Origin: an uncultured Chloroflexia bacterium
GTDB lineage: Bacteria > Chloroflexota > Limnocylindria > Limnocylindrales > CSP1-4
Direction of reading: 5' to 3'
Assembly (NCBI GenBank): GCA_963749735.1
Contig: CAVVNZ010000006.1
Location: 21,797 to 85,796 of the forward strand
DNA length: 64,000 bases
Shown here: piece after piece, positions 1 to 64,000 of the stretch
Layout: each line of letters opens with the position of its first letter
How positions within the stretch are numbered: the stretch's first letter is position 1
Notes under the pieces: generated by a model
Database searches by the model: none
What the model saw: only the letters and a program-made list of their open reading frames with translations
Told to the model about the DNA's origin: nothing
Made by a program: the position numbers and the translations under genes

Positions 1-1
1 C

Positions 2-268
2 GACGGACGCCACATCATGCGCAACGCCTGGCTGCCGGTCGTCACGGTCATCGGCCTCCAGGTCGGCGGCCTGCTCGCCGGCGCCGTGATCACCGAGACC
101 GTCTTCGCCTGGAACGGGGTGGGGAAGTGGGTGGTCGAGGCGATCGAGGCCCACGACTACTTCGTGATCCAGTCGTCCATCCTCATCTTCGCCCTGATCT
201 TCCTGTTGGTGAACCTCGTGGTCGACATCCTGTACGCCTTCCTCAACCCGCGGATCCGGTACTCCTGA
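2..268 (+). CDS. oppB: Oligopeptide/dipeptide ABC permease (OppB/DppB-like), 5'-truncated by window edge
   Basis: RHIMRNAWLPVVT...GAVITETVFAWNGVG...D..VIQ...DILYAFLNPRIR is the typical OppB C-terminus; frame is open from position 2. Confidence 0.9.
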   Translation, partial: DGRHIMRNAWLPVVTVIGLQVGGLLAGAVITETVFAWNGVGKWVVEAIEAHDYFVIQSSILIFALIFLLVNLVVDILYAFLNPRIRYS

Positions 269-1170
269 TGGCGACCAAGGCGGCGACGCCGACGACGGTC
301 CGGGTCCCGGTCGAGAGTCGGGCGAGCCGTGGCCTGTGGCGGGATGCCTTCGTCCGCCTCCGACGCAACCGGCCCGCCCTGGTTGGGCTCGCCTGCATCG
401 CGATCTTCGTGTTCGTCGCGTTCTTCGCGCCCTGGCTCGCCCAGTACGACCCGAACAAGGGTGGCCTGGGCAAGACCTTCGAACCGCCCTCGCCAGCGCA
501 TTGGGCCGGGCTGGACAAGCTCGGTCGGGACGAGCTGACACGGGTGATGTACGGGGCCCGGATCAGCCTCCTCGTGGGCGTCGTGTCGGTCACGGTCGGG
601 CTCACGATCGGAGGGCTCGTGGGCGCGATCGCCGGCGGGATCGGTGGCCGGATCGACACGATCCTGATGCGGGTGACCGACGTGTTCCTGGCCATCCCAG
701 GGATCCTGCTCGCCATCGGTATCGTCGCCTGGCTGGGTCAGGGCCTGTTCCAGATCATGATCGCCGTGGCCGTCGCGAATGCCCCGATCTTCGCCCGGAT
801 CCTGCGCGGCAGCCTGTTGTCGCTGAGGGAGGCGGAGTTCGTCACCGCCGGGCGGTCGATCGGCGCGAGCCGGACGCGGCTGCTCCTGCGACACATGCTG
901 CCGAATGCCCTGACCGCGCTCATCGTCGCCGCCACGCTCGCGCTGGCCACGGCGATCATCGACGTCGCCGGTCTTGGCTTCCTGGGGCTCGGTCCGCCCG
1001 ACCCGCGGACGGCCGAGTGGGGGACGATGCTGACCGACTCGACCGAGGCGCTCCGCCGTGCCCCGTGGCTCATCTTCGCTCCGGGCGTCGCGATCGTCAT
1101 CAGCGCCATCGGGTTCAACCTGCTCGGCGACGGTCTGCGCGAGTCGCTCGACCCGAGGATGAAGCGATGA
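268..1170 (+). CDS. oppC: Oligopeptide ABC permease (OppC/DppC-like)
   Basis: ATG overlaps the upstream TGA; HWAGLDKLGRD, GARISL, EAA-like loop, GLGFLGLG..EWG, FNLLGDGLRESLDPR. Confidence 0.93.
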   Translation: MATKAATPTTVRVPVESRASRGLWRDAFVRLRRNRPALVGLACIAIFVFVAFFAPWLAQYDPNKGGLGKTFEPPSPAHWAGLDKLGRDELTRVMYGARISLLVGVVSVTVGLTIGGLVGAIAGGIGGRIDTILMRVTDVFLAIPGILLAIGIVAWLGQGLFQIMIAVAVANAPIFARILRGSLLSLREAEFVTAGRSIGASRTRLLLRHMLPNALTALIVAATLALATAIIDVAGLGFLGLGPPDPRTAEWGTMLTDSTEALRRAPWLIFAPGVAIVISAIGFNLLGDGLRESLDPRMKR

Positions 1171-2471
1171 CCGCGGCGACGCCGCCCCCGGCGCCCGCGC
1201 CGACGGTCTCCGGGAGCGCCCGAGATATCGGCCAGGCGCCGCTCCTGTCGGTCCGCGACCTGGTCGTCCGCTTCCGGACGCAGGACGGGACGATCTACGC
1301 GGTCAACGGGATCGACTTCGACCTTGCCGAGGGCGAGACCCTCGGGATCGTCGGCGAGTCGGGCTGCGGAAAGAGCGTCACGAACCTGGCGATCATGCGG
1401 CTCCTGCCCAAGCCGGCCGGCCGGATCGAACGCGGCCGGATCCTGCTCGATGGACAGGATCTCGTCGCCCTCTCCGAGAGTGAGATCCGGGCGATCCGCG
1501 GGCGAGACGTGGCGATGATCTTCCAGGATCCGATGACCAGCCTCAACCCGGTCCTGACCATCGAGGAGCAGATGGTCGAGACGATCCGCGCTCACCGGAC
1601 GACGACCAAGGAGGCCGCCCGGGCTCGGGCGATCGAGCTCCTCGAGATGGTCGGGATCCCGAAACCGGAGACGCGGCTCGACGCGTTCCCGCACCAGTTC
1701 TCGGGCGGGATGCGGCAGCGGGTGATGATCGCGATGGCGCTCGCGCTCGAACCCCGGCTGCTGATCGCCGACGAGCCGACGACCGCGCTCGACGTGACGA
1801 TCCAGGCGCAGGTCCTCGAGATCCTCGAGCGCTTGTCGAGCGAGACCGGCACGGCCCTGATCTTGGTCACCCACGACCTGGGGGTCGTGGCCGGGATGAC
1901 CAGGCGGATCAACGTGATGTACGCCGGGTTCGTCGTCGAGTCGGCCACCACGCCCGAGCTGTTCGCGGCCCCCTCCCACCCCTACACGATCGGTCTGCTC
2001 CACTCGATCCCGCGCCTCGATTCCGATGGCGACGAGGACCTCATCCCGATCGAGGGCCGGCCGCCGGACCAACGGGTCGAGCCGGTCGGCTGCCCGTTCG
2101 CCCCGCGCTGCGCCTGGCGGATCGACACGTGCTGGTCGGAGAACCCCGGATTGGCCGCGACCGACGGCAGTGCGGCGCTGGTGATGACGGGGCCGGCGGC
2201 GACCCACCGGATCGCCTGCTTCAACCCGCCGACCCACGACGAGGCGCTGGCCGGCCGGCCGCTCCGCGACGGGTTCAAACCGGCGCCGCCCCCCGGCGCC
2301 GTGCCCGGCGAGACCGGCTTCGAGGGCCTCGGCTCCGAGGAGGCGCTCGAGGTGCTCGAGCCGCAGGGCGCGGAGAACAGCCCGCTCCTGCCACGCGATG
2401 AAGCGCTCCTCGACGCCGCTCGCGATCGCGGCGAGTACCCCGGCGACGCCGATCGAGGCGGCCACCCGTGA
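1167..2471 (+). CDS. oppD: Oligopeptide ABC ATPase (OppD/DppD-like)
   Basis: ATGA overlap; [34 protein letters not shown]. Confidence 0.93.
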
Positions 2472-3766
2472 GCGGGGTCATGGACACCGGCCCGTCAGCG
2501 ACCGGGGCTCCGCCAGGGCCGCCGATCGCCCCCGGTCCGGCGGCCCAGGCAGCGGCGACGGGCTCGACCCCGACCGCTGCGCCGGGCGCGGCGAACGGGG
2601 CCCTGCTCCGGGTCGACGACCTGCGCGTCTGGTTCCCCATCACGGAGGGGCTCATCTTCGAACGCCACATCGGGGACGTCCGGGCAGTCGACGGGATCGA
2701 CTTCGAGATCCGGCGCGGCGAGACGCTCGGTCTGGTCGGGGAGTCCGGCTGTGGCAAGAGCACGACCGGCCGCGCGATCATCCGGCTGTACAAGCCGACG
2801 ACGGGCTCGATCACCTTCGACGGGACCGATCTGGCCCCGCTCGAGGGGGCGGACCTCCGTCGGATGCGGGCGCGGATGCAGATGATCTTCCAGGACCCGT
2901 ACGCCAGTCTCAATCCGCGGATGAACGTCGCGGGGATCGTCGGCGAGCCGCTCGACATCCACAGCGTCGGCAGCAAGGCCGAGCGGCGCGAGCGGGTCCG
3001 CGACCTGCTGGCCACCGTCGGGCTCAACCCGGACTTCGCCGTCCGCTACCCCCACGAATTCTCGGGCGGTCAGCGCCAGCGGATCGGCGTGGCGCGCGCG
3101 CTTGCCCTCAACCCCGACCTGATCGTCGCCGACGAGCCGATCAGCGCCCTGGACGTGTCGATCCAGGCCCAGATCATCAACCTGCTCCAGCGTCTCCAGG
3201 GCGAGTTCGGGTTGACCTACCTGTTCATCGCCCACGACCTGTCGGTCGTCCGCCATATCAGCGATCGGATCGCGGTGATGTATCTCGGGCGGATCGCCGA
3301 GGTGGCGTCGTCGCGGGACCTGAACCGCGAGCCGCTCCATCCGTATACGGTGGCGCTCCTGTCCGCGATCCCGATCCCGGACCCGGTCATCGAGGCGCGT
3401 CGTCGCCGGATCATCCTCAAGGGCGATGTCCCGTCGCCGGCCGCCCCGCCGCCGGGCTGCCGGTTCCACACCCGGTGCTGGTTGCGCGAGCGACTCGGCG
3501 ATCCCGAGCGCTGCGTCACCGAGGATCCGCCGCTGCGGGTCCTGGCGACCGGTCACGAGGTCGCCTGCCACTTCGCCGAGGAGGTCGCGGGCTCCGCGGA
3601 ACAGGTCCAGGCGGTGGGCCGGGGGGCTCCGACCGCCCGGCCGGCCGGGTCGGTCCCGCTGTCGACCGGTCCGGACGGGGCACCGCGTCCGGATCTCGGC
3701 GCGCTGCCCACGACGCCGCCCGTCCCGCCCAGCGCGCCGCCGTCGGTCCCGTCGTCCGGGGTCTGA
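2468..3766 (+). CDS. oppF: Oligopeptide ABC ATPase (OppF/DppF-like)
   Basis: GTGA overlap; [37 protein letters not shown]. Confidence 0.93.
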
Positions 3767-3783
3767 CGGACTAGACTCGGCCC

Positions 3784-4758
3784 GTGCAGCCGTTGCGGAT
3801 CGCCCTCGCCCAGATCGCGCCGCGCCTCGGGGCGTTCGACGAGAACCTCGAGCGTCATCGGACCCTGCTGGCCGAGGCTCTCGACGGCGGGGCCGGGCTG
3901 GTCGTCTTTCCGGAGCTCGGGCTGACCGGCTACCTCCTCCAGGATCTCGCCGCCGAGATCGCGATCCGTCTCGACGATCCTCGCCTCGGAGCCCTCGCCG
4001 CCGAGACGCGCGGCCTGTCGGCCGTCGTGTCGTTCGTCGAGGAGTCGGCCGATCACCGGCTGTTCATCGCCGCGGCCCTCCTCGAGGACGGGCAGATCTC
4101 CCACGTCCACCGGAAGCTGTTCCTGCCGACCTACGGGCTGTTCGACGAGCGCCGGTTCTTCGCCGCCGGAGATGTTCTGCGAGCGGTCCCGTCGCGGCTC
4201 GGTCCGGGGATCGGCCTCGCGGTGTGCGAGGACTTCTGGCATCTCTCGGTCGCCCAGGTCCTCGCGCTCGACGGTGCCCAGATCCTGATCAACGTGTCCT
4301 CGTCCCCGGGCCGCGACCTCGCCGCGACGAACGAGGTGGGTCTCGGGACGGCGACGTCGTGGCGGACCCTGATGCGGACCTACGCCCAGCTGACGACGAG
4401 CTTCGTGGTCTTCGTCAACCGCGTCGGCGTCGAAGAGTCGATCAGCTTCTGGGGCGGCTCCGAGGTCATCGGGCCGGACGGTGCCGCGGTCTTCAGCGCC
4501 CCGTTCTACGACGACGGCCTGTACCTGGTCGACATCGACCTCGGCGAGATCCGCCGCTCGAGGATCGGCCTGCCGCTGCTCCGCGACGAGCGTCCCGAGC
4601 TCCAGGTCCGCGAGCTCGACCGGATCGTCGCCGAGCGGGCGGGCCTGGCCGGCGACTCGACCGCCGATCCGGACGCGGAGCCGGGCCTCGACGTCGCGCC
4701 AGATCGCGACGTCGCCCCGTCGATCGCGTCGCCGACGTCGCCGTCGAGTCGCTCGTGA
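3784..4758 (+). CDS. Nitrilase-family (carbon-nitrogen hydrolase) protein, probable glutaminase subunit of NAD synthetase
   Basis: E-K-C triad motifs FPEL, HRKLFLPTYGLFDE, VCED; coupled to the downstream nadE. Confidence 0.88.
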   Translation: MQPLRIALAQIAPRLGAFDENLERHRTLLAEALDGGAGLVVFPELGLTGYLLQDLAAEIAIRLDDPRLGALAAETRGLSAVVSFVEESADHRLFIAAALLEDGQISHVHRKLFLPTYGLFDERRFFAAGDVLRAVPSRLGPGIGLAVCEDFWHLSVAQVLALDGAQILINVSSSPGRDLAATNEVGLGTATSWRTLMRTYAQLTTSFVVFVNRVGVEESISFWGGSEVIGPDGAAVFSAPFYDDGLYLVDIDLGEIRRSRIGLPLLRDERPELQVRELDRIVAERAGLAGDSTADPDAEPGLDVAPDRDVAPSIASPTSPSSRS

Positions 4759-5642
4759 CCGGCGCCGTGTTCGACCTGCCGACCGAGCTCGAGATCGACG
4801 CGGATATCGCCCGGCGCGTCATCGCCGAGTTCATCCGCGGTCAGCTCCGCCAGGCCGGCTTCGAGCGGGCCGTCCTCGGGCTGTCCGGTGGGATCGACTC
4901 GGCGCTCGTGGCCTTCCTCGTGAGCGAGGCGATCGGCGCCGATCGGCTGCTGTGCGTGATGCTGCCGTACCGCACGTCGTCGCCGGCCTCACGGGCCGAC
5001 GCCGAGGAGGTCGTCCGACGGCTCGGCTGCACGTCGGAGCTGGTCGACATCAGCGCGATGGTCGACGGCTACTACGGCCGGGACGACGTTCCCGGCGCGC
5101 TCGGGCCCGAGGGTCTCGACGCCGCCCCGCTGCGCCGTGGCAACTTCATGGCCCGGATGCGGATGGCGGTCCTGTACGACCGATCGGTGACCTGGGGCGG
5201 GCTCGTCGTCGGGACCGGCAACAAGACCGAGGGCCTGATCGGCTACACGACCCTGTTCGGCGACAGTGCCTGTGCGTTCAACCCGATCGGCGACCTGTAC
5301 AAGAGCCAGGTCCGCCAGCTGGCCGCCGCGGTCGGCGTCCCGGACGCGATCATCGCCAAGGCCCCGTCGGCCGACCTGTGGCCCGGTCAGACCGACGAGT
5401 CCGAGGCGGGCTTCAGCTATCCCGAGCTCGATCGACTCCTGTTCTGGCTGATCGACAAGCGGCGCTCCCCGGAGGAGCTGGTGGGCAAGGGGTTCGCCCC
5501 GGGACTCGTCGCCTGGGCGACCAGGGCGGTGGCCGGTGCCGAGTTCAAGCGCCAGATGCCGCCGATCGCGAAGCTCGGCCCGAGGACCGCCGGCGTCGAC
5601 TACCTGTACCCGCGGCGACGGCCGGGTTCGTCGCGCTCGTGA
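4755..5642 (+). CDS. nadE: NAD+ synthetase (synthetase domain)
   Basis: GTGA overlap; GLSGGIDS, GNFMARMRM, GTGNKTE, GYTTLFGD, DLYKSQV, KAPSADLW.GQTDE. Confidence 0.95.
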   Translation: MTGAVFDLPTELEIDADIARRVIAEFIRGQLRQAGFERAVLGLSGGIDSALVAFLVSEAIGADRLLCVMLPYRTSSPASRADAEEVVRRLGCTSELVDISAMVDGYYGRDDVPGALGPEGLDAAPLRRGNFMARMRMAVLYDRSVTWGGLVVGTGNKTEGLIGYTTLFGDSACAFNPIGDLYKSQVRQLAAAVGVPDAIIAKAPSADLWPGQTDESEAGFSYPELDRLLFWLIDKRRSPEELVGKGFAPGLVAWATRAVAGAEFKRQMPPIAKLGPRTAGVDYLYPRRRPGSSRS

Positions 5643-6526
5643 CCGCGCCCGTCGGAGGACGGCTGTACGTCGTCGCGACGCCGATCGGCAACCTCGACGA
5701 CATCACGCTCCGGGCGATCGCGACGCTCAAGGCGGTCCCGCTCATCGCCGCGGAGGACACCCGGATGAGCCGCCGGCTGCTCGTCCGACACGGGATCGAC
5801 ACCCGGATGGTCAGCTTCCATGCCCGGAACGCCGAACGGCGGGTGCCGGAGCTCATCGACCTGCTGCGGACGGGCGCGGACGTCGCCCTGGTGACTGACG
5901 CGGGCACGCCCGGCGTGAGCGATCCCGGCGAGGAGCTCGTCCGAGCGTGGGCGGCCGAGGATGGGGTCGTCGTGCCGATCCCGGGCGCGTCGGCGGTCCT
6001 CGCGGCCATCGTCGCGTCCGGCGTCGGCGGTCCGCGCTGGTCGTTCGAAGGCTTCCTGCCGCGGAGCGGTCGGACACGGCGCGAACGGCTGGCCAGGATC
6101 GCCGCCGACGAGCGGGGATGCGTGGTCTACGAGGCCCCGGGTCGCGTCCCCGCCACGCTCAGTGACCTGGCCGCGGCGTGTGGCCCGGATCGGCCGGCCG
6201 CGGTCTGTCGGGAGCTCACGAAGCTCCACGAGGAAGTCGTCCGCGGGACGCTCGGGGCGCTCGCGGCGAGCGCACACGATGGCCGGTTGACGATCCGGGG
6301 CGAGTTCGCGCTCGTCATCGGGGAGTGGCGGGCGGCGGGCGCGGCCGCGTCGGGGTCCGCGGCGGGCGTCGAAGGGTCCGGCGAGGATCGCGAGGTGGCC
6401 GCCCGAGCGGCGGTCGAACGGCTCGTCTCCGCGGGGGTCGCCCGCGGTGATGCGGCTCGGCGCATCGCGACGGAGACGGGGATCCCGCGACGTCGGCTGT
6501 ACGGCGCCCCGACCACCGAGGACTGA
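5639..6526 (+). CDS. rsmI: 16S rRNA C1402 2'-O-methyltransferase
   Basis: LYVVATPIGNLDDIT, AAEDTR, DAGTPGVSDPG, IPGASA, FEGFLP, RELTKLHEE. Confidence 0.95.
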   Translation: MTAPVGGRLYVVATPIGNLDDITLRAIATLKAVPLIAAEDTRMSRRLLVRHGIDTRMVSFHARNAERRVPELIDLLRTGADVALVTDAGTPGVSDPGEELVRAWAAEDGVVVPIPGASAVLAAIVASGVGGPRWSFEGFLPRSGRTRRERLARIAADERGCVVYEAPGRVPATLSDLAAACGPDRPAAVCRELTKLHEEVVRGTLGALAASAHDGRLTIRGEFALVIGEWRAAGAAASGSAAGVEGSGEDREVAARAAVERLVSAGVARGDAARRIATETGIPRRRLYGAPTTED

Positions 6527-6618
6527 GGCCCGACCCGGCGCTCACCCACCGCACGAGGGCGCGGCCGGCGCCCGAGCGCGGCCAGGGACGCGTGGCTGCC
6601 GATGGCCGCGGCGAACCC

Positions 6619-7494
6619 CTATGAACGGGCGAGGGCCTGCATCGACGTTCGGCTCCAGTCCAGGACGTCGCTCAGCTTCGGACGAACGTAGTACAGCAGT
6701 CCGACCAGCATCGCCGGCGTCTGGAGATACAGCCGCGGAGCCGCGATCGTGACCGCCAGGACCACGGTCCAGCGCCGGTCCGTGAGGCCACCCCAGACCA
6801 CCAGGGCCGCCGCGGCAGCGAGCCGCGCCCAGAGTGGGACGCCATCGCTCGGTGACAACGTCTGGAGGAAGGCGGCCCAATCGAACCACGTCCCCGGGGC
6901 GACGGCGAAGGAGGCGATCGCGATGGCCGCCGTGACCCCGACGGCGATGCCGAGATGGCGCCACTCGCGCCTGACGGCGAACCACAGCAGGCCGACGCCC
7001 GGGGTCACCTTGGTCAGGACCACGAACGACCAGAGGGCCGGCCAGCGAAGCCCCCAGACCGCCACGGCGACGATCAGGAGGTTGATGTTCGCGGCATTGA
7101 TCTCCGAGGCGAGCGGCGACCAGAACACCACCAGCGGCAGGAGCGGACCGGTCAGCGCGAACAGGGCGACGACCTCGAGGCCCCGCAGGAGCGCCACGAA
7201 CTCGTCGAACGTGAGGAGCTGGAACGGGATCATCGCCTGCGCGGCCGCGGGCGAATAGATGAACTGGTAGCCGGTCGTCCAGTACGGTCTGGCCGGGTCG
7301 ATGAAGAAGTAGCAGCGTGCGTCGACCGGGGTCCCGGTCATCGCCGTGAAGGTGGCCCAGACCGTGAGCGCGACGCCGCCGGCCAGGCCGACGAGCGCGA
7401 TGCGGGCGGCCCGGGCCATCGACCCGAGCTCGTCGCCCAGTCCCCTGATCGCGGCGCGGATCGTCGCTGAACGTTCTGCCGGTAGTGTCGCCAT
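6619..7494 (-). CDS. Polytopic membrane glycosyltransferase, GT87/DUF2029-like
   Basis: D..CY, YQFIYSP, NINLL, LTKVTPGVGLLWFAVRREWR motifs; multiple hydrophobic segments. Confidence 0.75.
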   Translation of the reverse strand: MATLPAERSATIRAAIRGLGDELGSMARAARIALVGLAGGVALTVWATFTAMTGTPVDARCYFFIDPARPYWTTGYQFIYSPAAAQAMIPFQLLTFDEFVALLRGLEVVALFALTGPLLPLVVFWSPLASEINAANINLLIVAVAVWGLRWPALWSFVVLTKVTPGVGLLWFAVRREWRHLGIAVGVTAAIAIASFAVAPGTWFDWAAFLQTLSPSDGVPLWARLAAAAALVVWGGLTDRRWTVVLAVTIAAPRLYLQTPAMLVGLLYYVRPKLSDVLDWSRTSMQALARS

Positions 7495-7527
7495 GGCCCC
7501 CCGACCCGACCTTCGGAAGGCGAATCT

Positions 7528-7567
7528 GCCAGAAGTACCGGTCAGGGCATAGGCCGGAAGTACCGGT
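7528..7567. repeat. Two 15-bp direct repeats GCC(A/G)GAAGTACCGGT, 25-bp period
   Basis: 7528-7542 and 7553-7567, upstream of the GT87 start. Confidence 0.6.
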
Positions 7568-7847
7568 TCCGGTGCGACAGCGCACCGACAGAGCGGTCGG
7601 TCGTGGATCGTGGGTCATCCTCGACCCGCCAGTCGAAGACCCACCGTCGGGCCGGACGGGTCGGTCCGCGCGAACGTGCGACGACCCGGGCAGAGCGGAG
7701 GCGTGCTCACCCGCCGTCCGAGTCGACCGTCGCGTCGGGGCCGACCGTCATCACCCGGGGACCCGGGCGAAACCGATGAAGACGCTCTATGCCCTCGACA
7801 ACGCGCCGAACTGGATCGCCGCGTGCCGGGACATCAAGTAGCGCTCG

Positions 7848-8129
7848 CTACGTCCCGCGGTACGCCGAGTACTCCTTGCGACCGGCGAAGAACCCGATGC
7901 CCCAGGTGCCGAGGTCGATGGCCAAGGCGCAGATCAGGAAGATCCAGTTGATCAGGCTCAGGCCGTTCTGCGAGACGAATCCGTAGATGAATGTCGTCCA
8001 CGGCAGGACCAGGAACCCTCCCAGGAGCCAGATCGGGGATCCGAAGACGGCATTCCAATAGGTCGGATCGTTGACCCAGCCGACGAGGAGAGCGAACCGG
8101 GGCAGGAGCGCGCTGAAGATGGCAGTCAT
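7848..8129 (-). CDS. Small membrane protein (hypothetical)
   Basis: GAAGGGA RBS before the ATG; about 3 hydrophobic helices; PR...W, LPWTT motifs. Confidence 0.75.
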   Translation of the reverse strand: MTAIFSALLPRFALLVGWVNDPTYWNAVFGSPIWLLGGFLVLPWTTFIYGFVSQNGLSLINWIFLICALAIDLGTWGIGFFAGRKEYSAYRGT

Positions 8130-8322
8130 GGAGTCCCTTCCCTTCGGCGAGCCGCGCGACGTTGGGCTCTGCGACTTCGCCTTGCCGCCCATCGTAGGCC
8201 GGTGATGTGTTGCTCGCGCTTCGTTCGAGTCGGAAAACGGCGCGCGTACGCACCGGCGACGGGGAGGCGAGTCGGGCGCATGATGGGCACGACGCCTTGT
8301 CGACGACGTACGTGAGGCGGCG

Positions 8323-8862
8323 ATGCGCTGGCTGATCGCCTCGGTGGTGCTGGTCTTCGTGGGGTGCGGCGGAGCGCAGACTCCGGCGACCGCGACGACG
8401 CTCGCCCCGACGGTCCCGAGCGTGGCCGCGAGCGCGACACCGACGCCTTCCCCGGCGTCGGCCGACGATCGTTCCGTCGTCGACGTCTATAGCGCGGCGG
8501 AGACGACGTACCTGACGACCTTCCGCGCCCTCGGCGCGACACGACCTCCAGGCACGAGCAGCGACGCGCGCAAGACCTACTACGCGGCGGCGGCCGGGAT
8601 CGAGGGCACGTACATCACGGCGCTGTCGCAGGTGAAGGCGATCCTGGGGCCGGACCGACGGACCGCTTCCGGCCGACTGGTGGCCGCCGATGTCCAGGCA
8701 CTCATCGACATCCACCAGGGCATCCAGGGTCTGTACGTCGAATGGGCGGACCCGCGACACCAGGCGGACATCCTGGCCGAGGACCACGCCATCGCGGTCG
8801 CGCTCGACACCGAGGGCCAGGCGTCCATGCAGGTCCGGTCCGACCTGGGGCTCCAGCGGTGA
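8323..8862 (+). CDS. Hypothetical lipoprotein
   Basis: GAGG RBS; signal peptide ending FVGC; S/T/P linker followed by a helical domain. Confidence 0.7.
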   Translation: MRWLIASVVLVFVGCGGAQTPATATTLAPTVPSVAASATPTPSPASADDRSVVDVYSAAETTYLTTFRALGATRPPGTSSDARKTYYAAAAGIEGTYITALSQVKAILGPDRRTASGRLVAADVQALIDIHQGIQGLYVEWADPRHQADILAEDHAIAVALDTEGQASMQVRSDLGLQR

Positions 8863-9017
8863 GCGGTGGATGGGCCCGCGACGAGCCTGCCGACGTCGCG
8901 GGTCCACCGTCCGGGTTCGTCGTCGGCAGAGTCACATCCGTGTTCGGCGCGCGTCGTACGGGCTGCGCGATGTGTCGTCGAGCGCACCCGAGCTCGATCC
9001 GTGGAGGCACCGGTCCC

Positions 9018-10412
9018 GTGGACGCGATCCGTCGCTCGTTCGTCGCTCCGATCATCGTCGGGCTGCTTCTGGCGGGCTGCGCCGCGGCGTCCAGCCCTCC
9101 GGCGACCTCCACCCCGAGCGAGACGCCGGTCCCCGTCACCGGATCTCCCGGGCTCCCCGCGGCGTCGCCCGCGATCGCGACGCCGGGCGGCACGGCCTCG
9201 TCCGCGACGCCATCATCCACACCCTTGGCGACCGCGGGTGGTCCAGGATCGTCGGGTGTCGGTGCGGAGGGCTTCGTCACGGCCGCCCCGCCCGACCCCA
9301 CGACGGCGTGGACCGGGATCACCTGGCACCGACTCGCAGCCGACGATGCGGTCGGTCATGTCCGGTCCGTCACCCGCTGGCGAGGCGGCTATCTGGCGAC
9401 CGGCGACCTGGGGGCCGGCGACGGCTCGGCGCACACGAGGGTCTGGTCGTCGACCGACGGCCGAACCTGGGGCGCCCTCGATCCATCGATCCTCGGTTCG
9501 TCGACGATCGTCGTGGGAACGGCCGCGACGCCCGACGGGCTCGCCGCCCTCACGCTCCAGGCCGGAACGGCCATCTGCGACAACGAGCCCGGCGTCGATC
9601 TCGGCCTCCCTGACTGCTGGTCGAAGACCGGGCCGCTCCAGGTCTGGACGTCCTCGGACGCGACCACCTGGACGGCCCGTCCGGGCCCCGACATCACCCT
9701 TCCCGAGATGTCCGGCCAGGGCGAGGATCCGCCGACGCTCATCGGCGCCAACGGCGGTCGACTCCTCGCGGTCACCCTGCAGGGGCAGCCGCTCGCGATC
9801 TCGGACGATGGGATCGCCTGGGCGGCAGTGCCGACCGGCGCGTTCCCGAAGGGCTGGCGTGCGGAGGCCGCAGCGGGTACCGCGTCCGGACTGGTCGCCG
9901 TCGGGAACACGGCCGCGAAGACGGTGGCCATATGGTCGCCCGACGGTCGAGCCTGGACCAGCCACGCGCTCGGGACCACGGCGACGGGCAACAACACCCT
10001 CGTGTCCGGTGCCACCGGGATCATGGCGACCGGACTCGAGTCCCACGACAACGGAGCGGGCACGTGGATCTGGTGGTCGTCCCTCGACGGGCGCTACTGG
10101 CGAACGCTGGCCGGGTATCCACCGCTCGGGGCGATGTCGGGATCTGCCGCTCAGGAGTGCCAGGACAATTGCGCCGACGGTTCACTTGTCGGCAACGGAG
10201 AGCGGATGGTCGCCTACCGCGGTTGGGGCAAGCAGGCCGGCTGGACCTCATTCGATGGACGCGCCTGGACCCGGCTCGCGTTCACGGGTCGCCCGGAGCA
10301 GTCGTCCGGTTGGCTCGACGATCACTGCACTCAGAGCCTGATCGTCCTGGCGATCGGTCTGTCGTGCGTCGACTCCGACGGGACGACCTGGTTCGGCACC
10401 CCTCAGACCTGA
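9018..10412 (+). CDS. Lipoprotein with Asp-box/BNR-like repeats (probable beta-propeller)
   Basis: GGAGG RBS, GTG start, LAGC lipobox; repeats SSTDGRTW, SSDATTW, SDDGIAW, SPDGRAW, SLDGRYW, SFDGRAW. Confidence 0.8.
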   Translation: MDAIRRSFVAPIIVGLLLAGCAAASSPPATSTPSETPVPVTGSPGLPAASPAIATPGGTASSATPSSTPLATAGGPGSSGVGAEGFVTAAPPDPTTAWTGITWHRLAADDAVGHVRSVTRWRGGYLATGDLGAGDGSAHTRVWSSTDGRTWGALDPSILGSSTIVVGTAATPDGLAALTLQAGTAICDNEPGVDLGLPDCWSKTGPLQVWTSSDATTWTARPGPDITLPEMSGQGEDPPTLIGANGGRLLAVTLQGQPLAISDDGIAWAAVPTGAFPKGWRAEAAAGTASGLVAVGNTAAKTVAIWSPDGRAWTSHALGTTATGNNTLVSGATGIMATGLESHDNGAGTWIWWSSLDGRYWRTLAGYPPLGAMSGSAAQECQDNCADGSLVGNGERMVAYRGWGKQAGWTSFDGRAWTRLAFTGRPEQSSGWLDDHCTQSLIVLAIGLSCVDSDGTTWFGTPQT

Positions 10413-10516
10413 TCCGGTCGGCCCACGAGGCCGAGGCCTCCGAGACGGCACCGGTTCACGCGGCGGATCACTCGTCACCTCGTGCATCGGCCACCCGTCC
10501 CGTGGCCGTGAGCGTG

Positions 10517-10933
10517 ATGCGCTGGGCGGTCGTGGTCTCGAACCTCGCGATGAGCGGCCTGTTGGTGGTCATGGCAGCGCCGCGGATGTGGACCATCACC
10601 GCGCAGATGGATTCGGGCTACGTCCCCCAGGACTACTGGATCGTCGTCGCCTTGGTCGTCATCCCGTTCGTCCTCGCTGCCCTGATTCTGAGGGGCCTCG
10701 TCGTCTGGTCGCGCGGTTCCCGCCGGTTGCTCGTCGCGGCTGACGCGGTCGTGACTCTCGCCTGCTCGTCGGTCCTCCTCATGTACGTGTTCGCCAACGA
10801 CCTGCCCATCGTCGCGCTGGCACTGTCACCGATCGCGCTGATCCTCGCCGCGGTCGTTCCGAATGTGCGGACGGACGCGAACCATCGGGACGTCTGGCAG
10901 GCCGGCAAGGATTGGATCGACTCCGAGCGCTGA
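10517..10933 (+). CDS. Hypothetical 4-TM membrane protein (start uncertain)
   Basis: Four hydrophobic segments; C-terminal tail matches the small protein at 13412. Confidence 0.6.
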   Translation: MRWAVVVSNLAMSGLLVVMAAPRMWTITAQMDSGYVPQDYWIVVALVVIPFVLAALILRGLVVWSRGSRRLLVAADAVVTLACSSVLLMYVFANDLPIVALALSPIALILAAVVPNVRTDANHRDVWQAGKDWIDSER

Positions 10934-10985
10934 ACGCTCGCTAGGACGACGGCCTACAGCCGGCCCGGCCAGATCTAGCTTGTGA

Positions 10986-12710
10986 TCACTTGCAGGCGAA
11001 GGTCCCCGAGACGTCCGCACCGCTGATGGAGTCGGTCCCCACGAAGGAGCCGGAGTGGTCGGTCCCGAGGGTGCCCTGGGCGTCTTGGGTGACCGTCCAG
11101 ATGACGCCCCGTTGGAGCCCCGAGAGGCTGGACACGGACCCGTCCGGCCGGAACACCAGGGTGATCTCGTCGCCGTCCTGCTCGCCGCCGCTGGTGACGC
11201 TCAGCCCGCCGTCGCTGAGAGCCAGGCAAGTAGGCCCGGGGGCGCGATAGAACCAGCCCCCGACATGTACGGAGAGACCCGGGCGGGAGCCGAGCACTTC
11301 GGTCGGCCCGGGCGCTGTGCTCGCGACGGCCGCCTCACTATCGGTCGGGGCAGCCGTGACGGGAAAGACGGGCTGCCAGGTCACCTCGGACGCCGACCAC
11401 TCCAGGTTGAGCTCACCGCTCGAGTGGACGACCACGGGCGATCCGGGCGTCAGGGCGACCGAGAACACGCCGTCGTTCGAACTCGACAGCAGGCGCTTGC
11501 CGTCTGGTGACCACTGCACCCCATCCAGCCCGATCGTGGAGGGGATCGGCAGCTGAACTTTGTTCGATCCCTCGGTATCCATGACCATCAGCTGAGGTGG
11601 ATCCTGGGTGCAGCCATCGCCGGAGCAGCGTGTCCGATGCTGGACGAATGCCACCCGGGTGCCGTCGGGCGAGACCTGGCTGTCGCTGAACCAGAGCCCG
11701 GGATCGCGGGGCGTGAGCTGGGTCTCGTTGTTCCCGTCGGCGTCCACCACGTGGACAGCTCCCCCGTAGCCTGGCCCATCGGGCGTGACGTAGACGATGC
11801 GGTCGTCGCCGTTCGTCCAGCCCAGCGACGCTGGAGTATCTCCCCCCACCAAGATCAGGGTGGACACGCCGTCCGCGACGCGGACGATCCGGATCCGGCC
11901 GAGCTCTGCCACGGCGATACGGGACCCGTCATGAGACCACTCGAGCTCTCTCTGTGCGAACCCGGACTCGGGGTTGATGGAGACCGTCGTCGTATGTCCC
12001 GATGCCACGTCGGCGATCCACAGCTCGGACGCACGAAACGCCAGCTGACCGCCGTTCGGGGACCACTCGGGGCAAGCGATCGGCCCGCCACCGGGAATCG
12101 TCACCCGCATGACCGGCGGCGATGCGTCCCCGTGGTCGTCCAGGCCGACCACGACGACCGCTCGATCGGTGACCGGCCACACGCCTCGGAAGGTCGTGAC
12201 CGGGTCGGACGCGCGGGCTTCACCGTAGGCCAGGTTCCGACCGTCGGGGGAGAACCGCGGACAGGCCTGGGCGAGGCCGTCGCCAGCGGAACCGATGATG
12301 CGCCGTGCCGCCGCGCCCTCGCCGACGAGATAGATGTCGCCCACCTCCCCACCGCCGACGTCGTTAGGGTTGGCGGAGACGGCGATCAGACCGTTCTCGG
12401 GCAGTCTCGCCGGCGGTGGCGCCAATGCGGGAGACGGCGGCACCACCGGCGTCGATCGGTTACTCAATGCCCCGGCGATGAGCGCAGTGCCGACCAGCCC
12501 GCCCAGAAGGACGACGGCTAGGGCGACCATCAACGCGATCCCGCGGAGCGGGAATGTCGCCCGCCCTCCATAGGAAGGCACACGGTCGATCTCGACCCGC
12601 CGTACCGACGCGGTGCTGACGGATTGGTCGGCGCGGCGCGTCACCTCGTCCCAGAGGTCCGGGGCCGGCACGGAGTCGAGCGAGCGGAAGCGTGCGTGGA
12701 GATTAGTCAT
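10986..12710 (-). CDS. Putative anti-sigma factor: short cytoplasmic N-terminus, one TM, extracytoplasmic PD40/TolB-like propeller
   Basis: Start overlaps the ECF sigma stop; repeats PRFSPDG, PEWSPNG, EWSHDG, VSPDG, QWSPDG. Confidence 0.75.
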   Translation of the reverse strand: MTNLHARFRSLDSVPAPDLWDEVTRRADQSVSTASVRRVEIDRVPSYGGRATFPLRGIALMVALAVVLLGGLVGTALIAGALSNRSTPVVPPSPALAPPPARLPENGLIAVSANPNDVGGGEVGDIYLVGEGAAARRIIGSAGDGLAQACPRFSPDGRNLAYGEARASDPVTTFRGVWPVTDRAVVVVGLDDHGDASPPVMRVTIPGGGPIACPEWSPNGGQLAFRASELWIADVASGHTTTVSINPESGFAQRELEWSHDGSRIAVAELGRIRIVRVADGVSTLILVGGDTPASLGWTNGDDRIVYVTPDGPGYGGAVHVVDADGNNETQLTPRDPGLWFSDSQVSPDGTRVAFVQHRTRCSGDGCTQDPPQLMVMDTEGSNKVQLPIPSTIGLDGVQWSPDGKRLLSSSNDGVFSVALTPGSPVVVHSSGELNLEWSASEVTWQPVFPVTAAPTDSEAAVASTAPGPTEVLGSRPGLSVHVGGWFYRAPGPTCLALSDGGLSVTSGGEQDGDEITLVFRPDGSVSSLSGLQRGVIWTVTQDAQGTLGTDHSGSFVGTDSISGADVSGTFACK

Positions 12711-13173
12711 GTCCGTCACCCAGGAGATCGTGGAGCCGTCTGCGCCCGCGACTCAGGTTCGCGCGCACAGCGAGCCCGTTCGAGCCGAGCCGTGCGGCGA
12801 TCTCGCGAACGGGGAGGTCTGCGTAATAGAACAGGATGATTGCGGCGCGCTGGGCGTCCGGCAGCTGCCGAAGGGCTGCGAGAAGGTCGGAATCCTCATA
12901 GCGGTCGAGATGGGCGGTGCCATCCGACAGTTGGTCACCGTCGATGTGGCGCGCCTTCAGCGTCCCTGCGGCGATGCGGAACGCGGCCCGCCAGATCCAG
13001 GCCGCGGGGTCCCGGATCGCCGCCCCTCGTCTCAGGGCCTGGGCGTAGGCGTCGGCCACGGCATCGCTCGCGACATCCGGGTCCCCGGCGAAGGCGTAGA
13101 GCGCCCGCCAGAGGCGGCCGGAGTCCTGGCGATACAGCGTCTCGACGCTGTCGCTCCAGTCACCCGCCGCCAT
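12703..13173 (-). CDS. ECF-type RNA polymerase sigma factor
   Basis: Region 2 (LY...ASDAVADAY..AWIWRAAFR) and region 4 (ALRQLP..QRAAIILFYYADL..EIA..LG....VRANLSRGR). Confidence 0.9.
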   Translation of the reverse strand: MAAGDWSDSVETLYRQDSGRLWRALYAFAGDPDVASDAVADAYAQALRRGAAIRDPAAWIWRAAFRIAAGTLKARHIDGDQLSDGTAHLDRYEDSDLLAALRQLPDAQRAAIILFYYADLPVREIAARLGSNGLAVRANLSRGRRRLHDLLGDGHD

Positions 13174-13411
13174 CGTGATGTCCACACCTCCCATGGGGAC
13201 GAATCCAAGAGAAAGGTGACATCGCAGCGTCTTGTCTGTTACACGGGCCGACGGGCCGGGCATCGAGCGAGGCGGCCCGGGTAGGCTCATCCCAGTCGCT
13301 GCCCATCGCTGTCACGACGGAGCGAACGCGCGGAGCCCGGTCCTCGAGGTACCGCTCGCCGCTTAGCCTGCGACTTACTAGCTGGCACCTGGCGCGTCCT
13401 ACCATCGGCGC

Positions 13412-13627
13412 ATGGCCCGCCGCTCCGACCCCGCCCGGATCTACGTCGTCCGCCGCGACGCGATCGCCAGCCGTCCGACAGGCGAAGGGATGCCCCAGGC
13501 TGACGCGGAGCGATGGCTCGCCGCATGGGAGGCCCGAGCGGCGCTCAGCGGCATGGACCCAAACCACCGCGACTTCTGGCAGGCGGCCGCCGACTGGATC
13601 GACGCCGAGCGCCGCGCGAAGGGATAA
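13412..13627 (+). CDS. Small hypothetical Trp-rich protein (71 aa)
   Basis: TACCAT 6 nt before the ATG; partial paralogous copies nearby with mostly synonymous differences. Confidence 0.7.
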   Translation: MARRSDPARIYVVRRDAIASRPTGEGMPQADAERWLAAWEARAALSGMDPNHRDFWQAAADWIDAERRAKG

Positions 13628-13706
13628 GGCGCGAACTTGCTTATCCGTTGCCACAGCAGACCAACCGGTAGGAGTCGGCTGAACATCGGGACGCCAGCTT
13701 CCCGCT

Positions 13707-14357
13707 TCAGTAGGGGCCGCCGCACACGACCCGGCCCTGCGGATCGGGAACGTATCCATCGACCAGGCAGATGCCGTGGTTGGCTGTCCATGACTCGGGC
13801 GGTTCCCGCCCCTGCTGGCGACGCTCATGGTCCTGCCAGTCGAGTTCGCCATCGAACAACCAGATCTCGCCTCCCCCTGAAGAAGCCTCGGCCAACTGGT
13901 CCTGCCACGGCTCGCTCGCTTCGCGGAGGTCGATCCTGTCGAACCCGGCTTCGACCTTGCCCGACACGGGCGTGAGTCGACGCACGCACAGCAGCTCGCC
14001 GGACTTCGCCACCCGGTCGTATGCCTCGATGATCGCGGCATCCGCCGCTCGGAGTTCTTCCGGCTGCAGAGTGGAAGCATCCCCCGCATGCACGAGTGCC
14101 ATTTGCGCGACCTTGCGCAGCGAGAGGAGGATGATGTTGTCGCCCGGTCGTCCGCGTGCGACCTCGTTGTCCCATTGTTCGATCGTGGTGATAGCGACGA
14201 GGGTTGGCGAACCACCGCCCGCGAACCAGCGATGCGAGCCGAACACGACGTTCGGCGCCACAAGTTCGTCGGCGATGAGCCGCCTGTTCGCCTCAGCACG
14301 CAGGTTCAGCCGCTCGTTGTGAAACCACCCACGGTCGCTGAACCGCCAGCCCGTCAC
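13707..14357 (-). CDS. Hypothetical protein
   Basis: GGGAGG RBS before the GTG; 216-codon ORF with more AT-containing codons than the core genes. Confidence 0.65.
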   Translation of the reverse strand: MTGWRFSDRGWFHNERLNLRAEANRRLIADELVAPNVVFGSHRWFAGGGSPTLVAITTIEQWDNEVARGRPGDNIILLSLRKVAQMALVHAGDASTLQPEELRAADAAIIEAYDRVAKSGELLCVRRLTPVSGKVEAGFDRIDLREASEPWQDQLAEASSGGGEIWLFDGELDWQDHERRQQGREPPESWTANHGICLVDGYVPDPQGRVVCGGPY

Positions 14358-14517
14358 GCGGAGCCTCCCTTCATGCGCGCCGGCGTCCTCGATCCCACCC
14401 CCACCGACATCGCGCCGGACCGCTCGATGATCGTGACCGAGAACCTCGAGGTCGTGAGGCACGTGGGTCCCGGATGAGACACAGGCCAGAGTCTGGTCCG
14501 GAGGTTAGCAGTGCCCC

Positions 14518-14588
14518 CACACGAACCGCCGCGACTTCTGGCAGGCCGGCGGTGATCGGATCGAGGCGGAGCGTCACCCGAGAGGTAG
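14518..14588 (+). pseudogene. Start-less 3' fragment of a paralog of the 13412 small protein
   Basis: Encodes NRRDFWQAGGDRIEAER vs NHRDFWQAAADWIDAER; in-frame TAG at 14506, no start codon. Confidence 0.7.
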
Positions 14589-14737
14589 AGAGAGGCCCCG
14601 ACGCCAGGGGGTGGCCGTCGGGGCCGTGGGGACCGGGCACAAGCGCCACGAGCGCCCCGGTCCACCCCAAACAACGCAGGACCGCCCATCCCGTTACGAG
14701 AGGAACCCCGGCCGGTGGGGGGTCCGGCCGGGGTCTG
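14582..14737 (-). ncRNA. Candidate sRNA with C-rich-loop hairpins
   Basis: TAGCCT -10-like hexamer at 14744-14749; hairpins 14705-14734, 14630-14663, 14594-14625; pyrimidine tail. Confidence 0.4.
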
Positions 14738-14841
14738 CTTGCGAGGCTAACCGAGTGGGCCAGGCGTCGTCCCCATCCGATTGGGTAGCAACCGCGAGTC
14801 GCTCCGGGTCCGCTGGCCGCGCCGTTGTTGGTGGGCTGACC

Positions 14842-15324
14842 TCAGGGTCGGTCGGCCCGCCCCAGGTGGGCCTCCTCCAGGGCGGCGAGCTCGGTCGCGA
14901 GGTCGAGCGGCCGGCGATGCTGGCGGTCAGTCGGCGCCTCCGCGTTGAGGATCGCGATCGCGCGGTTGACCTCCCCGACGAGCCGCTCCAGGTCGGCCCG
15001 ATCGCGCTTCCGGCCCAGCGGCGATGACCGCGTCGCCCGGTCCAGGATCGCGTCACGGCGGCCGAGCAGCGCGCGAACCTCCTTGTCCGTCGCGATCCAC
15101 GGCGGGCTCACATGCGCGTTCTTCAGGATGTGATGAGCGAGGGCCCATTCACCGGCCAGGCTGTCGTCCTCGAGCGGAATCCGCTCGCCGCGAAACGGCA
15201 AGTCGTCGAACTTGCCCGCCTCCTGAGCCTCGCGGATCTGGCGATCGATCAGCGATTCACGCGACGGCGGCTGCCACGGGTTCCAGCGGGTGGCGGTGTC
15301 GGGGACGTCGCGGCGACCGTTCAC
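14842..15324 (-). CDS. DUF1992 (DnaJ-C28-like) domain protein
   Basis: LIDRQIREAQEAGKFDDLP..G, ILKNAHVSPPWI; TACCCT 6 nt before the GTG. Confidence 0.85.
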   Translation of the reverse strand: MNGRRDVPDTATRWNPWQPPSRESLIDRQIREAQEAGKFDDLPFRGERIPLEDDSLAGEWALAHHILKNAHVSPPWIATDKEVRALLGRRDAILDRATRSSPLGRKRDRADLERLVGEVNRAIAILNAEAPTDRQHRRPLDLATELAALEEAHLGRADRP

Positions 15325-15510
15325 GGGCGCAGGGTAACGCACCCGCGCTGAGCCGGGGCGGGCGCACCATCAGGTTGCTGACTTGGCTGCGACCTACCTA
15401 GCCGTAGGTGCCCTGTCCGGTCCCGCGAAGAATGAACGGGGCAGCGGTCGGTCCCCCCTATCTAACCGATGGCTCGGCACCGTCGGGCTCAGCGTAGGAG
15501 GGTCGATCTC

Positions 15511-15957
15511 ATGCGACGCCTGATCACCACGCTCGCGGTCGTGGGCCTGTTCGGGCTCAGTGCCACGCCGGCCATGGCCGCTCCAGCGGATGTCTTCGTC
15601 TCCGACCCAGTGACCGGCAACATCGACTGTGGCGCGCACCAGTACACCTTCACGGGCGGGGCTTGGAGGATGGTCGTTCACTTTGGCGATACGACCCCGT
15701 CGGGCAATAGCCAGTTCAGCGTGAAGGGGACCGCCGACAAGGTCACCGTCACGGACGGCGCCAACGTCTACCGAGTCGAGGGCATGTGGCACTTCGGTGG
15801 CACGCACCTAGCCAACGACACCACTCCCTTCCATTTCGGGATGCATCTCCGGATCGTCGGCCAGGGCGGAGCGGTGGATGACGTCAGCGCCGTGCTGACC
15901 GGGAGCCCGTTCGGGGACATGTGGATCGATATCGGGACGTGCGTTCCCCTCGGTTGA
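15511..15957 (+). CDS. Secreted hypothetical protein
   Basis: AGGAGG RBS; Sec signal ending AMA; two Cys; beta-rich. Confidence 0.75.
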   Translation: MRRLITTLAVVGLFGLSATPAMAAPADVFVSDPVTGNIDCGAHQYTFTGGAWRMVVHFGDTTPSGNSQFSVKGTADKVTVTDGANVYRVEGMWHFGGTHLANDTTPFHFGMHLRIVGQGGAVDDVSAVLTGSPFGDMWIDIGTCVPLG

Positions 15958-16045
15958 CCATCGCTGGTGGTGCGCGGGCAGGGCGCCGGGCCGCCATCGA
16001 GAGCAACCTGACAGGCGCCGATATGCCCCAGGACAGCGCGGAGCG

Positions 16046-16270
16046 GAGGTCGGCCAGATCACCGTCGACAAGGCCTATTCCTGCCCGGATGGATCGTTCT
16101 CCGTCAAGATGCAGATCCACGCCAACTTCGATGGCACCGAGACGTTCAGTTGGGTCGTCACCGGCGGAACGGGCCCCTACGCGGACCTCCACGGCAGCGG
16201 CCAGGGCACCACGGTCGACAACCCGCCGACCGGCAACATCAACACCTTCGTCGGCCACCTGCTCCACTGA
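16046..16270 (+). pseudogene. 5'-truncated remnant of a beta-rich protein gene
   Basis: EVGQITVDKAYSCPDGSFSVKMQIHANFDGTETFSWVVTGGTGPYADLHGSGQG...HLLH* with strong coding-like GC3; no upstream start or signal peptide. Confidence 0.6.
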
Positions 16271-16282
16271 TCGGTCAAGTGT

Positions 16283-16317
16283 GACCCCGGCCAGAATGGG
16301 GGTAACTGGCCGGGGTC
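16283..16317. repeat. Perfect 12-bp inverted repeat with G5/C5 loop
   Basis: GACCCCGGCCAG-aatgggggtaa-CTGGCCGGGGTC. Confidence 0.75.
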
Positions 16318-16788
16318 GGGATGACGGCGTAGTCGCGAGGCTAAGCACCGCAGGCTCTGGCGGCAGAGGGCCGTTTGGCCCTATCTGACCCCGGCAGGGA
16401 GGGGTCCGCTGCCTGGGTCTGCCCCGAAGGAACCAGACCCAGATTGATGGCCGATGAATCTCGCCAACCCTATGACCGACTTATTCGTCTGGTCCCGTGA
16501 TCGCCCAGGGGCCCTGGTGACGTCGGGATTAGGACGGTCCGAGTCGACGGGTCGGGTGTGAGGCGGGTCTACGACGTCCCGGCGCGCGGCTGGCCGATCG
16601 ACTGGCAGCCGATCTGACGGTGAGGGTACGGAGTCGCTAGTGCCGATCGCCTACCGCTCCGCCCGACGCGCGGCTGGGGCGGGCGCCCGAGGGGGGAGAG
16701 CGCCCGCCCCGTCGCGCGGGGAGGAGGGAAGCGTCGGTCGGCCGGCGGGTGCGGGCCTCCGGTCGGCCGGCGGCGGGTCCGGCGTCGA

Positions 16789-17214
16789 TCAGGCGGCCAC
16801 AGGCTCGTCGGGGATCGGGTCGTCGGGTCCCGGCTCGTCGGCGAGGGTGTCGGCCTGGGCCTCGAGCGAGTCGGCCGCGGCCTGGGCCTCGTAGTCCTTC
16901 TTCTTGCGGCCGGATAGCATCTCGACGTGGTTGGCCACGATCTCGGTCTTCCAGTGCCGCTTGCCGGTGTCATCGTCCCAGCTGCGGGTCTGGATCCGAC
17001 CCTCGACGGCCACCTGCTGGCCCTTCCCGAGGTACTGGCCGCAGACCTCGGCCAGCTTGTCCCAGGTGACGATCGTGTGGAACTCGGACTTCTCCTTGCC
17101 GCCCCCGGCGTACTCGTGCGATGCGACGTTGAACGTCGTGACGTTCTTGCCGCTGGCCAGGGCGCGCAACTCCGGATCCCGGGTCAGCCGCCCGGTCAAC
17201 AGGACCTTGTTCAT
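16789..17214 (-). CDS. ssb: Single-stranded DNA-binding protein (paralog-like, no acidic-Phe tip)
   Basis: MNKVLLTGRLTRDPELR, W.KLAE, KG..VAVEGRIQTRSW; AGGAG RBS. Confidence 0.93.
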   Translation of the reverse strand: MNKVLLTGRLTRDPELRALASGKNVTTFNVASHEYAGGGKEKSEFHTIVTWDKLAEVCGQYLGKGQQVAVEGRIQTRSWDDDTGKRHWKTEIVANHVEMLSGRKKKDYEAQAAADSLEAQADTLADEPGPDDPIPDEPVAA

Positions 17215-17489
17215 CGGTCCGACTCTCCTTCTCGGTCGGCCGGCGGCGCCGGTCCGACCCTGCGTCTGCGGCGGGTCGATCCCGACGGCCGGCGGGAGCC
17301 GACGGGCAAGCTGGACGGTAGCGCGGACGTCTCACCGGAGACTTCTCGGGCGATCACCTCGCGCTTATGTCGCGATCCCTTGCGAGGCCTCGGCCCGGTC
17401 AGGCTCGACCGTCGGGGCTCGACCTGTCACCCTGTGATTCGGACGCTCCGGCACCGGCCCGCGAGGGTCCGCAGCGTCGAGGTGGGACC

Positions 17490-18059
17490 ATGTCTGACAA
17501 GCGTCCGAAGTCCCCGTCCACGAAGCGGTCTCGTCCGTCGGGCCGTGCGCTTGCTGAACATGCCGATCGGATCCTCGCCGACGCGCTCGAACGCGCGAAC
17601 GAGTACGAGCGGCAGGGTTTCCACAGCGCGACGATCCCACGGGCCGACCTGATCGCGAAGCTGAGCGGACGGACCGCCCACTCACCGTTCATCACCCAGG
17701 TCGGCTGGGGCAACGCGGTCCGCGGGGCGACGTTCGTCCTCGATTTCGGTCTGATGAATCCCGACCCGTTCCCCTACGAGATCGGCAACCTCGGGCTGTG
17801 CTTCTGCTACGCGGATGCCGGCGCGCTGAGCGATCCCGGGATGACCCTGGTCCGCGCGGAACCATCGGTCGGCATCGTCCAGGTCGAGATCGGCACGCTC
17901 AACGGTGCTCCGACGGCGTACTACCTCGATGCCATCCACACGATCCCCGCGACGTTCCGGACCGGCCCGGCCGATCTGGACTACTTCCTGTACCAGCCCG
18001 ACCCCTTCGCCGCGGGCGTCCTGCTCGAGCGCGGCACGATCCGGATCGACGTGGCCTGA
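17490..18059 (+). CDS. Hypothetical protein
   Basis: GAGGTG RBS; 189 codons with coding-like GC3. Confidence 0.7.
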   Translation: MSDKRPKSPSTKRSRPSGRALAEHADRILADALERANEYERQGFHSATIPRADLIAKLSGRTAHSPFITQVGWGNAVRGATFVLDFGLMNPDPFPYEIGNLGLCFCYADAGALSDPGMTLVRAEPSVGIVQVEIGTLNGAPTAYYLDAIHTIPATFRTGPADLDYFLYQPDPFAAGVLLERGTIRIDVA

Positions 18060-18103
18060 CCTGTCGGCACCGAGCTGACCGGTCGGCACCGAGCCGGCCG
18101 GTC
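18058..18103. repeat. Tandem 19-bp repeat, about 2.4 copies
   Basis: GACCTGTCGGCACCGAGCT / GACCGGTCGGCACCGAGCC / GGCCGGTC. Confidence 0.55.
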
Positions 18104-18162
18104 ACGGAACCGGACCGCCCCGGCCGCCGAGCCGGGCGAGCGGCCGTCGGTCCGTGCGGCGC

Positions 18163-18168
18163 TATACT
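18163..18168 (+). promoter_or_regulatory. -10 element of the pur operon leader
   Basis: TATACT about 230 nt upstream of purA. Confidence 0.6.
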
Positions 18169-18206
18169 CCGCGGGTGACGGAACGCGGGCCCGCCCCGCC
18201 TGACGG

Positions 18207-18306
18207 AGACCAATCCCATCGTTCGAGGAACGTTCGCCCCGTGAGACGAACGCCCATCGCCCTGGGGATCGTCGGAACGCCGACGGCTCGACGAAGGGAG
18301 CAGTCT
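18207..18306 (+). promoter_or_regulatory. Structured leader RNA (orphan riboswitch/attenuator candidate)
   Basis: Long interrupted closing stem enclosing three hairpins, between the -10 and a terminator. Confidence 0.5.
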
Positions 18307-18312
18307 ATCCCG

Positions 18313-18341
18313 GTCCTCGGCCCATCGGCCGGGGGCTTTTT
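18313..18341 (+). terminator. Intrinsic terminator in the purA leader
   Basis: GTCCTCGGCC-catc-GGCCGGGGGC followed by TTTTT. Confidence 0.8.
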
Positions 18342-18398
18342 CACGTCCGACACGCAGCCAGGCGCCCGCCCGACCCCTGATCGCGGGAGACGCGCCTG

Positions 18399-19712
18399 AT
18401 GCCGGCGACCGTGATCGTCGGCCTCCAATGGGGTGACGAAGGCAAGGGCAAGACCACCGACTTCCTCGCCGAGCAGGTGGCGATGGCGGTCCGCTACCAG
18501 GGCGGCGACAACGCCGGACACACGGTCGTCCTCGGGGACGAGGTGTTCAAGCTCCGGCTGACCCCGTCCGGCGTGCTCTACCCGCACATCGCCTGCATCA
18601 TCGGCCCGGGGGTCGTGGTCAACCCGGCGACGCTGATCGGCGAGCTCGACATGCTGACCGCGCGCGGTATCGACACCGCCAAGGTCCGGGTCAGTCGCAA
18701 CGCCCACGTGATCATGCCGTACCACGTCGCCCTGGACCGGGCGATGGAGACGCGACTCGACGGCGAGAAGGTCGGGACGACGAACCGCGGGATCGGCCCC
18801 ACCTACGCCGACCGGGCGTCGCGCCTCGGCCTGCGGATGGAGGATCTCCTCGACGAGACGACGTTCCGGCACCGGCTGGCCAAGGTCCTGCCGGATAAGA
18901 ACGCCCTCCTGGCGACGATGCCGGGGACGACGCCGTTCGATGCGGAACCGCTGGTCGCCCAGGCGATGGCCTGGGGCGAGCGCCTGCGACCCCATCTGGC
19001 CGACACGACATGGCTGGTCCAGGACGCGCTCCGTCGCGGGGATCACGTCATCCTCGAGGGCGCCCAGGGCACCCTCCTCGACATCGACCACGGCAGCTAC
19101 CCGTACGTGACCTCGTCCAATCCGATCGCCGGCGGTGCCTGCACCGGTGGTGGGATCGGACCCCTCCAGGTCGACGAGGTCATCGGGGTCATGAAGGCCT
19201 ATACGACCCGGGTCGGCTCGGGCCCGTACCCGACGGAGCTCACCGACGAGATCGGCAGCGGCATCGCCGAACGAGGACACGAGTTCGGGACCGTGACCGG
19301 TCGGCCGCGCCGGGTCGGCTGGTTCGACGCGGTCGCGCTGCGCTTCGCGGTCGCCGTCAACAGCGTGAGCAGCATCATGCTCAACAAGATCGACATCCTG
19401 TCGGGCATCGACGAGATCCTGCTGTGCGTGGCGTACGAGATCGACGGGCAGCGGGTCGACCATTGGCCGTCGAGCGCCGAGGTCCTGGCCAGGGCCCGGC
19501 CGATCTACGAGCGCTTCCCCGGCTGGTCCGAGCCCATCAACGCCGTGCGGACGCTCGCCGAGCTGCCGGAGAACGCCCGGCGCTACGTGACCGCGCTCGA
19601 GGTCGCGGCGGGGGTCCCGATCGTACTGGTCTCCGTCGGGCCCGAGCGGACGCAGACGATCGAGCGCGCCTATCGCCCGATGCGCCATCGTCCGACGGTC
19701 GCGACCGGATGA
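18399..19712 (+). CDS. purA: Adenylosuccinate synthetase
   Basis: GLQWGDEGKGK, QGGDNAGHT, EGAQGT, DHGSYPYVTSS, TTRVGSGP, GTVTGRPRR. Confidence 0.97.
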   Translation: MPATVIVGLQWGDEGKGKTTDFLAEQVAMAVRYQGGDNAGHTVVLGDEVFKLRLTPSGVLYPHIACIIGPGVVVNPATLIGELDMLTARGIDTAKVRVSRNAHVIMPYHVALDRAMETRLDGEKVGTTNRGIGPTYADRASRLGLRMEDLLDETTFRHRLAKVLPDKNALLATMPGTTPFDAEPLVAQAMAWGERLRPHLADTTWLVQDALRRGDHVILEGAQGTLLDIDHGSYPYVTSSNPIAGGACTGGGIGPLQVDEVIGVMKAYTTRVGSGPYPTELTDEIGSGIAERGHEFGTVTGRPRRVGWFDAVALRFAVAVNSVSSIMLNKIDILSGIDEILLCVAYEIDGQRVDHWPSSAEVLARARPIYERFPGWSEPINAVRTLAELPENARRYVTALEVAAGVPIVLVSVGPERTQTIERAYRPMRHRPTVATG

Positions 19713-21109
19713 GCCTCCCGATCATGCCGACCCGGATCCTCGTCGTCGGCGGAGGCGCCCGCGAGCACGCGCTCGCCTGGAAGCTCGCCGCAGAGCCCGG
19801 GGTCAACGAGGTGGCCGTGGCCCCGGGCAGCGCCGCGATCGGCGCCGAGCCGCGCGTGCGGACGCTGCGGGAGGCCGATGCGCTCATGCCGGCGGCCATC
19901 GTCGCGGCCGCGCGCGGCCATGCCTCCGAGCTCGTCGTCATCGGGCCGGAAGCTCCGCTCGAGGCGGGGGTCGCCGATGCCCTGACCGACGCCGGGATCG
20001 CGGTGTTCGGTCCCAGCCGGGCCGCCGCGCGGATCGAGACGAGCAAGGCGTTCTGCCACGACGTCGCCCTCGCGGCAGGCGTCCGGATGGCCGCCAGTGC
20101 GGCGTTCGCGGCGGGTGAGCTCGAGGCCGCGCTCGCCTATGCAGCGGCCCTCGCCGCGACCGGTCGGGGACTCGTGGTCAAGGCCGACGGCCTGGCGGCC
20201 GGCAAGGGCGTGACGGTCTGCGACGATCTGGCCGCGGCGGCCGATGCCCTCGTCGGCGCGCTGGGGCAGGCGCCCGACCCGGCGGCAGGGTCGGCCGGAG
20301 CCCCCCGCGTGGTGGTCGAGGAGCGCCTGTTCGGCCCCGAGGTCAGCGTGATCGCCGTGACCGACGGACGACGCGGTGTCGCGCTGCCGGCCGCTCGAGA
20401 CCACAAGCGACTCGGCGACGGCGATCATGGCCCGAACACGGGCGGGATGGGTGCGTTCAGCCCGGTGCCCGATCTGCCGGACGACGAGGCGGCGCGACTA
20501 CTCGCGGGGTTCCACCTGCCCATCCTGGCCGAGCTCGACCGACGCGGGACGCCGTTCCGCGGATTCCTGTACGCCGGGCTGATCCTGACCGACGACGGCG
20601 CCGTCCTCCTCGAGTGCAACGCCCGTCTGGGCGACCCGGAGGCCCAGGTCATCCTGCCGCGGCTCGCCGGCCCGCTCGGGCCGGTGCTCCTCGCCGCCGC
20701 GCTGGGCGACCTCGGCCCGGTCCTCGAGCGTCTCCCGGCCGGCAGCCTGTCGCTTCCGACGTTGCCCGGCGCCGCCGTCGGGGTCGTCCTCGCGGCCGAG
20801 GGGTATCCGGGGACGCCCAAGCGTGGTCAGACCATCGCGGGCCTCGACGAGGCGGCCCGGCTCGGCTGCCTCGTCTTCCACGCAGGAACGCTCGCTCGAC
20901 CTCCGAACGGCTACGCCACCAATGGCGGCCGGGTCCTGACGGTCGTCGGTCGCGGCGACGACCTGGTCTCGGCGCGAGCCCTCGCCGAGCGCGGCGCCGA
21001 TGCGGTCGCCTGGGATGGGCTCCAACGGCGCCACGACATCGGGCTGGATCCGGGCCCGGACACGGGCGAGCCCGCCGCGGCGGTCGCGATCCCGGGCGGT
21101 GCGCGATGA
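19709..21109 (+). CDS. purD: Phosphoribosylamine-glycine ligase
   Basis: GGGAREHAL, GPEAPL, KADGLAAGKGV, DHKR..GPNTGGMG, GDPEAQ, TNGGRVL. Confidence 0.96.
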   Translation: MSLPIMPTRILVVGGGAREHALAWKLAAEPGVNEVAVAPGSAAIGAEPRVRTLREADALMPAAIVAAARGHASELVVIGPEAPLEAGVADALTDAGIAVFGPSRAAARIETSKAFCHDVALAAGVRMAASAAFAAGELEAALAYAAALAATGRGLVVKADGLAAGKGVTVCDDLAAAADALVGALGQAPDPAAGSAGAPRVVVEERLFGPEVSVIAVTDGRRGVALPAARDHKRLGDGDHGPNTGGMGAFSPVPDLPDDEAARLLAGFHLPILAELDRRGTPFRGFLYAGLILTDDGAVLLECNARLGDPEAQVILPRLAGPLGPVLLAAALGDLGPVLERLPAGSLSLPTLPGAAVGVVLAAEGYPGTPKRGQTIAGLDEAARLGCLVFHAGTLARPPNGYATNGGRVLTVVGRGDDLVSARALAERGADAVAWDGLQRRHDIGLDPGPDTGEPAAAVAIPGGAR

Positions 21110-22419
21110 TCCGCCGCTACACGCTGCCGGAGATGGGCGCCGTGTGGTCCGAGGCCGCCCGGTTCGAGGGGATGCTCAAGGTCGAGCTCGCCGTCGCCCG
21201 GGCCCAGGTCGGTCGCGGTCTCGTCCCGGCCGAGGCGTTCGCGGCGATCGAGAGCCGCGCCCGGATCGACCTCGACCGGATCGCCGAGATCGAACAGACC
21301 ACCGACCATGACGTGATCGCCTTCGTGAGCCAGGTCGCCGAGACGGTCGGGCCGGAGGGTCGCTATCTCCACCTCGGGCTGACCAGCAGCGACGTCGTCG
21401 ACACAGGGCTCGCCCTCCAGCTGCGCGCCGCCGGGGAACGACTCCTCGGCGATTGCGATCGGCTCCTCGTCGCGCTCGTCGCCCGGGCACGGACCGAGGC
21501 GGCGACCGTGATGATGGGACGTACCCACTCGGTCCACGCGGAGCCGACGACGCTCGGGGCGAAGATGGCCGGCTGGGCCTTCGAGCTCGACCGCGACCGA
21601 CGGCGGCTGGCCGACGCGGTCGCCGAGATCGCCACCGGCAAGATCTCCGGCCCGGTCGGCACCTACAGCCACCTCGACCCCGAGTTCGAGGCCGAGGTCC
21701 TGGCCGCCCTGGAGCTGCGCGTCGATCCGGTCAGCACGCAGATCGTCCAACGCGACCGCCACGCGGCGCTGCTGGTCGCGATCGCGATCACCGGCGGTTC
21801 GCTCGAGCGGTTCGCGACCGAGGTGCGCAACCTCCAGCACACGGAGATCGACGAGCTCCAGGAGCCCTTCCGCGCCGGCCAGAAGGGCTCGAGCGCGATG
21901 CCCCACAAGCGCAACCCGATCCTGTCCGAGCGGATCGCCGGATTGGCCCGGCTCCTTCGGGGGTATGCCGGAACGGCCCTCGAGGACCAGCCGCTGTGGC
22001 ACGAGCGCGACATCAGTCACAGCTCGGCGGAGCGCGTCCTCCTCCCGGACGCGACCATCCTGCTCGACTACATGCTGGTCAGGATGACCGGCCTCATCGA
22101 CGGGCTGATCGCCCGGCCCGAGCGGATGCGGGAGAACATCGAGCGGGGGCTCGGCCTCCATGCCTCGTCCCGGGTCCTCGTCGCGCTGGTCGAGGTCGGA
22201 GGCCTGAGCCGCGAGGACGCCTACGCGATCGTCCAGCGCTGCGCTCTTCGGGCGGCCGATGAGCGACAGCCGCTGCGCGAGCTCCTGGCGACCGATCCGG
22301 CCGTCGCCCGACTGCTGCCGCTGGGGCGGCTCGACGAGTGCTTCGACGACGCAGCGTTCCTCCGTCACGTGCCGACGATCGTGGCCCGGCTCGACCGGAT
22401 CGAGGCGACCGCGAGATGA
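21106..22419 (+). CDS. purB: Adenylosuccinate lyase
   Basis: MIRRY, HDVIAF, HLGLTSSD, GRTH..HAEPTT, GSSAMPHKRNP. Confidence 0.97.
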   Translation: MIRRYTLPEMGAVWSEAARFEGMLKVELAVARAQVGRGLVPAEAFAAIESRARIDLDRIAEIEQTTDHDVIAFVSQVAETVGPEGRYLHLGLTSSDVVDTGLALQLRAAGERLLGDCDRLLVALVARARTEAATVMMGRTHSVHAEPTTLGAKMAGWAFELDRDRRRLADAVAEIATGKISGPVGTYSHLDPEFEAEVLAALELRVDPVSTQIVQRDRHAALLVAIAITGGSLERFATEVRNLQHTEIDELQEPFRAGQKGSSAMPHKRNPILSERIAGLARLLRGYAGTALEDQPLWHERDISHSSAERVLLPDATILLDYMLVRMTGLIDGLIARPERMRENIERGLGLHASSRVLVALVEVGGLSREDAYAIVQRCALRAADERQPLRELLATDPAVARLLPLGRLDECFDDAAFLRHVPTIVARLDRIEATAR

Positions 22420-23366
22420 GCGCGCCCGTCGGCTTCGTCCGCTCGGGCAAGGTCCGAGACCTGTACGCCCTGGACGACGCTCGACTCCTGCTCGTCGCCT
22501 CCGATCGACTGTCGGCGTTCGACGTCGTCCTGCCGACGCCGATCCCGGACAAGGGTCGCGTCCTCACCGGCCTGTCGCGGTTCTGGTTCGCCGAGACCAC
22601 CTCGATCGTCGCCAACCACCTGCTGTCGGTCGACGTCGGCCGGCTCGATCCCGGCTCCGTGCCGGTCGAACCGAGCGGTCTGCGCGGTCGATCGATGATC
22701 TGTCGCCGGGCCCAGGTGCTCCCGATCGAGGTCATCGTCCGCGGCTACCTCGCCGGCTCCGGCTGGAAGGACTACGGACGCACGCGGGCGATCGGCGGTC
22801 AACGTCTGCCGATCGGCCTGCGCGAGAGCGACCGTCTGCCGGAACCCATCCTGACCCCGTCGACCAAGGCCGAGGCGGGCCACCACGACGAGAACATCGA
22901 CCTGTCGACGATGGTCGACCACCTCGCGGTCGTCGAGCTCGACGGCCACCCGCTCGGCTTCGCGGCGGCGGACGAGCTGACCGAGCGGATCCGCGATCGG
23001 GCGATCGCCCTGTATCGCTTCGGGGCGGCCGTCGCGGCCCGGGCCGGGATCCTCCTGGCCGACACGAAGTTCGAGTTCGGCCTGCTGCCCGACGGGCAGC
23101 TCGTCCTGATCGACGAGGTCCTCACGCCGGATTCGTCGCGCTTCTGGGATGCTGCGGCGTACGAGCCGGGACGCTCCCAGGCGAGCTACGACAAGCAATA
23201 CGTCCGCGACTGGCTCGAAGCCCAGCCGTGGGACAAGACCGCGCCGGGTCCGGCGCTGCCGGTCGAGGTGGTCACCGGTACGCGGGCCCGCTACGTCGAA
23301 GCCTTCGAACGGATCACCGGCGCGTCGTTCGCGCGTTATCTCGAGGAGGACGTCATCGCCCGATGA
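22416..23366 (+). CDS. purC: SAICAR synthetase
   Basis: GKVRDLY, SDRLSAFD, RGYLAGSGW, TPSTKA, DTKFEFG, DEVLTPDSSRFW. Confidence 0.96.
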   Translation: MSAPVGFVRSGKVRDLYALDDARLLLVASDRLSAFDVVLPTPIPDKGRVLTGLSRFWFAETTSIVANHLLSVDVGRLDPGSVPVEPSGLRGRSMICRRAQVLPIEVIVRGYLAGSGWKDYGRTRAIGGQRLPIGLRESDRLPEPILTPSTKAEAGHHDENIDLSTMVDHLAVVELDGHPLGFAAADELTERIRDRAIALYRFGAAVAARAGILLADTKFEFGLLPDGQLVLIDEVLTPDSSRFWDAAAYEPGRSQASYDKQYVRDWLEAQPWDKTAPGPALPVEVVTGTRARYVEAFERITGASFARYLEEDVIAR

Positions 23367-23668
23367 GCACCACGACGGCATTCCGGTACGCGGTCAATGT
23401 CACGCCGAAGGACGGCATCCTCGACCCACAGGGCCGGGCCGTCGAGGGGAGCCTGCCCCATCTCGGGGTGACCGGCGTGTCCGGGATCCGGGTGGGCCGG
23501 CGCGTCGAGCTGACCGTCGAGGCCCCGACCGAGGCGGGCGCGCGGGCCGTCGTGGAGGGCCTCGCCAGCGAGCTGCTCAGCAATCCGCTCATCGAGACGT
23601 TCACGATCGAGCTCCTTGGAGAGCTCTCGGCGACGACCTCCTCGGCCGGCGACGGCGGTCCCGCCTGA
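23363..23668 (+). CDS. purS: FGAM synthase subunit PurS
   Basis: ILDPQGRAV, LLSNPLIE. Confidence 0.93.
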   Translation: MSTTTAFRYAVNVTPKDGILDPQGRAVEGSLPHLGVTGVSGIRVGRRVELTVEAPTEAGARAVVEGLASELLSNPLIETFTIELLGELSATTSSAGDGGPA

Positions 23669-24417
23669 TGGTCCGCATCGGCGTCGTCCTGTTCCCCGGA
23701 TCGAACCGCGACGTCGACGCGGTCAATGCGCTCCGGGTGGCCGGCGCTGAGCCCGTCGTCCTGTGGCACGAGTCGGCGGACCTCCAGGGTGTCGACGGGA
23801 TCGTCCTGCCCGGCGGCTTCGCCTACGGCGACTACCTCCGGGCCGGGGTGATCGCCCGGTTCTCGCCGGTCATGCGGGCCGTGGCGGCGTTCGCCGGCCA
23901 GGGCGGGCACGTCCTGGGCATCTGCAACGGCTTCCAGGTCCTGACCGAGGCCGGCCTCCTGCCCGGCGCGCTCCTGCGCAATCGGTCGCTGCGGTTCGTG
24001 TCGCGCGAGATCGCGATCATGGCCGAGCGCCTCGACTCGCCGTTCACCCGGGCGATCGACGCGCGTCGCCCGCTGCGCATGCCCGTGGCTCACGGCGAGG
24101 GCTGCTATTACGCCGACCCGGGCGCCCTCGACGCGCTCGAGGCGGACGGCGGGGTCCTGTTCCGCTATGTTCACCTCGACGGCAGGGTCGCCGGCGGCGA
24201 GGACGATCGAGCCAACCCGAATGGATCGCTCCGGGCGATCGCCGGCGTGACGAACGCGGCCGGCAACGTCGCGGGTCTGATGCCGCACCCGGAGACCGCG
24301 GTCGAGACGGTCCTCGGGACCGACGACGGGCTCGGGATCATCCGCTCTCTCGTCGACGCAGCGGCCGAACGAGCGCACGGCGATCACCCGGCCATCGTCA
24401 GCGTGGCCGCCCGATGA
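23668..24417 (+). CDS. purQ: FGAM synthase glutaminase subunit
   Basis: [38 protein letters not shown]. Confidence 0.96.
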
Positions 24418-26795
24418 GCGCACGGTCGATGAGCACCGTGGCCGTGCCGCCGGTCGTCGATGAGCCGCTCCACCGACGCCTCGGCGTGACCGACCAGGAG
24501 CTGGGGGTGATCGAGACGAAGCTCGGTCGGCCGCCGAACGACCTCGAGCTGGCGATGTTCAGCGTGATGTGGAGCGAGCACTGCTCGTACAAGAGCTCGA
24601 AGCCGCTCCTCCGGACGCTGCCGACCGCGGGCGAGGGCGTGGTCGCCGGGCCCGGCGAGAACGCCGGCGTCATCTCGATCGGGGACGGTCTGGCCGTCGC
24701 GTTCAAGATCGAGTCGCACAACCATCCGAGCGCCGTCGAGCCCTACCAGGGGGCCGCCACCGGCGTCGGCGGGATCCTCCGCGACATCTTCACGATGGGT
24801 GCGCGGCCGATCGCGGTCCTTGACGCGCTGCGCTTCGGTGACCCGTCCGACCCGCACACCCGGCATCTCGTCAACGGGGTGGTCCGCGGGGTCGGCGGCT
24901 ACGGCAACTGCGTCGGCGTCCCGACCGTCGGCGGCGAGCTCGTGTTCGACCCGACCTACGGCGGAAACCCGCTGGTCAACGTCATGGCGATCGGGCTGCT
25001 CGATGAGCGGCTGCTGACCCTCGCCTCGGCTCCCGGACCTGGGAACCTCGTGGTCCTGTTCGGGTCGACGACCGGCCGCGACGGGATCGGCGGGGCGTCG
25101 GTCCTCGCCTCGGCCACGTTCGGTGCCGATGAACCGTCCAAGCGCCCGACGGTCCAGGTCGGCGACCCGTTCGCCGAGAAGCTGCTCATCGAGGCGAGCC
25201 TCGAGCTGATCGAGCGGGGCCTGGTCGAGGGTCTTCAGGACCTCGGCGCCGGCGGGATCACCTGCGCGACCTCCGAGACCGCCGATCGAGCCGGCACGGG
25301 GATCCTGGTCGATCTCGATGCGATCCCGCGTCGCGAGCCGGGGATGGCCCCGTTCGAGGTGATGATCTCGGAATCCCAGGAACGGATGCTCGCGGTCATC
25401 CGCCCCGAGCGGTGGGAGGCCGTCCGGGACGTCTGCCTCCGGTGGGGTCTGCCCGTGGCGATCATCGGCCGGGTCACCGCCGACGGCGACGTGACGATCG
25501 TCGAGGGCGGTCTCGACCCGGACGGCCGGCCGGCGGCGGCGGCCGTCGAGATCGCCCGGATCCCGGCGCCCGCGCTGACCAGCGAGGCGATCGTCCACGA
25601 CCGCCTGGCGACCCCACCGCCGCGTCGCCGGGCCGCCCCGGCCCCCGGCAGCGCCGACGAATCGAGCGCGGGCCTTCCCGAGCGGGGGATGGATCCCGGT
25701 GCCGTCCTGGTGTCGCTGCTCGGCGGGCCCAACCTGTCGAGCCGGCAATGGGTCCACGAGCAGTACGACAGCCACGTCCAGGCGAACACCGTCGCCGGTC
25801 CGGGGCACGGCGCCGCCGTCCTCCGGATCAAGGGCACCACGAAGGCGCTGGTCGCCTCGACGGATGGCAACCAGTCGGTCGGGCAGGTCGATCCGTGGCT
25901 CGGCGCCGCGCTGAGCGTCGCCGAGGCGACCCGCAACGTGTCGATCACCGGCGCCCGCCCGCTGGGCGTCACGAACTGCCTCAACTACGGCGATCCGACC
26001 CGTCCCGAGGCGTTCTGGCAGCTCCAGGAGGGCGTCCGCGGGCTCGGCGACGCCTGTCGCGCCCTGAGGCTGCCGGTGACCGGCGGGAACGTGTCCCTGT
26101 ACAACGAGTCGCCCGCCGGGGCGATCGCCCCGACGCCCGAGATCGGGGTGGTCGGCCTGCTCGACGACGTGGCCACCCGCGTCGGACCCGGCTTCACCGC
26201 GACCGGCGACTCGGTCGTCCTGGTCGGCTCGTCGACGCCCGGGTTGCTGGGCAGCGCCTACGCCGAGCTCGCCGGCCTCGCGTCCGAGGACGGTCCGCCG
26301 TCGCTCGACCTGGCGCGCGAGAGAGCGCTCCAGGCCTTCATCCGTGAGGCGATCGGCCGCGGCCTCGTCGCCTCCGCCCAGGACGTCAGCGGGGGAGGGC
26401 TCGCCGTGGCGATCGCCGAAGCGTGCATCTGGGGACCCGAGAGCGGCATCGGGGCGGTCCTCCGCCTGCCGATCGCCGGTGCCCCGGCGGTCGAGCTGTT
26501 CGGCGAGAGCCCGTCGAGGCTCATCGCGAGCTGTCGCCCGCGGCACGCCCCGGCGCTGATGCTGCTCGCCCGCCAGCACGGGCTCCCGGTCGACGAGCTC
26601 GGCTCGGTGGGGGGCGACCGGCTCTTCATCGAGCTGGCCGGCCTCGGCGCGACCGGGGCAGCCGAGGAGCGCGGATCGCGGATCGCCGATGCGGTCGATG
26701 TCCCGGTGGCGGACCTGGCTCACGCCTGGGGGTCCGGGCTCGCCCGGGCGCTCGGTGAGGACGGCCGGTCGGCCTCATTGCCGGAGGACCGCTAG
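24414..26795 (+). CDS. purL: FGAM synthase subunit PurL
   Basis: [48 protein letters not shown]. Confidence 0.97.
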
Positions 26796-28298
26796 ATGTG
26801 CGGCGTGTTCGGGGTCGTCCTGCCGTCCGGCCGCGACGCCGAGGCCGCCCAGATCGCCGCGCTCGGACTGTTCGCCCTCCAGCATCGCGGGCAGGAGTCC
26901 GCCGGGGTGGCCGTCAGCGACGGTCGCGAGCTGATGCTCTACAAGGATCTGGGGATGATCGCCACGGTCCTCGACGAGCGACGCCTCCCCAGCCTGCGCG
27001 GGAACCTGGCCATCGCTCACTGTCGCTACTCGACGACCGGCTCGACGGTCTGGGAGAACGCCCAGCCGACCTTCCGGCTCGGCCCCCGACGGGCGGTCGC
27101 GATCGGTCACAACGGTAACCTGGTCAACACGCGCGATCTCCTCGGCCAGCTGCGCGGTGGGCGGACCCGCCTGCCCGCATCGACCGATACGGAGCTGCTG
27201 ACCGCGCTCCTGGCGGACGAGCCGGCTGCGGACACCGTCGACGCCCTCGTCCGGGTCCTGCCGCGGGTGCGCGGCGCGTACAGCCTGGTCGTCCTCGACG
27301 AGCGTCGGGTCATCGGCGTCCGCGACCCGTTCGGGTTCCGGCCGCTCGTCCTCGGCCGGCTGCCGGCTCCGGACGCGATCGACGGGGCCGTCGAGCCCGG
27401 CCTGTGGGGTGATGACGACGCCGGCGCCGGTTGGATCCTCAGCTCCGAGACGACGGGGCTCGACATCGTCGGCGCCGAGTTCGTGCGCGACGTGGAGCCC
27501 GGCGAGATCGTCGTCCTCGAGCCGGGCCGCGCCCCACGCTCGGTCCGGTTCGCCGACGCGAAGCCGGCGCTGTGCGTCTTCGAGCTGATCTACTTCGCCC
27601 GACCGGACTCGTACATGGAGGGTCGGAACCTCTACGAGGCACGCCGGAAGATGGGGATGCAGCTGGCCGACGAGCATCCGGTCGCGACCGACCTGGTGAT
27701 GCCGGTCCCGGACACGGGTGCGCCGGCCGCGGCGGGGTACGCGGAGCGCTCCGGCATCCCGTACCGCGAGGGCCTGGTCCGCAACCGCTACACCGGACGG
27801 ACGTTCATCCAGCCTTCCCAGACGCTGCGCCATCGGGGCGTGACGATGAAGCTCAACCCGCTGCGCGAGGTCGTCCGCGGGCAGCGCCTGACCGTCGTCG
27901 ACGATTCGATCGTCCGCGGGACGACGACCAAGCAGATCGTCGCGCTTCTGCGCAAGGCGGGTGCGGCCGAGGTCCATGTCCGGATCAGCGCCCCGCCGAT
28001 CTACCACCCGTGCTTCTACGGGATCGACACGCAGATCGAGACCGAGCTCATCGCCTCGACCCACTCCACCGAGCAGATCCGCGAGTTCATCGGTGCCGAT
28101 TCGCTGGGCTACCTGTCGATCGCCGGGGTCCTGGCCGCGCTCGACCTGCCCTACGACCGGTTCTGCTTCGCGTGCTTCGACGGCAACTACCCAGAACCGG
28201 TCCCGTATGACGCCAGGAGCCGGAAGTTCATGCTCGAGGAGGAACCCGGGTCGGGCCTGGCACTGCCGATCGCCCCCGGGTCCGGTGGGCGTGGCTGA
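26796..28298 (+). CDS. purF: Amidophosphoribosyltransferase
   Basis: N-terminal MCG, LQHRGQE, RYSTTG, HNGNL, VDDSIVRGTT, Fe-S Cys motifs. Confidence 0.97.
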   Translation: MCGVFGVVLPSGRDAEAAQIAALGLFALQHRGQESAGVAVSDGRELMLYKDLGMIATVLDERRLPSLRGNLAIAHCRYSTTGSTVWENAQPTFRLGPRRAVAIGHNGNLVNTRDLLGQLRGGRTRLPASTDTELLTALLADEPAADTVDALVRVLPRVRGAYSLVVLDERRVIGVRDPFGFRPLVLGRLPAPDAIDGAVEPGLWGDDDAGAGWILSSETTGLDIVGAEFVRDVEPGEIVVLEPGRAPRSVRFADAKPALCVFELIYFARPDSYMEGRNLYEARRKMGMQLADEHPVATDLVMPVPDTGAPAAAGYAERSGIPYREGLVRNRYTGRTFIQPSQTLRHRGVTMKLNPLREVVRGQRLTVVDDSIVRGTTTKQIVALLRKAGAAEVHVRISAPPIYHPCFYGIDTQIETELIASTHSTEQIREFIGADSLGYLSIAGVLAALDLPYDRFCFACFDGNYPEPVPYDARSRKFMLEEEPGSGLALPIAPGSGGRG

Positions 28299-29418
28299 TC
28301 GCCGTCGGGCGTACGTCCGGTCGGGCGTCGATGTGACCGCGGGCGAACGGACCGTCGAGCTCATCCGTGACGCGGTCGAATCGACCCGTCGGCCGGAGGT
28401 CCTCGGCGGTCTCGGCGGGTTCGCCGGCGCCGTCGGTCTGCCGGCCGGCATGCGCGACCCGATCCTGGTCAGTGCCACGGACGGGGTCGGGACGAAGACC
28501 GCGATCGCCTCGGCCCTCGACCGCTTCGACACGATCGGGATCGACCTCGTGGCGATGTGCGCCGACGACGTCGTGTGCAGCGGCGCCGCCCCCCTGTTCT
28601 TCCTCGACTACGTCGTCGTCGGGCGGCTCGACCCGGGCAACGTCGCCGAGCTGGTCGGAGGGGTGGCCGCCGGCTGCCGGATCGCCGGTTGTGCCCTGGT
28701 GGGCGGGGAGACGGCAGAGCACCCCGGGATGATGGGCGGCGACGAGTTCGACCTGGCCGGGTTCTGCGTCGGCGTGATGGAGCGTGACCGGTCGATCGAC
28801 GGCTCGGGGATCCGCGCCGGCGATGCGATCGTCGGCCTGGCGGCTTCGGGTCTTCACGCCAACGGCTTCTCGCTCGTGCGGGCGCTCCTGGCCCAGTACG
28901 ACCTCGACCTGCGATCGCCCTACCAGGAACGGCTCCGACGCTCGATCGGGGACGCGGCCACGGAGGCGGCCTTGTCCGCCGAACCGAACCTGTCGCTGGC
29001 GACCCTCGGCGAGGTGCTCCTGACCCCGACGACGATCTATGCGAGCGCGATCCTCCGGTTGCGGACGGCCCTCGAGGCAGCCGGACACGACCTGCTCGGC
29101 GTCGCCCACATCACCGGCGGCGGCCTGCCCGGCAACGTCCCGCGGATGCTCGGCGCCGACCTCGCCGCGCGGATCGACCCGACGACCTGGCCGATGCCGT
29201 CGGTGATGCGCCTGTTCGGGGCCCTCGGCGGCCTCGAGGACGACGAGGTCCGGGCGACGTTCAATGGCGGCCTCGGGATGGCGGTCGCCGTCGCCCCCGG
29301 GGCGATCGACCTCACGGTGGCAGCCCTCGGGGCCGAAGGGATCGCGGCGTGGCAGGTCGGCCACGTCGTGGAGCGCCCGGCGTCGGGCGAGACGTACATC
29401 GAGGGGCTGCTGCGGTGA
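28291..29418 (+). CDS. purM: AIR synthetase
   Basis: Y..SGVD, TDGVGTK, GGETAEHP, GLHANGFSL, AHITGGG, TFNGG. Confidence 0.96.
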   Translation: MADRRRAYVRSGVDVTAGERTVELIRDAVESTRRPEVLGGLGGFAGAVGLPAGMRDPILVSATDGVGTKTAIASALDRFDTIGIDLVAMCADDVVCSGAAPLFFLDYVVVGRLDPGNVAELVGGVAAGCRIAGCALVGGETAEHPGMMGGDEFDLAGFCVGVMERDRSIDGSGIRAGDAIVGLAASGLHANGFSLVRALLAQYDLDLRSPYQERLRRSIGDAATEAALSAEPNLSLATLGEVLLTPTTIYASAILRLRTALEAAGHDLLGVAHITGGGLPGNVPRMLGADLAARIDPTTWPMPSVMRLFGALGGLEDDEVRATFNGGLGMAVAVAPGAIDLTVAALGAEGIAAWQVGHVVERPASGETYIEGLLR

Positions 29419-31694
29419 CGGACCGGCTCGGTCGGATCGCCGTCGGCGTGTCCGGACGAGGCTCGAACCTCCGGGCATTGGCCGCCGCGGCCGATCGCGG
29501 CGAGCTCGGCGGGTCGATCGCCCTCGTCTTCGCGGACCGCTCCTGTCCCGCCCTCGACTGGGCGGTCGAGCAGGGGATCGAGACCGCGCTCGTGCCGGCC
29601 GCTCCGCGCGACGACGCCGCCGCGCGTGCCGAGGAGGACGCCGCGCTGGCGTTGACTCTCGACTCGGTCGCTCCGGACCTCGTGGTCCTGGCCGGATACA
29701 TGCGGATCGTCGGCCCGATCACGCTCGCGGCGTTCCCGGGCCGGATCCTGAACATCCATCCGGCCCTGCTGCCCGCGTTCCCCGGCGCGCATGCGGTCGC
29801 CGACGCACTCAGCCACGGTGTAGCGGTGAGTGGGGCGACGGTCCACCTGGTCGACGCCACGCTCGACGGGGGTCCGATCGTAGCGCAGGAGGCGGTCCCG
29901 GTCCTGGCCGACGACGACGAGGCGTCGCTCCGGGCGCGGATCCAGGCGGTCGAGCATCGGCTGCTCCCGCGAACGGTCGCGCTGGCGCTCGCCGACGCGC
30001 TGGAGCTCGATCCCCGGACGAACCGGGTGATCGTCGACGTCGAACGAGCCGAGGCCGAGCTCCCTCGGCCGCGGCGCGCGCTCCTGTCGGTCAGCGACAA
30101 GACCGGCCTCGTCGACCTGGGTCGAGGCCTCGTCGGGCTCGGCTTCGAGCTGGTGTCCACCGGCGGGACGGCTCGGACGCTGCGGGACGCCGGGTTGCCG
30201 GTGACCGACGTGGCCGCCGTGACCGGCTTTCCCGAGATGCTCGACGGACGGGTCAAGACCCTCCACCCGCGGATCCACGGAGGGATCCTGGCCGATCGGC
30301 GAGCGGTCGATCACCGCCGTCAGCTCGTCGCAGCCGCGATCGCTCCCTTCGAGCTCGTCGTGGTCAACCTGTACCCGTTCGCCGCCGCGGCCGAGCGACC
30401 CGGGATCGGGTTCGACGCGCTCGTCGAGGAGATCGACATCGGCGGTCCGTCGATGGTCCGCGCCGCCGCCAAGAACCATGCCAGCGTGGCGATCGTCAGC
30501 AGCCCGGCCCGCTACGGCATCGTGCTCGACGCGCTCGCACGGGACGGGGACGTCCCGCTCGGATTGCGGTCCGCCCTGGCCGTCGAGGCGTTCCGTCACA
30601 CGGCCGCCTACGACGCGCGCATCGCCGCCGAATTGCCCGCCCGGATGGCCGCCGCCGGGATCGATCTCCCGGACGAGCCGGGGCTGCCGGGCGCCGGTGA
30701 CCCGTACCCGCCCACGTTGACGATCGGGCTCGAGAAGGTCGAGACGCTCCGCTACGGCGAGAACCCGCACCAGTCGGCGGCGCGCTACCGGCGCCCCGGG
30801 GCCGTTGACGCCGGTCCGTTCGCGACCGGCGTCCCGCCGGTCCAGGGCAAGGCGCTGAGCTACAACAACGTGCTCGACGCGGCGGCCGTGGCCGCACTGA
30901 CCCGCAGCCTGCGCGGACCCGGTTGCGTCATCGTCAAGCACACCAACCCCTGCGGAGCGGCGGAACGCCCCAGCCTGCTCGAGGCCTGGGGGGCCGCGCT
31001 GGCCGGCGACCCGGTGTCGGCCTTCGGCGGCGTCGTCGGCCTGACCGGGGCCGTCGACCGGACCCTGGCGGAGGCGCTGGTCGGCATCTTCCTCGAGGTC
31101 GTCGTCGCTCCGGCGTTCGGGACCGATGCCCTGGACATCCTTGCCACCAAGCCCAACCTCCGACTCGTCGTCGATCCGTCCCTCGGGAGCGCCGCCGCCG
31201 CGATGCCGTCACCGCCCGACCGGCTCGGTGCGATCCGGACCGCCGGCGGCGCCGTCCTCGTGAGCACGCCGGACACCGTCCCCGACGACCCGTCGACCTG
31301 GTCGCAGGCCACGACCCGGGCACCGTCGGCCGGTGAGCGACGCGACCTCGATCTCGCCTGGCGACTGTGTCGGGGCGTCACGAGCAACGCCATCGTCCTG
31401 GTCAAGGATGGCCGGCTGGTCGGTCTCGGCTCGGGACAGACGAGCCGGGTCGATGCGGCCCGGCAGGCGGTGGACCGGGCGCACGCCATCTCCGGCCCTG
31501 ACTCGACCGTCGGCGCCGCCTGCGGTTCGGACGCGTTCTACCCGTTCCCCGACGCGGTCGAGGTCTGTCTCGCCGCGGGGGTCGGCGCGTTCGCCCAGCC
31601 GGGCGGGTCGGTCCGCGACGCCGAGGTCGTCGCCGTGGCCGAGGCCGCGGGCGCCGCGATGCTCCTGACGGGCGTCCGCCACTTCCGCCATTGA
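29415..31694 (+). CDS. purH: Fused GAR transformylase (PurN) + AICAR transformylase/IMP cyclohydrolase (PurH)
   Basis: SGRGSNL, LAGYMRI, NIHPALLP, LDGGPI, then in the same frame RALLSVSDK, GRVKTLHP, IDIGGP, LRYGENPHQ, KHTNPCG, RHFRH. Confidence 0.95.
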   Translation: MTDRLGRIAVGVSGRGSNLRALAAAADRGELGGSIALVFADRSCPALDWAVEQGIETALVPAAPRDDAAARAEEDAALALTLDSVAPDLVVLAGYMRIVGPITLAAFPGRILNIHPALLPAFPGAHAVADALSHGVAVSGATVHLVDATLDGGPIVAQEAVPVLADDDEASLRARIQAVEHRLLPRTVALALADALELDPRTNRVIVDVERAEAELPRPRRALLSVSDKTGLVDLGRGLVGLGFELVSTGGTARTLRDAGLPVTDVAAVTGFPEMLDGRVKTLHPRIHGGILADRRAVDHRRQLVAAAIAPFELVVVNLYPFAAAAERPGIGFDALVEEIDIGGPSMVRAAAKNHASVAIVSSPARYGIVLDALARDGDVPLGLRSALAVEAFRHTAAYDARIAAELPARMAAAGIDLPDEPGLPGAGDPYPPTLTIGLEKVETLRYGENPHQSAARYRRPGAVDAGPFATGVPPVQGKALSYNNVLDAAAVAALTRSLRGPGCVIVKHTNPCGAAERPSLLEAWGAALAGDPVSAFGGVVGLTGAVDRTLAEALVGIFLEVVVAPAFGTDALDILATKPNLRLVVDPSLGSAAAAMPSPPDRLGAIRTAGGAVLVSTPDTVPDDPSTWSQATTRAPSAGERRDLDLAWRLCRGVTSNAIVLVKDGRLVGLGSGQTSRVDAARQAVDRAHAISGPDSTVGAACGSDAFYPFPDAVEVCLAAGVGAFAQPGGSVRDAEVVAVAEAAGAAMLLTGVRHFRH

Positions 31695-31827
31695 CGTCGC
31701 CAGACGGCCGATCCACGAGTGGCGCATGCGCCCACGGGTGGCCGCTGGCCGGTCTGGCCGATCCGGTGCAGAATCAAGGGGACACCACAGGGCGAGACCG
31801 CCCGCAGGACCGAGGAGGGACGCCCCG

Positions 31828-32412
31828 ATGAGAGACGAAGACACGAACCCGACCGCCGACGAGACGACCGACGGCCACCAGCATGACGACGGGCACGCCC
31901 ACGACGCCGATCCGAGCGCCGCGGATGGCGGTCGCGATCTCGGGTCCATCGTGACCACGATCGGCGACACCGTCGCGGCAATCGCCCACGACATCGCCGA
32001 GAAGGCCGGCCCGACGATCAAGAGCGCCACCGAGAAGGCCAGCCCGGCCGTCCGCGACGTGGCCGCCAAGGCCGCGGACGTGGCCGCGAAGGCCGGCGAC
32101 GCAGCCGGTCCGTGGGCGGAGAAGGTCGCCGTGGCCACGGGCGACATCGGGACCAAGCTCGCCGAGCGCAGTCGGACGTTCGCCTCCGATGTCCGCCAGG
32201 CCGGCGAGGACGCGACCGACAAGGTCAGGTCGACCGTGTCCAACGGCAGCGGCGATGCCGCCGACAAGGCGGCGGATAAGACGGCTCATGCGGCCGACAC
32301 CGCGGCCGACGCAGCCGCGGGCGCCGCCGATGCGGTCGGTGGGACCGCGGCCCGCGCCGCGGATGCCGTCAGCGATGCCGCCGACGACGTCTCGGGAACG
32401 ACCTCCGTCTGA
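31828..32412 (+). CDS. Ala/Asp-rich hydrophilic repeat protein (LEA-like)
   Basis: GAGGAGG RBS; about 11-residue periodic AAD repeats. Confidence 0.7.
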   Translation: MRDEDTNPTADETTDGHQHDDGHAHDADPSAADGGRDLGSIVTTIGDTVAAIAHDIAEKAGPTIKSATEKASPAVRDVAAKAADVAAKAGDAAGPWAEKVAVATGDIGTKLAERSRTFASDVRQAGEDATDKVRSTVSNGSGDAADKAADKTAHAADTAADAAAGAADAVGGTAARAADAVSDAADDVSGTTSV

Positions 32413-32463
32413 CGTCGCGGGTCTGGCCGGCCGGCCGTCGGCGCCTGCTACCATCGGCCGGCC

Positions 32464-34110
32464 ATGACCCCACCCGAGCGCTTCTACCTGACCACCGCGA
32501 TCGCCTACGCCAACAGCCGGCCGGGTCTCCACACGCTCTACGAGGTGGTCGGGGCGGACGCCATCGCCCGCTGGCATCGGATGGTCGGGGACGAGACGCG
32601 GTTCCTGACCGGGACCGACGAGCATTCGGTCAACATCGCCCAGCAGGCGGCCGCCGAGGGCCGCTCGCCGCGGGCGTTCGTCGACGATCAGGTGAAGCTG
32701 TTCACCGCGGCCGAGGGCGCGCTCCTGATCGCCCCGGACCGGTTCATCCGGACGACCGACCCGGATCACGTCCTCGCGGCCCAGGAGATGGTCCGCCGGG
32801 CGTATGCCAACGGCGACATCTACCCGGGCACCTATGAGGGGTGGTACTGCCCGAACGAGGGGTTCCGGAACGCGTCCGACGTCCAGGAGACATCGCGCGG
32901 GACGATCTGCCCGAACCATCCTGACGTGCCGCTCCAGTGGCTCTCCGAGCGGAACTGGTTCTTCCGCCTGTCGGCCTACCAGGAGCGGCTCGAGCGCCAC
33001 TATGCCGACCACCCCGACTTCGTCCAGCCGGACTATCGGCGCAACGAGATGCTCGGGTTCATCCGCGGCGGCCTCGAGGACTTCTCGATCAGCCGCGCCG
33101 GAGCCGACTGGGGGATCCCGTTCCCGATCGCGGAGAACGGTGAGACCGCGCAGCGCGAGGACGGCAGCTGGGACGCGGAGGCCGGGACGATCTACGTCTG
33201 GTATGACGCGCTGATCAACTACATCACCGGGGCCGGCTTCCCCGCCGACCAGGACGCCTTCGCCCGGTGGTGGCCGGCGGACCTCCACGTGATCGGCAAG
33301 GACATCGCCCGGTTCCACACGATCTATTGGCCGGCCATCCTGTGGAGTGCCGGCCTCGAGGCGCCTCGCCGGGTCTGGGTCCACGGCTTCCTGCTCGCGG
33401 CGGGCGGCGAGAAGATGAGCAAGAGTCGTGGCAACCTCATCGACCCGGACTCGGTCGTCGCGGTATTCGGGGCCGACGGGGCCCGGTACGTCGCGCTCCG
33501 CGAGGTGCCGTTCGACCGTGACGCCGACGTGAGCTGGGATTCGTTCGTCCGACGCTACAACGCCGATCTCGCCAACGACTTCGGCAACCTCGTCAACCGG
33601 ACGGTATCGATGGCGGGCCGCTATCTCGACGGAGCGCGTCCGGCGCCTGCACCGGCGGATGTTTCGTCCCTCGGGGCGGGGTGGGCCGACGTCCTCGTCC
33701 GATACCGGGAGCGCCTCGAGGCCTGCCTCCTCCACGAGGCCCTGGCCGTGCTGTGGGACTTCGTCGGGGCCGCCAACAAGCTCGTCGACGCCGAGCAGCC
33801 GTGGGTCCTGGCCAAGGCCGCCCAGGGCGGCGACGACGATGCCGGACGACGCCTGGCGTCCGTCCTCGGCGATCTCGTCGAGGCGTGTCGTTTGATCGGT
33901 CTGGCGGTCGCCCCATTCATGCCCGGGACGGCGCCCCGTGTGCTCGCCCAGCTCGACCACGTCTACGCCTACGCTGCCGATGGGAACGGCGGACCGCCGC
34001 TCCTCGACGAGCTCCGCTGGGGCGCCCACGCCGGTCAACCGGGCACGTTGACGGCGCCGCATCCGCTGTTCCCGCGTCTCGAGACTGAGGATGCCCCGGC
34101 CACGGGCTGA
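32464..34110 (+). CDS. metG: Methionyl-tRNA synthetase (short form, non-canonical HIGH motif)
   Basis: FYLTTAI.Y.N, LTGTDEH, FIRTT, YEGWYC, IYVWYDAL.NY, IGKDI.RFH, KMSKS, NADLANDFGNL. Confidence 0.95.
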   Translation: MTPPERFYLTTAIAYANSRPGLHTLYEVVGADAIARWHRMVGDETRFLTGTDEHSVNIAQQAAAEGRSPRAFVDDQVKLFTAAEGALLIAPDRFIRTTDPDHVLAAQEMVRRAYANGDIYPGTYEGWYCPNEGFRNASDVQETSRGTICPNHPDVPLQWLSERNWFFRLSAYQERLERHYADHPDFVQPDYRRNEMLGFIRGGLEDFSISRAGADWGIPFPIAENGETAQREDGSWDAEAGTIYVWYDALINYITGAGFPADQDAFARWWPADLHVIGKDIARFHTIYWPAILWSAGLEAPRRVWVHGFLLAAGGEKMSKSRGNLIDPDSVVAVFGADGARYVALREVPFDRDADVSWDSFVRRYNADLANDFGNLVNRTVSMAGRYLDGARPAPAPADVSSLGAGWADVLVRYRERLEACLLHEALAVLWDFVGAANKLVDAEQPWVLAKAAQGGDDDAGRRLASVLGDLVEACRLIGLAVAPFMPGTAPRVLAQLDHVYAYAADGNGGPPLLDELRWGAHAGQPGTLTAPHPLFPRLETEDAPATG

Positions 34111-34145
34111 GCACTGCGGAGGACGGCGATGCCCGGGCGGACCGG

Positions 34146-34970
34146 TTGCGTCTGATCGATAGTCACGGACACCTCCAGGCGGATCGCTTCGTGCGGGACG
34201 CCGACCTCGTGATCGGCGGCGCGCGCCTCGCCGGGGTCGAGCGGATCCTGGTCCCGGGCTGGGACCCCGGATCGTCGGCCGACGCCCTCGCCCTGGTCGA
34301 CCGATTCGGCTGGCTCGACGCCGCCGTCGGGGTGCATCCCCACGAGGCGGCGACGGTCGACGCGGGCGGCTGGGACCGGATCGTGCGACTCGCCGCAGAT
34401 CCGCGCGTGCTGGCGATCGGTGAGACCGGTCTCGACACCGACCGGGCCTTCTCGCCGGTCGAGGACCAGCTGGTCAACCTACGGCGCAACCTGGCGCTCG
34501 CGCTCGCGACGGGCAAGCCCGCGATCCTCCACTGTCGGTCGAAGGCGGGGGAGCGCGACGCCCAGGACCTGCTCGTCCGGGAGCTCCAGGCGGCCGGGTT
34601 CGGCGCCGCTCCCGGTCGGACGGCATTCGGCGACCGCCCGCCGGCGGTCATCCACTCGTTCTCGGGTCCGGTCGACTACGCCGAGCTCGTCCTCGGGCTC
34701 GGGCTGGCGATCTCGTTCAGCGGGCTCGTCTTCCGACCCGGTGAGGAGCCGAGCGCCGAGGTCGTTCGGCGCGTCCCCGCGGAGCGGCTCCTGGTCGAGA
34801 CGGACGCACCGTTCCTGTCGCCGCCCGGCGCGCCGCGCAAGCGCAACGAGCCCGAATGGGTGTCGGTGACCGCTCGCTGGGCGGCCGAGCAGCGTGCGGA
34901 GGACCCGGAGCCGTTCGGCGCCGGGCTCGTGACGGCCTACGACCGCGTGTTCGTCCGTCACGACCGCTGA
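34146..34970 (+). CDS. tatD: TatD-family nuclease
   Basis: IDSHGH, GVHPH, IGETGLD, HCR, HSF, LVETDAP; follows metG. Confidence 0.92.
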   Translation: MRLIDSHGHLQADRFVRDADLVIGGARLAGVERILVPGWDPGSSADALALVDRFGWLDAAVGVHPHEAATVDAGGWDRIVRLAADPRVLAIGETGLDTDRAFSPVEDQLVNLRRNLALALATGKPAILHCRSKAGERDAQDLLVRELQAAGFGAAPGRTAFGDRPPAVIHSFSGPVDYAELVLGLGLAISFSGLVFRPGEEPSAEVVRRVPAERLLVETDAPFLSPPGAPRKRNEPEWVSVTARWAAEQRAEDPEPFGAGLVTAYDRVFVRHDR

Positions 34971-35665
34971 TGACGAAGCGTCTACCGAACATGCGCAGCC
35001 TGCTGATCCTGCTCCTCGGGTCGCTCCTCGTTGCCTGTTCACCGACCGCCTCGGCATCCCCGTCGACGGTCGCGCTCGAGAGTCCGAGCCCCACCACCGG
35101 TTCGACGGCGCCATCCGCTCCCACGTCGAGCCCGACGCCGACACCCACGACCGGCCCCACGGCGACCCCCACGCCGACCGCGACCGCGATCCCGACGACC
35201 GCTCCCAGCCCGACCGCATCGTTCGCCGCGTGTGCGCTGCCGAAGTGGCTCGGGACCCTACCGAGCGGGCGCCTCGTCGACGTCTCGGTCCAGTCGTCCA
35301 TCGCTGTCGACAAGGTCGTCTTCAAGTTCCAGCCCGGCGGTGAGAACCCCGGAACGCCGAGCGGGACCGTGGTCGCGGCCAAGCCTCCATTCACCGAGAG
35401 TGCCAGCGGCAAGCCGATCACGGTGGCGGGCGACCAGTTCCTCCAGGTCCGCTTCCGCAACATGACCCTCGAAGGGATGACCGGCCCGGTCTACACCGGC
35501 AAGCACGACATGAAGCCGGACTTCGAGGCACTTCGCCAGGTCGTCAACTACGACGAGTTCGAGGGTTACAGCGGCTGGATCGTCGGGATGGACCAGCCGA
35601 CGTGCGTCACCGTCCTGAACGACCCGGCCCACCTGACGCTCACGCTGCGGATCGCGCACCCCTGA
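34970..35665 (+). CDS. Lipoprotein with T/P linker and AMIN-like domain
   Basis: LVAC lipobox; DKVVFKF...DEFEG...W.VG. Confidence 0.72.
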   Translation: MTKRLPNMRSLLILLLGSLLVACSPTASASPSTVALESPSPTTGSTAPSAPTSSPTPTPTTGPTATPTPTATAIPTTAPSPTASFAACALPKWLGTLPSGRLVDVSVQSSIAVDKVVFKFQPGGENPGTPSGTVVAAKPPFTESASGKPITVAGDQFLQVRFRNMTLEGMTGPVYTGKHDMKPDFEALRQVVNYDEFEGYSGWIVGMDQPTCVTVLNDPAHLTLTLRIAHP

Positions 35666-35702
35666 CCGACGGGCCTGGGCGACGACCGGCCGCCGGGTCG
35701 CC

Positions 35703-35731
35703 TTGACAGCGAGCGCGCGGCTGGGTACAGT
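35703..35731 (+). promoter_or_regulatory. Housekeeping-sigma promoter of groESL
   Basis: TTGACA-17 nt-TACAGT. Confidence 0.85.
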
Positions 35732-35732
35732 T

Positions 35733-35759
35733 TTGGCACTCTCGCATCGAGAGTGCTAA
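35733..35759 (+). promoter_or_regulatory. CIRCE element (HrcA operator)
   Basis: TTGGCACTC-N9-GAGTGCTAA, one mismatch to TTAGCACTC-N9-GAGTGCTAA. Confidence 0.93.
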
Positions 35760-35911
35760 GCAGAGCGACCGACGAGCCCCGACGGGCTGCCTGCGCGGTC
35801 GACGCGACGCACTCCATCACAAGGGAAACGGGTCATCCGGTCGCGCCCGCGCTCGGAGGCCGCATGTCGAACGGTCGACGGCCGATGAGCCGTCACAGGA
35901 GGGATCGCACC

Positions 35912-37910
<1,999 letters not shown>

Positions 37911-37929
37911 TCCCGCTGCGAACCACGAC

Positions 37930-37961
37930 ACGACGCCCGGGCCAAGCGGCCCGGGCGTCGT
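37930..37961 (+). terminator. Strong hairpin after groEL
   Basis: ACGACGCCCGGGCC-aagc-GGCCCGGGCGTCGT; poor U-tract. Confidence 0.65.
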
Positions 37962-38139
37962 CGATTCGACGACGGCGGTACCATCGGGCCACAGACGACC
38001 GAACGGGCCCGACGCCACGCTGGCGCGGTGCCCGCCAGCTCGTCGAGGTCCGGGCGTCGAGAGACGTCCGTCAACCGACCCGGCGACGCCGCCGGCTGCC
38101 ATCACCGAGCGACCATCCGCACTACGGAGAACCACCCGC

Positions 38140-38955
38140 ATGCCCCGTCGCCTCCTGCTCTCGATCGCCGTCGCGGCAACCGTCTTCCTGGCCGCCTGCG
38201 GCGGCTCGTCGTCGGCACCCGCGCTGACCGATCCGAAGGACATCCTCACCCACTCGGCATCCTCGCTCCAGGGGATCAAGTCGGTCCACCTCAAGGCCAG
38301 CGTCACCGGCAAGATCGATCCGGGCTCGCTCACGGGCTCCGGCAGCGGCGCGGGTGCGACCGTCGACCTGACAGGGTCGACGCTCGAGGGTGACCTCGAC
38401 CTCGCCAAGTCCGAGGCCAAGCTGGCGATCGCGGCGCCGAGCCTCTTCGGGTTCAGCGCCGACGTCATCGTCGACAGCGGCACCCTCTACCTGAAGTCGA
38501 GCCTGACCGGCGACAAGTACCAGAAGCTCGACACGTCGACGTTGACGGCCGGCCTGCCGATCCCGAGCCTGCCGGTCAGCGCCTCGCCCGACCCGAGCGC
38601 GGCCGCCGCGATGATCGACCAGCTCAAGGCGGAGCTCGACAAGCTCCCGGCGCCGACCAAGCTCGCCGACGAGAAGATCGGCAACGTCGACTGCTACCAC
38701 GTCCAGCAGAAGGTCTCGAGCACCGACGTGCCGGAGGCGAGTGGCCTTCCGGCGGGCACGGTCACCCTCGACATCTGGTCGAGCAAGGCCGATTACCGCC
38801 CGTGCCGGGTGGGCATCGCCGTGGACGGTGGGGCCGCCGGGACCCTCGCGGTCACGGTCGACCTGACCAACTACGACGCCCCGGTGGACATCGCTCCGCC
38901 GCCCGCCGATCAGATCAGCGACCAGCCATTCTCGATCCCGGGGCTCACGCCCTAG
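38140..38955 (+). CDS. LppX/LprAFG-like lipoprotein
   Basis: LAAC lipobox; KSVH, LYLK, CYHV, LTNYDAPVDIAPP pattern. Confidence 0.72.
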   Translation: MPRRLLLSIAVAATVFLAACGGSSSAPALTDPKDILTHSASSLQGIKSVHLKASVTGKIDPGSLTGSGSGAGATVDLTGSTLEGDLDLAKSEAKLAIAAPSLFGFSADVIVDSGTLYLKSSLTGDKYQKLDTSTLTAGLPIPSLPVSASPDPSAAAAMIDQLKAELDKLPAPTKLADEKIGNVDCYHVQQKVSSTDVPEASGLPAGTVTLDIWSSKADYRPCRVGIAVDGGAAGTLAVTVDLTNYDAPVDIAPPPADQISDQPFSIPGLTP

Positions 38956-38978
38956 GCGCCGTCGCCTCGTCGCAAATC

Positions 38979-39013
38979 ACGAAGCCCGCCCCGGCGACCG
39001 GGGCGGGCTTCGT
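38979..39013. terminator. Bidirectional terminator hairpin between convergent genes
   Basis: ACGAAGCCCGCCCCGG-cga-CCGGGGCGGGCTTCGT. Confidence 0.8.
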
Positions 39014-39039
39014 CGTTTGAGCCGTCGCGACGACGGTCC

Positions 39040-39639
39040 TCAGGCCTTGGCCGGCTCGGCCTCGGGCTGGGCCGCTTCGGCCTCCTTGGCTGCGGCCTTG
39101 ATGTCCTTGGCGGCGACATCGTCGACCGCCGACTCGACGACCCGATTGGCGACGAGGAGGGCCTTGCGGACCTCGACCACGCCCGGGTCCTCGACGAGGG
39201 CCACGATGCCCGAGTTGCCCGGTGCGATCGCGTCGGCCAGCTGGTCGGCGAGCTCGCTCCGATGGTGGAGCTGGCGGACCTTGCCGATCGCGGCACCGAA
39301 CACGCCGACGCCGACGGCGCTGGCGAGGATCGACGGCGGGAACAGCACCCCGAGGACGATGCCCCCGACGATGCCGTACTTGGCGCCCTTCTTGGTGCTG
39401 TGATCGGTCGCCTTCTGGATGTCGAGCTTGCCGTCGGCATCGCGCTTGACGACGATCACGCCGTCGATCGCGACGTGGCGACCGTCTTCCATGCCCAGCA
39501 GGGTCTCGTAGGTCGCCCACGCCGACTCGGTGTCGGTGAACTCGGCGACGAACAGTGTGTACGCGCCATCGGTCGCGACGGCGGCGACGCCGCTGACCTC
39601 GGGCGTGCTGTCCGACGCCTTGGCTTCCTGGTCGGTCAT
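39040..39639 (-). CDS. DUF1269-like membrane protein
   Basis: AGGAGG RBS; glycine-zipper GA..G..GG..LG and PGNSGIVAL. Confidence 0.75.
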   Translation of the reverse strand: MTDQEAKASDSTPEVSGVAAVATDGAYTLFVAEFTDTESAWATYETLLGMEDGRHVAIDGVIVVKRDADGKLDIQKATDHSTKKGAKYGIVGGIVLGVLFPPSILASAVGVGVFGAAIGKVRQLHHRSELADQLADAIAPGNSGIVALVEDPGVVEVRKALLVANRVVESAVDDVAAKDIKAAAKEAEAAQPEAEPAKA

Positions 39640-39785
39640 GTTCCACTCCTCCTGTGCCGTCGGGCGCACAGTTGCGGGCCTGACAGGTTGGGGACGCGGC
39701 GCCAGCGCGCCGCGGTCCGAGTTTACCCCTGTCTCCGTCGGGGGGCATCCACGGCGGGTGCAGGCCTCCGACCTACAATGGCGAC

Positions 39786-42623
39786 GTGCCAGCAACGACC
39801 GACCGGCTCTTCCCGGAGCCGCCCGAGGACGACGTCCCGTTCCCGCTCGGCGAGCCCCCGGGCGATCTTGCGGCCGAGGTGATCGAGGACGCCGGACCGG
39901 ACCCGCGGACCGGCCGTGGGCGTCGCCGCCGGAAGTCCACCGGCACGCTCGCTCCGGCGGGCGAGCTCCCCGCTGACGAGCCGCCCCTCCCGGACGACCC
40001 CGAGGGCAACCCGACGGCGAAGGGCCCGAGCCCGGCCGAGCGGGCGGCCGCCACGGAGGTCCTCGCCGAGCAGATCGTTGCGCGGCTCAACCCGGAGCAG
40101 GCCCGCGCGGTCACGACGACCGAGGGCCCGCTGCTCATCCTGGCCGGCGCCGGCAGTGGGAAGACGCGGGTCCTCGCCCATCGGGTCGCCTACCTCGTCG
40201 GCGTCAAGGGTGTTCGACCGTGGCAGATCCTCGCGGTCACGTTCACCAATCGTGCAGCCGGGGAGCTGCGCGAGCGGATCTCGGCGCTCATCGGGGATGC
40301 CGGTCGGGACGTCCAGACGGGCACGTTCCACGCGGTCTGCGCCCGCGTCCTGCGCCGCGATGGGACCGCGATCGGGCTCGACCCGCGGTTCGTCATCTAC
40401 GACACGGACGACCAGCAGACGCTGATGAAGCAGCTCCTCCGCGAGGAGGACCTGCCCACGACCGGCGAGTTCCGGCCGTCGGCGGTGCTCGGGGCGATCA
40501 GCCGGGCGAAGAACGAGATGGTCGACGCGGACGGCCTCGACGAGGTGGCCCTCAACCACCACGAGCGGATCGTCGCCCGGCTCGCCCGGTCCTACCAGGC
40601 GCGTCTGCGCGCCGTCGGCGCGCTCGATTTCGACGACATCCTGCTCGAGGCGGTCCGCCTGTTCCAGGAGGCGCCCGAGGTCCTCGGACGCTACCAGGAG
40701 AAGTGGCGCTACCTCCATGTCGACGAATACCAGGACACCAATCGAGCGCAGTACCTGTGGGTCCGCGCGCTCGCCGCGCGTTATCACAACCTGGCGGTCG
40801 TCGGCGACGACGACCAGTCGATCTATTCGTGGCGCGGGGCCGACCTCCGGAACATCCTCGACTTCGAGCGCGACGAGCCGACCGCCACGGTGGTCAAGCT
40901 CGAGCAGAACTACCGCTCGACCCAGCTGATCCTCGACGCCGCCCACGCGGTCGTGAGCCGCAACTCGGCGCGGAAGGACAAGAAGCTGTGGACGGAGAAC
41001 GCCGGCGGCCGGCCGATCCAGCGGTTCGAGGCCTACAACGAGGAGGAGGAGGCCGAGTGGATCGCCCGCCAGGTCGAGGAGCTGACCGGCGGCGCGAGCT
41101 CGATCCTCACCCGCCGGGCCGACGAGGACGGCGAGCGGCTCGCGCCGCGCGAGATCGCCGTGATGTACCGGACGAACGCACAGAGCCGAGCGATCGAGGA
41201 GGCCTTCCTGCGCTACGGCATCCGCTACCAGCTCATCGGCGGGACGCGCTTCTACCAGCGCCGCGAGGTCAAGGACGCCCTGGCCTATCTACGGATCCTG
41301 CGCAGCGATACGGATGCGGTCGCCTTCGAGCGGATCATCAACGTGCCGGCTCGGGGGATCGGCGAGAAGACGATCGAGGCGCTCCGCGGCGCGGTCGCGG
41401 GCGGGGCCGGGGCCGCCGAGACGGCCGAACCCGGCGACCGCGGGACGTTCTGGGGCGCGCTCGAGGCGGCCGTCGACGGGGGCGTGGACGGGATCGCCTC
41501 CCGCACCCGGACCGCGCTGGCCGACTTCGTCGCGTTCGTCCGAGCGATGCGCGCCCGGATCGGGGTGCTGCCGCTCCCGGAGCTCCTCGACGCGATCCTC
41601 GAGCGGTCGGGCTACCGGGCGATGCTGGCCGACGGCTCCGAGGAGGGCGAGGATCGCTGGAACAACCTCCTCGAGCTCCGCGCGGTCACGACCCGCTATG
41701 ACGACCTGTCGCCGGAGGACGCGCTCGACCGGCTCCTCGAGGAGACGGCGCTCGTCGCCGACCAGGACTCCTACGAGGGCGAGGCGGATGCGGTCACGCT
41801 GATCACCCTCCATGCCGCCAAGGGCCTCGAGTTCCCGGTCGTCTTCATCGCCGGCCTCGAGGAAGGGGTCTTCCCGCACAGCCGAGCGCTCGATGACGAG
41901 CGCGAGCTCGAGGAGGAGCGCCGCCTCGCCTACGTCGGGATCACCCGGGCGAAACGCCGTCTCTACCTGTCGCATGCCTGGCGGCGCGCGACCTGGGGGA
42001 TGGGCGGCGCGTCCGTGCCGTCCCGCTTCCTGCTCGAGATCCCGGCCGAGCTGATGGTCGGCCCGTCGCTGATCGCCGACGATGTCGAGCACGCCGAGGG
42101 TCCGCTGGATCTCGACCTCGTCTTCGGCGCACGACGCGCGTCGCGTTTCGGGACGCCGATCCGAGCCGGCGGTGGCGCGTATCGGCAGGGCAGCGGTCGA
42201 CCGGGAGCGCCGACGCCCCAGCCCGGCACGGGCGGGACGGGGTTCCAGCCGACGCGCGACCTGGCAGCCAGGCGCGAGGCCTACGCCGGTGGGGCCCGAT
42301 CCGGCTCGCTCGGGCGGCAGCCGAACGTGCCCGCCTGGGACGAGATCGACGACCACGATGCCGAGCCCGTCGACGAGGTGCCGGTCCGGCGGTCGGACGA
42401 CGGTCCCACGGAGCGCGGGGTCGTGCCGCCGCGCCCGATCGTGCCGGGCGAGCGCCGGTATCGTGACGGGGATCGGGTCCGCCACGTGCGGTTCGGCGAT
42501 GGGATCGTCGTGACCGCCCGGCTGACCCGCGACGACGAGGAGGTGACGGTGGCGTTCCGCGACCCGAGCGCCGGGCGGAAGACGATGCTCGCCAGCCTCG
42601 CCAACCTCGAGCTCCTCGGCTGA
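39786..42623 (+). CDS. pcrA: PcrA/UvrD SF1 helicase
   Basis: LNPEQ, AGAGSGKT, TFTNRAA, VDEYQD, VGDDDQSIY, LEQNYRS, TLHAAKGLEF, EERRLAYV; C-terminal GDRVRH..FG.G. Confidence 0.95.
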   Translation: MPATTDRLFPEPPEDDVPFPLGEPPGDLAAEVIEDAGPDPRTGRGRRRRKSTGTLAPAGELPADEPPLPDDPEGNPTAKGPSPAERAAATEVLAEQIVARLNPEQARAVTTTEGPLLILAGAGSGKTRVLAHRVAYLVGVKGVRPWQILAVTFTNRAAGELRERISALIGDAGRDVQTGTFHAVCARVLRRDGTAIGLDPRFVIYDTDDQQTLMKQLLREEDLPTTGEFRPSAVLGAISRAKNEMVDADGLDEVALNHHERIVARLARSYQARLRAVGALDFDDILLEAVRLFQEAPEVLGRYQEKWRYLHVDEYQDTNRAQYLWVRALAARYHNLAVVGDDDQSIYSWRGADLRNILDFERDEPTATVVKLEQNYRSTQLILDAAHAVVSRNSARKDKKLWTENAGGRPIQRFEAYNEEEEAEWIARQVEELTGGASSILTRRADEDGERLAPREIAVMYRTNAQSRAIEEAFLRYGIRYQLIGGTRFYQRREVKDALAYLRILRSDTDAVAFERIINVPARGIGEKTIEALRGAVAGGAGAAETAEPGDRGTFWGALEAAVDGGVDGIASRTRTALADFVAFVRAMRARIGVLPLPELLDAILERSGYRAMLADGSEEGEDRWNNLLELRAVTTRYDDLSPEDALDRLLEETALVADQDSYEGEADAVTLITLHAAKGLEFPVVFIAGLEEGVFPHSRALDDERELEEERRLAYVGITRAKRRLYLSHAWRRATWGMGGASVPSRFLLEIPAELMVGPSLIADDVEHAEGPLDLDLVFGARRASRFGTPIRAGGGAYRQGSGRPGAPTPQPGTGGTGFQPTRDLAARREAYAGGARSGSLGRQPNVPAWDEIDDHDAEPVDEVPVRRSDDGPTERGVVPPRPIVPGERRYRDGDRVRHVRFGDGIVVTARLTRDDEEVTVAFRDPSAGRKTMLASLANLELLG

Positions 42624-45974
<3,351 letters not shown>

Positions 45975-46019
45975 CCGGGGTCCCCCAGGATCCATCGGGG
46001 CCACTCCAGCCCCGTGAGG

Positions 46020-46907
46020 TCAGCCGATGGCGTAGCTGACCTGGCCCCAGATCGCGTCGGGGTGCCAGTCGATCGGCGCGCCGCGGATCATCCGCGTCAA
46101 CCCGCGCTCGCCTCGCCAGCCGAGGTTCTCCAGGACGCCCAGCCCGGCGCGGTTGACCTCCGGGATGGCGGTCCGGACGTCGCTCCCCGGCGCGGAGCGG
46201 CGCCGGCGGGCGTCGAGCAGGCGGATCCCGTCGGGGAGGGCCGGCGCCACCGTCGGATGGGTCCCCCAGGGAACACGCGCGTCGAACCCGACGAGCTCGC
46301 CCGATGTCCGGACGGCGACGACGGTCTCGTCCGTACCGACCACCTCGCGCAGGAGGTGGGAGCGGTCCTCGCCGGTCGCCGCGCGGTCCAGCGCGAGGAT
46401 CGCCGGCAGATCGGCCGGCGCGAAGGCGCGCAGCCGACTCGCGCCGTCCTGGCCGGCCGACCGGTCGGTCTCGGTCTCGACCCCGGTCGGATCGTCGTCG
46501 CGCCCGCCCGCCGGCGCGACGAGCAGGCGGTAGTCCATCTCGGCCGAGAACCCCAGCCGGTCGTAGACGGGTCGCCCGAGCGGCGATGCGAGCAGGACCA
46601 TCGACCGGCATCCCGCGGCCTCGAGCGCGTCCATGACGGCGGCGGTGAGCGTCGTGCCGAGTCCGCGTCCACGAAGCGCCTCGTCGACGAAGATCATCCC
46701 GACCCAGCCGACGCGGCCGTTGACGGTGGCCACGCCGGTCCCGGCGATCCGACCCTCGACTTCGGCCACGAACGGCCGGCACGCATGGTGCCGGACCGCG
46801 AACGCGAGGAACTTGCGGCGGTCTCCCCAGCCGCCGCCGATCATCACCTCGGCGGCCGGATCGGCATCCTCGGGGCGCATCGGGCGGATCGCGGCCGGCT
46901 CGTCCAT
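46020..46907 (-). CDS. GNAT acetyltransferase (tandem GNAT, YitH-like)
   Basis: RGRGLGT motif A, G.PVY.RLGF; TACGAT 6 nt before the ATG. Confidence 0.85.
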   Translation of the reverse strand: MDEPAAIRPMRPEDADPAAEVMIGGGWGDRRKFLAFAVRHHACRPFVAEVEGRIAGTGVATVNGRVGWVGMIFVDEALRGRGLGTTLTAAVMDALEAAGCRSMVLLASPLGRPVYDRLGFSAEMDYRLLVAPAGGRDDDPTGVETETDRSAGQDGASRLRAFAPADLPAILALDRAATGEDRSHLLREVVGTDETVVAVRTSGELVGFDARVPWGTHPTVAPALPDGIRLLDARRRRSAPGSDVRTAIPEVNRAGLGVLENLGWRGERGLTRMIRGAPIDWHPDAIWGQVSYAIG

Positions 46908-46966
46908 CCATCGATCGTAGCCGAGGGGCCGGCTGTCCATCCGGGTCGGTCGGCTATCATCGGGCC

Positions 46967-47263
46967 ATGGCCGCCCTGTCCCGCGACGAGGTCGCACACG
47001 TCGCCCATCTGGCCCGGCTCGGGCTGTCCGCGGCTGAGCTCACCCGGCTCGAAGGCCAGCTGAACCACATCCTCGAGCAGTACGCCAAGCTCGCCGAGCT
47101 CGACACCGAGTCGATCGCCCCGACGGCCCAGACGATCGAGCTCGAGAACATCCTCCGCGACGACGTGGCGACTGCCTCGCTCCCGGTCGAAGATGTCCTG
47201 GCCAACGCGCCCGAGCGCCGCGGCGACTTCATCGTCGTCCCGGCCATCATGTCCGGCGAATGA
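46967..47263 (+). CDS. gatC: Asp/Glu-tRNA amidotransferase subunit C
   Basis: VAHVAHLARL, LRDD, NAP...F.VP. Confidence 0.95.
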   Translation: MAALSRDEVAHVAHLARLGLSAAELTRLEGQLNHILEQYAKLAELDTESIAPTAQTIELENILRDDVATASLPVEDVLANAPERRGDFIVVPAIMSGE

Positions 47264-48843
47264 CCGACCCGACCCGCCTGAGCGCGCACGAGCTGGCGGC
47301 GCACCTCCGGGCCGGCGAGCTGAGCTCCCGTGAGGCTACCGCGGCGGCCATCGAGGAGGCCGAACGTGGCAACCGCGCGCTCAATGCCTGGCTGACGATC
47401 GACCGCGAGCGTGCCCTGGCCGAGGCGGACAGCGCCGACGCCGAGCTCGGCCTGGCCCGCGCGGGCGGCCCCGCAGCGCTCGACGCGCTGCATCCGCTGA
47501 TGGGCGTCCCGGTCGCGCTCAAGGACCTGGTGTCGATCAAGGGTGGCCAGTGCACCGCCGGTTCGCGGATCCTCGACGGCTACCGTGCTCCGTACGACGC
47601 CCACATCACCGAGCGTCTCCGTCATGTCGGCGCGGTCGTGGTGGGCAAGACGAACATGGACGAGTTCGCGATGGGCTCGTCGACCGAGCACTCGGCGTTC
47701 GGCCCGACGGCGAACCCGTGGGACCTCGAGCGGGTGCCCGGCGGGAGCAGTGGCGGGTCGGCGTCGGCGGTCGCCGCCTTCCACGTGCCGCTCGCGATCG
47801 GGACCGACACCGGCGGTTCGATCCGACAACCCGCTGCGCTGACCGGCATCGTCGGGATGAAGCCCACCTACGGACGGGTCAGCCGGTACGGCATCGTCGC
47901 CTTCGCGTCGTCGCTCGACCAGATCGGACCGTTCGCCCGGAACGCGACCGACGCCGCGGCGCTCCTCCATGCGGTCGCCGGCCGCGACGAGCGCGACTCG
48001 ACCTCGGCGCCGGTCCCGGTCCCGGACGGGCTGCTGCACCTGACGGCGTCCGACGACGCGGCCGCCGGCGCGTTGCGCGGCAAACGGCTCGGTCTGCCGA
48101 AGGAGTACTTCGTCGCCGGCATGGAGCCCGGCACGGAGGCCCGCGTCCGGGCGGCCGTCGCGGCACTCGAGGCGGCCGGCGCGATCGTCGAGGAGGTCAG
48201 CCTGCCCCACACGGACTACGGTCTGGCCACGTACTACATCGTCGCCCCGGCCGAGGCGTCGGCCAACCTCGCCCGTTACGACGGCATCCGGTACGGCCCG
48301 GCGGCCCGCGACGGCGACATCCTCGCCAACTACCTGGCCACGCGCGGAACGGGCTTCGGCGACGAGGTCAAGCGTCGGATCATGCTCGGGACCTATGCCC
48401 TGTCGGCCGGCTACTACGACGCGTTCTACCTGAAGGCGCAGAAGGTGCGGACGCTGATCAAGGCCGACTTCGACGCGGTCTGGGCGGCGGGCTTCGACGC
48501 GATCGTGGCGCCGACCAGCCCCGGTGTGGCGTTCCGGTTCGGCGCGAAGATGGACGACCCGGTCGCGATGTACCTCAACGACGCCTGCACGCTGCCGGTG
48601 AACATGGCCGGGCTACCCGGCGTGTCGATCCCGTGCGGCCTGGCCGACGGCCTGCCGGTCGGTCTCCAGCTCATCGGCGCGCCGTGGACGGAGCTCGGCC
48701 TGCTCGAGCTCGCCCGCGGCTACGAGGGCCTGACGCGGGACGCGGATTGGCGCCGCCTCGAGCCGACCGACCTGCCGCGCAGCCTCGATCCGGCCGCCCC
48801 GACGCCGGCCGAGCGAGCCGCCGCGGCCGGGAGTCACGCCTAG
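47260..48843 (+). CDS. gatA: Asp/Glu-tRNA amidotransferase subunit A
   Basis: GKTNMDEFAMGSS, PGGSSGGS, DTGGSIRQPA, EVKRRIMLGTYALSAGYYDA. Confidence 0.97.
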   Translation: MTDPTRLSAHELAAHLRAGELSSREATAAAIEEAERGNRALNAWLTIDRERALAEADSADAELGLARAGGPAALDALHPLMGVPVALKDLVSIKGGQCTAGSRILDGYRAPYDAHITERLRHVGAVVVGKTNMDEFAMGSSTEHSAFGPTANPWDLERVPGGSSGGSASAVAAFHVPLAIGTDTGGSIRQPAALTGIVGMKPTYGRVSRYGIVAFASSLDQIGPFARNATDAAALLHAVAGRDERDSTSAPVPVPDGLLHLTASDDAAAGALRGKRLGLPKEYFVAGMEPGTEARVRAAVAALEAAGAIVEEVSLPHTDYGLATYYIVAPAEASANLARYDGIRYGPAARDGDILANYLATRGTGFGDEVKRRIMLGTYALSAGYYDAFYLKAQKVRTLIKADFDAVWAAGFDAIVAPTSPGVAFRFGAKMDDPVAMYLNDACTLPVNMAGLPGVSIPCGLADGLPVGLQLIGAPWTELGLLELARGYEGLTRDADWRRLEPTDLPRSLDPAAPTPAERAAAAGSHA

Positions 48844-48892
48844 CGAGGGTGGTGCGGCCGGTCCGGAGTCGTGCAGGTGACACGGGCCGCGT

Positions 48893-49744
48893 TCAGGACG
48901 TTCGTCGCGCCTCGTAGCCGCCGCCCTCGGCGACCCTGACCTCGTAGGCGGGCTGGTCGTAGGCGGTCGGGCCTCGACGGCGCCTGCCCGTCGCAAGCTC
49001 GAACCGCGAGCCGTGCCACGGACACTCGATCAGCCCGTCGACGACCTGCCCGCCGCTCAGCGGCCCACCGGCGTGGGCGCACTGGTCGTGGAGGGCGAGG
49101 ATCGTCTCCCCGTTCCGGACCAGGACGAGGGTCTGGATCCCCGCCTTGGCCTTCACCGGCGTGCCTTCCGGGATCTCGGCGACGTCGAGGGGCTGCCACT
49201 TCGCGCCCGCGGGTCGCCAGGCATGACGATCGACCATGTTGCCGAGGGCGAACACCACGTCGCCACCGGCGAACGCCCCCGCCGACAGGATGAGGAAGGC
49301 GACGATCGACAGGCCGACCGGGATCGTGCGGTCGGCCGGCGACCCGGCTCGGAGGCCGAGCGACACCAGGTAGACGATCAGCGCGAGGATCATCAACGTG
49401 CTGTGGACCGTCGCCCGAGCCCGCGCCCGACCGTCGGTCACGGAGTAGTCGGCGAACCCCACCACCGCCGAGGCGAGCATCGCCAGGACCCCGAAGACGA
49501 GGGCGACGTCGGCGGCCGTGGGCTGGCCCAGGAGATCGAACACGATGACCAGGAAGAGCGCGCCGATCGGCGCGTCGGTCAGGACCGCATGGAGCGGGTG
49601 GCCGAGCCACGTCCCGTTGAGCAGGCTGCGGACCGGGACCATCCGCCGGAAGATCGCGTCGACCAGGCCGTGGACCCAGTCTCCGACCGGCCGCGCCCAC
49701 GGTTCCTGGGCATCGATCAGCCTGATGAACAGGCGTCCGAGCAT
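48893..49744 (-). CDS. Membrane (DUF2231-like) + Rieske [2Fe-2S] fusion protein
   Basis: GTWLGHPLH..LTD.PIG N-domain; CAH...CPWHGS Rieske ligands. Confidence 0.88.
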   Translation of the reverse strand: MLGRLFIRLIDAQEPWARPVGDWVHGLVDAIFRRMVPVRSLLNGTWLGHPLHAVLTDAPIGALFLVIVFDLLGQPTAADVALVFGVLAMLASAVVGFADYSVTDGRARARATVHSTLMILALIVYLVSLGLRAGSPADRTIPVGLSIVAFLILSAGAFAGGDVVFALGNMVDRHAWRPAGAKWQPLDVAEIPEGTPVKAKAGIQTLVLVRNGETILALHDQCAHAGGPLSGGQVVDGLIECPWHGSRFELATGRRRRGPTAYDQPAYEVRVAEGGGYEARRTS

Positions 49745-49878
49745 CGGCTCGCCCTCCTCGCTCCGGAGCTGGACCGGCGTGTCCGCCTGATGGTACGGCG
49801 CACCGGTCGGGCCGGATCTCCGCGGAGCCGGGCGGTCGGCGCGACCGGTGGCGGAGGATGGTCCCTATACTCGCCAGC

Positions 49879-51111
49879 ATGACGACCGAGGCCAACCCCT
49901 CCGCAGCGGCACCCCGCGCAGAGCGCCGGCCGCTCGCGGAACGCGCGCTCAGCCAGCGCGTGCGGGACGTCCCGCCCTCGGGGATCCGACGCTTCTTCGA
50001 CATCCTGGCGACGATGGACGACGTCATCAGCCTGGGCGTGGGTGAGCCGGATTTCGACACCCCGGCGGACATCGTCGAGGCCGGCGTCGCCAGCCTCCTC
50101 CGCGGGCGGACGCACTACACCAGCAACTACGGCACGATCGAGCTCCGCCGAGCCCTGTCGGCGCATCTCGAGGGACGCTACGGCGTCCACTACGACCCGG
50201 CGACCGAGATCCTGGTGACGGTCGGGGCGTCGGAAGCGGTCGACCTCGCCTTGCGCGCCACCTGCGACCCGGGCGACGAGGTGATCCTCCACGAACCGTC
50301 GTACGTCGCGTACGTCCCGGCCATCGCGTTCGCCGGTGGCGTGCCGATCCGGGTCGCGACCCGCGTCGAGGACGATTTCGCGCTCGATCCGGCGGCGGTC
50401 GAGGCAGCCGTCACCCCGCGGACCAAGGCCCTGTTCCTGGGCTATCCGTGCAACCCGACGGGGGCCGTCCTGCCCGATGCCGTGCAGGACGAGCTGGCGG
50501 CGATCGCGGCTCGCCACGACCTGCTCGTGTACAGCGACGAGATCTACGACCGGCTGGCGTACGGCTCGTATCGCCATCGAGCGTTCTCCGGGCTGCCGGA
50601 CATGCGCGAGCGGACGATCCTGATGGGGGGCTTCTCGAAGGCCTACGCGATGACCGGCTGGCGGGTCGGCTATGTCGCGGCGCCGGCCGGGATCCTGGAG
50701 GGCATCGTCAAGGTCCATCAGTACGGCATCATGTCCGCCCCGACGATCGCCCAGGATGCCGCGCTCGCGGCACTCCTCCACGGCGAGCAGGATGTCCAGC
50801 GGATGGTCGCCGAATATGATCGTCGCCGGAGGTTCCTGGTCGACGGGCTCAATGCCCTCGGCCTTCGCACGTTCGAGCCGCGTGGCGCCTTCTACGCCTT
50901 CCCGGAGATCAGCACGACCACGGGCCTCGACTCGGACACCTTCACCGAACGCCTCCTGATGGAGGAACGCGTGGCGGTCGTGCCGGGCAGCGCCTTCGGG
51001 GCGTCGGGCGAGGGGCACGTCCGGATGTGCTACGCCACCGCCTTCGAGCAGATCGAGGAAGCGCTCCGCCGGATCGGCCGGTTCGTCGAGCGGACGCGGA
51101 CCGCCGCCTGA
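49879..51111 (+). CDS. PLP-dependent aminotransferase class I/II
   Basis: LGVGEPDF, PCNPTG, SDEIY, FSKAYAMTGWRVG; TATACT 7 nt before the ATG. Confidence 0.93.
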   Translation: MTTEANPSAAAPRAERRPLAERALSQRVRDVPPSGIRRFFDILATMDDVISLGVGEPDFDTPADIVEAGVASLLRGRTHYTSNYGTIELRRALSAHLEGRYGVHYDPATEILVTVGASEAVDLALRATCDPGDEVILHEPSYVAYVPAIAFAGGVPIRVATRVEDDFALDPAAVEAAVTPRTKALFLGYPCNPTGAVLPDAVQDELAAIAARHDLLVYSDEIYDRLAYGSYRHRAFSGLPDMRERTILMGGFSKAYAMTGWRVGYVAAPAGILEGIVKVHQYGIMSAPTIAQDAALAALLHGEQDVQRMVAEYDRRRRFLVDGLNALGLRTFEPRGAFYAFPEISTTTGLDSDTFTERLLMEERVAVVPGSAFGASGEGHVRMCYATAFEQIEEALRRIGRFVERTRTAA

Positions 51112-51203
51112 GGCGGCGGTACCCGGTCGAAACCGGTGCGCCGCGGAGCCGGTTCCCGGTGACCCGACCTTCCGCGCTTGGACGCCTATGCCAGAATGCC
51201 GGC

Positions 51204-51464
51204 GTGGGATTCGTCCTCGTCGCCTGTGGCCTCATCGCGACCGCCGTCGGGACCTGGCGGGGGTACGTCGTGGCTCGAGAGGCCCTCGGCCCGATGGTCC
51301 ACGACGACGGCGATCCGACGCGCCGCGCGATCGACGCGAGCCGTCCGCTGATCGCCCGGATGCGGGTCCGGACGTTCGCCCGCCGCACGGCGGTCGCCAT
51401 CGGCTGGCTGTTCATCGCGACCTACGGGCTCGCCCTCATCGATCGCGGGATCTCGCTCACGTGA
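51204..51464 (+). CDS. Small 2-TM hypothetical protein
   Basis: Two hydrophobic helices; stop overlaps the gatB GTG. Confidence 0.65.
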   Translation: MGFVLVACGLIATAVGTWRGYVVAREALGPMVHDDGDPTRRAIDASRPLIARMRVRTFARRTAVAIGWLFIATYGLALIDRGISLT

Positions 51465-53011
51465 CCGCCGTCGACCCGCCGGGCGATGCCACCGCCGCCG
51501 CCACGACCGCGTCCGACGTCCTCGACCGCTGGGAGCCGGTCATCGGGATCGAGGTCCACTGCCAGCTCCGCACCGAGAGCAAGATGTTCTGCGGCTGCTC
51601 GGCCGCCTACGACGGCGCTCCCCCGAACACCCACACCTGTCCGGTCTGCCTGGGGCTTCCCGGCGCGCTCCCGACGATCAACCGTCGCGCGGTGGAGGGC
51701 GTCCTGGCGACCGGCGCCGCGATCGGTGCGTCGACCCCGGACGCCACCCGCTGGGATCGCAAGAACTACTTCTATCCGGACCTGCCCAAGGGCTACCAGA
51801 TCAGCCAGTACGAGCTGCCCCTCGCGGCCCACGGGTCGCTGACGTTCGACACGAGCGGCGGCCCGGTCACGATCGGCGTGACGAGGGCTCACCTCGAGGA
51901 GGACACCGCCAAGCTCATCCACGAAACCGACGCTGCCGGTCGACGGGTCAGCCTGGTCGACTTCAACCGGTCGGGCGCCCCGCTCATGGAGATCGTGACG
52001 GACCCGGACATCCGGAGCGCCGAGCAGGCCCGCCGCTACGCCGAGGAGCTCCAGCTCCTCCTCCGCGCGATCGACGTGTCCGATGCCGACATGGAGCACG
52101 GCCAGATGCGGGTCGAGGCCAACGTCTCGCTGCGACGGCGCGGGACCGAGCCCTTCGGGACCCGGGTCGAGGTCAAGAACATGAACTCGTTCCGGTCGGT
52201 CGAGCGGGCCATCGCGTTCGAGATCGAGCGCCAGGCAGCCGCCATCGAGGCGGGCGAGATCCTGACCCAGGACACCCGCGGCTGGGACGACAGCCGGGGC
52301 GTCACCTACGTGATGCGGTCGAAGGAGGACTCCCACGACTATCGCTACTTCCCGGAACCCGACCTGCCCCCGCTGCGGGTGGATCGGGCCTGGCTGGAGG
52401 TCATCCGGGCCGGCCTGCCGGAGCTCCCGGCGGCGCGTCGAGCGCGGTATGTCGCCGACGCCGGACTGTCCGGCTATGACGCTGCGGTGATCGTCGCCGA
52501 CCCGGCGATGTCGGCGGCCTTTGAGGCGATCCGGGCGGCGGGACCGGACCTGCCGCCGAAGGAGGTCGCGAACCTCGTCAGCGGCGACTACGCCCGGGCC
52601 GCGAAGGGGACCGACGCGCGGACCGCCGCCGGGCTGGTCGGTCGGTCGTCCGGGCCGGAGCTGGCGGATCTCGTCCGGCGGGTGCTCGCCGGCGACCTCA
52701 GCCGCGCCAACGCCCGCGAGGTCCTCGACGAGCACATCGCCTCGGGACACACCGTGGCCGCCATCGTCGACGAGCGCGGCTTCCGGCAGATCTCGGACAC
52801 CACGGAGCTCGACGGCATCGTCGCGATGGTGATCGCCGCCAATCCCAAGGCGGTGGCCGACTATCGGGCCGGCAAGCCGACGATCGGCTTCCTCGTCGGC
52901 CAGGTGATGAAGTCGACCGGCGGACAGGCCAACCCGGGTCTCGTCCAGGGCGCCGTCCGGCGACAGCTCGACCGTGACCCGGCGGAGGGACCCGGGTCCG
53001 CCGACCGATGA
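51461..53011 (+). CDS. gatB: Asp/Glu-tRNA amidotransferase subunit B
   Basis: IGIEVH, DRKNYFYPDLPKGYQISQ, HLEED, EVKNMNS, DYRYFPEPDL, GQVMK. Confidence 0.97.
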   Translation: MTAVDPPGDATAAATTASDVLDRWEPVIGIEVHCQLRTESKMFCGCSAAYDGAPPNTHTCPVCLGLPGALPTINRRAVEGVLATGAAIGASTPDATRWDRKNYFYPDLPKGYQISQYELPLAAHGSLTFDTSGGPVTIGVTRAHLEEDTAKLIHETDAAGRRVSLVDFNRSGAPLMEIVTDPDIRSAEQARRYAEELQLLLRAIDVSDADMEHGQMRVEANVSLRRRGTEPFGTRVEVKNMNSFRSVERAIAFEIERQAAAIEAGEILTQDTRGWDDSRGVTYVMRSKEDSHDYRYFPEPDLPPLRVDRAWLEVIRAGLPELPAARRARYVADAGLSGYDAAVIVADPAMSAAFEAIRAAGPDLPPKEVANLVSGDYARAAKGTDARTAAGLVGRSSGPELADLVRRVLAGDLSRANAREVLDEHIASGHTVAAIVDERGFRQISDTTELDGIVAMVIAANPKAVADYRAGKPTIGFLVGQVMKSTGGQANPGLVQGAVRRQLDRDPAEGPGSADR

Positions 53012-53280
53012 GCGTCGTCAACGCCGTCCTCATCGTCGGGGGTCTGGTCCTCATCGTCGTCGGCTGGCGGCGGGCACGCGGTCCGTGGGCGCGCTACCGT
53101 GAGCTCAAAGCCGAGGACGCCAACATCGCCCGGTACGAGGCGTGGCGCGGTGGTCTGCGCGACGAGGGCAAGACCGGTGCGTCCGTCGCGATGGAGATCC
53201 TCCAGCGTCAGGCCCGGCTGGGTGCGCTCGTCGCCGCCTTCGGCGTCGTGCTCGTCGTGGCCGGTCTCCTCGTGAAGTAG
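53008..53280 (+). CDS. Small 2-TM hypothetical protein
   Basis: ATGA overlap with gatB; terminal hydrophobic helices. Confidence 0.7.
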   Translation: MSVVNAVLIVGGLVLIVVGWRRARGPWARYRELKAEDANIARYEAWRGGLRDEGKTGASVAMEILQRQARLGALVAAFGVVLVVAGLLVK

Positions 53281-53289
53281 GGGTCGCCG

Positions 53290-53820
53290 ATGGTTCGACG
53301 CAAGCACGTGGTCCGGCCGTTCGATCGCGACCGTGACGAGGCCTGGGCCGCCGGCTGGCTCGACGACCGACTCGGGGGGCGTCGACAGGCGAGGCGGGGC
53401 GAGGTCATCGACGTCCTCGAGGCGGGACTGGGTCTCGTCGCGGAGCGGCACGGCGACCCGGCCGGACTGCTGACCTATCGGTTCGACGAGGATGCCGTCG
53501 AGCTGAGCGCGCTCGCGGCGGATCCCAGGCACGGCGGGATCGGGACCGCACTGCTCGAGGCCCTGATCGATGTCGTCGGGGCGGCCGGCCGGCACTGGAT
53601 CTGGGTCGTCACGACCAACGACAACCTCGACGCGCTCCGCTTCTACCAGCGGCGCGGGTTCCGGATCGGCGAGGTTCGCGTCGGGGCGGTCGACCGGGCG
53701 CGGCTGTCGATCAAGCCGTCGATCGCCGGGATCGGCGACTACGGGATCCCGCTGCGGGACGAGTTCGAGCTCGTCCTGGACCTGCGGCTCGAGGAGCCGG
53801 CGGCGCGCGTCGCGCCGTAG
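53290..53820 (+). CDS. GNAT acetyltransferase
   Basis: GIGTALL, TTNDNLDALRFYQRRGF, GIPLRDE. Confidence 0.9.
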   Translation: MVRRKHVVRPFDRDRDEAWAAGWLDDRLGGRRQARRGEVIDVLEAGLGLVAERHGDPAGLLTYRFDEDAVELSALAADPRHGGIGTALLEALIDVVGAAGRHWIWVVTTNDNLDALRFYQRRGFRIGEVRVGAVDRARLSIKPSIAGIGDYGIPLRDEFELVLDLRLEEPAARVAP

Positions 53821-53830
53821 TGGTCGCGCC

Positions 53831-54271
53831 TCAGCCCGGCGGCCGGCGGACCTCGTCGCGCCGTCGGCGATGCTCGATGGCCGTGCAGCGGTCCATCACG
53901 ACGTCGAGGCCCGCGGCGGCGGCGATCCGGGCCGCCTCCCAGTCCACGACGCCCAGCTGGAGCCAGAGGCAGGCCGCGCCGACCTCGGCCGCCTCGCGCG
54001 CGTGGGGCACGCACAGCTCCGAGCGGCGGAAGACATCGACGAGGTCGATCGGTCCGGTCGCCTCGACCGCCTCGACGACCGTCCGAAAGGCAGGGACCCC
54101 GAGCACGTCCCGCACGTTCGGGTTGACCGGCACGCAGTCGTACCCGTGATGCATCAGATAGCGCATCACCCCGTACGAGGGACGACCCGGGTCGGGCGAG
54201 GCGCCGATGACCGCGATCCGGCGGGTGGCCCGCAGGACGCGGCCGATCCCATCGTCGTCGAGCAGGGGCAC
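53831..54271 (-). CDS. CoA-binding protein (YccU-like)
   Basis: IAVIGAS...RPS, PVNP, DLVDVFR, LWLQLGV, VMDRC; frame is open upstream to a CTG at 54349. Confidence 0.88.
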   Translation of the reverse strand: MPLLDDDGIGRVLRATRRIAVIGASPDPGRPSYGVMRYLMHHGYDCVPVNPNVRDVLGVPAFRTVVEAVEATGPIDLVDVFRRSELCVPHAREAAEVGAACLWLQLGVVDWEAARIAAAAGLDVVMDRCTAIEHRRRRDEVRRPPG

Positions 54272-54345
54272 GATCCCCCGACCTTCCTGCAGGTCGAGGA
54301 TCGCCTCGGCTCGGCGTCGATCGTCCCGGCCCGTCGATCCGTCGC

Positions 54346-55422
54346 TCAGGTCGCCGCCTCGCGCTCGTAGGGCTGGCCGTCGGCGGCCGGCGGTCGGGTG
54401 CGGCCGACGACCCCGGCCAGGATCACGATCGTGACGATGTACGGCAGCGCGTCGTACAGCTGCGACGGAAGGGACGACAGGACGTCGCCCAGCTGGCCGC
54501 TGGGTGGCGCGAAAGAAAGCGCCTGACCGATGGCCAGGAACGACGAGAAGAGCAGCGCGGCGAGCAGCGAGCCGACGGGGGTCCACCGCCCGACGATCAT
54601 CGCCGCCAGGGCGATGAACCCGCGACCGGCCGTCATCCCGGCCTGGAACGAGTTGGTCGCCTCCATCGCCAGCGAGGCGCCGGCCAGCCCGGCGAACAGC
54701 CCACCGGCGATCACGTTCCGGTAGCGGACGACGATCACATCGATGCCGACCGTCTCGGCCGCCTTGGGGTGCTCGCCGACGGCCCGTGTGCGCAGGCCCC
54801 AGCGCGAGCGGAACAACAGGATCTGGAGCGCGATCACGAAGACGATCAGGGACATCGAGATCGGGCCCTGGGCGAAGAACATCCCGATCAGCCAGCCGAC
54901 GACCGGCAGGTCGGTCAGGGCGGTCGGCGGCTGGAACGCCGTGAACGCGCCGGCGCTCGTCGGTGAGCTCTTGGCGATGATCGAGTTGAGATAGCCGGTG
55001 ACGCCGAAGGCCGCGATGTTGATGATCGTCCCGCTGATGATCTGGTCCGCCCGCACGCTGATCGACAGCCAGGCGTGCAGCGCCGAGATGGCGAGCGCGA
55101 CGCCGATCGCCGCGATGAGCGCGATGACCAGCGCGGGAGTGAGCCCGAACAGCTCGGTCGCCGGCGTTCCGAGCGTGGGTGCCAGGGCGACGCCGACGAC
55201 CCACCCGGTGAAGGCGGACGCCAGCATCGTCCCCTCGATCCCGATGTTCACGACGCCGGAGCGCTCGCACATCACGCCGCACAGGGCCCCGAACGCGATC
55301 GGCGTGGCCGACCGGAGGATGATCGGGGAGATCGGCGGGACGATCGCGATGAGATAGCCAGCCATCTGGAAGATCAGGCCGACGACCGGGATCGAGTACA
55401 GGGCCGTGATGAGCTGGTCCAT
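54346..55422 (-). CDS. Nucleoside (BMP-type) ABC permease
   Basis: ERSGVVNIGIEG, DQIISG, GLR.RAVGEHP, GRGFIALAA, LPY. Confidence 0.92.
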   Translation of the reverse strand: MDQLITALYSIPVVGLIFQMAGYLIAIVPPISPIILRSATPIAFGALCGVMCERSGVVNIGIEGTMLASAFTGWVVGVALAPTLGTPATELFGLTPALVIALIAAIGVALAISALHAWLSISVRADQIISGTIINIAAFGVTGYLNSIIAKSSPTSAGAFTAFQPPTALTDLPVVGWLIGMFFAQGPISMSLIVFVIALQILLFRSRWGLRTRAVGEHPKAAETVGIDVIVVRYRNVIAGGLFAGLAGASLAMEATNSFQAGMTAGRGFIALAAMIVGRWTPVGSLLAALLFSSFLAIGQALSFAPPSGQLGDVLSSLPSQLYDALPYIVTIVILAGVVGRTRPPAADGQPYEREAAT

Positions 55423-56570
55423 CAGAGCACCGACTCGCTGCCGTAGGACCGGCTGATCGTCGGCGACGTCGCCAGCGGGTTCTGGGTCCCGCGCAGGTGG
55501 AGCACGCGCCGGATGACCGGCGTCGCCACGAGCACCAGCAGGATCGTCGCCTGGATGACGTCCACCAGCTCGACCGGGATGCCGGCCTCGATCTGCATCA
55601 GGCTGGCTCCCGACCGCATCGCCCCGAACAGGAGCGCGGCGGGCAGGATCCCGAGCGGCTCGGACCGGGCGAGGAGGGCCACGGCGATCGCGTCGAACCC
55701 GACCGTCGTGCCGAAGCTCGACGTCATCTGGTGGGTCAGCCCGAGGGCGACGTCCACGCCGGCGAAGCCCGCCAGCCCACCGGCCATGACCATCGTCAGG
55801 ACGATCAACCGGCGCGGGCGCATCCCGGCGTAGGCGGCCGCGTCCGGGTTCGCCCCGGCCGTCCGGATCTCGAACCCGAGCGTCGTCCGATAGAGGAGCC
55901 AGCGGATGACGAAGACCGCGGCAACGGCGAGGAAGATGCCGATGTGCCCGTCTCGCCCGATGATCACGGGGTAGCCCGCGTTGCCGACGTCGTATGTCAC
56001 CGGCGACGGGGAGCCCGGGACCTTGAGCGGACCGCTGACCAGCGCGGCGAGGACGCTGATGGCGATGTAGTTGAGCATGATCGTCGTCACGACCTCGTGG
56101 GCGCCCGAGACCGCCTTGAGGAATCCGGGCAGGAAGCCCGTCGCGGCACCGCCCAGGACACCGGCGACGACGGCGACCGGGATGGCGATGTACGGCGGCT
56201 GGCCCGAGACCGCGACGCCGGCGGCCACCGCCGCCAGGGCACCCATCAGGAACTGGCCCTGGGCACCGATGTTGAACAAGCCGGCCTTGAACGCGATCGC
56301 CACCGCCAGGCCGCCGAACACGAGCGGGCTCGTCGCGACCAGCGTGTCGACGATCGCGTCGAAGCTGCCGAAGGCGCCCTGCAGGAGTGCCGCGTACGCC
56401 GTCAGCGGCAGCCACGGGTTGAACGGCTCGCCGACCAGGAGCTCGGACCCGAGGATGATCACGGCGCCGACCCCGAAGGCCAGCGCGATCGCGATCAGCG
56501 GCAGGGCGATGATCGCCCAGACGGTCCCGCTGAGGTCCCGGATCCGCGAACCGGTCGACGCGGCGGTCAT
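55422..56570 (-). CDS. Nucleoside (BMP-type) ABC permease
   Basis: GLFNIGAQGQ, HEVVTTIMLNY, GANPDAA.YAG, GFDAIAVALL. Confidence 0.92.
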   Translation of the reverse strand: MTAASTGSRIRDLSGTVWAIIALPLIAIALAFGVGAVIILGSELLVGEPFNPWLPLTAYAALLQGAFGSFDAIVDTLVATSPLVFGGLAVAIAFKAGLFNIGAQGQFLMGALAAVAAGVAVSGQPPYIAIPVAVVAGVLGGAATGFLPGFLKAVSGAHEVVTTIMLNYIAISVLAALVSGPLKVPGSPSPVTYDVGNAGYPVIIGRDGHIGIFLAVAAVFVIRWLLYRTTLGFEIRTAGANPDAAAYAGMRPRRLIVLTMVMAGGLAGFAGVDVALGLTHQMTSSFGTTVGFDAIAVALLARSEPLGILPAALLFGAMRSGASLMQIEAGIPVELVDVIQATILLVLVATPVIRRVLHLRGTQNPLATSPTISRSYGSESVL

Positions 56571-58147
56571 GCGCTCGCTCCCGCGGCCGCGTCGGTCGGT
56601 CGGTCCGCGCCGCCCGTCGCCATGAGCAGCCCGATCTCGTTCTTGTCGGCGGTCCGGCCGTCACGGACCGCCACGAAGGCGCCCCGGTACATGACCGCGA
56701 TCCGGTCCGACAGCTCGAGGATCTCGTCGAGTTCGGCCGAGACGAGCAGGATCGCGGTACCGGCGTCACGCTTGGCGATCGTCTGGCGGTGGATGAACTC
56801 GATGCTGCCGACATCGAGGCCGCGGGTCGGCTGGTCGAGGATGAGCAGCTGGAGGTCGCGGTCGAACTCCCGGGCCACGACCACCTTCTGCTGGTTGCCT
56901 CCGGACAGGGTCGCCGCGTGGACCGTCGGGGACGGAGTCCGGATGTCGAAGTCCTTGATCGCCCGGTCGGCGTCCTTCTCGATCGCCGCCTCGTCGCGGA
57001 TGAACCGACGGGCGAACGGACGGCGGTAGTAGCTGGTCAGGACGATGTTGTCGGAGATCGTGAACGGCAGGACGAGGCCCCAGCGGTGGCGATCGGCCGG
57101 GACGTACCCGACGCCGGCCTCGTTCATCGCCCGTGGCAGGTGGCCCGTGACATCCTGCCCGCCGAGGGAGACGGTGCCCGAGACGGGCCGACGCAGCCCG
57201 ATCAGGGTCTGGATCAGCTCATCCTGGCCGTTGCCGGCCACGCCGGCGATGCCGAGGATCTCGCCCGATCGGACCTCGAAGCCGACGCCGCTCACGACCT
57301 CGCTGCCACGGTCGTCGCGGACGTGGAGGTCGGACACGACGAGCCGGGCGTCGGCCGGATGGCTCTCGCCGCGGTCGACCGTCAGCTCGACCTCGCGGCC
57401 GACCATCAGCTCGGCCAGGTCGCCCTCGTCCGTGGCCCCGGGCAGTCGTTCACCGACGACCCGGCCACGCCGGATGACCGTGATCCGGTCGGCGATCTCG
57501 AGGACTTCGTACAGCTTGTGGCTGATGAAGATGATGCTGCGACCCTCAGCGGCCAGCCGGCGGAGGACGGCGAAGATCTCCTCGGTCTCCTGCGGGGTCA
57601 GGACCGCCGTGGGCTCGTCGAGGACGAGGATCCGGGCATCGCGATAGAGGGCCTTGAGGATCTCGACGCGCTGCTGCCAGCCGACGGACAGGTTGCCGAC
57701 CTTCGCCTCGGGGTCGATCTCGAAGCCGAACCGCCGACCCAGGTCGACGATCCGCCGATGGGCCTCCTTGCGGTCGAGGAAGATCGCGTTGGCCATCGTC
57801 TCCTCGCCGAGGAGGATGTTCTCGGCGACCGTGAGGACGGGCACGAGCATGAAGTGCTGGTGGACCATGCTGATGCCGCGGGCGATCGCGTCGGACGGGC
57901 TGGCGATCTCGACCGCGGTCCCGTCGAGCAGGATCTCACCCTCGTCGGGTCGGGCGAGCCCGTAGAGGACGTTCATCAGGGTGCTCTTCCCGGCGCCGTT
58001 CTCGCCAAGGAGGGCATGGATCTCGCCCGGCTTGATCGTCAGATCGATGTGGTCGTTGGCGACCACCCCGGGGTAGCGCTTCGTGATGCCGCGCATCTCG
58101 AGCGCAGGAACGTGCGGCGCCTCGGGAACGTGCGTCTGGTCAGCCAC
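56567..58147 (-). CDS. Tandem-domain ABC ATPase (nucleoside/sugar family)
   Basis: GENGAGKST, VHQHF, LDEPT, LSGGNQQK, QPTRGLD. Confidence 0.94.
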   Translation of the reverse strand: MADQTHVPEAPHVPALEMRGITKRYPGVVANDHIDLTIKPGEIHALLGENGAGKSTLMNVLYGLARPDEGEILLDGTAVEIASPSDAIARGISMVHQHFMLVPVLTVAENILLGEETMANAIFLDRKEAHRRIVDLGRRFGFEIDPEAKVGNLSVGWQQRVEILKALYRDARILVLDEPTAVLTPQETEEIFAVLRRLAAEGRSIIFISHKLYEVLEIADRITVIRRGRVVGERLPGATDEGDLAELMVGREVELTVDRGESHPADARLVVSDLHVRDDRGSEVVSGVGFEVRSGEILGIAGVAGNGQDELIQTLIGLRRPVSGTVSLGGQDVTGHLPRAMNEAGVGYVPADRHRWGLVLPFTISDNIVLTSYYRRPFARRFIRDEAAIEKDADRAIKDFDIRTPSPTVHAATLSGGNQQKVVVAREFDRDLQLLILDQPTRGLDVGSIEFIHRQTIAKRDAGTAILLVSAELDEILELSDRIAVMYRGAFVAVRDGRTADKNEIGLLMATGGADRPTDAAAGASA

Positions 58148-58189
58148 GTCCGACGTTCGCCACGTTCAGCTCCGCAGAGGTGAGGTGGG

Positions 58190-58225
58190 GCGGAGGGATC
58201 GGCCGTGTGGGGCCGATCCCTCCGC
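58190..58225 (-). terminator. 15-bp perfect hairpin after the substrate-binding gene (partial terminator/mRNA stabiliser)
   Basis: GCGGAGGGATCGGCC-gtgtgg-GGCCGATCCCTCCGC. Confidence 0.65.
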
Positions 58226-58243
58226 AGGTTCATCCGGGGAGGG

Positions 58244-59431
58244 TCACTTGGGCCCGACGCCGCAATCGGTCGGGCAGGTCTTCAGAGTGCCGGCCTTCAT
58301 CGCCGCGAACGCCGCGGCCAGCTTGGCCTGGGTGTCGGCGGTGATGAGCGACGCCTTGTCGTGGAAGTCGGAGACGCCGATCGCGTCGTTCTTGGCGTTG
58401 AAGGTGTTGTCACCGGCGACCGCCGTCCCGCCGCCGATCGCCTTGATGGCGTCGGAGACCTCCTTCTGGAGCTTCTTCTCGGCGCTGGTGACGATGCACT
58501 TGTCGGCGGCCGGATAGGACAGGAACTGGTCGACGTCGACACCGATCCCGTAGATGTTCTTGGCGCACGCCGCGTCGAGCACGCCGTTCCCCGTCAGGCC
58601 GGCGACCTGGAACAGGACGTCCACCTTGGGGTTGGTCGTGAGGTAGTTCTCCGCGAACGCCTTGCCGCCGGCCTGGTCCTGGAAGGCCTTGGCCGAGAAG
58701 TCGCGGGTCACGTACGCCGGGGTGACCTTGATGTTCGGGTTGACCGACTGCGCGCCGAGCGTGTAGCCCTGGATGTACCGGACACACGGCGCACAGAGTG
58801 TCGTGCCTCCGATCGCTCCGATCTCACCCGACTTGCTGAGCGACGCCGCGACGATCCCGGCGAGGTAGCCCGCCTGGTCCTCCTGGAACGCCAGCGAGAC
58901 GTAGTTCGGGATCAACGTCTTGGCATCGCCCTTGCAGGCGAAGGTGGTGTCCGGCGCGCCCTGCGGGGTCACGCAGATCGGCGACTGGTCGACGCCGACG
59001 AACCAGATCCCCGGATTCGCCTTGGCGAAGCAGGTGGTCGGAGTGGCCAGGTTGAACCCGACCGTGGTGATGATGTCGTAGCCCTGGTCGACGTACGTCT
59101 GGATGTCCTTCTTGTAGTCGGACTGATCCTTCGGCACGACGGACTGCGGAGCGGCGGCACCGAGCGCGGTCGCGCCGTCCTCGGCGCCCTTGAACGAGTA
59201 CTCGTTGAAGTTCTTGTCGTTCAGGGTGCCGATGTCGGTGACGACGCCGATCTTGGCCTTGCTCCAGTCGGTCGGCGCCGTGTGCGCCTTGCCGGCCGTG
59301 ACGCCGGCGCACGGATCGGGCGGCGCGGTGGGGCTCGGGCTGGCCGCGTTGCCCGTGCTCGAGCTCGAACACGCCGAGAGCACGATGGCCATGCCCGCGA
59401 ACAGGGCAAGGCCAGCTGGACGGATGCGCAT
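58244..59431 (-). CDS. BMP-family ABC substrate-binding lipoprotein (probably purine nucleosides)
   Basis: LSAC lipobox; DKNFN, F.EDQAGYLAG, FQVAG.TG.G, IGVDVDQ, TSA.K. Confidence 0.9.
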   Translation of the reverse strand: MRIRPAGLALFAGMAIVLSACSSSSTGNAASPSPTAPPDPCAGVTAGKAHTAPTDWSKAKIGVVTDIGTLNDKNFNEYSFKGAEDGATALGAAAPQSVVPKDQSDYKKDIQTYVDQGYDIITTVGFNLATPTTCFAKANPGIWFVGVDQSPICVTPQGAPDTTFACKGDAKTLIPNYVSLAFQEDQAGYLAGIVAASLSKSGEIGAIGGTTLCAPCVRYIQGYTLGAQSVNPNIKVTPAYVTRDFSAKAFQDQAGGKAFAENYLTTNPKVDVLFQVAGLTGNGVLDAACAKNIYGIGVDVDQFLSYPAADKCIVTSAEKKLQKEVSDAIKAIGGGTAVAGDNTFNAKNDAIGVSDFHDKASLITADTQAKLAAAFAAMKAGTLKTCPTDCGVGPK

Positions 59432-59632
59432 GCTTCCTCCTCGATGATCGGCTCGATGATCCACCCAGTCGACGGGCGGGCGGCCGGCGGATCCTCCGGC
59501 AATGGTGCCGGCCAACGTCGCAGGGGCGCATCGTAGCCGGGCTGCGACAGCTCCGGCAAGCCACGATCCGGGCCCGCGGACTCGCGCAAGGATAGTCCGC
59601 AGACCGGGCGTTCGCTTGCCTCGCGAACGGGG

Positions 59633-61972
59633 TCAGCGGGCCGAGGTCGGGACCGTCATGCCGGCCCCGGCGCGGGCCATCCGATGGAGCCAGTCGTCCC
59701 TCTTGGCGAGGCTCTCGATGTCCACTCCCGAGGCCTGCAGCGCGGCCAGCTCGTCGGCCGTACCCGGCCGTCCGAGGAGGTAGCCCTGGCCGGCCGCGAT
59801 CTCCAGGTCGCGCACGACGCGGAGCTGGGCGGCGGTCTCGATCCCCTCGGCGATGACCGACGCCCCCCACCGGCGGGCGAGATCCTGGAGGGCCCCGACG
59901 ACCGACATCGAGGCCTCGTGAACCGCTCCCTCCTGGACGAGCGACAGGTCGATCTTGACGATGTCGAACTGGACCTGGCTCAACAGCCGCAGTCCGGCGT
60001 TGCCCGCCCCGACGTCGTCGGCGGCGAGACGGAAGCCCGCGCTCCGGCAGGCGATCACGTTCCGGCGGAGGCGCTCCATCTCCTCGATCTGCTCGCGCTC
60101 GGTGAGCTCCAGGACGATCCGCGTCGGTTCGAGGCCGGCCTTGCGGACGAGCGCGACGAGCTGGCCGGCGCTGAAGTCGTCGGCCTCCAGCGTCCGCGGC
60201 GACATGTTCAGGGTCAGGATCGAGTCGCCCGACATCGCGGCCGCGCCGGCCGCGACGATCTCGAGGCAGGCCAGGTCGAGCTCCACCGTCCGGCCGGCGA
60301 GCTCGGCCGCCGTGAACAGCTCGGACGGGTTGGCGAAGCCCGAGTCGGGCATCGGTCGGATGAGTCCTTCCGACCCCGCGATCCGGCCATTGCGCAGGTC
60401 GACGATCGGCTGGTAGACGGGCCGCAGCAGTTTGCGCGAGATGACCTCCGCCACGCCCATCCAGGGTTGGTCGACGACCTGGGTGACGGCGGTCGGCGTG
60501 CGTCCGTGGCGGGCCGGGTCGAAGATCTCGACGCTCGTCCGGCCGTGTCGCTTCGCCCAGGTCAGCGCGGCATCGGCCTGGTCGAGCAGCTGCCGACGGT
60601 CGGTCGCCATCGCCGGACAGGCGGACACGCCGGCCGAGAACGAACGCACCGCCAGTGCGCTCCGGCCCCGCCCCGCATCGGCATCCATCGACGCGCCCAG
60701 GAGCCGACGCGCCACGGCCGCGGCGCTCTCGGCGGTCTGACCGGGCAGCAGGAGGGCGAACTCGTCGCCGCCCGTCCGGAAGCCGCGGTCCGCGGTCCGC
60801 AGGGTGGCCTCGATGATCCGCCCGAACGCGGTCAGGGCCTGGTCGCCGGCGGCGTGTCCGCCGCTGTCGTTGACCGCGCGGAAGTCGTCGAGGTCGATGA
60901 GCACCAGGCCGAGCGACGTGTTGCGCGTCCGGGCCGCGTCGACCTGCCGCTCGAACGCCTCCTGGAAGGCACGGTGATTGCCGAGTCCGGTCAGCACATC
61001 GCGGAGCGAGTCGCCGTGGGCCAGCTCGTACATGTCGCGCAGCCGACCGCGCGAGGCCTCCAGCTCCTGGGCCGGACGGAGGACCTGGCGAGCCATCCAG
61101 GTGATCAGGATGCCGAGCAGGGCCACGAAGACGGCCAGGAGCCCGATCAGCGGGACCGGGGGCGGTGCGAACCGGGCCGGCGCGACCAGGTGGGCGCTCC
61201 ACTGCCGATCGCCCGCGAGCTTGCTCGTCGCGGCGATGGTCGCTCCGGTCCCGAGGTCGGGCGTCACCGCCGGAGCGATCGTCCGACCCGCACCGTCGAG
61301 GAGCACGGCCCGGCCGCCCGTGACCTCGCTCGCGTTGGCGAGCTCGAGGAACCGATCGAGCGAGACCTCGACCCGGAGGAGGCCGATCGGTGCGCCGGGC
61401 TTCGTCCCGGCGACGACCTGCGTGGCGAGCGCGAGATGGGCGGTGTCGTCGTCGCCGGTCAGGATCTTGCTGGACACGACGGCGCCCGGTTCGGCCACGA
61501 GGGCCGCGCCGACCAGGGGATCGACCGACGTCGTCGGCTGGGTCTTGAGGATCTGGCCGTCGACCGCTCGGACGAGCTGGCGGCCGCGGAGATCGAGGAG
61601 GGTCGCGCCGACGATGCCGTCGTGGGTGTCGCCGGACAGGTCGGCCATCGCGGCCTTGACCCCGGCGAGGCCCATCTTCGATGTCCGTGCGTAGTCGCCG
61701 ACGGCGTCGATGGCGCCGGTCTTGACCAGGGCGGACGACACGCGATCGAGCCGTCGCTCGACATCGGCCGCGACACCCGCGGCCTCGTGCTCGGCCTGGG
61801 CCTGCTCGGAGGCTCGCTGGCTGTCGAGGGCGGTGCTGAGGATCGGCGCGGAGACGGCGATCGGGATGAACGCCATGGCGATGAGAGCGAGGGTCAGCCG
61901 GAGCCGGACAAGCCGGATCGGACCCGGGTCGGCGGCGAGATCTCCCTCGATCATCGTCGGTTCTTGGTGCAC
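59633..61972 (-). CDS. Membrane-anchored diguanylate cyclase/phosphodiesterase (sensor + GGDEF + EAL)
   Basis: Two TMs; DVLTGLGN, DLDDFR.VND, RTAD-x5-GGDEF; YQPIV, EGLIR, ELTE, DDVGAG, KID, AEGIE, QGY. Confidence 0.92.
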   Translation of the reverse strand: MHQEPTMIEGDLAADPGPIRLVRLRLTLALIAMAFIPIAVSAPILSTALDSQRASEQAQAEHEAAGVAADVERRLDRVSSALVKTGAIDAVGDYARTSKMGLAGVKAAMADLSGDTHDGIVGATLLDLRGRQLVRAVDGQILKTQPTTSVDPLVGAALVAEPGAVVSSKILTGDDDTAHLALATQVVAGTKPGAPIGLLRVEVSLDRFLELANASEVTGGRAVLLDGAGRTIAPAVTPDLGTGATIAATSKLAGDRQWSAHLVAPARFAPPPVPLIGLLAVFVALLGILITWMARQVLRPAQELEASRGRLRDMYELAHGDSLRDVLTGLGNHRAFQEAFERQVDAARTRNTSLGLVLIDLDDFRAVNDSGGHAAGDQALTAFGRIIEATLRTADRGFRTGGDEFALLLPGQTAESAAAVARRLLGASMDADAGRGRSALAVRSFSAGVSACPAMATDRRQLLDQADAALTWAKRHGRTSVEIFDPARHGRTPTAVTQVVDQPWMGVAEVISRKLLRPVYQPIVDLRNGRIAGSEGLIRPMPDSGFANPSELFTAAELAGRTVELDLACLEIVAAGAAAMSGDSILTLNMSPRTLEADDFSAGQLVALVRKAGLEPTRIVLELTEREQIEEMERLRRNVIACRSAGFRLAADDVGAGNAGLRLLSQVQFDIVKIDLSLVQEGAVHEASMSVVGALQDLARRWGASVIAEGIETAAQLRVVRDLEIAAGQGYLLGRPGTADELAALQASGVDIESLAKRDDWLHRMARAGAGMTVPTSAR

Positions 61973-62157
61973 GAAGTCGCCTACCTCGAGGCTCTGCCGA
62001 TGGTCATGCGTAGGTATCCCACGTGACGGGCGTCCGGAGCGCCAGCCCGATGGTCCGGGGTGGCCGGTACCGATGGGTCGTCGGCGAACTCCCGGAGACC
62101 GCCGCGGCGGTGCCTGCCCGCACCGGAATCGCAGCCCGCGACGCCGTCAGGTTTCGC

Positions 62158-62556
62158 TCAGTGCGAGTGGCGCAATTCGTGCAGCCGGGCGTCGGACAGC
62201 CCGAAGTGATGCGCGATCTCGTGAAGGACCGTCTCCTCGACCGCGTCGTCGAGCCGTGGTCCGACGCCGTGGCTGCGGAGGAGGGGACCGCGGAACAGCG
62301 TGATCTTGCTCGGGATCGGCACGTTCTCGGCGCCGAACGCCGTCCGGGGGACGCCCTGGTAGAGCCCGTACAGGCCGCGCGCACCGACGCTCGCGAGCTG
62401 GTCGGCAGTGGGCTCGTCCTCGATGACGATGGCGACCGAGCCGAGGCGCTCGACGAACGCGTCGGGCAGGCTGTCGATGGCTCGGTCGATCGCCGCGTCG
62501 AAGCGGTCGTCGATCGCGGTCTCCAGCTGTGCCCGCGCTTCGGCCCCGTCGGTCAT
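62158..62556 (-). CDS. Zincin-like metallopeptidase (Zincin_1/DUF1025-like)
   Basis: GLYQGVP, ITLFR.P, TVLHEIAHHFG. Confidence 0.88.
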   Translation of the reverse strand: MTDGAEARAQLETAIDDRFDAAIDRAIDSLPDAFVERLGSVAIVIEDEPTADQLASVGARGLYGLYQGVPRTAFGAENVPIPSKITLFRGPLLRSHGVGPRLDDAVEETVLHEIAHHFGLSDARLHELRHSH

Positions 62557-62575
62557 CGGGTAGCCACGGCCGAGG

Positions 62576-63407
62576 TCACCCCATCCCGCCGACGAATGCG
62601 CCGTCGACCAGGACCGGGACCCGATCGGTCGCATCAAGCTCGCGCCGCAAGATCGACGTCGGCCCCGAACCCGAGTCCGATCAGCTCGCGGCCGGATCCG
62701 CAGCCCCGGATCGCGTCCTCGATCGTCATCCGGGTCGCACCGAAGGCCGCTGCGGCCGCCTGGGCCTCCGGCGATCGGTCCGCTGCAGCGACCATGGCCA
62801 GGATCGCCCCGGCCGCGAGCAGGTCCTCGAGAGCCGGGCGAAGCGTCCCGTCCGGCCAGCGCTCGCCGGCGGCGAGGACGAGGCTGACGCCGCCGTGCGC
62901 CGCGACCAGGCGGCCGACCGCCGATGCGTTCCGAAGGCAGCCGGCCACGACCATCGCCCCGGCGTCGCCGGCATCGACCGCGCACGCCGCACCGTTCGGG
63001 GAGGCGAGGACCACGGTCTCCTTGGCCCGCAGCGCGAGGAGGCTCGCCGGCGATAGGGTCGGATGGTCGAGGCTCCGTTCCGGAGCGGCGAGGATCGCCC
63101 CGAGCGATCGTGCCAGGGCCGTCGCTCGTTCGGCGGATCGGGCGGGCACCACGCGAGCCCCCTGCTCCACCGCCACGCACGTCGAGGTCGAGAACGACAG
63201 GACGTCGACGACGACCACGAGCCCGACCAGTGGAGACAGGGCCCGTCCGCCGGCCTCGCCCCACTCGAATCGTGCCCGGAAGCCGGCCTGGTCGAACGGG
63301 CTCGGCCCCGATCGCGACTCGGCGGGCGGTGGCACGAGATCGACGCCCGGCCCAGGCCGTCGGGCGATCGACGGGGAGTCGAGGGGATCGATCGAGCGTC
63401 GTGACAT
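62576..63407 (-). pseudogene. 2-phosphosulfolactate phosphatase (ComB-like) with a frameshift near the 3' end (in-frame stop at 62634)
   Basis: VVDVLSFST, LSP, SPNG, LRNA, AGERW..RPALED; the tail ELDATDRVPVLVDGAF lies in a shifted frame. Confidence 0.75.
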
Positions 63408-63516
63408 CGGCGGCAGCGTACCGCGGACGCCCGATGGACGGGCGCCCGCGCCCGACGGCGGGCTATGCTCGGCCGATGCATCGCACGATGGGATCCCTCG
63501 AAGGTCCGAGGCCCGG

Positions 63517-63999
63517 ATGAAGCGGCCCTCGGTCCGACTGGCCGCGCTCGTCGGGCTGGGCGTCGCCGGGGCGATCGCGCTCACCCGTCGTGGTTCGAGC
63601 GTCGCGACCGGCCACGCCGTCGACGGCGGGGTGCTCATGGGCGATCCGGCCGGCTACGACCGGCTCAGCCGCCTGCTCTTCGATCCGCTCTTCCGCGGCA
63701 TCGCCGCGGACGTCGCGAAGGCGGTGCCGCCGCCGGCGACGATCCTCGAGGTGGGCTGTGGGCCGGGTCAGCTGTCCATCCGTCTGGCGCGGTCGCACGG
63801 CTTCACCGTCACCGGGCTCGATCTCGATCCGGCGATGATCGAGCGTGCCCGCGCCCACGCGCCTGGGTCCTCCGCTGACGGCAGTGGCCCTCAGCCGACC
63901 TTCGTCGTCGGCGACGTCGCGGCCCTGCCGTTCGCGGACGCGTCGTTCGACGTGGCGATCAGCACGTTCTCGATGCATCACTGGGCCGATCGGACCGCG
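63517..63999 (+). CDS. Class I SAM-dependent methyltransferase, 3'-truncated by window edge
   Basis: ILEVGCGPG, GLDLD..MI, GDVAALPFADASFD, STFSMHHW. Confidence 0.88.
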   Translation, partial: MKRPSVRLAALVGLGVAGAIALTRRGSSVATGHAVDGGVLMGDPAGYDRLSRLLFDPLFRGIAADVAKAVPPPATILEVGCGPGQLSIRLARSHGFTVTGLDLDPAMIERARAHAPGSSADGSGPQPTFVVGDVAALPFADASFDVAISTFSMHHWADRTA

Positions 64000-64000
64000 G

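Follow-up and report, generated by a model that had tools for sequence, protein, structure and literature searches.

A conserved leader with an open reading frame running into purA as a candidate ribosome-dependent attenuator of the de novo purine operon in Candidatus Limnocylindrales

Genomic context and features of the leader

Analysis of the window, by which we mean the whole 64,000-nucleotide stretch of DNA from an uncultured Chloroflexia bacterium, revealed 11 purine genes in one tight co-directional cluster (purADBCSQLFMNH). The first gene, purA, was recognized among the window ORFs by its Pfam match (PF00709, E 1.9e-171). The genes purE and purK were not found in this cluster, which is followed by metG-like, tatD-like, and AMIN-domain ORFs. 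The stretch at 18163–18345, which forms the leader described here, lies between purA and an unannotated ORF (17367–18059, forward strand) without a Pfam match. This ORF precedes the leader only in the three closest genomes; the left neighbor of the leader is not conserved, the upstream genes differing from genome to genome, and no candidate regulator protein was linked to it. The features of the locus are listed in Table 1.

The hexamer TATACT, already picked out in a first-pass annotation made from the sequence, was present, with counterparts at the equivalent place across the family. An extended −10 element (TG two bases upstream of the hexamer) was found in 71/93 leaders; the window has CGC here and not TGC. 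Judging from spacing only, the RNA is predicted to start near 18175, about 7 nt past TATACT. The U-tailed terminator reported in the same annotation was equally real: its U5 run ends 57 nt before the purA ATG (18399), the hairpin alone has a folding energy of −21 kcal/mol (z −3.3, 1 of 200 shuffles being as good), its stem covaries, and a run of at least three U follows the hairpin in 81/93 leaders. A simple consensus scan for promoters and terminators flagged neither at the leader. The P3 loop, CCCCGUGAGA, is near-invariant and contains a stop-start overlap, GUGA, at 18241–18244; the frame opening there, uORF2, crosses P4, the conserved linker, and the terminator. The GAGG within R2 is likely the ribosome-binding site of uORF2 in the window's genus.

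Table 1. Positions of the leader elements and the downstream purine genes in the window
Feature	Position	Strand	Remarks
−10 hexamer TATACT	18163–18168	+	−10-like hexamer at equivalent place in 92/93 leaders with enough upstream DNA
P0, 5' G+C hairpin GCGGG ... CCCGC	18185–18199	+	In most genera; loops variable
R1, conserved ACGGAG	18203–18208	+	Shine-Dalgarno-like; in other genera would serve the 10-codon uORF1
R2, UUCGAGGAA	18222–18230	+	Contains GAGG, 12 nt upstream of the loop GUG
P3, CGUUCG/CGAACG	18231–18252	+	Hairpin 1 of the first-pass annotation; arms 18231–18236/18247–18252
uORF2	18241–18399	+	GUG start, 52 codons, UGA overlapping the purA AUG (UGAUG); from translation of the window stretch
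P4, CGUCGG/CCGACG	18270–18285	+	Hairpin 3 of the first-pass annotation; arms 18270–18275/18280–18285
R4 GGGAG and near-invariant linker GUCUAUCC	18296–18310	+	Linker 18303–18310; conserved across 46 genera, third codon positions included
Intrinsic terminator	18312–18341	+	11-bp stem, loop CAUC; hairpin 18312–18337, U5 18337–18341; inside uORF2
purA	18399–19712	+	
Purine operon: purA, purD, purB, purC, purS, purQ, purL, purF, purM, purN-purH	18399–31694	+	Pfam and ORF coordinates; closely packed

Search for known RNA families

Searching the whole 64-kb window against the 4227 families of Rfam 15 gave no match at the gathering score. With the threshold relaxed to E ≤ 10, the interval 18000–18450 returned only eight chance-level matches, the best at 17 bits against a cut-off of 42; these were unrelated sRNA, CRISPR, and snoRNA families, all far below their cut-offs. 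The models for the purine riboswitch (RF00167, gathering score 37 bits), a three-way junction with a conserved loop-loop core, and for the ZTP/pfl riboswitch (RF01750, 39 bits), whose two subdomains are linked by a pseudoknot, matched neither the window, nor 18000–18450, nor the 2.9-Mb genome, which is 77.65% complete. No ykkC-type model of Rfam 15 (the PRPP, ppGpp, and guanidine-I riboswitches share the ykkC fold) matched at the locus, and the PyrR-binding-site family had no match at the leader. The leader lies outside the RNA families described in Rfam, in keeping with the first-pass statement that consensus sequences of the guanine, ZTP, and PRPP riboswitches were not seen; a known family, named there as a possible refutation of an orphan element, was not matched.

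An identity as SRP RNA was rejected: the SRP RNA of this genome is encoded elsewhere (contig 11, 1171–1270, reverse strand; RF00169, 77.1 bits), and the family matched there and not at the leader. The 6S model found nothing in the genome, although it detects 6S in just 5/14 control genomes, and the covarying terminal hairpin speaks against a 6S-like closing stem in the leader. In searches of openly accessible full texts, we found no description of a purA leader motif, a Limnocylindria riboswitch, or purine leader-peptide attenuation.

Distribution and association with purA

The leader occurs once in its own genome. In BLAST searches, 16 of the 18 remaining genomes of the genus had a full-length copy and three further genera had weaker ones, and the leader stood directly before purA in all 20 BLAST loci. 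A covariance model built from 17 sequences matched 125/151 genomes, a tally that takes in two unpublished genomes, and 46/49 genera of a single Chloroflexota family whose record titles read Candidatus Limnocylindrales, nearly always once per genome. In a class-level scan, the model matched 39/44 genomes of this family and 4/106 genomes of other families, one of them strongly; outside the family, a scan of the phylum gave matches in 0/147 genomes. Scanning for the exact pattern in one genome per GTDB species yielded 89 loci. Among the 80 titles listed, nearly all were Chloroflexota (for the most part Candidatus Limnocylindrales or metagenome-assembled genomes of uncultured Chloroflexia), and three named other taxa (Thermoleophilia, Candidatus Sulfotelmatobacter, and Candidatus Dormiibacterota).

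In 101/109 loci examined, purA lay directly downstream on the same strand. The eight exceptional loci scored 21.8–28.7 bits, and none stood before purA or any other pur gene; their sequences suggest false matches (terminator-like hairpins, inside an apparent coaD ORF). Together with the Rfam result, this position before purA upholds the earlier description of an orphan leader or attenuator of the de novo purine operon. In several of the genomes without a match, the 5' end of purA was not assembled, and other unmatched genomes carry divergent versions of the leader that the model missed.

Some of the outlying loci show how the leader varies. The sole strong match outside the family, in a genome of another family of the class (E 6.6e-14), has the P3 loop CCUCCAGA, which lacks RUGA, and a changed lower P3 helix; even so, an open frame runs through this leader to a UGAUG at purA. 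One family genome has no leader before purA, which there follows a coding region whose end resembles, by eye, a MazG/HisE-type pyrophosphatase, with TGAC before the ATG. A further locus is a natural deletion variant, about 90 nt upstream of purA, that keeps the promoter, the 5' hairpin, and GGUGGAGCCGU and then passes straight into the AGCUGAUG of purA; P3, P4, and the terminator are gone, and the leader GGAG now stands about 9 nt before the purA start. In four genomes of a single genus, the core is kept, namely GGAGGAG, UUGCCCGA, the P3 loop CCYGUGAG, and the YAUCC linker, and all four leaders examined lack the hairpin and U run. Their linker lies 22–75 nt upstream of the purA start, with a conserved GCGC after it; these terminator-less variants may have a translational expression platform.

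Family anatomy and conserved helices

Across the family, the elements of the leader follow a common order. In the 5' part, the −10 hexamer is followed by six bases, by GUCCUCGA in many genera, by a G+C hairpin, and by a GGAG(G) tract. The middle part runs from CGUUGC or CGAUCGC through CUCGAGGAAGG to P3 with the loop CCCGUGAG, then through CACCUUCG to the variable hairpin P4, and the 3' part consists of (AC)GGGAG, the linker GUCUAUCC, and a terminator beginning with GGUCCC. Compared with other genera, the window's genus has lost 8 nt and with them the GAAGG...CCUUC extension of P3, a deletion that brings GAGG close to the loop GUG. Purine-rich tracts (GGAGG, GAGGAAGG, and GGGAG) are conserved, and (C)G-N-GAG-like motifs recur as CGGAG, CGUGAG, and CGGGAG. 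About 60 near-invariant nucleotides lie outside the proven helices and are fixed at every codon position. Within the linker, the rare codon UCU included, all three codon positions are fixed; the base that varies most in it falls at the second position of a codon, which can read P, Q, or R.

The minimum-energy fold of 18163–18345 reproduces the closed four-way junction with three hairpins proposed in the first-pass annotation. Its energy is ordinary for a G+C-rich sequence (z −0.84, with 35 of 200 shuffles as good), and the opposite strand folds equally well. We examined pairing in a 95-sequence covariance-model alignment. In this alignment, which is fitted to the P3, P4, and terminator helices, 89.3% of the cells of these three helices were paired, compared with 38–47% when the partners were slid. 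Compensatory changes were found in 22/23 of their pairs (P3, 7/7; P4, 6/6; terminator, 9/10), with a covariation score of 0.345 versus 0.03–0.07; even within the window's genus, P4 shows a U-A to C-G change.

The remaining parts of the proposed junction behaved differently. The closing stem (AGAC/GUCU, UCCC/GGGA, UCG/CGA, and UCGAG/CUCGA) and hairpin 2 (CCCA/UGGG) together gave 60.2% paired cells compared with 59.0% in shuffles, and they hold only in the window's genus (0.75–0.97; elsewhere 0.31–0.84). When MAFFT alignments were folded with RNAalifold, for the whole set as well as for groups B, C, and D, the closing helix differed from group to group. Hairpins 1 and 3 of the earlier proposal (P3 and P4) are thus supported by covariation among the relatives, as is the terminator, and the closing stem and hairpin 2 are not; the four-way junction stands in the window's minimum-energy fold and in its genus but was rejected as the fold of the family.

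Several other long-range pairings were rejected: GAAGG:CCUUC as the base of P3, the CCCGU of the P3 loop with ACGGG, GGAGG with CCUUC, GGGR with UCCC as an antiterminator, UUGC with GCAG, and the 5' GUCCUCGA with UCGAGGA. These are pairable in many sequences, but their covariation does not exceed that of shuffles, or whole groups lack them. In the covariation tests, five candidate pairings beyond the proposed junction, two of them possible antiterminators, did no better than shuffles, and in the 95-leader alignment the candidate pairings of the linker GUCUAUCC showed no covariation. Scanning upstream for a partner of either terminator arm yielded just generic G+C-rich complementarity; the scan of the leaders revealed no antiterminator that tracks the variable bases of the terminator, and none of the pairings tested supported a conserved multi-helix junction or pseudoknot. 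From the covariation of P3, P4, and the terminator and the failure of the other pairings, we infer that the conserved fold is three or four hairpins joined by highly conserved stretches.

Reading frames in the leader

The P3 loop carries RUGA in 88/95 leaders (GUGA in 85 and AUGA in 3). The frame that begins at the RUG of this loop is free of stops up to purA in 88/88 leaders, which are related and not independent sequences, and 44% of mononucleotide shuffles are also stop-free in this frame. The third frame is open in 60/82 leaders, open frames being common at about 70% G+C, and within the genus the open-frame counts in all three frames reflect just the rarity of stops in this DNA.

The first stop of this frame falls within −10 to +1 of the purA start codon in 75/88 leaders, typically as UGAUG, and at +13 in the other 13. 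Loop start codon and purA start are separated by 98 to 452 nt. Among the 43 distinct distances, 30 equal 2 mod 3, and leaders in another frame have their stop shifted to match (TAG-ATG at −3 and TGAC-ATG at −4). AUG replaces GUG in variant loops and is still in frame. All 13 divergent leaders without a GUGAG loop also have an open frame through the leader, with the stop at −5 to −2 or at +13, and in the terminator-less genus the loop-GUG frame ends at −6 to −2 of the purA start in 4/4 leaders. That the lengths change by multiples of three, that the stop moves with the frame, and that GUG alternates with AUG is hard to explain other than by selection for translation from the P3 loop to the purA start.

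The way in which ribosomes might reach the loop differs between groups. Downstream of the predicted RNA start, the loop codon comes first among the start codons of its frame in most sequences. A 10-codon frame, uORF1, with a UUG start, an SD-like GGAG 5–9 nt before it, and its end on the loop UGA, was found together with its SD in 61/88 leaders (group A, 31/37; B, 17/17; C, 9/9; D, 2/14; the window's group, 0/8); the window's genus has no canonical uORF1 start. An SD-like 4-mer located 4–17 nt before the loop start codon was present in 7/8 leaders of the window's group versus 2/79 others, and a direct SD-like site before the loop GUG was present in 2/63 leaders of the groups with uORF1 and in 0/14 of group D. 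With uORF1 in 2/14 and an SD-like site in 0/14, group D shows no evident ribosome loading. In 36/95 leaders, there is no SD-like 4-mer before purA.

The uORF1 peptide (M-L/P-E/Q-E-G-...) contains no run of regulatory codons. Across the family, uORF2 varies from 32 to 150 codons, and its middle and C-terminal parts cannot be aligned; the pieces MRRT..., QSIQVPG, and GLF recur, but conservation of the peptide is confined to places where the RNA itself varies at no codon position or forms a covarying stem. Because the peptide varies and is conserved only along with the RNA, the passage of the ribosome, and not the peptide, seems to matter.

Continuity of the leader with purA

Between the end of the leader and the purA start lie 9 to 351 nt (median 54), and 19/95 leaders have a spacer of at most 25 nt. 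Since such short spacers leave no room for a second promoter, transcription must reach purA by passing the terminator. RNA-library contigs from four soil metatranscriptome runs extended from 18247–18287 across the terminator into purA, the longest covering 18247–19181; they are about 97% and not 100% identical to the window, and they leave transcription, ends, and strand unproven. All begin at 18247–18287, and none covers 18070–18231. Taken with the association described above, these observations support an element that acts in cis on the de novo purine operon, as its leader or attenuator.

Proposed mechanism

Because the leader is an open frame up to the purA start, we favor ribosome-dependent attenuation, either instead of or beside a ligand aptamer. 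Our preferred reading, in which we place moderate confidence, is that the leader is a pyrBI-like, ribosome-dependent transcription attenuator controlling purADBCSQLFMNH, so that ribosome traffic probably decides both the transcription and the translation of the purine operon. The first-pass annotation had proposed a new ligand-sensing RNA or a protein-dependent attenuator; the attenuator is retained, and the evidence points to the ribosome as its agent rather than, or besides, an aptamer.

In the proposed sequence of events, transcription would begin about 7 nt past TATACT, and the RNA would fold into the conserved hairpins, exposing in the P3 loop a GUG (rarely an AUG) start codon whose last two bases are shared with a UGA stop. 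The ribosome would, in most genera, load at the SD-like GGAG, translate uORF1, and melt the 5' strand of P3, then stop on the loop UGA, step back by one base, and restart on the GUG. In the window's genus, where uORF1 would have been lost, the GAGG 12 nt before the GUG would load the ribosome directly. The uORF2 ribosome would run through P4, the GUCUAUCC linker, and the terminator and end on the UGA overlapping the purA AUG. If it followed closely behind RNA polymerase, the terminator hairpin could not form, the 11-gene operon would be transcribed, and the same ribosome would be handed on to purA; if translation lagged or had not started, the hairpin would form and transcription would stop at 18341.

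The analysis shows the conservation, the three helices, the terminator, the open frame, and the placement of its stop codon; that uORF2 is translated and that its translation blocks termination is inferred, as is whatever sets the coupling. As for the signal, our guess is polymerase speed dependent on purine NTPs, or a ligand or protein acting on the P3 start site or the conserved core. A more specific version, which we offer tentatively as a possibility, makes the leader a purine sensor of a new type, built around the restart codon in the P3 loop: a two-frame ribosome relay would read the rate of RNA synthesis, as set by the purine NTP supply or by a core-bound ligand, and would convert it into termination and translation of the whole pathway. 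Such a sensor would give the pyrBI mechanism its first purine counterpart, in a Chloroflexota class that is uncultured.

Some findings weigh against the attenuator model. The stretches fixed at all codon positions argue for an RNA-level function beyond what the ribosome model provides, and neither an antiterminator nor a pause site emerged from the pairing tests and the arm scan. The absence of evident ribosome loading in group D also counts against it, as do the missing canonical uORF1 start in the window's genus and the frequency of open frames at this G+C content, and ribosome passage does not explain the conservation of GGGAG-GUCUAUCC; the linker may hide a further ligand, protein, or pause signal.

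Alternative explanations

The near-invariant nucleotides bring up a metabolite riboswitch, in which the core from R1 to GUCUAUCC would be an aptamer for a purine base, a nucleotide, PRPP, ZMP, or ppGpp, and the terminator, or in some genera the ribosome-binding region, would be the expression platform, leaving the open frame a secondary role such as coupling to purA. Some 60 such nucleotides outside the proven helices, several hairpins, attachment to a biosynthetic operon, and the failure of known families to match all fit this reading, as does the occurrence of the core both with a terminator in most genera and without one in the terminator-less genus (4/4 leaders), an arrangement common for riboswitches. 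We nevertheless judge it unlikely, for the closing stems and other candidate pairings do not covary, no junction or pseudoknot is supported, no antiterminator tracking the terminator was found, the element occurs as one copy per genome with one gene association only, and an aptamer alone leaves the conservation of the frame unexplained. The same conserved sequence could instead be bound by a protein, with a PyrR-, TRAP-, or L-protein-like binder, possibly a pathway enzyme, recognizing the P3 loop, the GUCUAUCC linker, or both and controlling termination or the initiation of uORF2. An invariant 8-nt hairpin loop, an invariant linker without an RNA partner, the recurring (C)G-N-GAG-like motifs, and a single site per genome would suit such a binder. 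This reading is improbable in our view, since the upstream genes vary without a linked candidate protein, neither the PyrR-binding site nor any other Rfam family matched, and the RUGA overlap, including the change from GUG to AUG, already explains the invariance of the loop.

Two further readings place the function in a product of the leader itself. If uORF2 were a real gene for a small protein of about 32–150 aa and the hairpins were incidental to its mRNA, the open frame, the lengths in steps of three, the stop coupled to purA, and the recurring peptide pieces would fit. That is very improbable: the length varies from 32 to 150 codons, the middle and C-terminal parts do not align, the conserved pieces coincide with nucleotides fixed at every codon position or with covarying stems, and within the linker it is a second codon position that varies most (P, Q, or R). 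The first-pass annotation had also allowed for an independent sRNA with its own promoter and terminator, purA being transcribed from a separate promoter, and the −10 box, the strong terminator, and the single copy agree with this. We find it barely credible and have dropped it, as the spacer to purA shrinks to as little as 9 nt and, where it is 25 nt or less (19/95), is too short to contain a second promoter, the terminator is missing from one genus, the frame continues to the purA start, and the RNA-library contigs, although they leave transcription and strand unproven, bridge the terminator into purA.

Significance and comparison with known systems

Purine operons are known to be controlled by PurR-type repressors and by guanine, ZTP, and PRPP riboswitches, and we know of no purine operon under a translated leader of the pyrBI type. 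Limnocylindria are abundant soil and peat bacteria that are, to our knowledge, known only from metagenome-assembled genomes. If the ribosome-dependent attenuator is correct, it would make ribosome-polymerase coupling a more general means of sensing nucleotide supply. It would also provide a testable regulatory element for Limnocylindria, and the RUGA restart site in a hairpin loop would represent a compact module for translational coupling.

The leader shares with the purine-related riboswitches (RF00167, RF01750, and the PRPP/ppGpp classes of ykkC subtype 2) a structured leader and a terminator before purine genes; it differs from them in having no Rfam match or supported junction and in carrying an open frame coupled to the first gene. 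With trp-type attenuators, it has in common a short SD-bearing ORF (uORF1) followed by a terminator, and in both the position of a ribosome would decide the folding. The differences are that uORF1 has no regulatory codon run, a 2:3 antiterminator is unsupported, and a second frame crosses the terminator. A trp-type attenuator was rejected on the missing codon run, alternative pairings that do not covary, and the lack of a specific partner for a terminator arm. PyrR-dependent pyr attenuation in Bacillus and relatives likewise concerns a nucleotide operon with a conserved hairpin upstream of the terminator, although the purA leader has neither a PyrR-site match nor a linked regulator gene.

The closest resemblance is to the pyrimidine attenuators of E. 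coli. In pyrBI, the terminator lies inside the translated leader frame, a ribosome close behind the polymerase prevents the hairpin, and UTP acts through the speed of the polymerase; the pyrBI (pyrL) and rph-pyrE attenuators reportedly both work in the manner set out in the review by Turnbough and Switzer. Like them, the purA leader combines its own promoter with an intrinsic terminator just before the first gene of a nucleotide-biosynthesis operon, and, as in pyrBI, the leader frame extends through the terminator hairpin (uORF2 at 18241–18399 in the window; open in 88/88 leaders). Two related papers deal with stringent-promoter control, reiterative transcription at the pyrBI promoter, and pyrG (PMC6524683, PMC7039003). 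No NTP-sensitive pause tract was identified in the purA leader from its sequence, there is no sequence homology to pyrBI, and the purA leader is much richer in conserved RNA structure and sequence. It further differs from pyrBI in controlling a purine and not a pyrimidine operon, in a Chloroflexota host, and in its layout: a stop-start overlap in a conserved hairpin loop links two frames, the second of which terminates on the start codon of the first gene.
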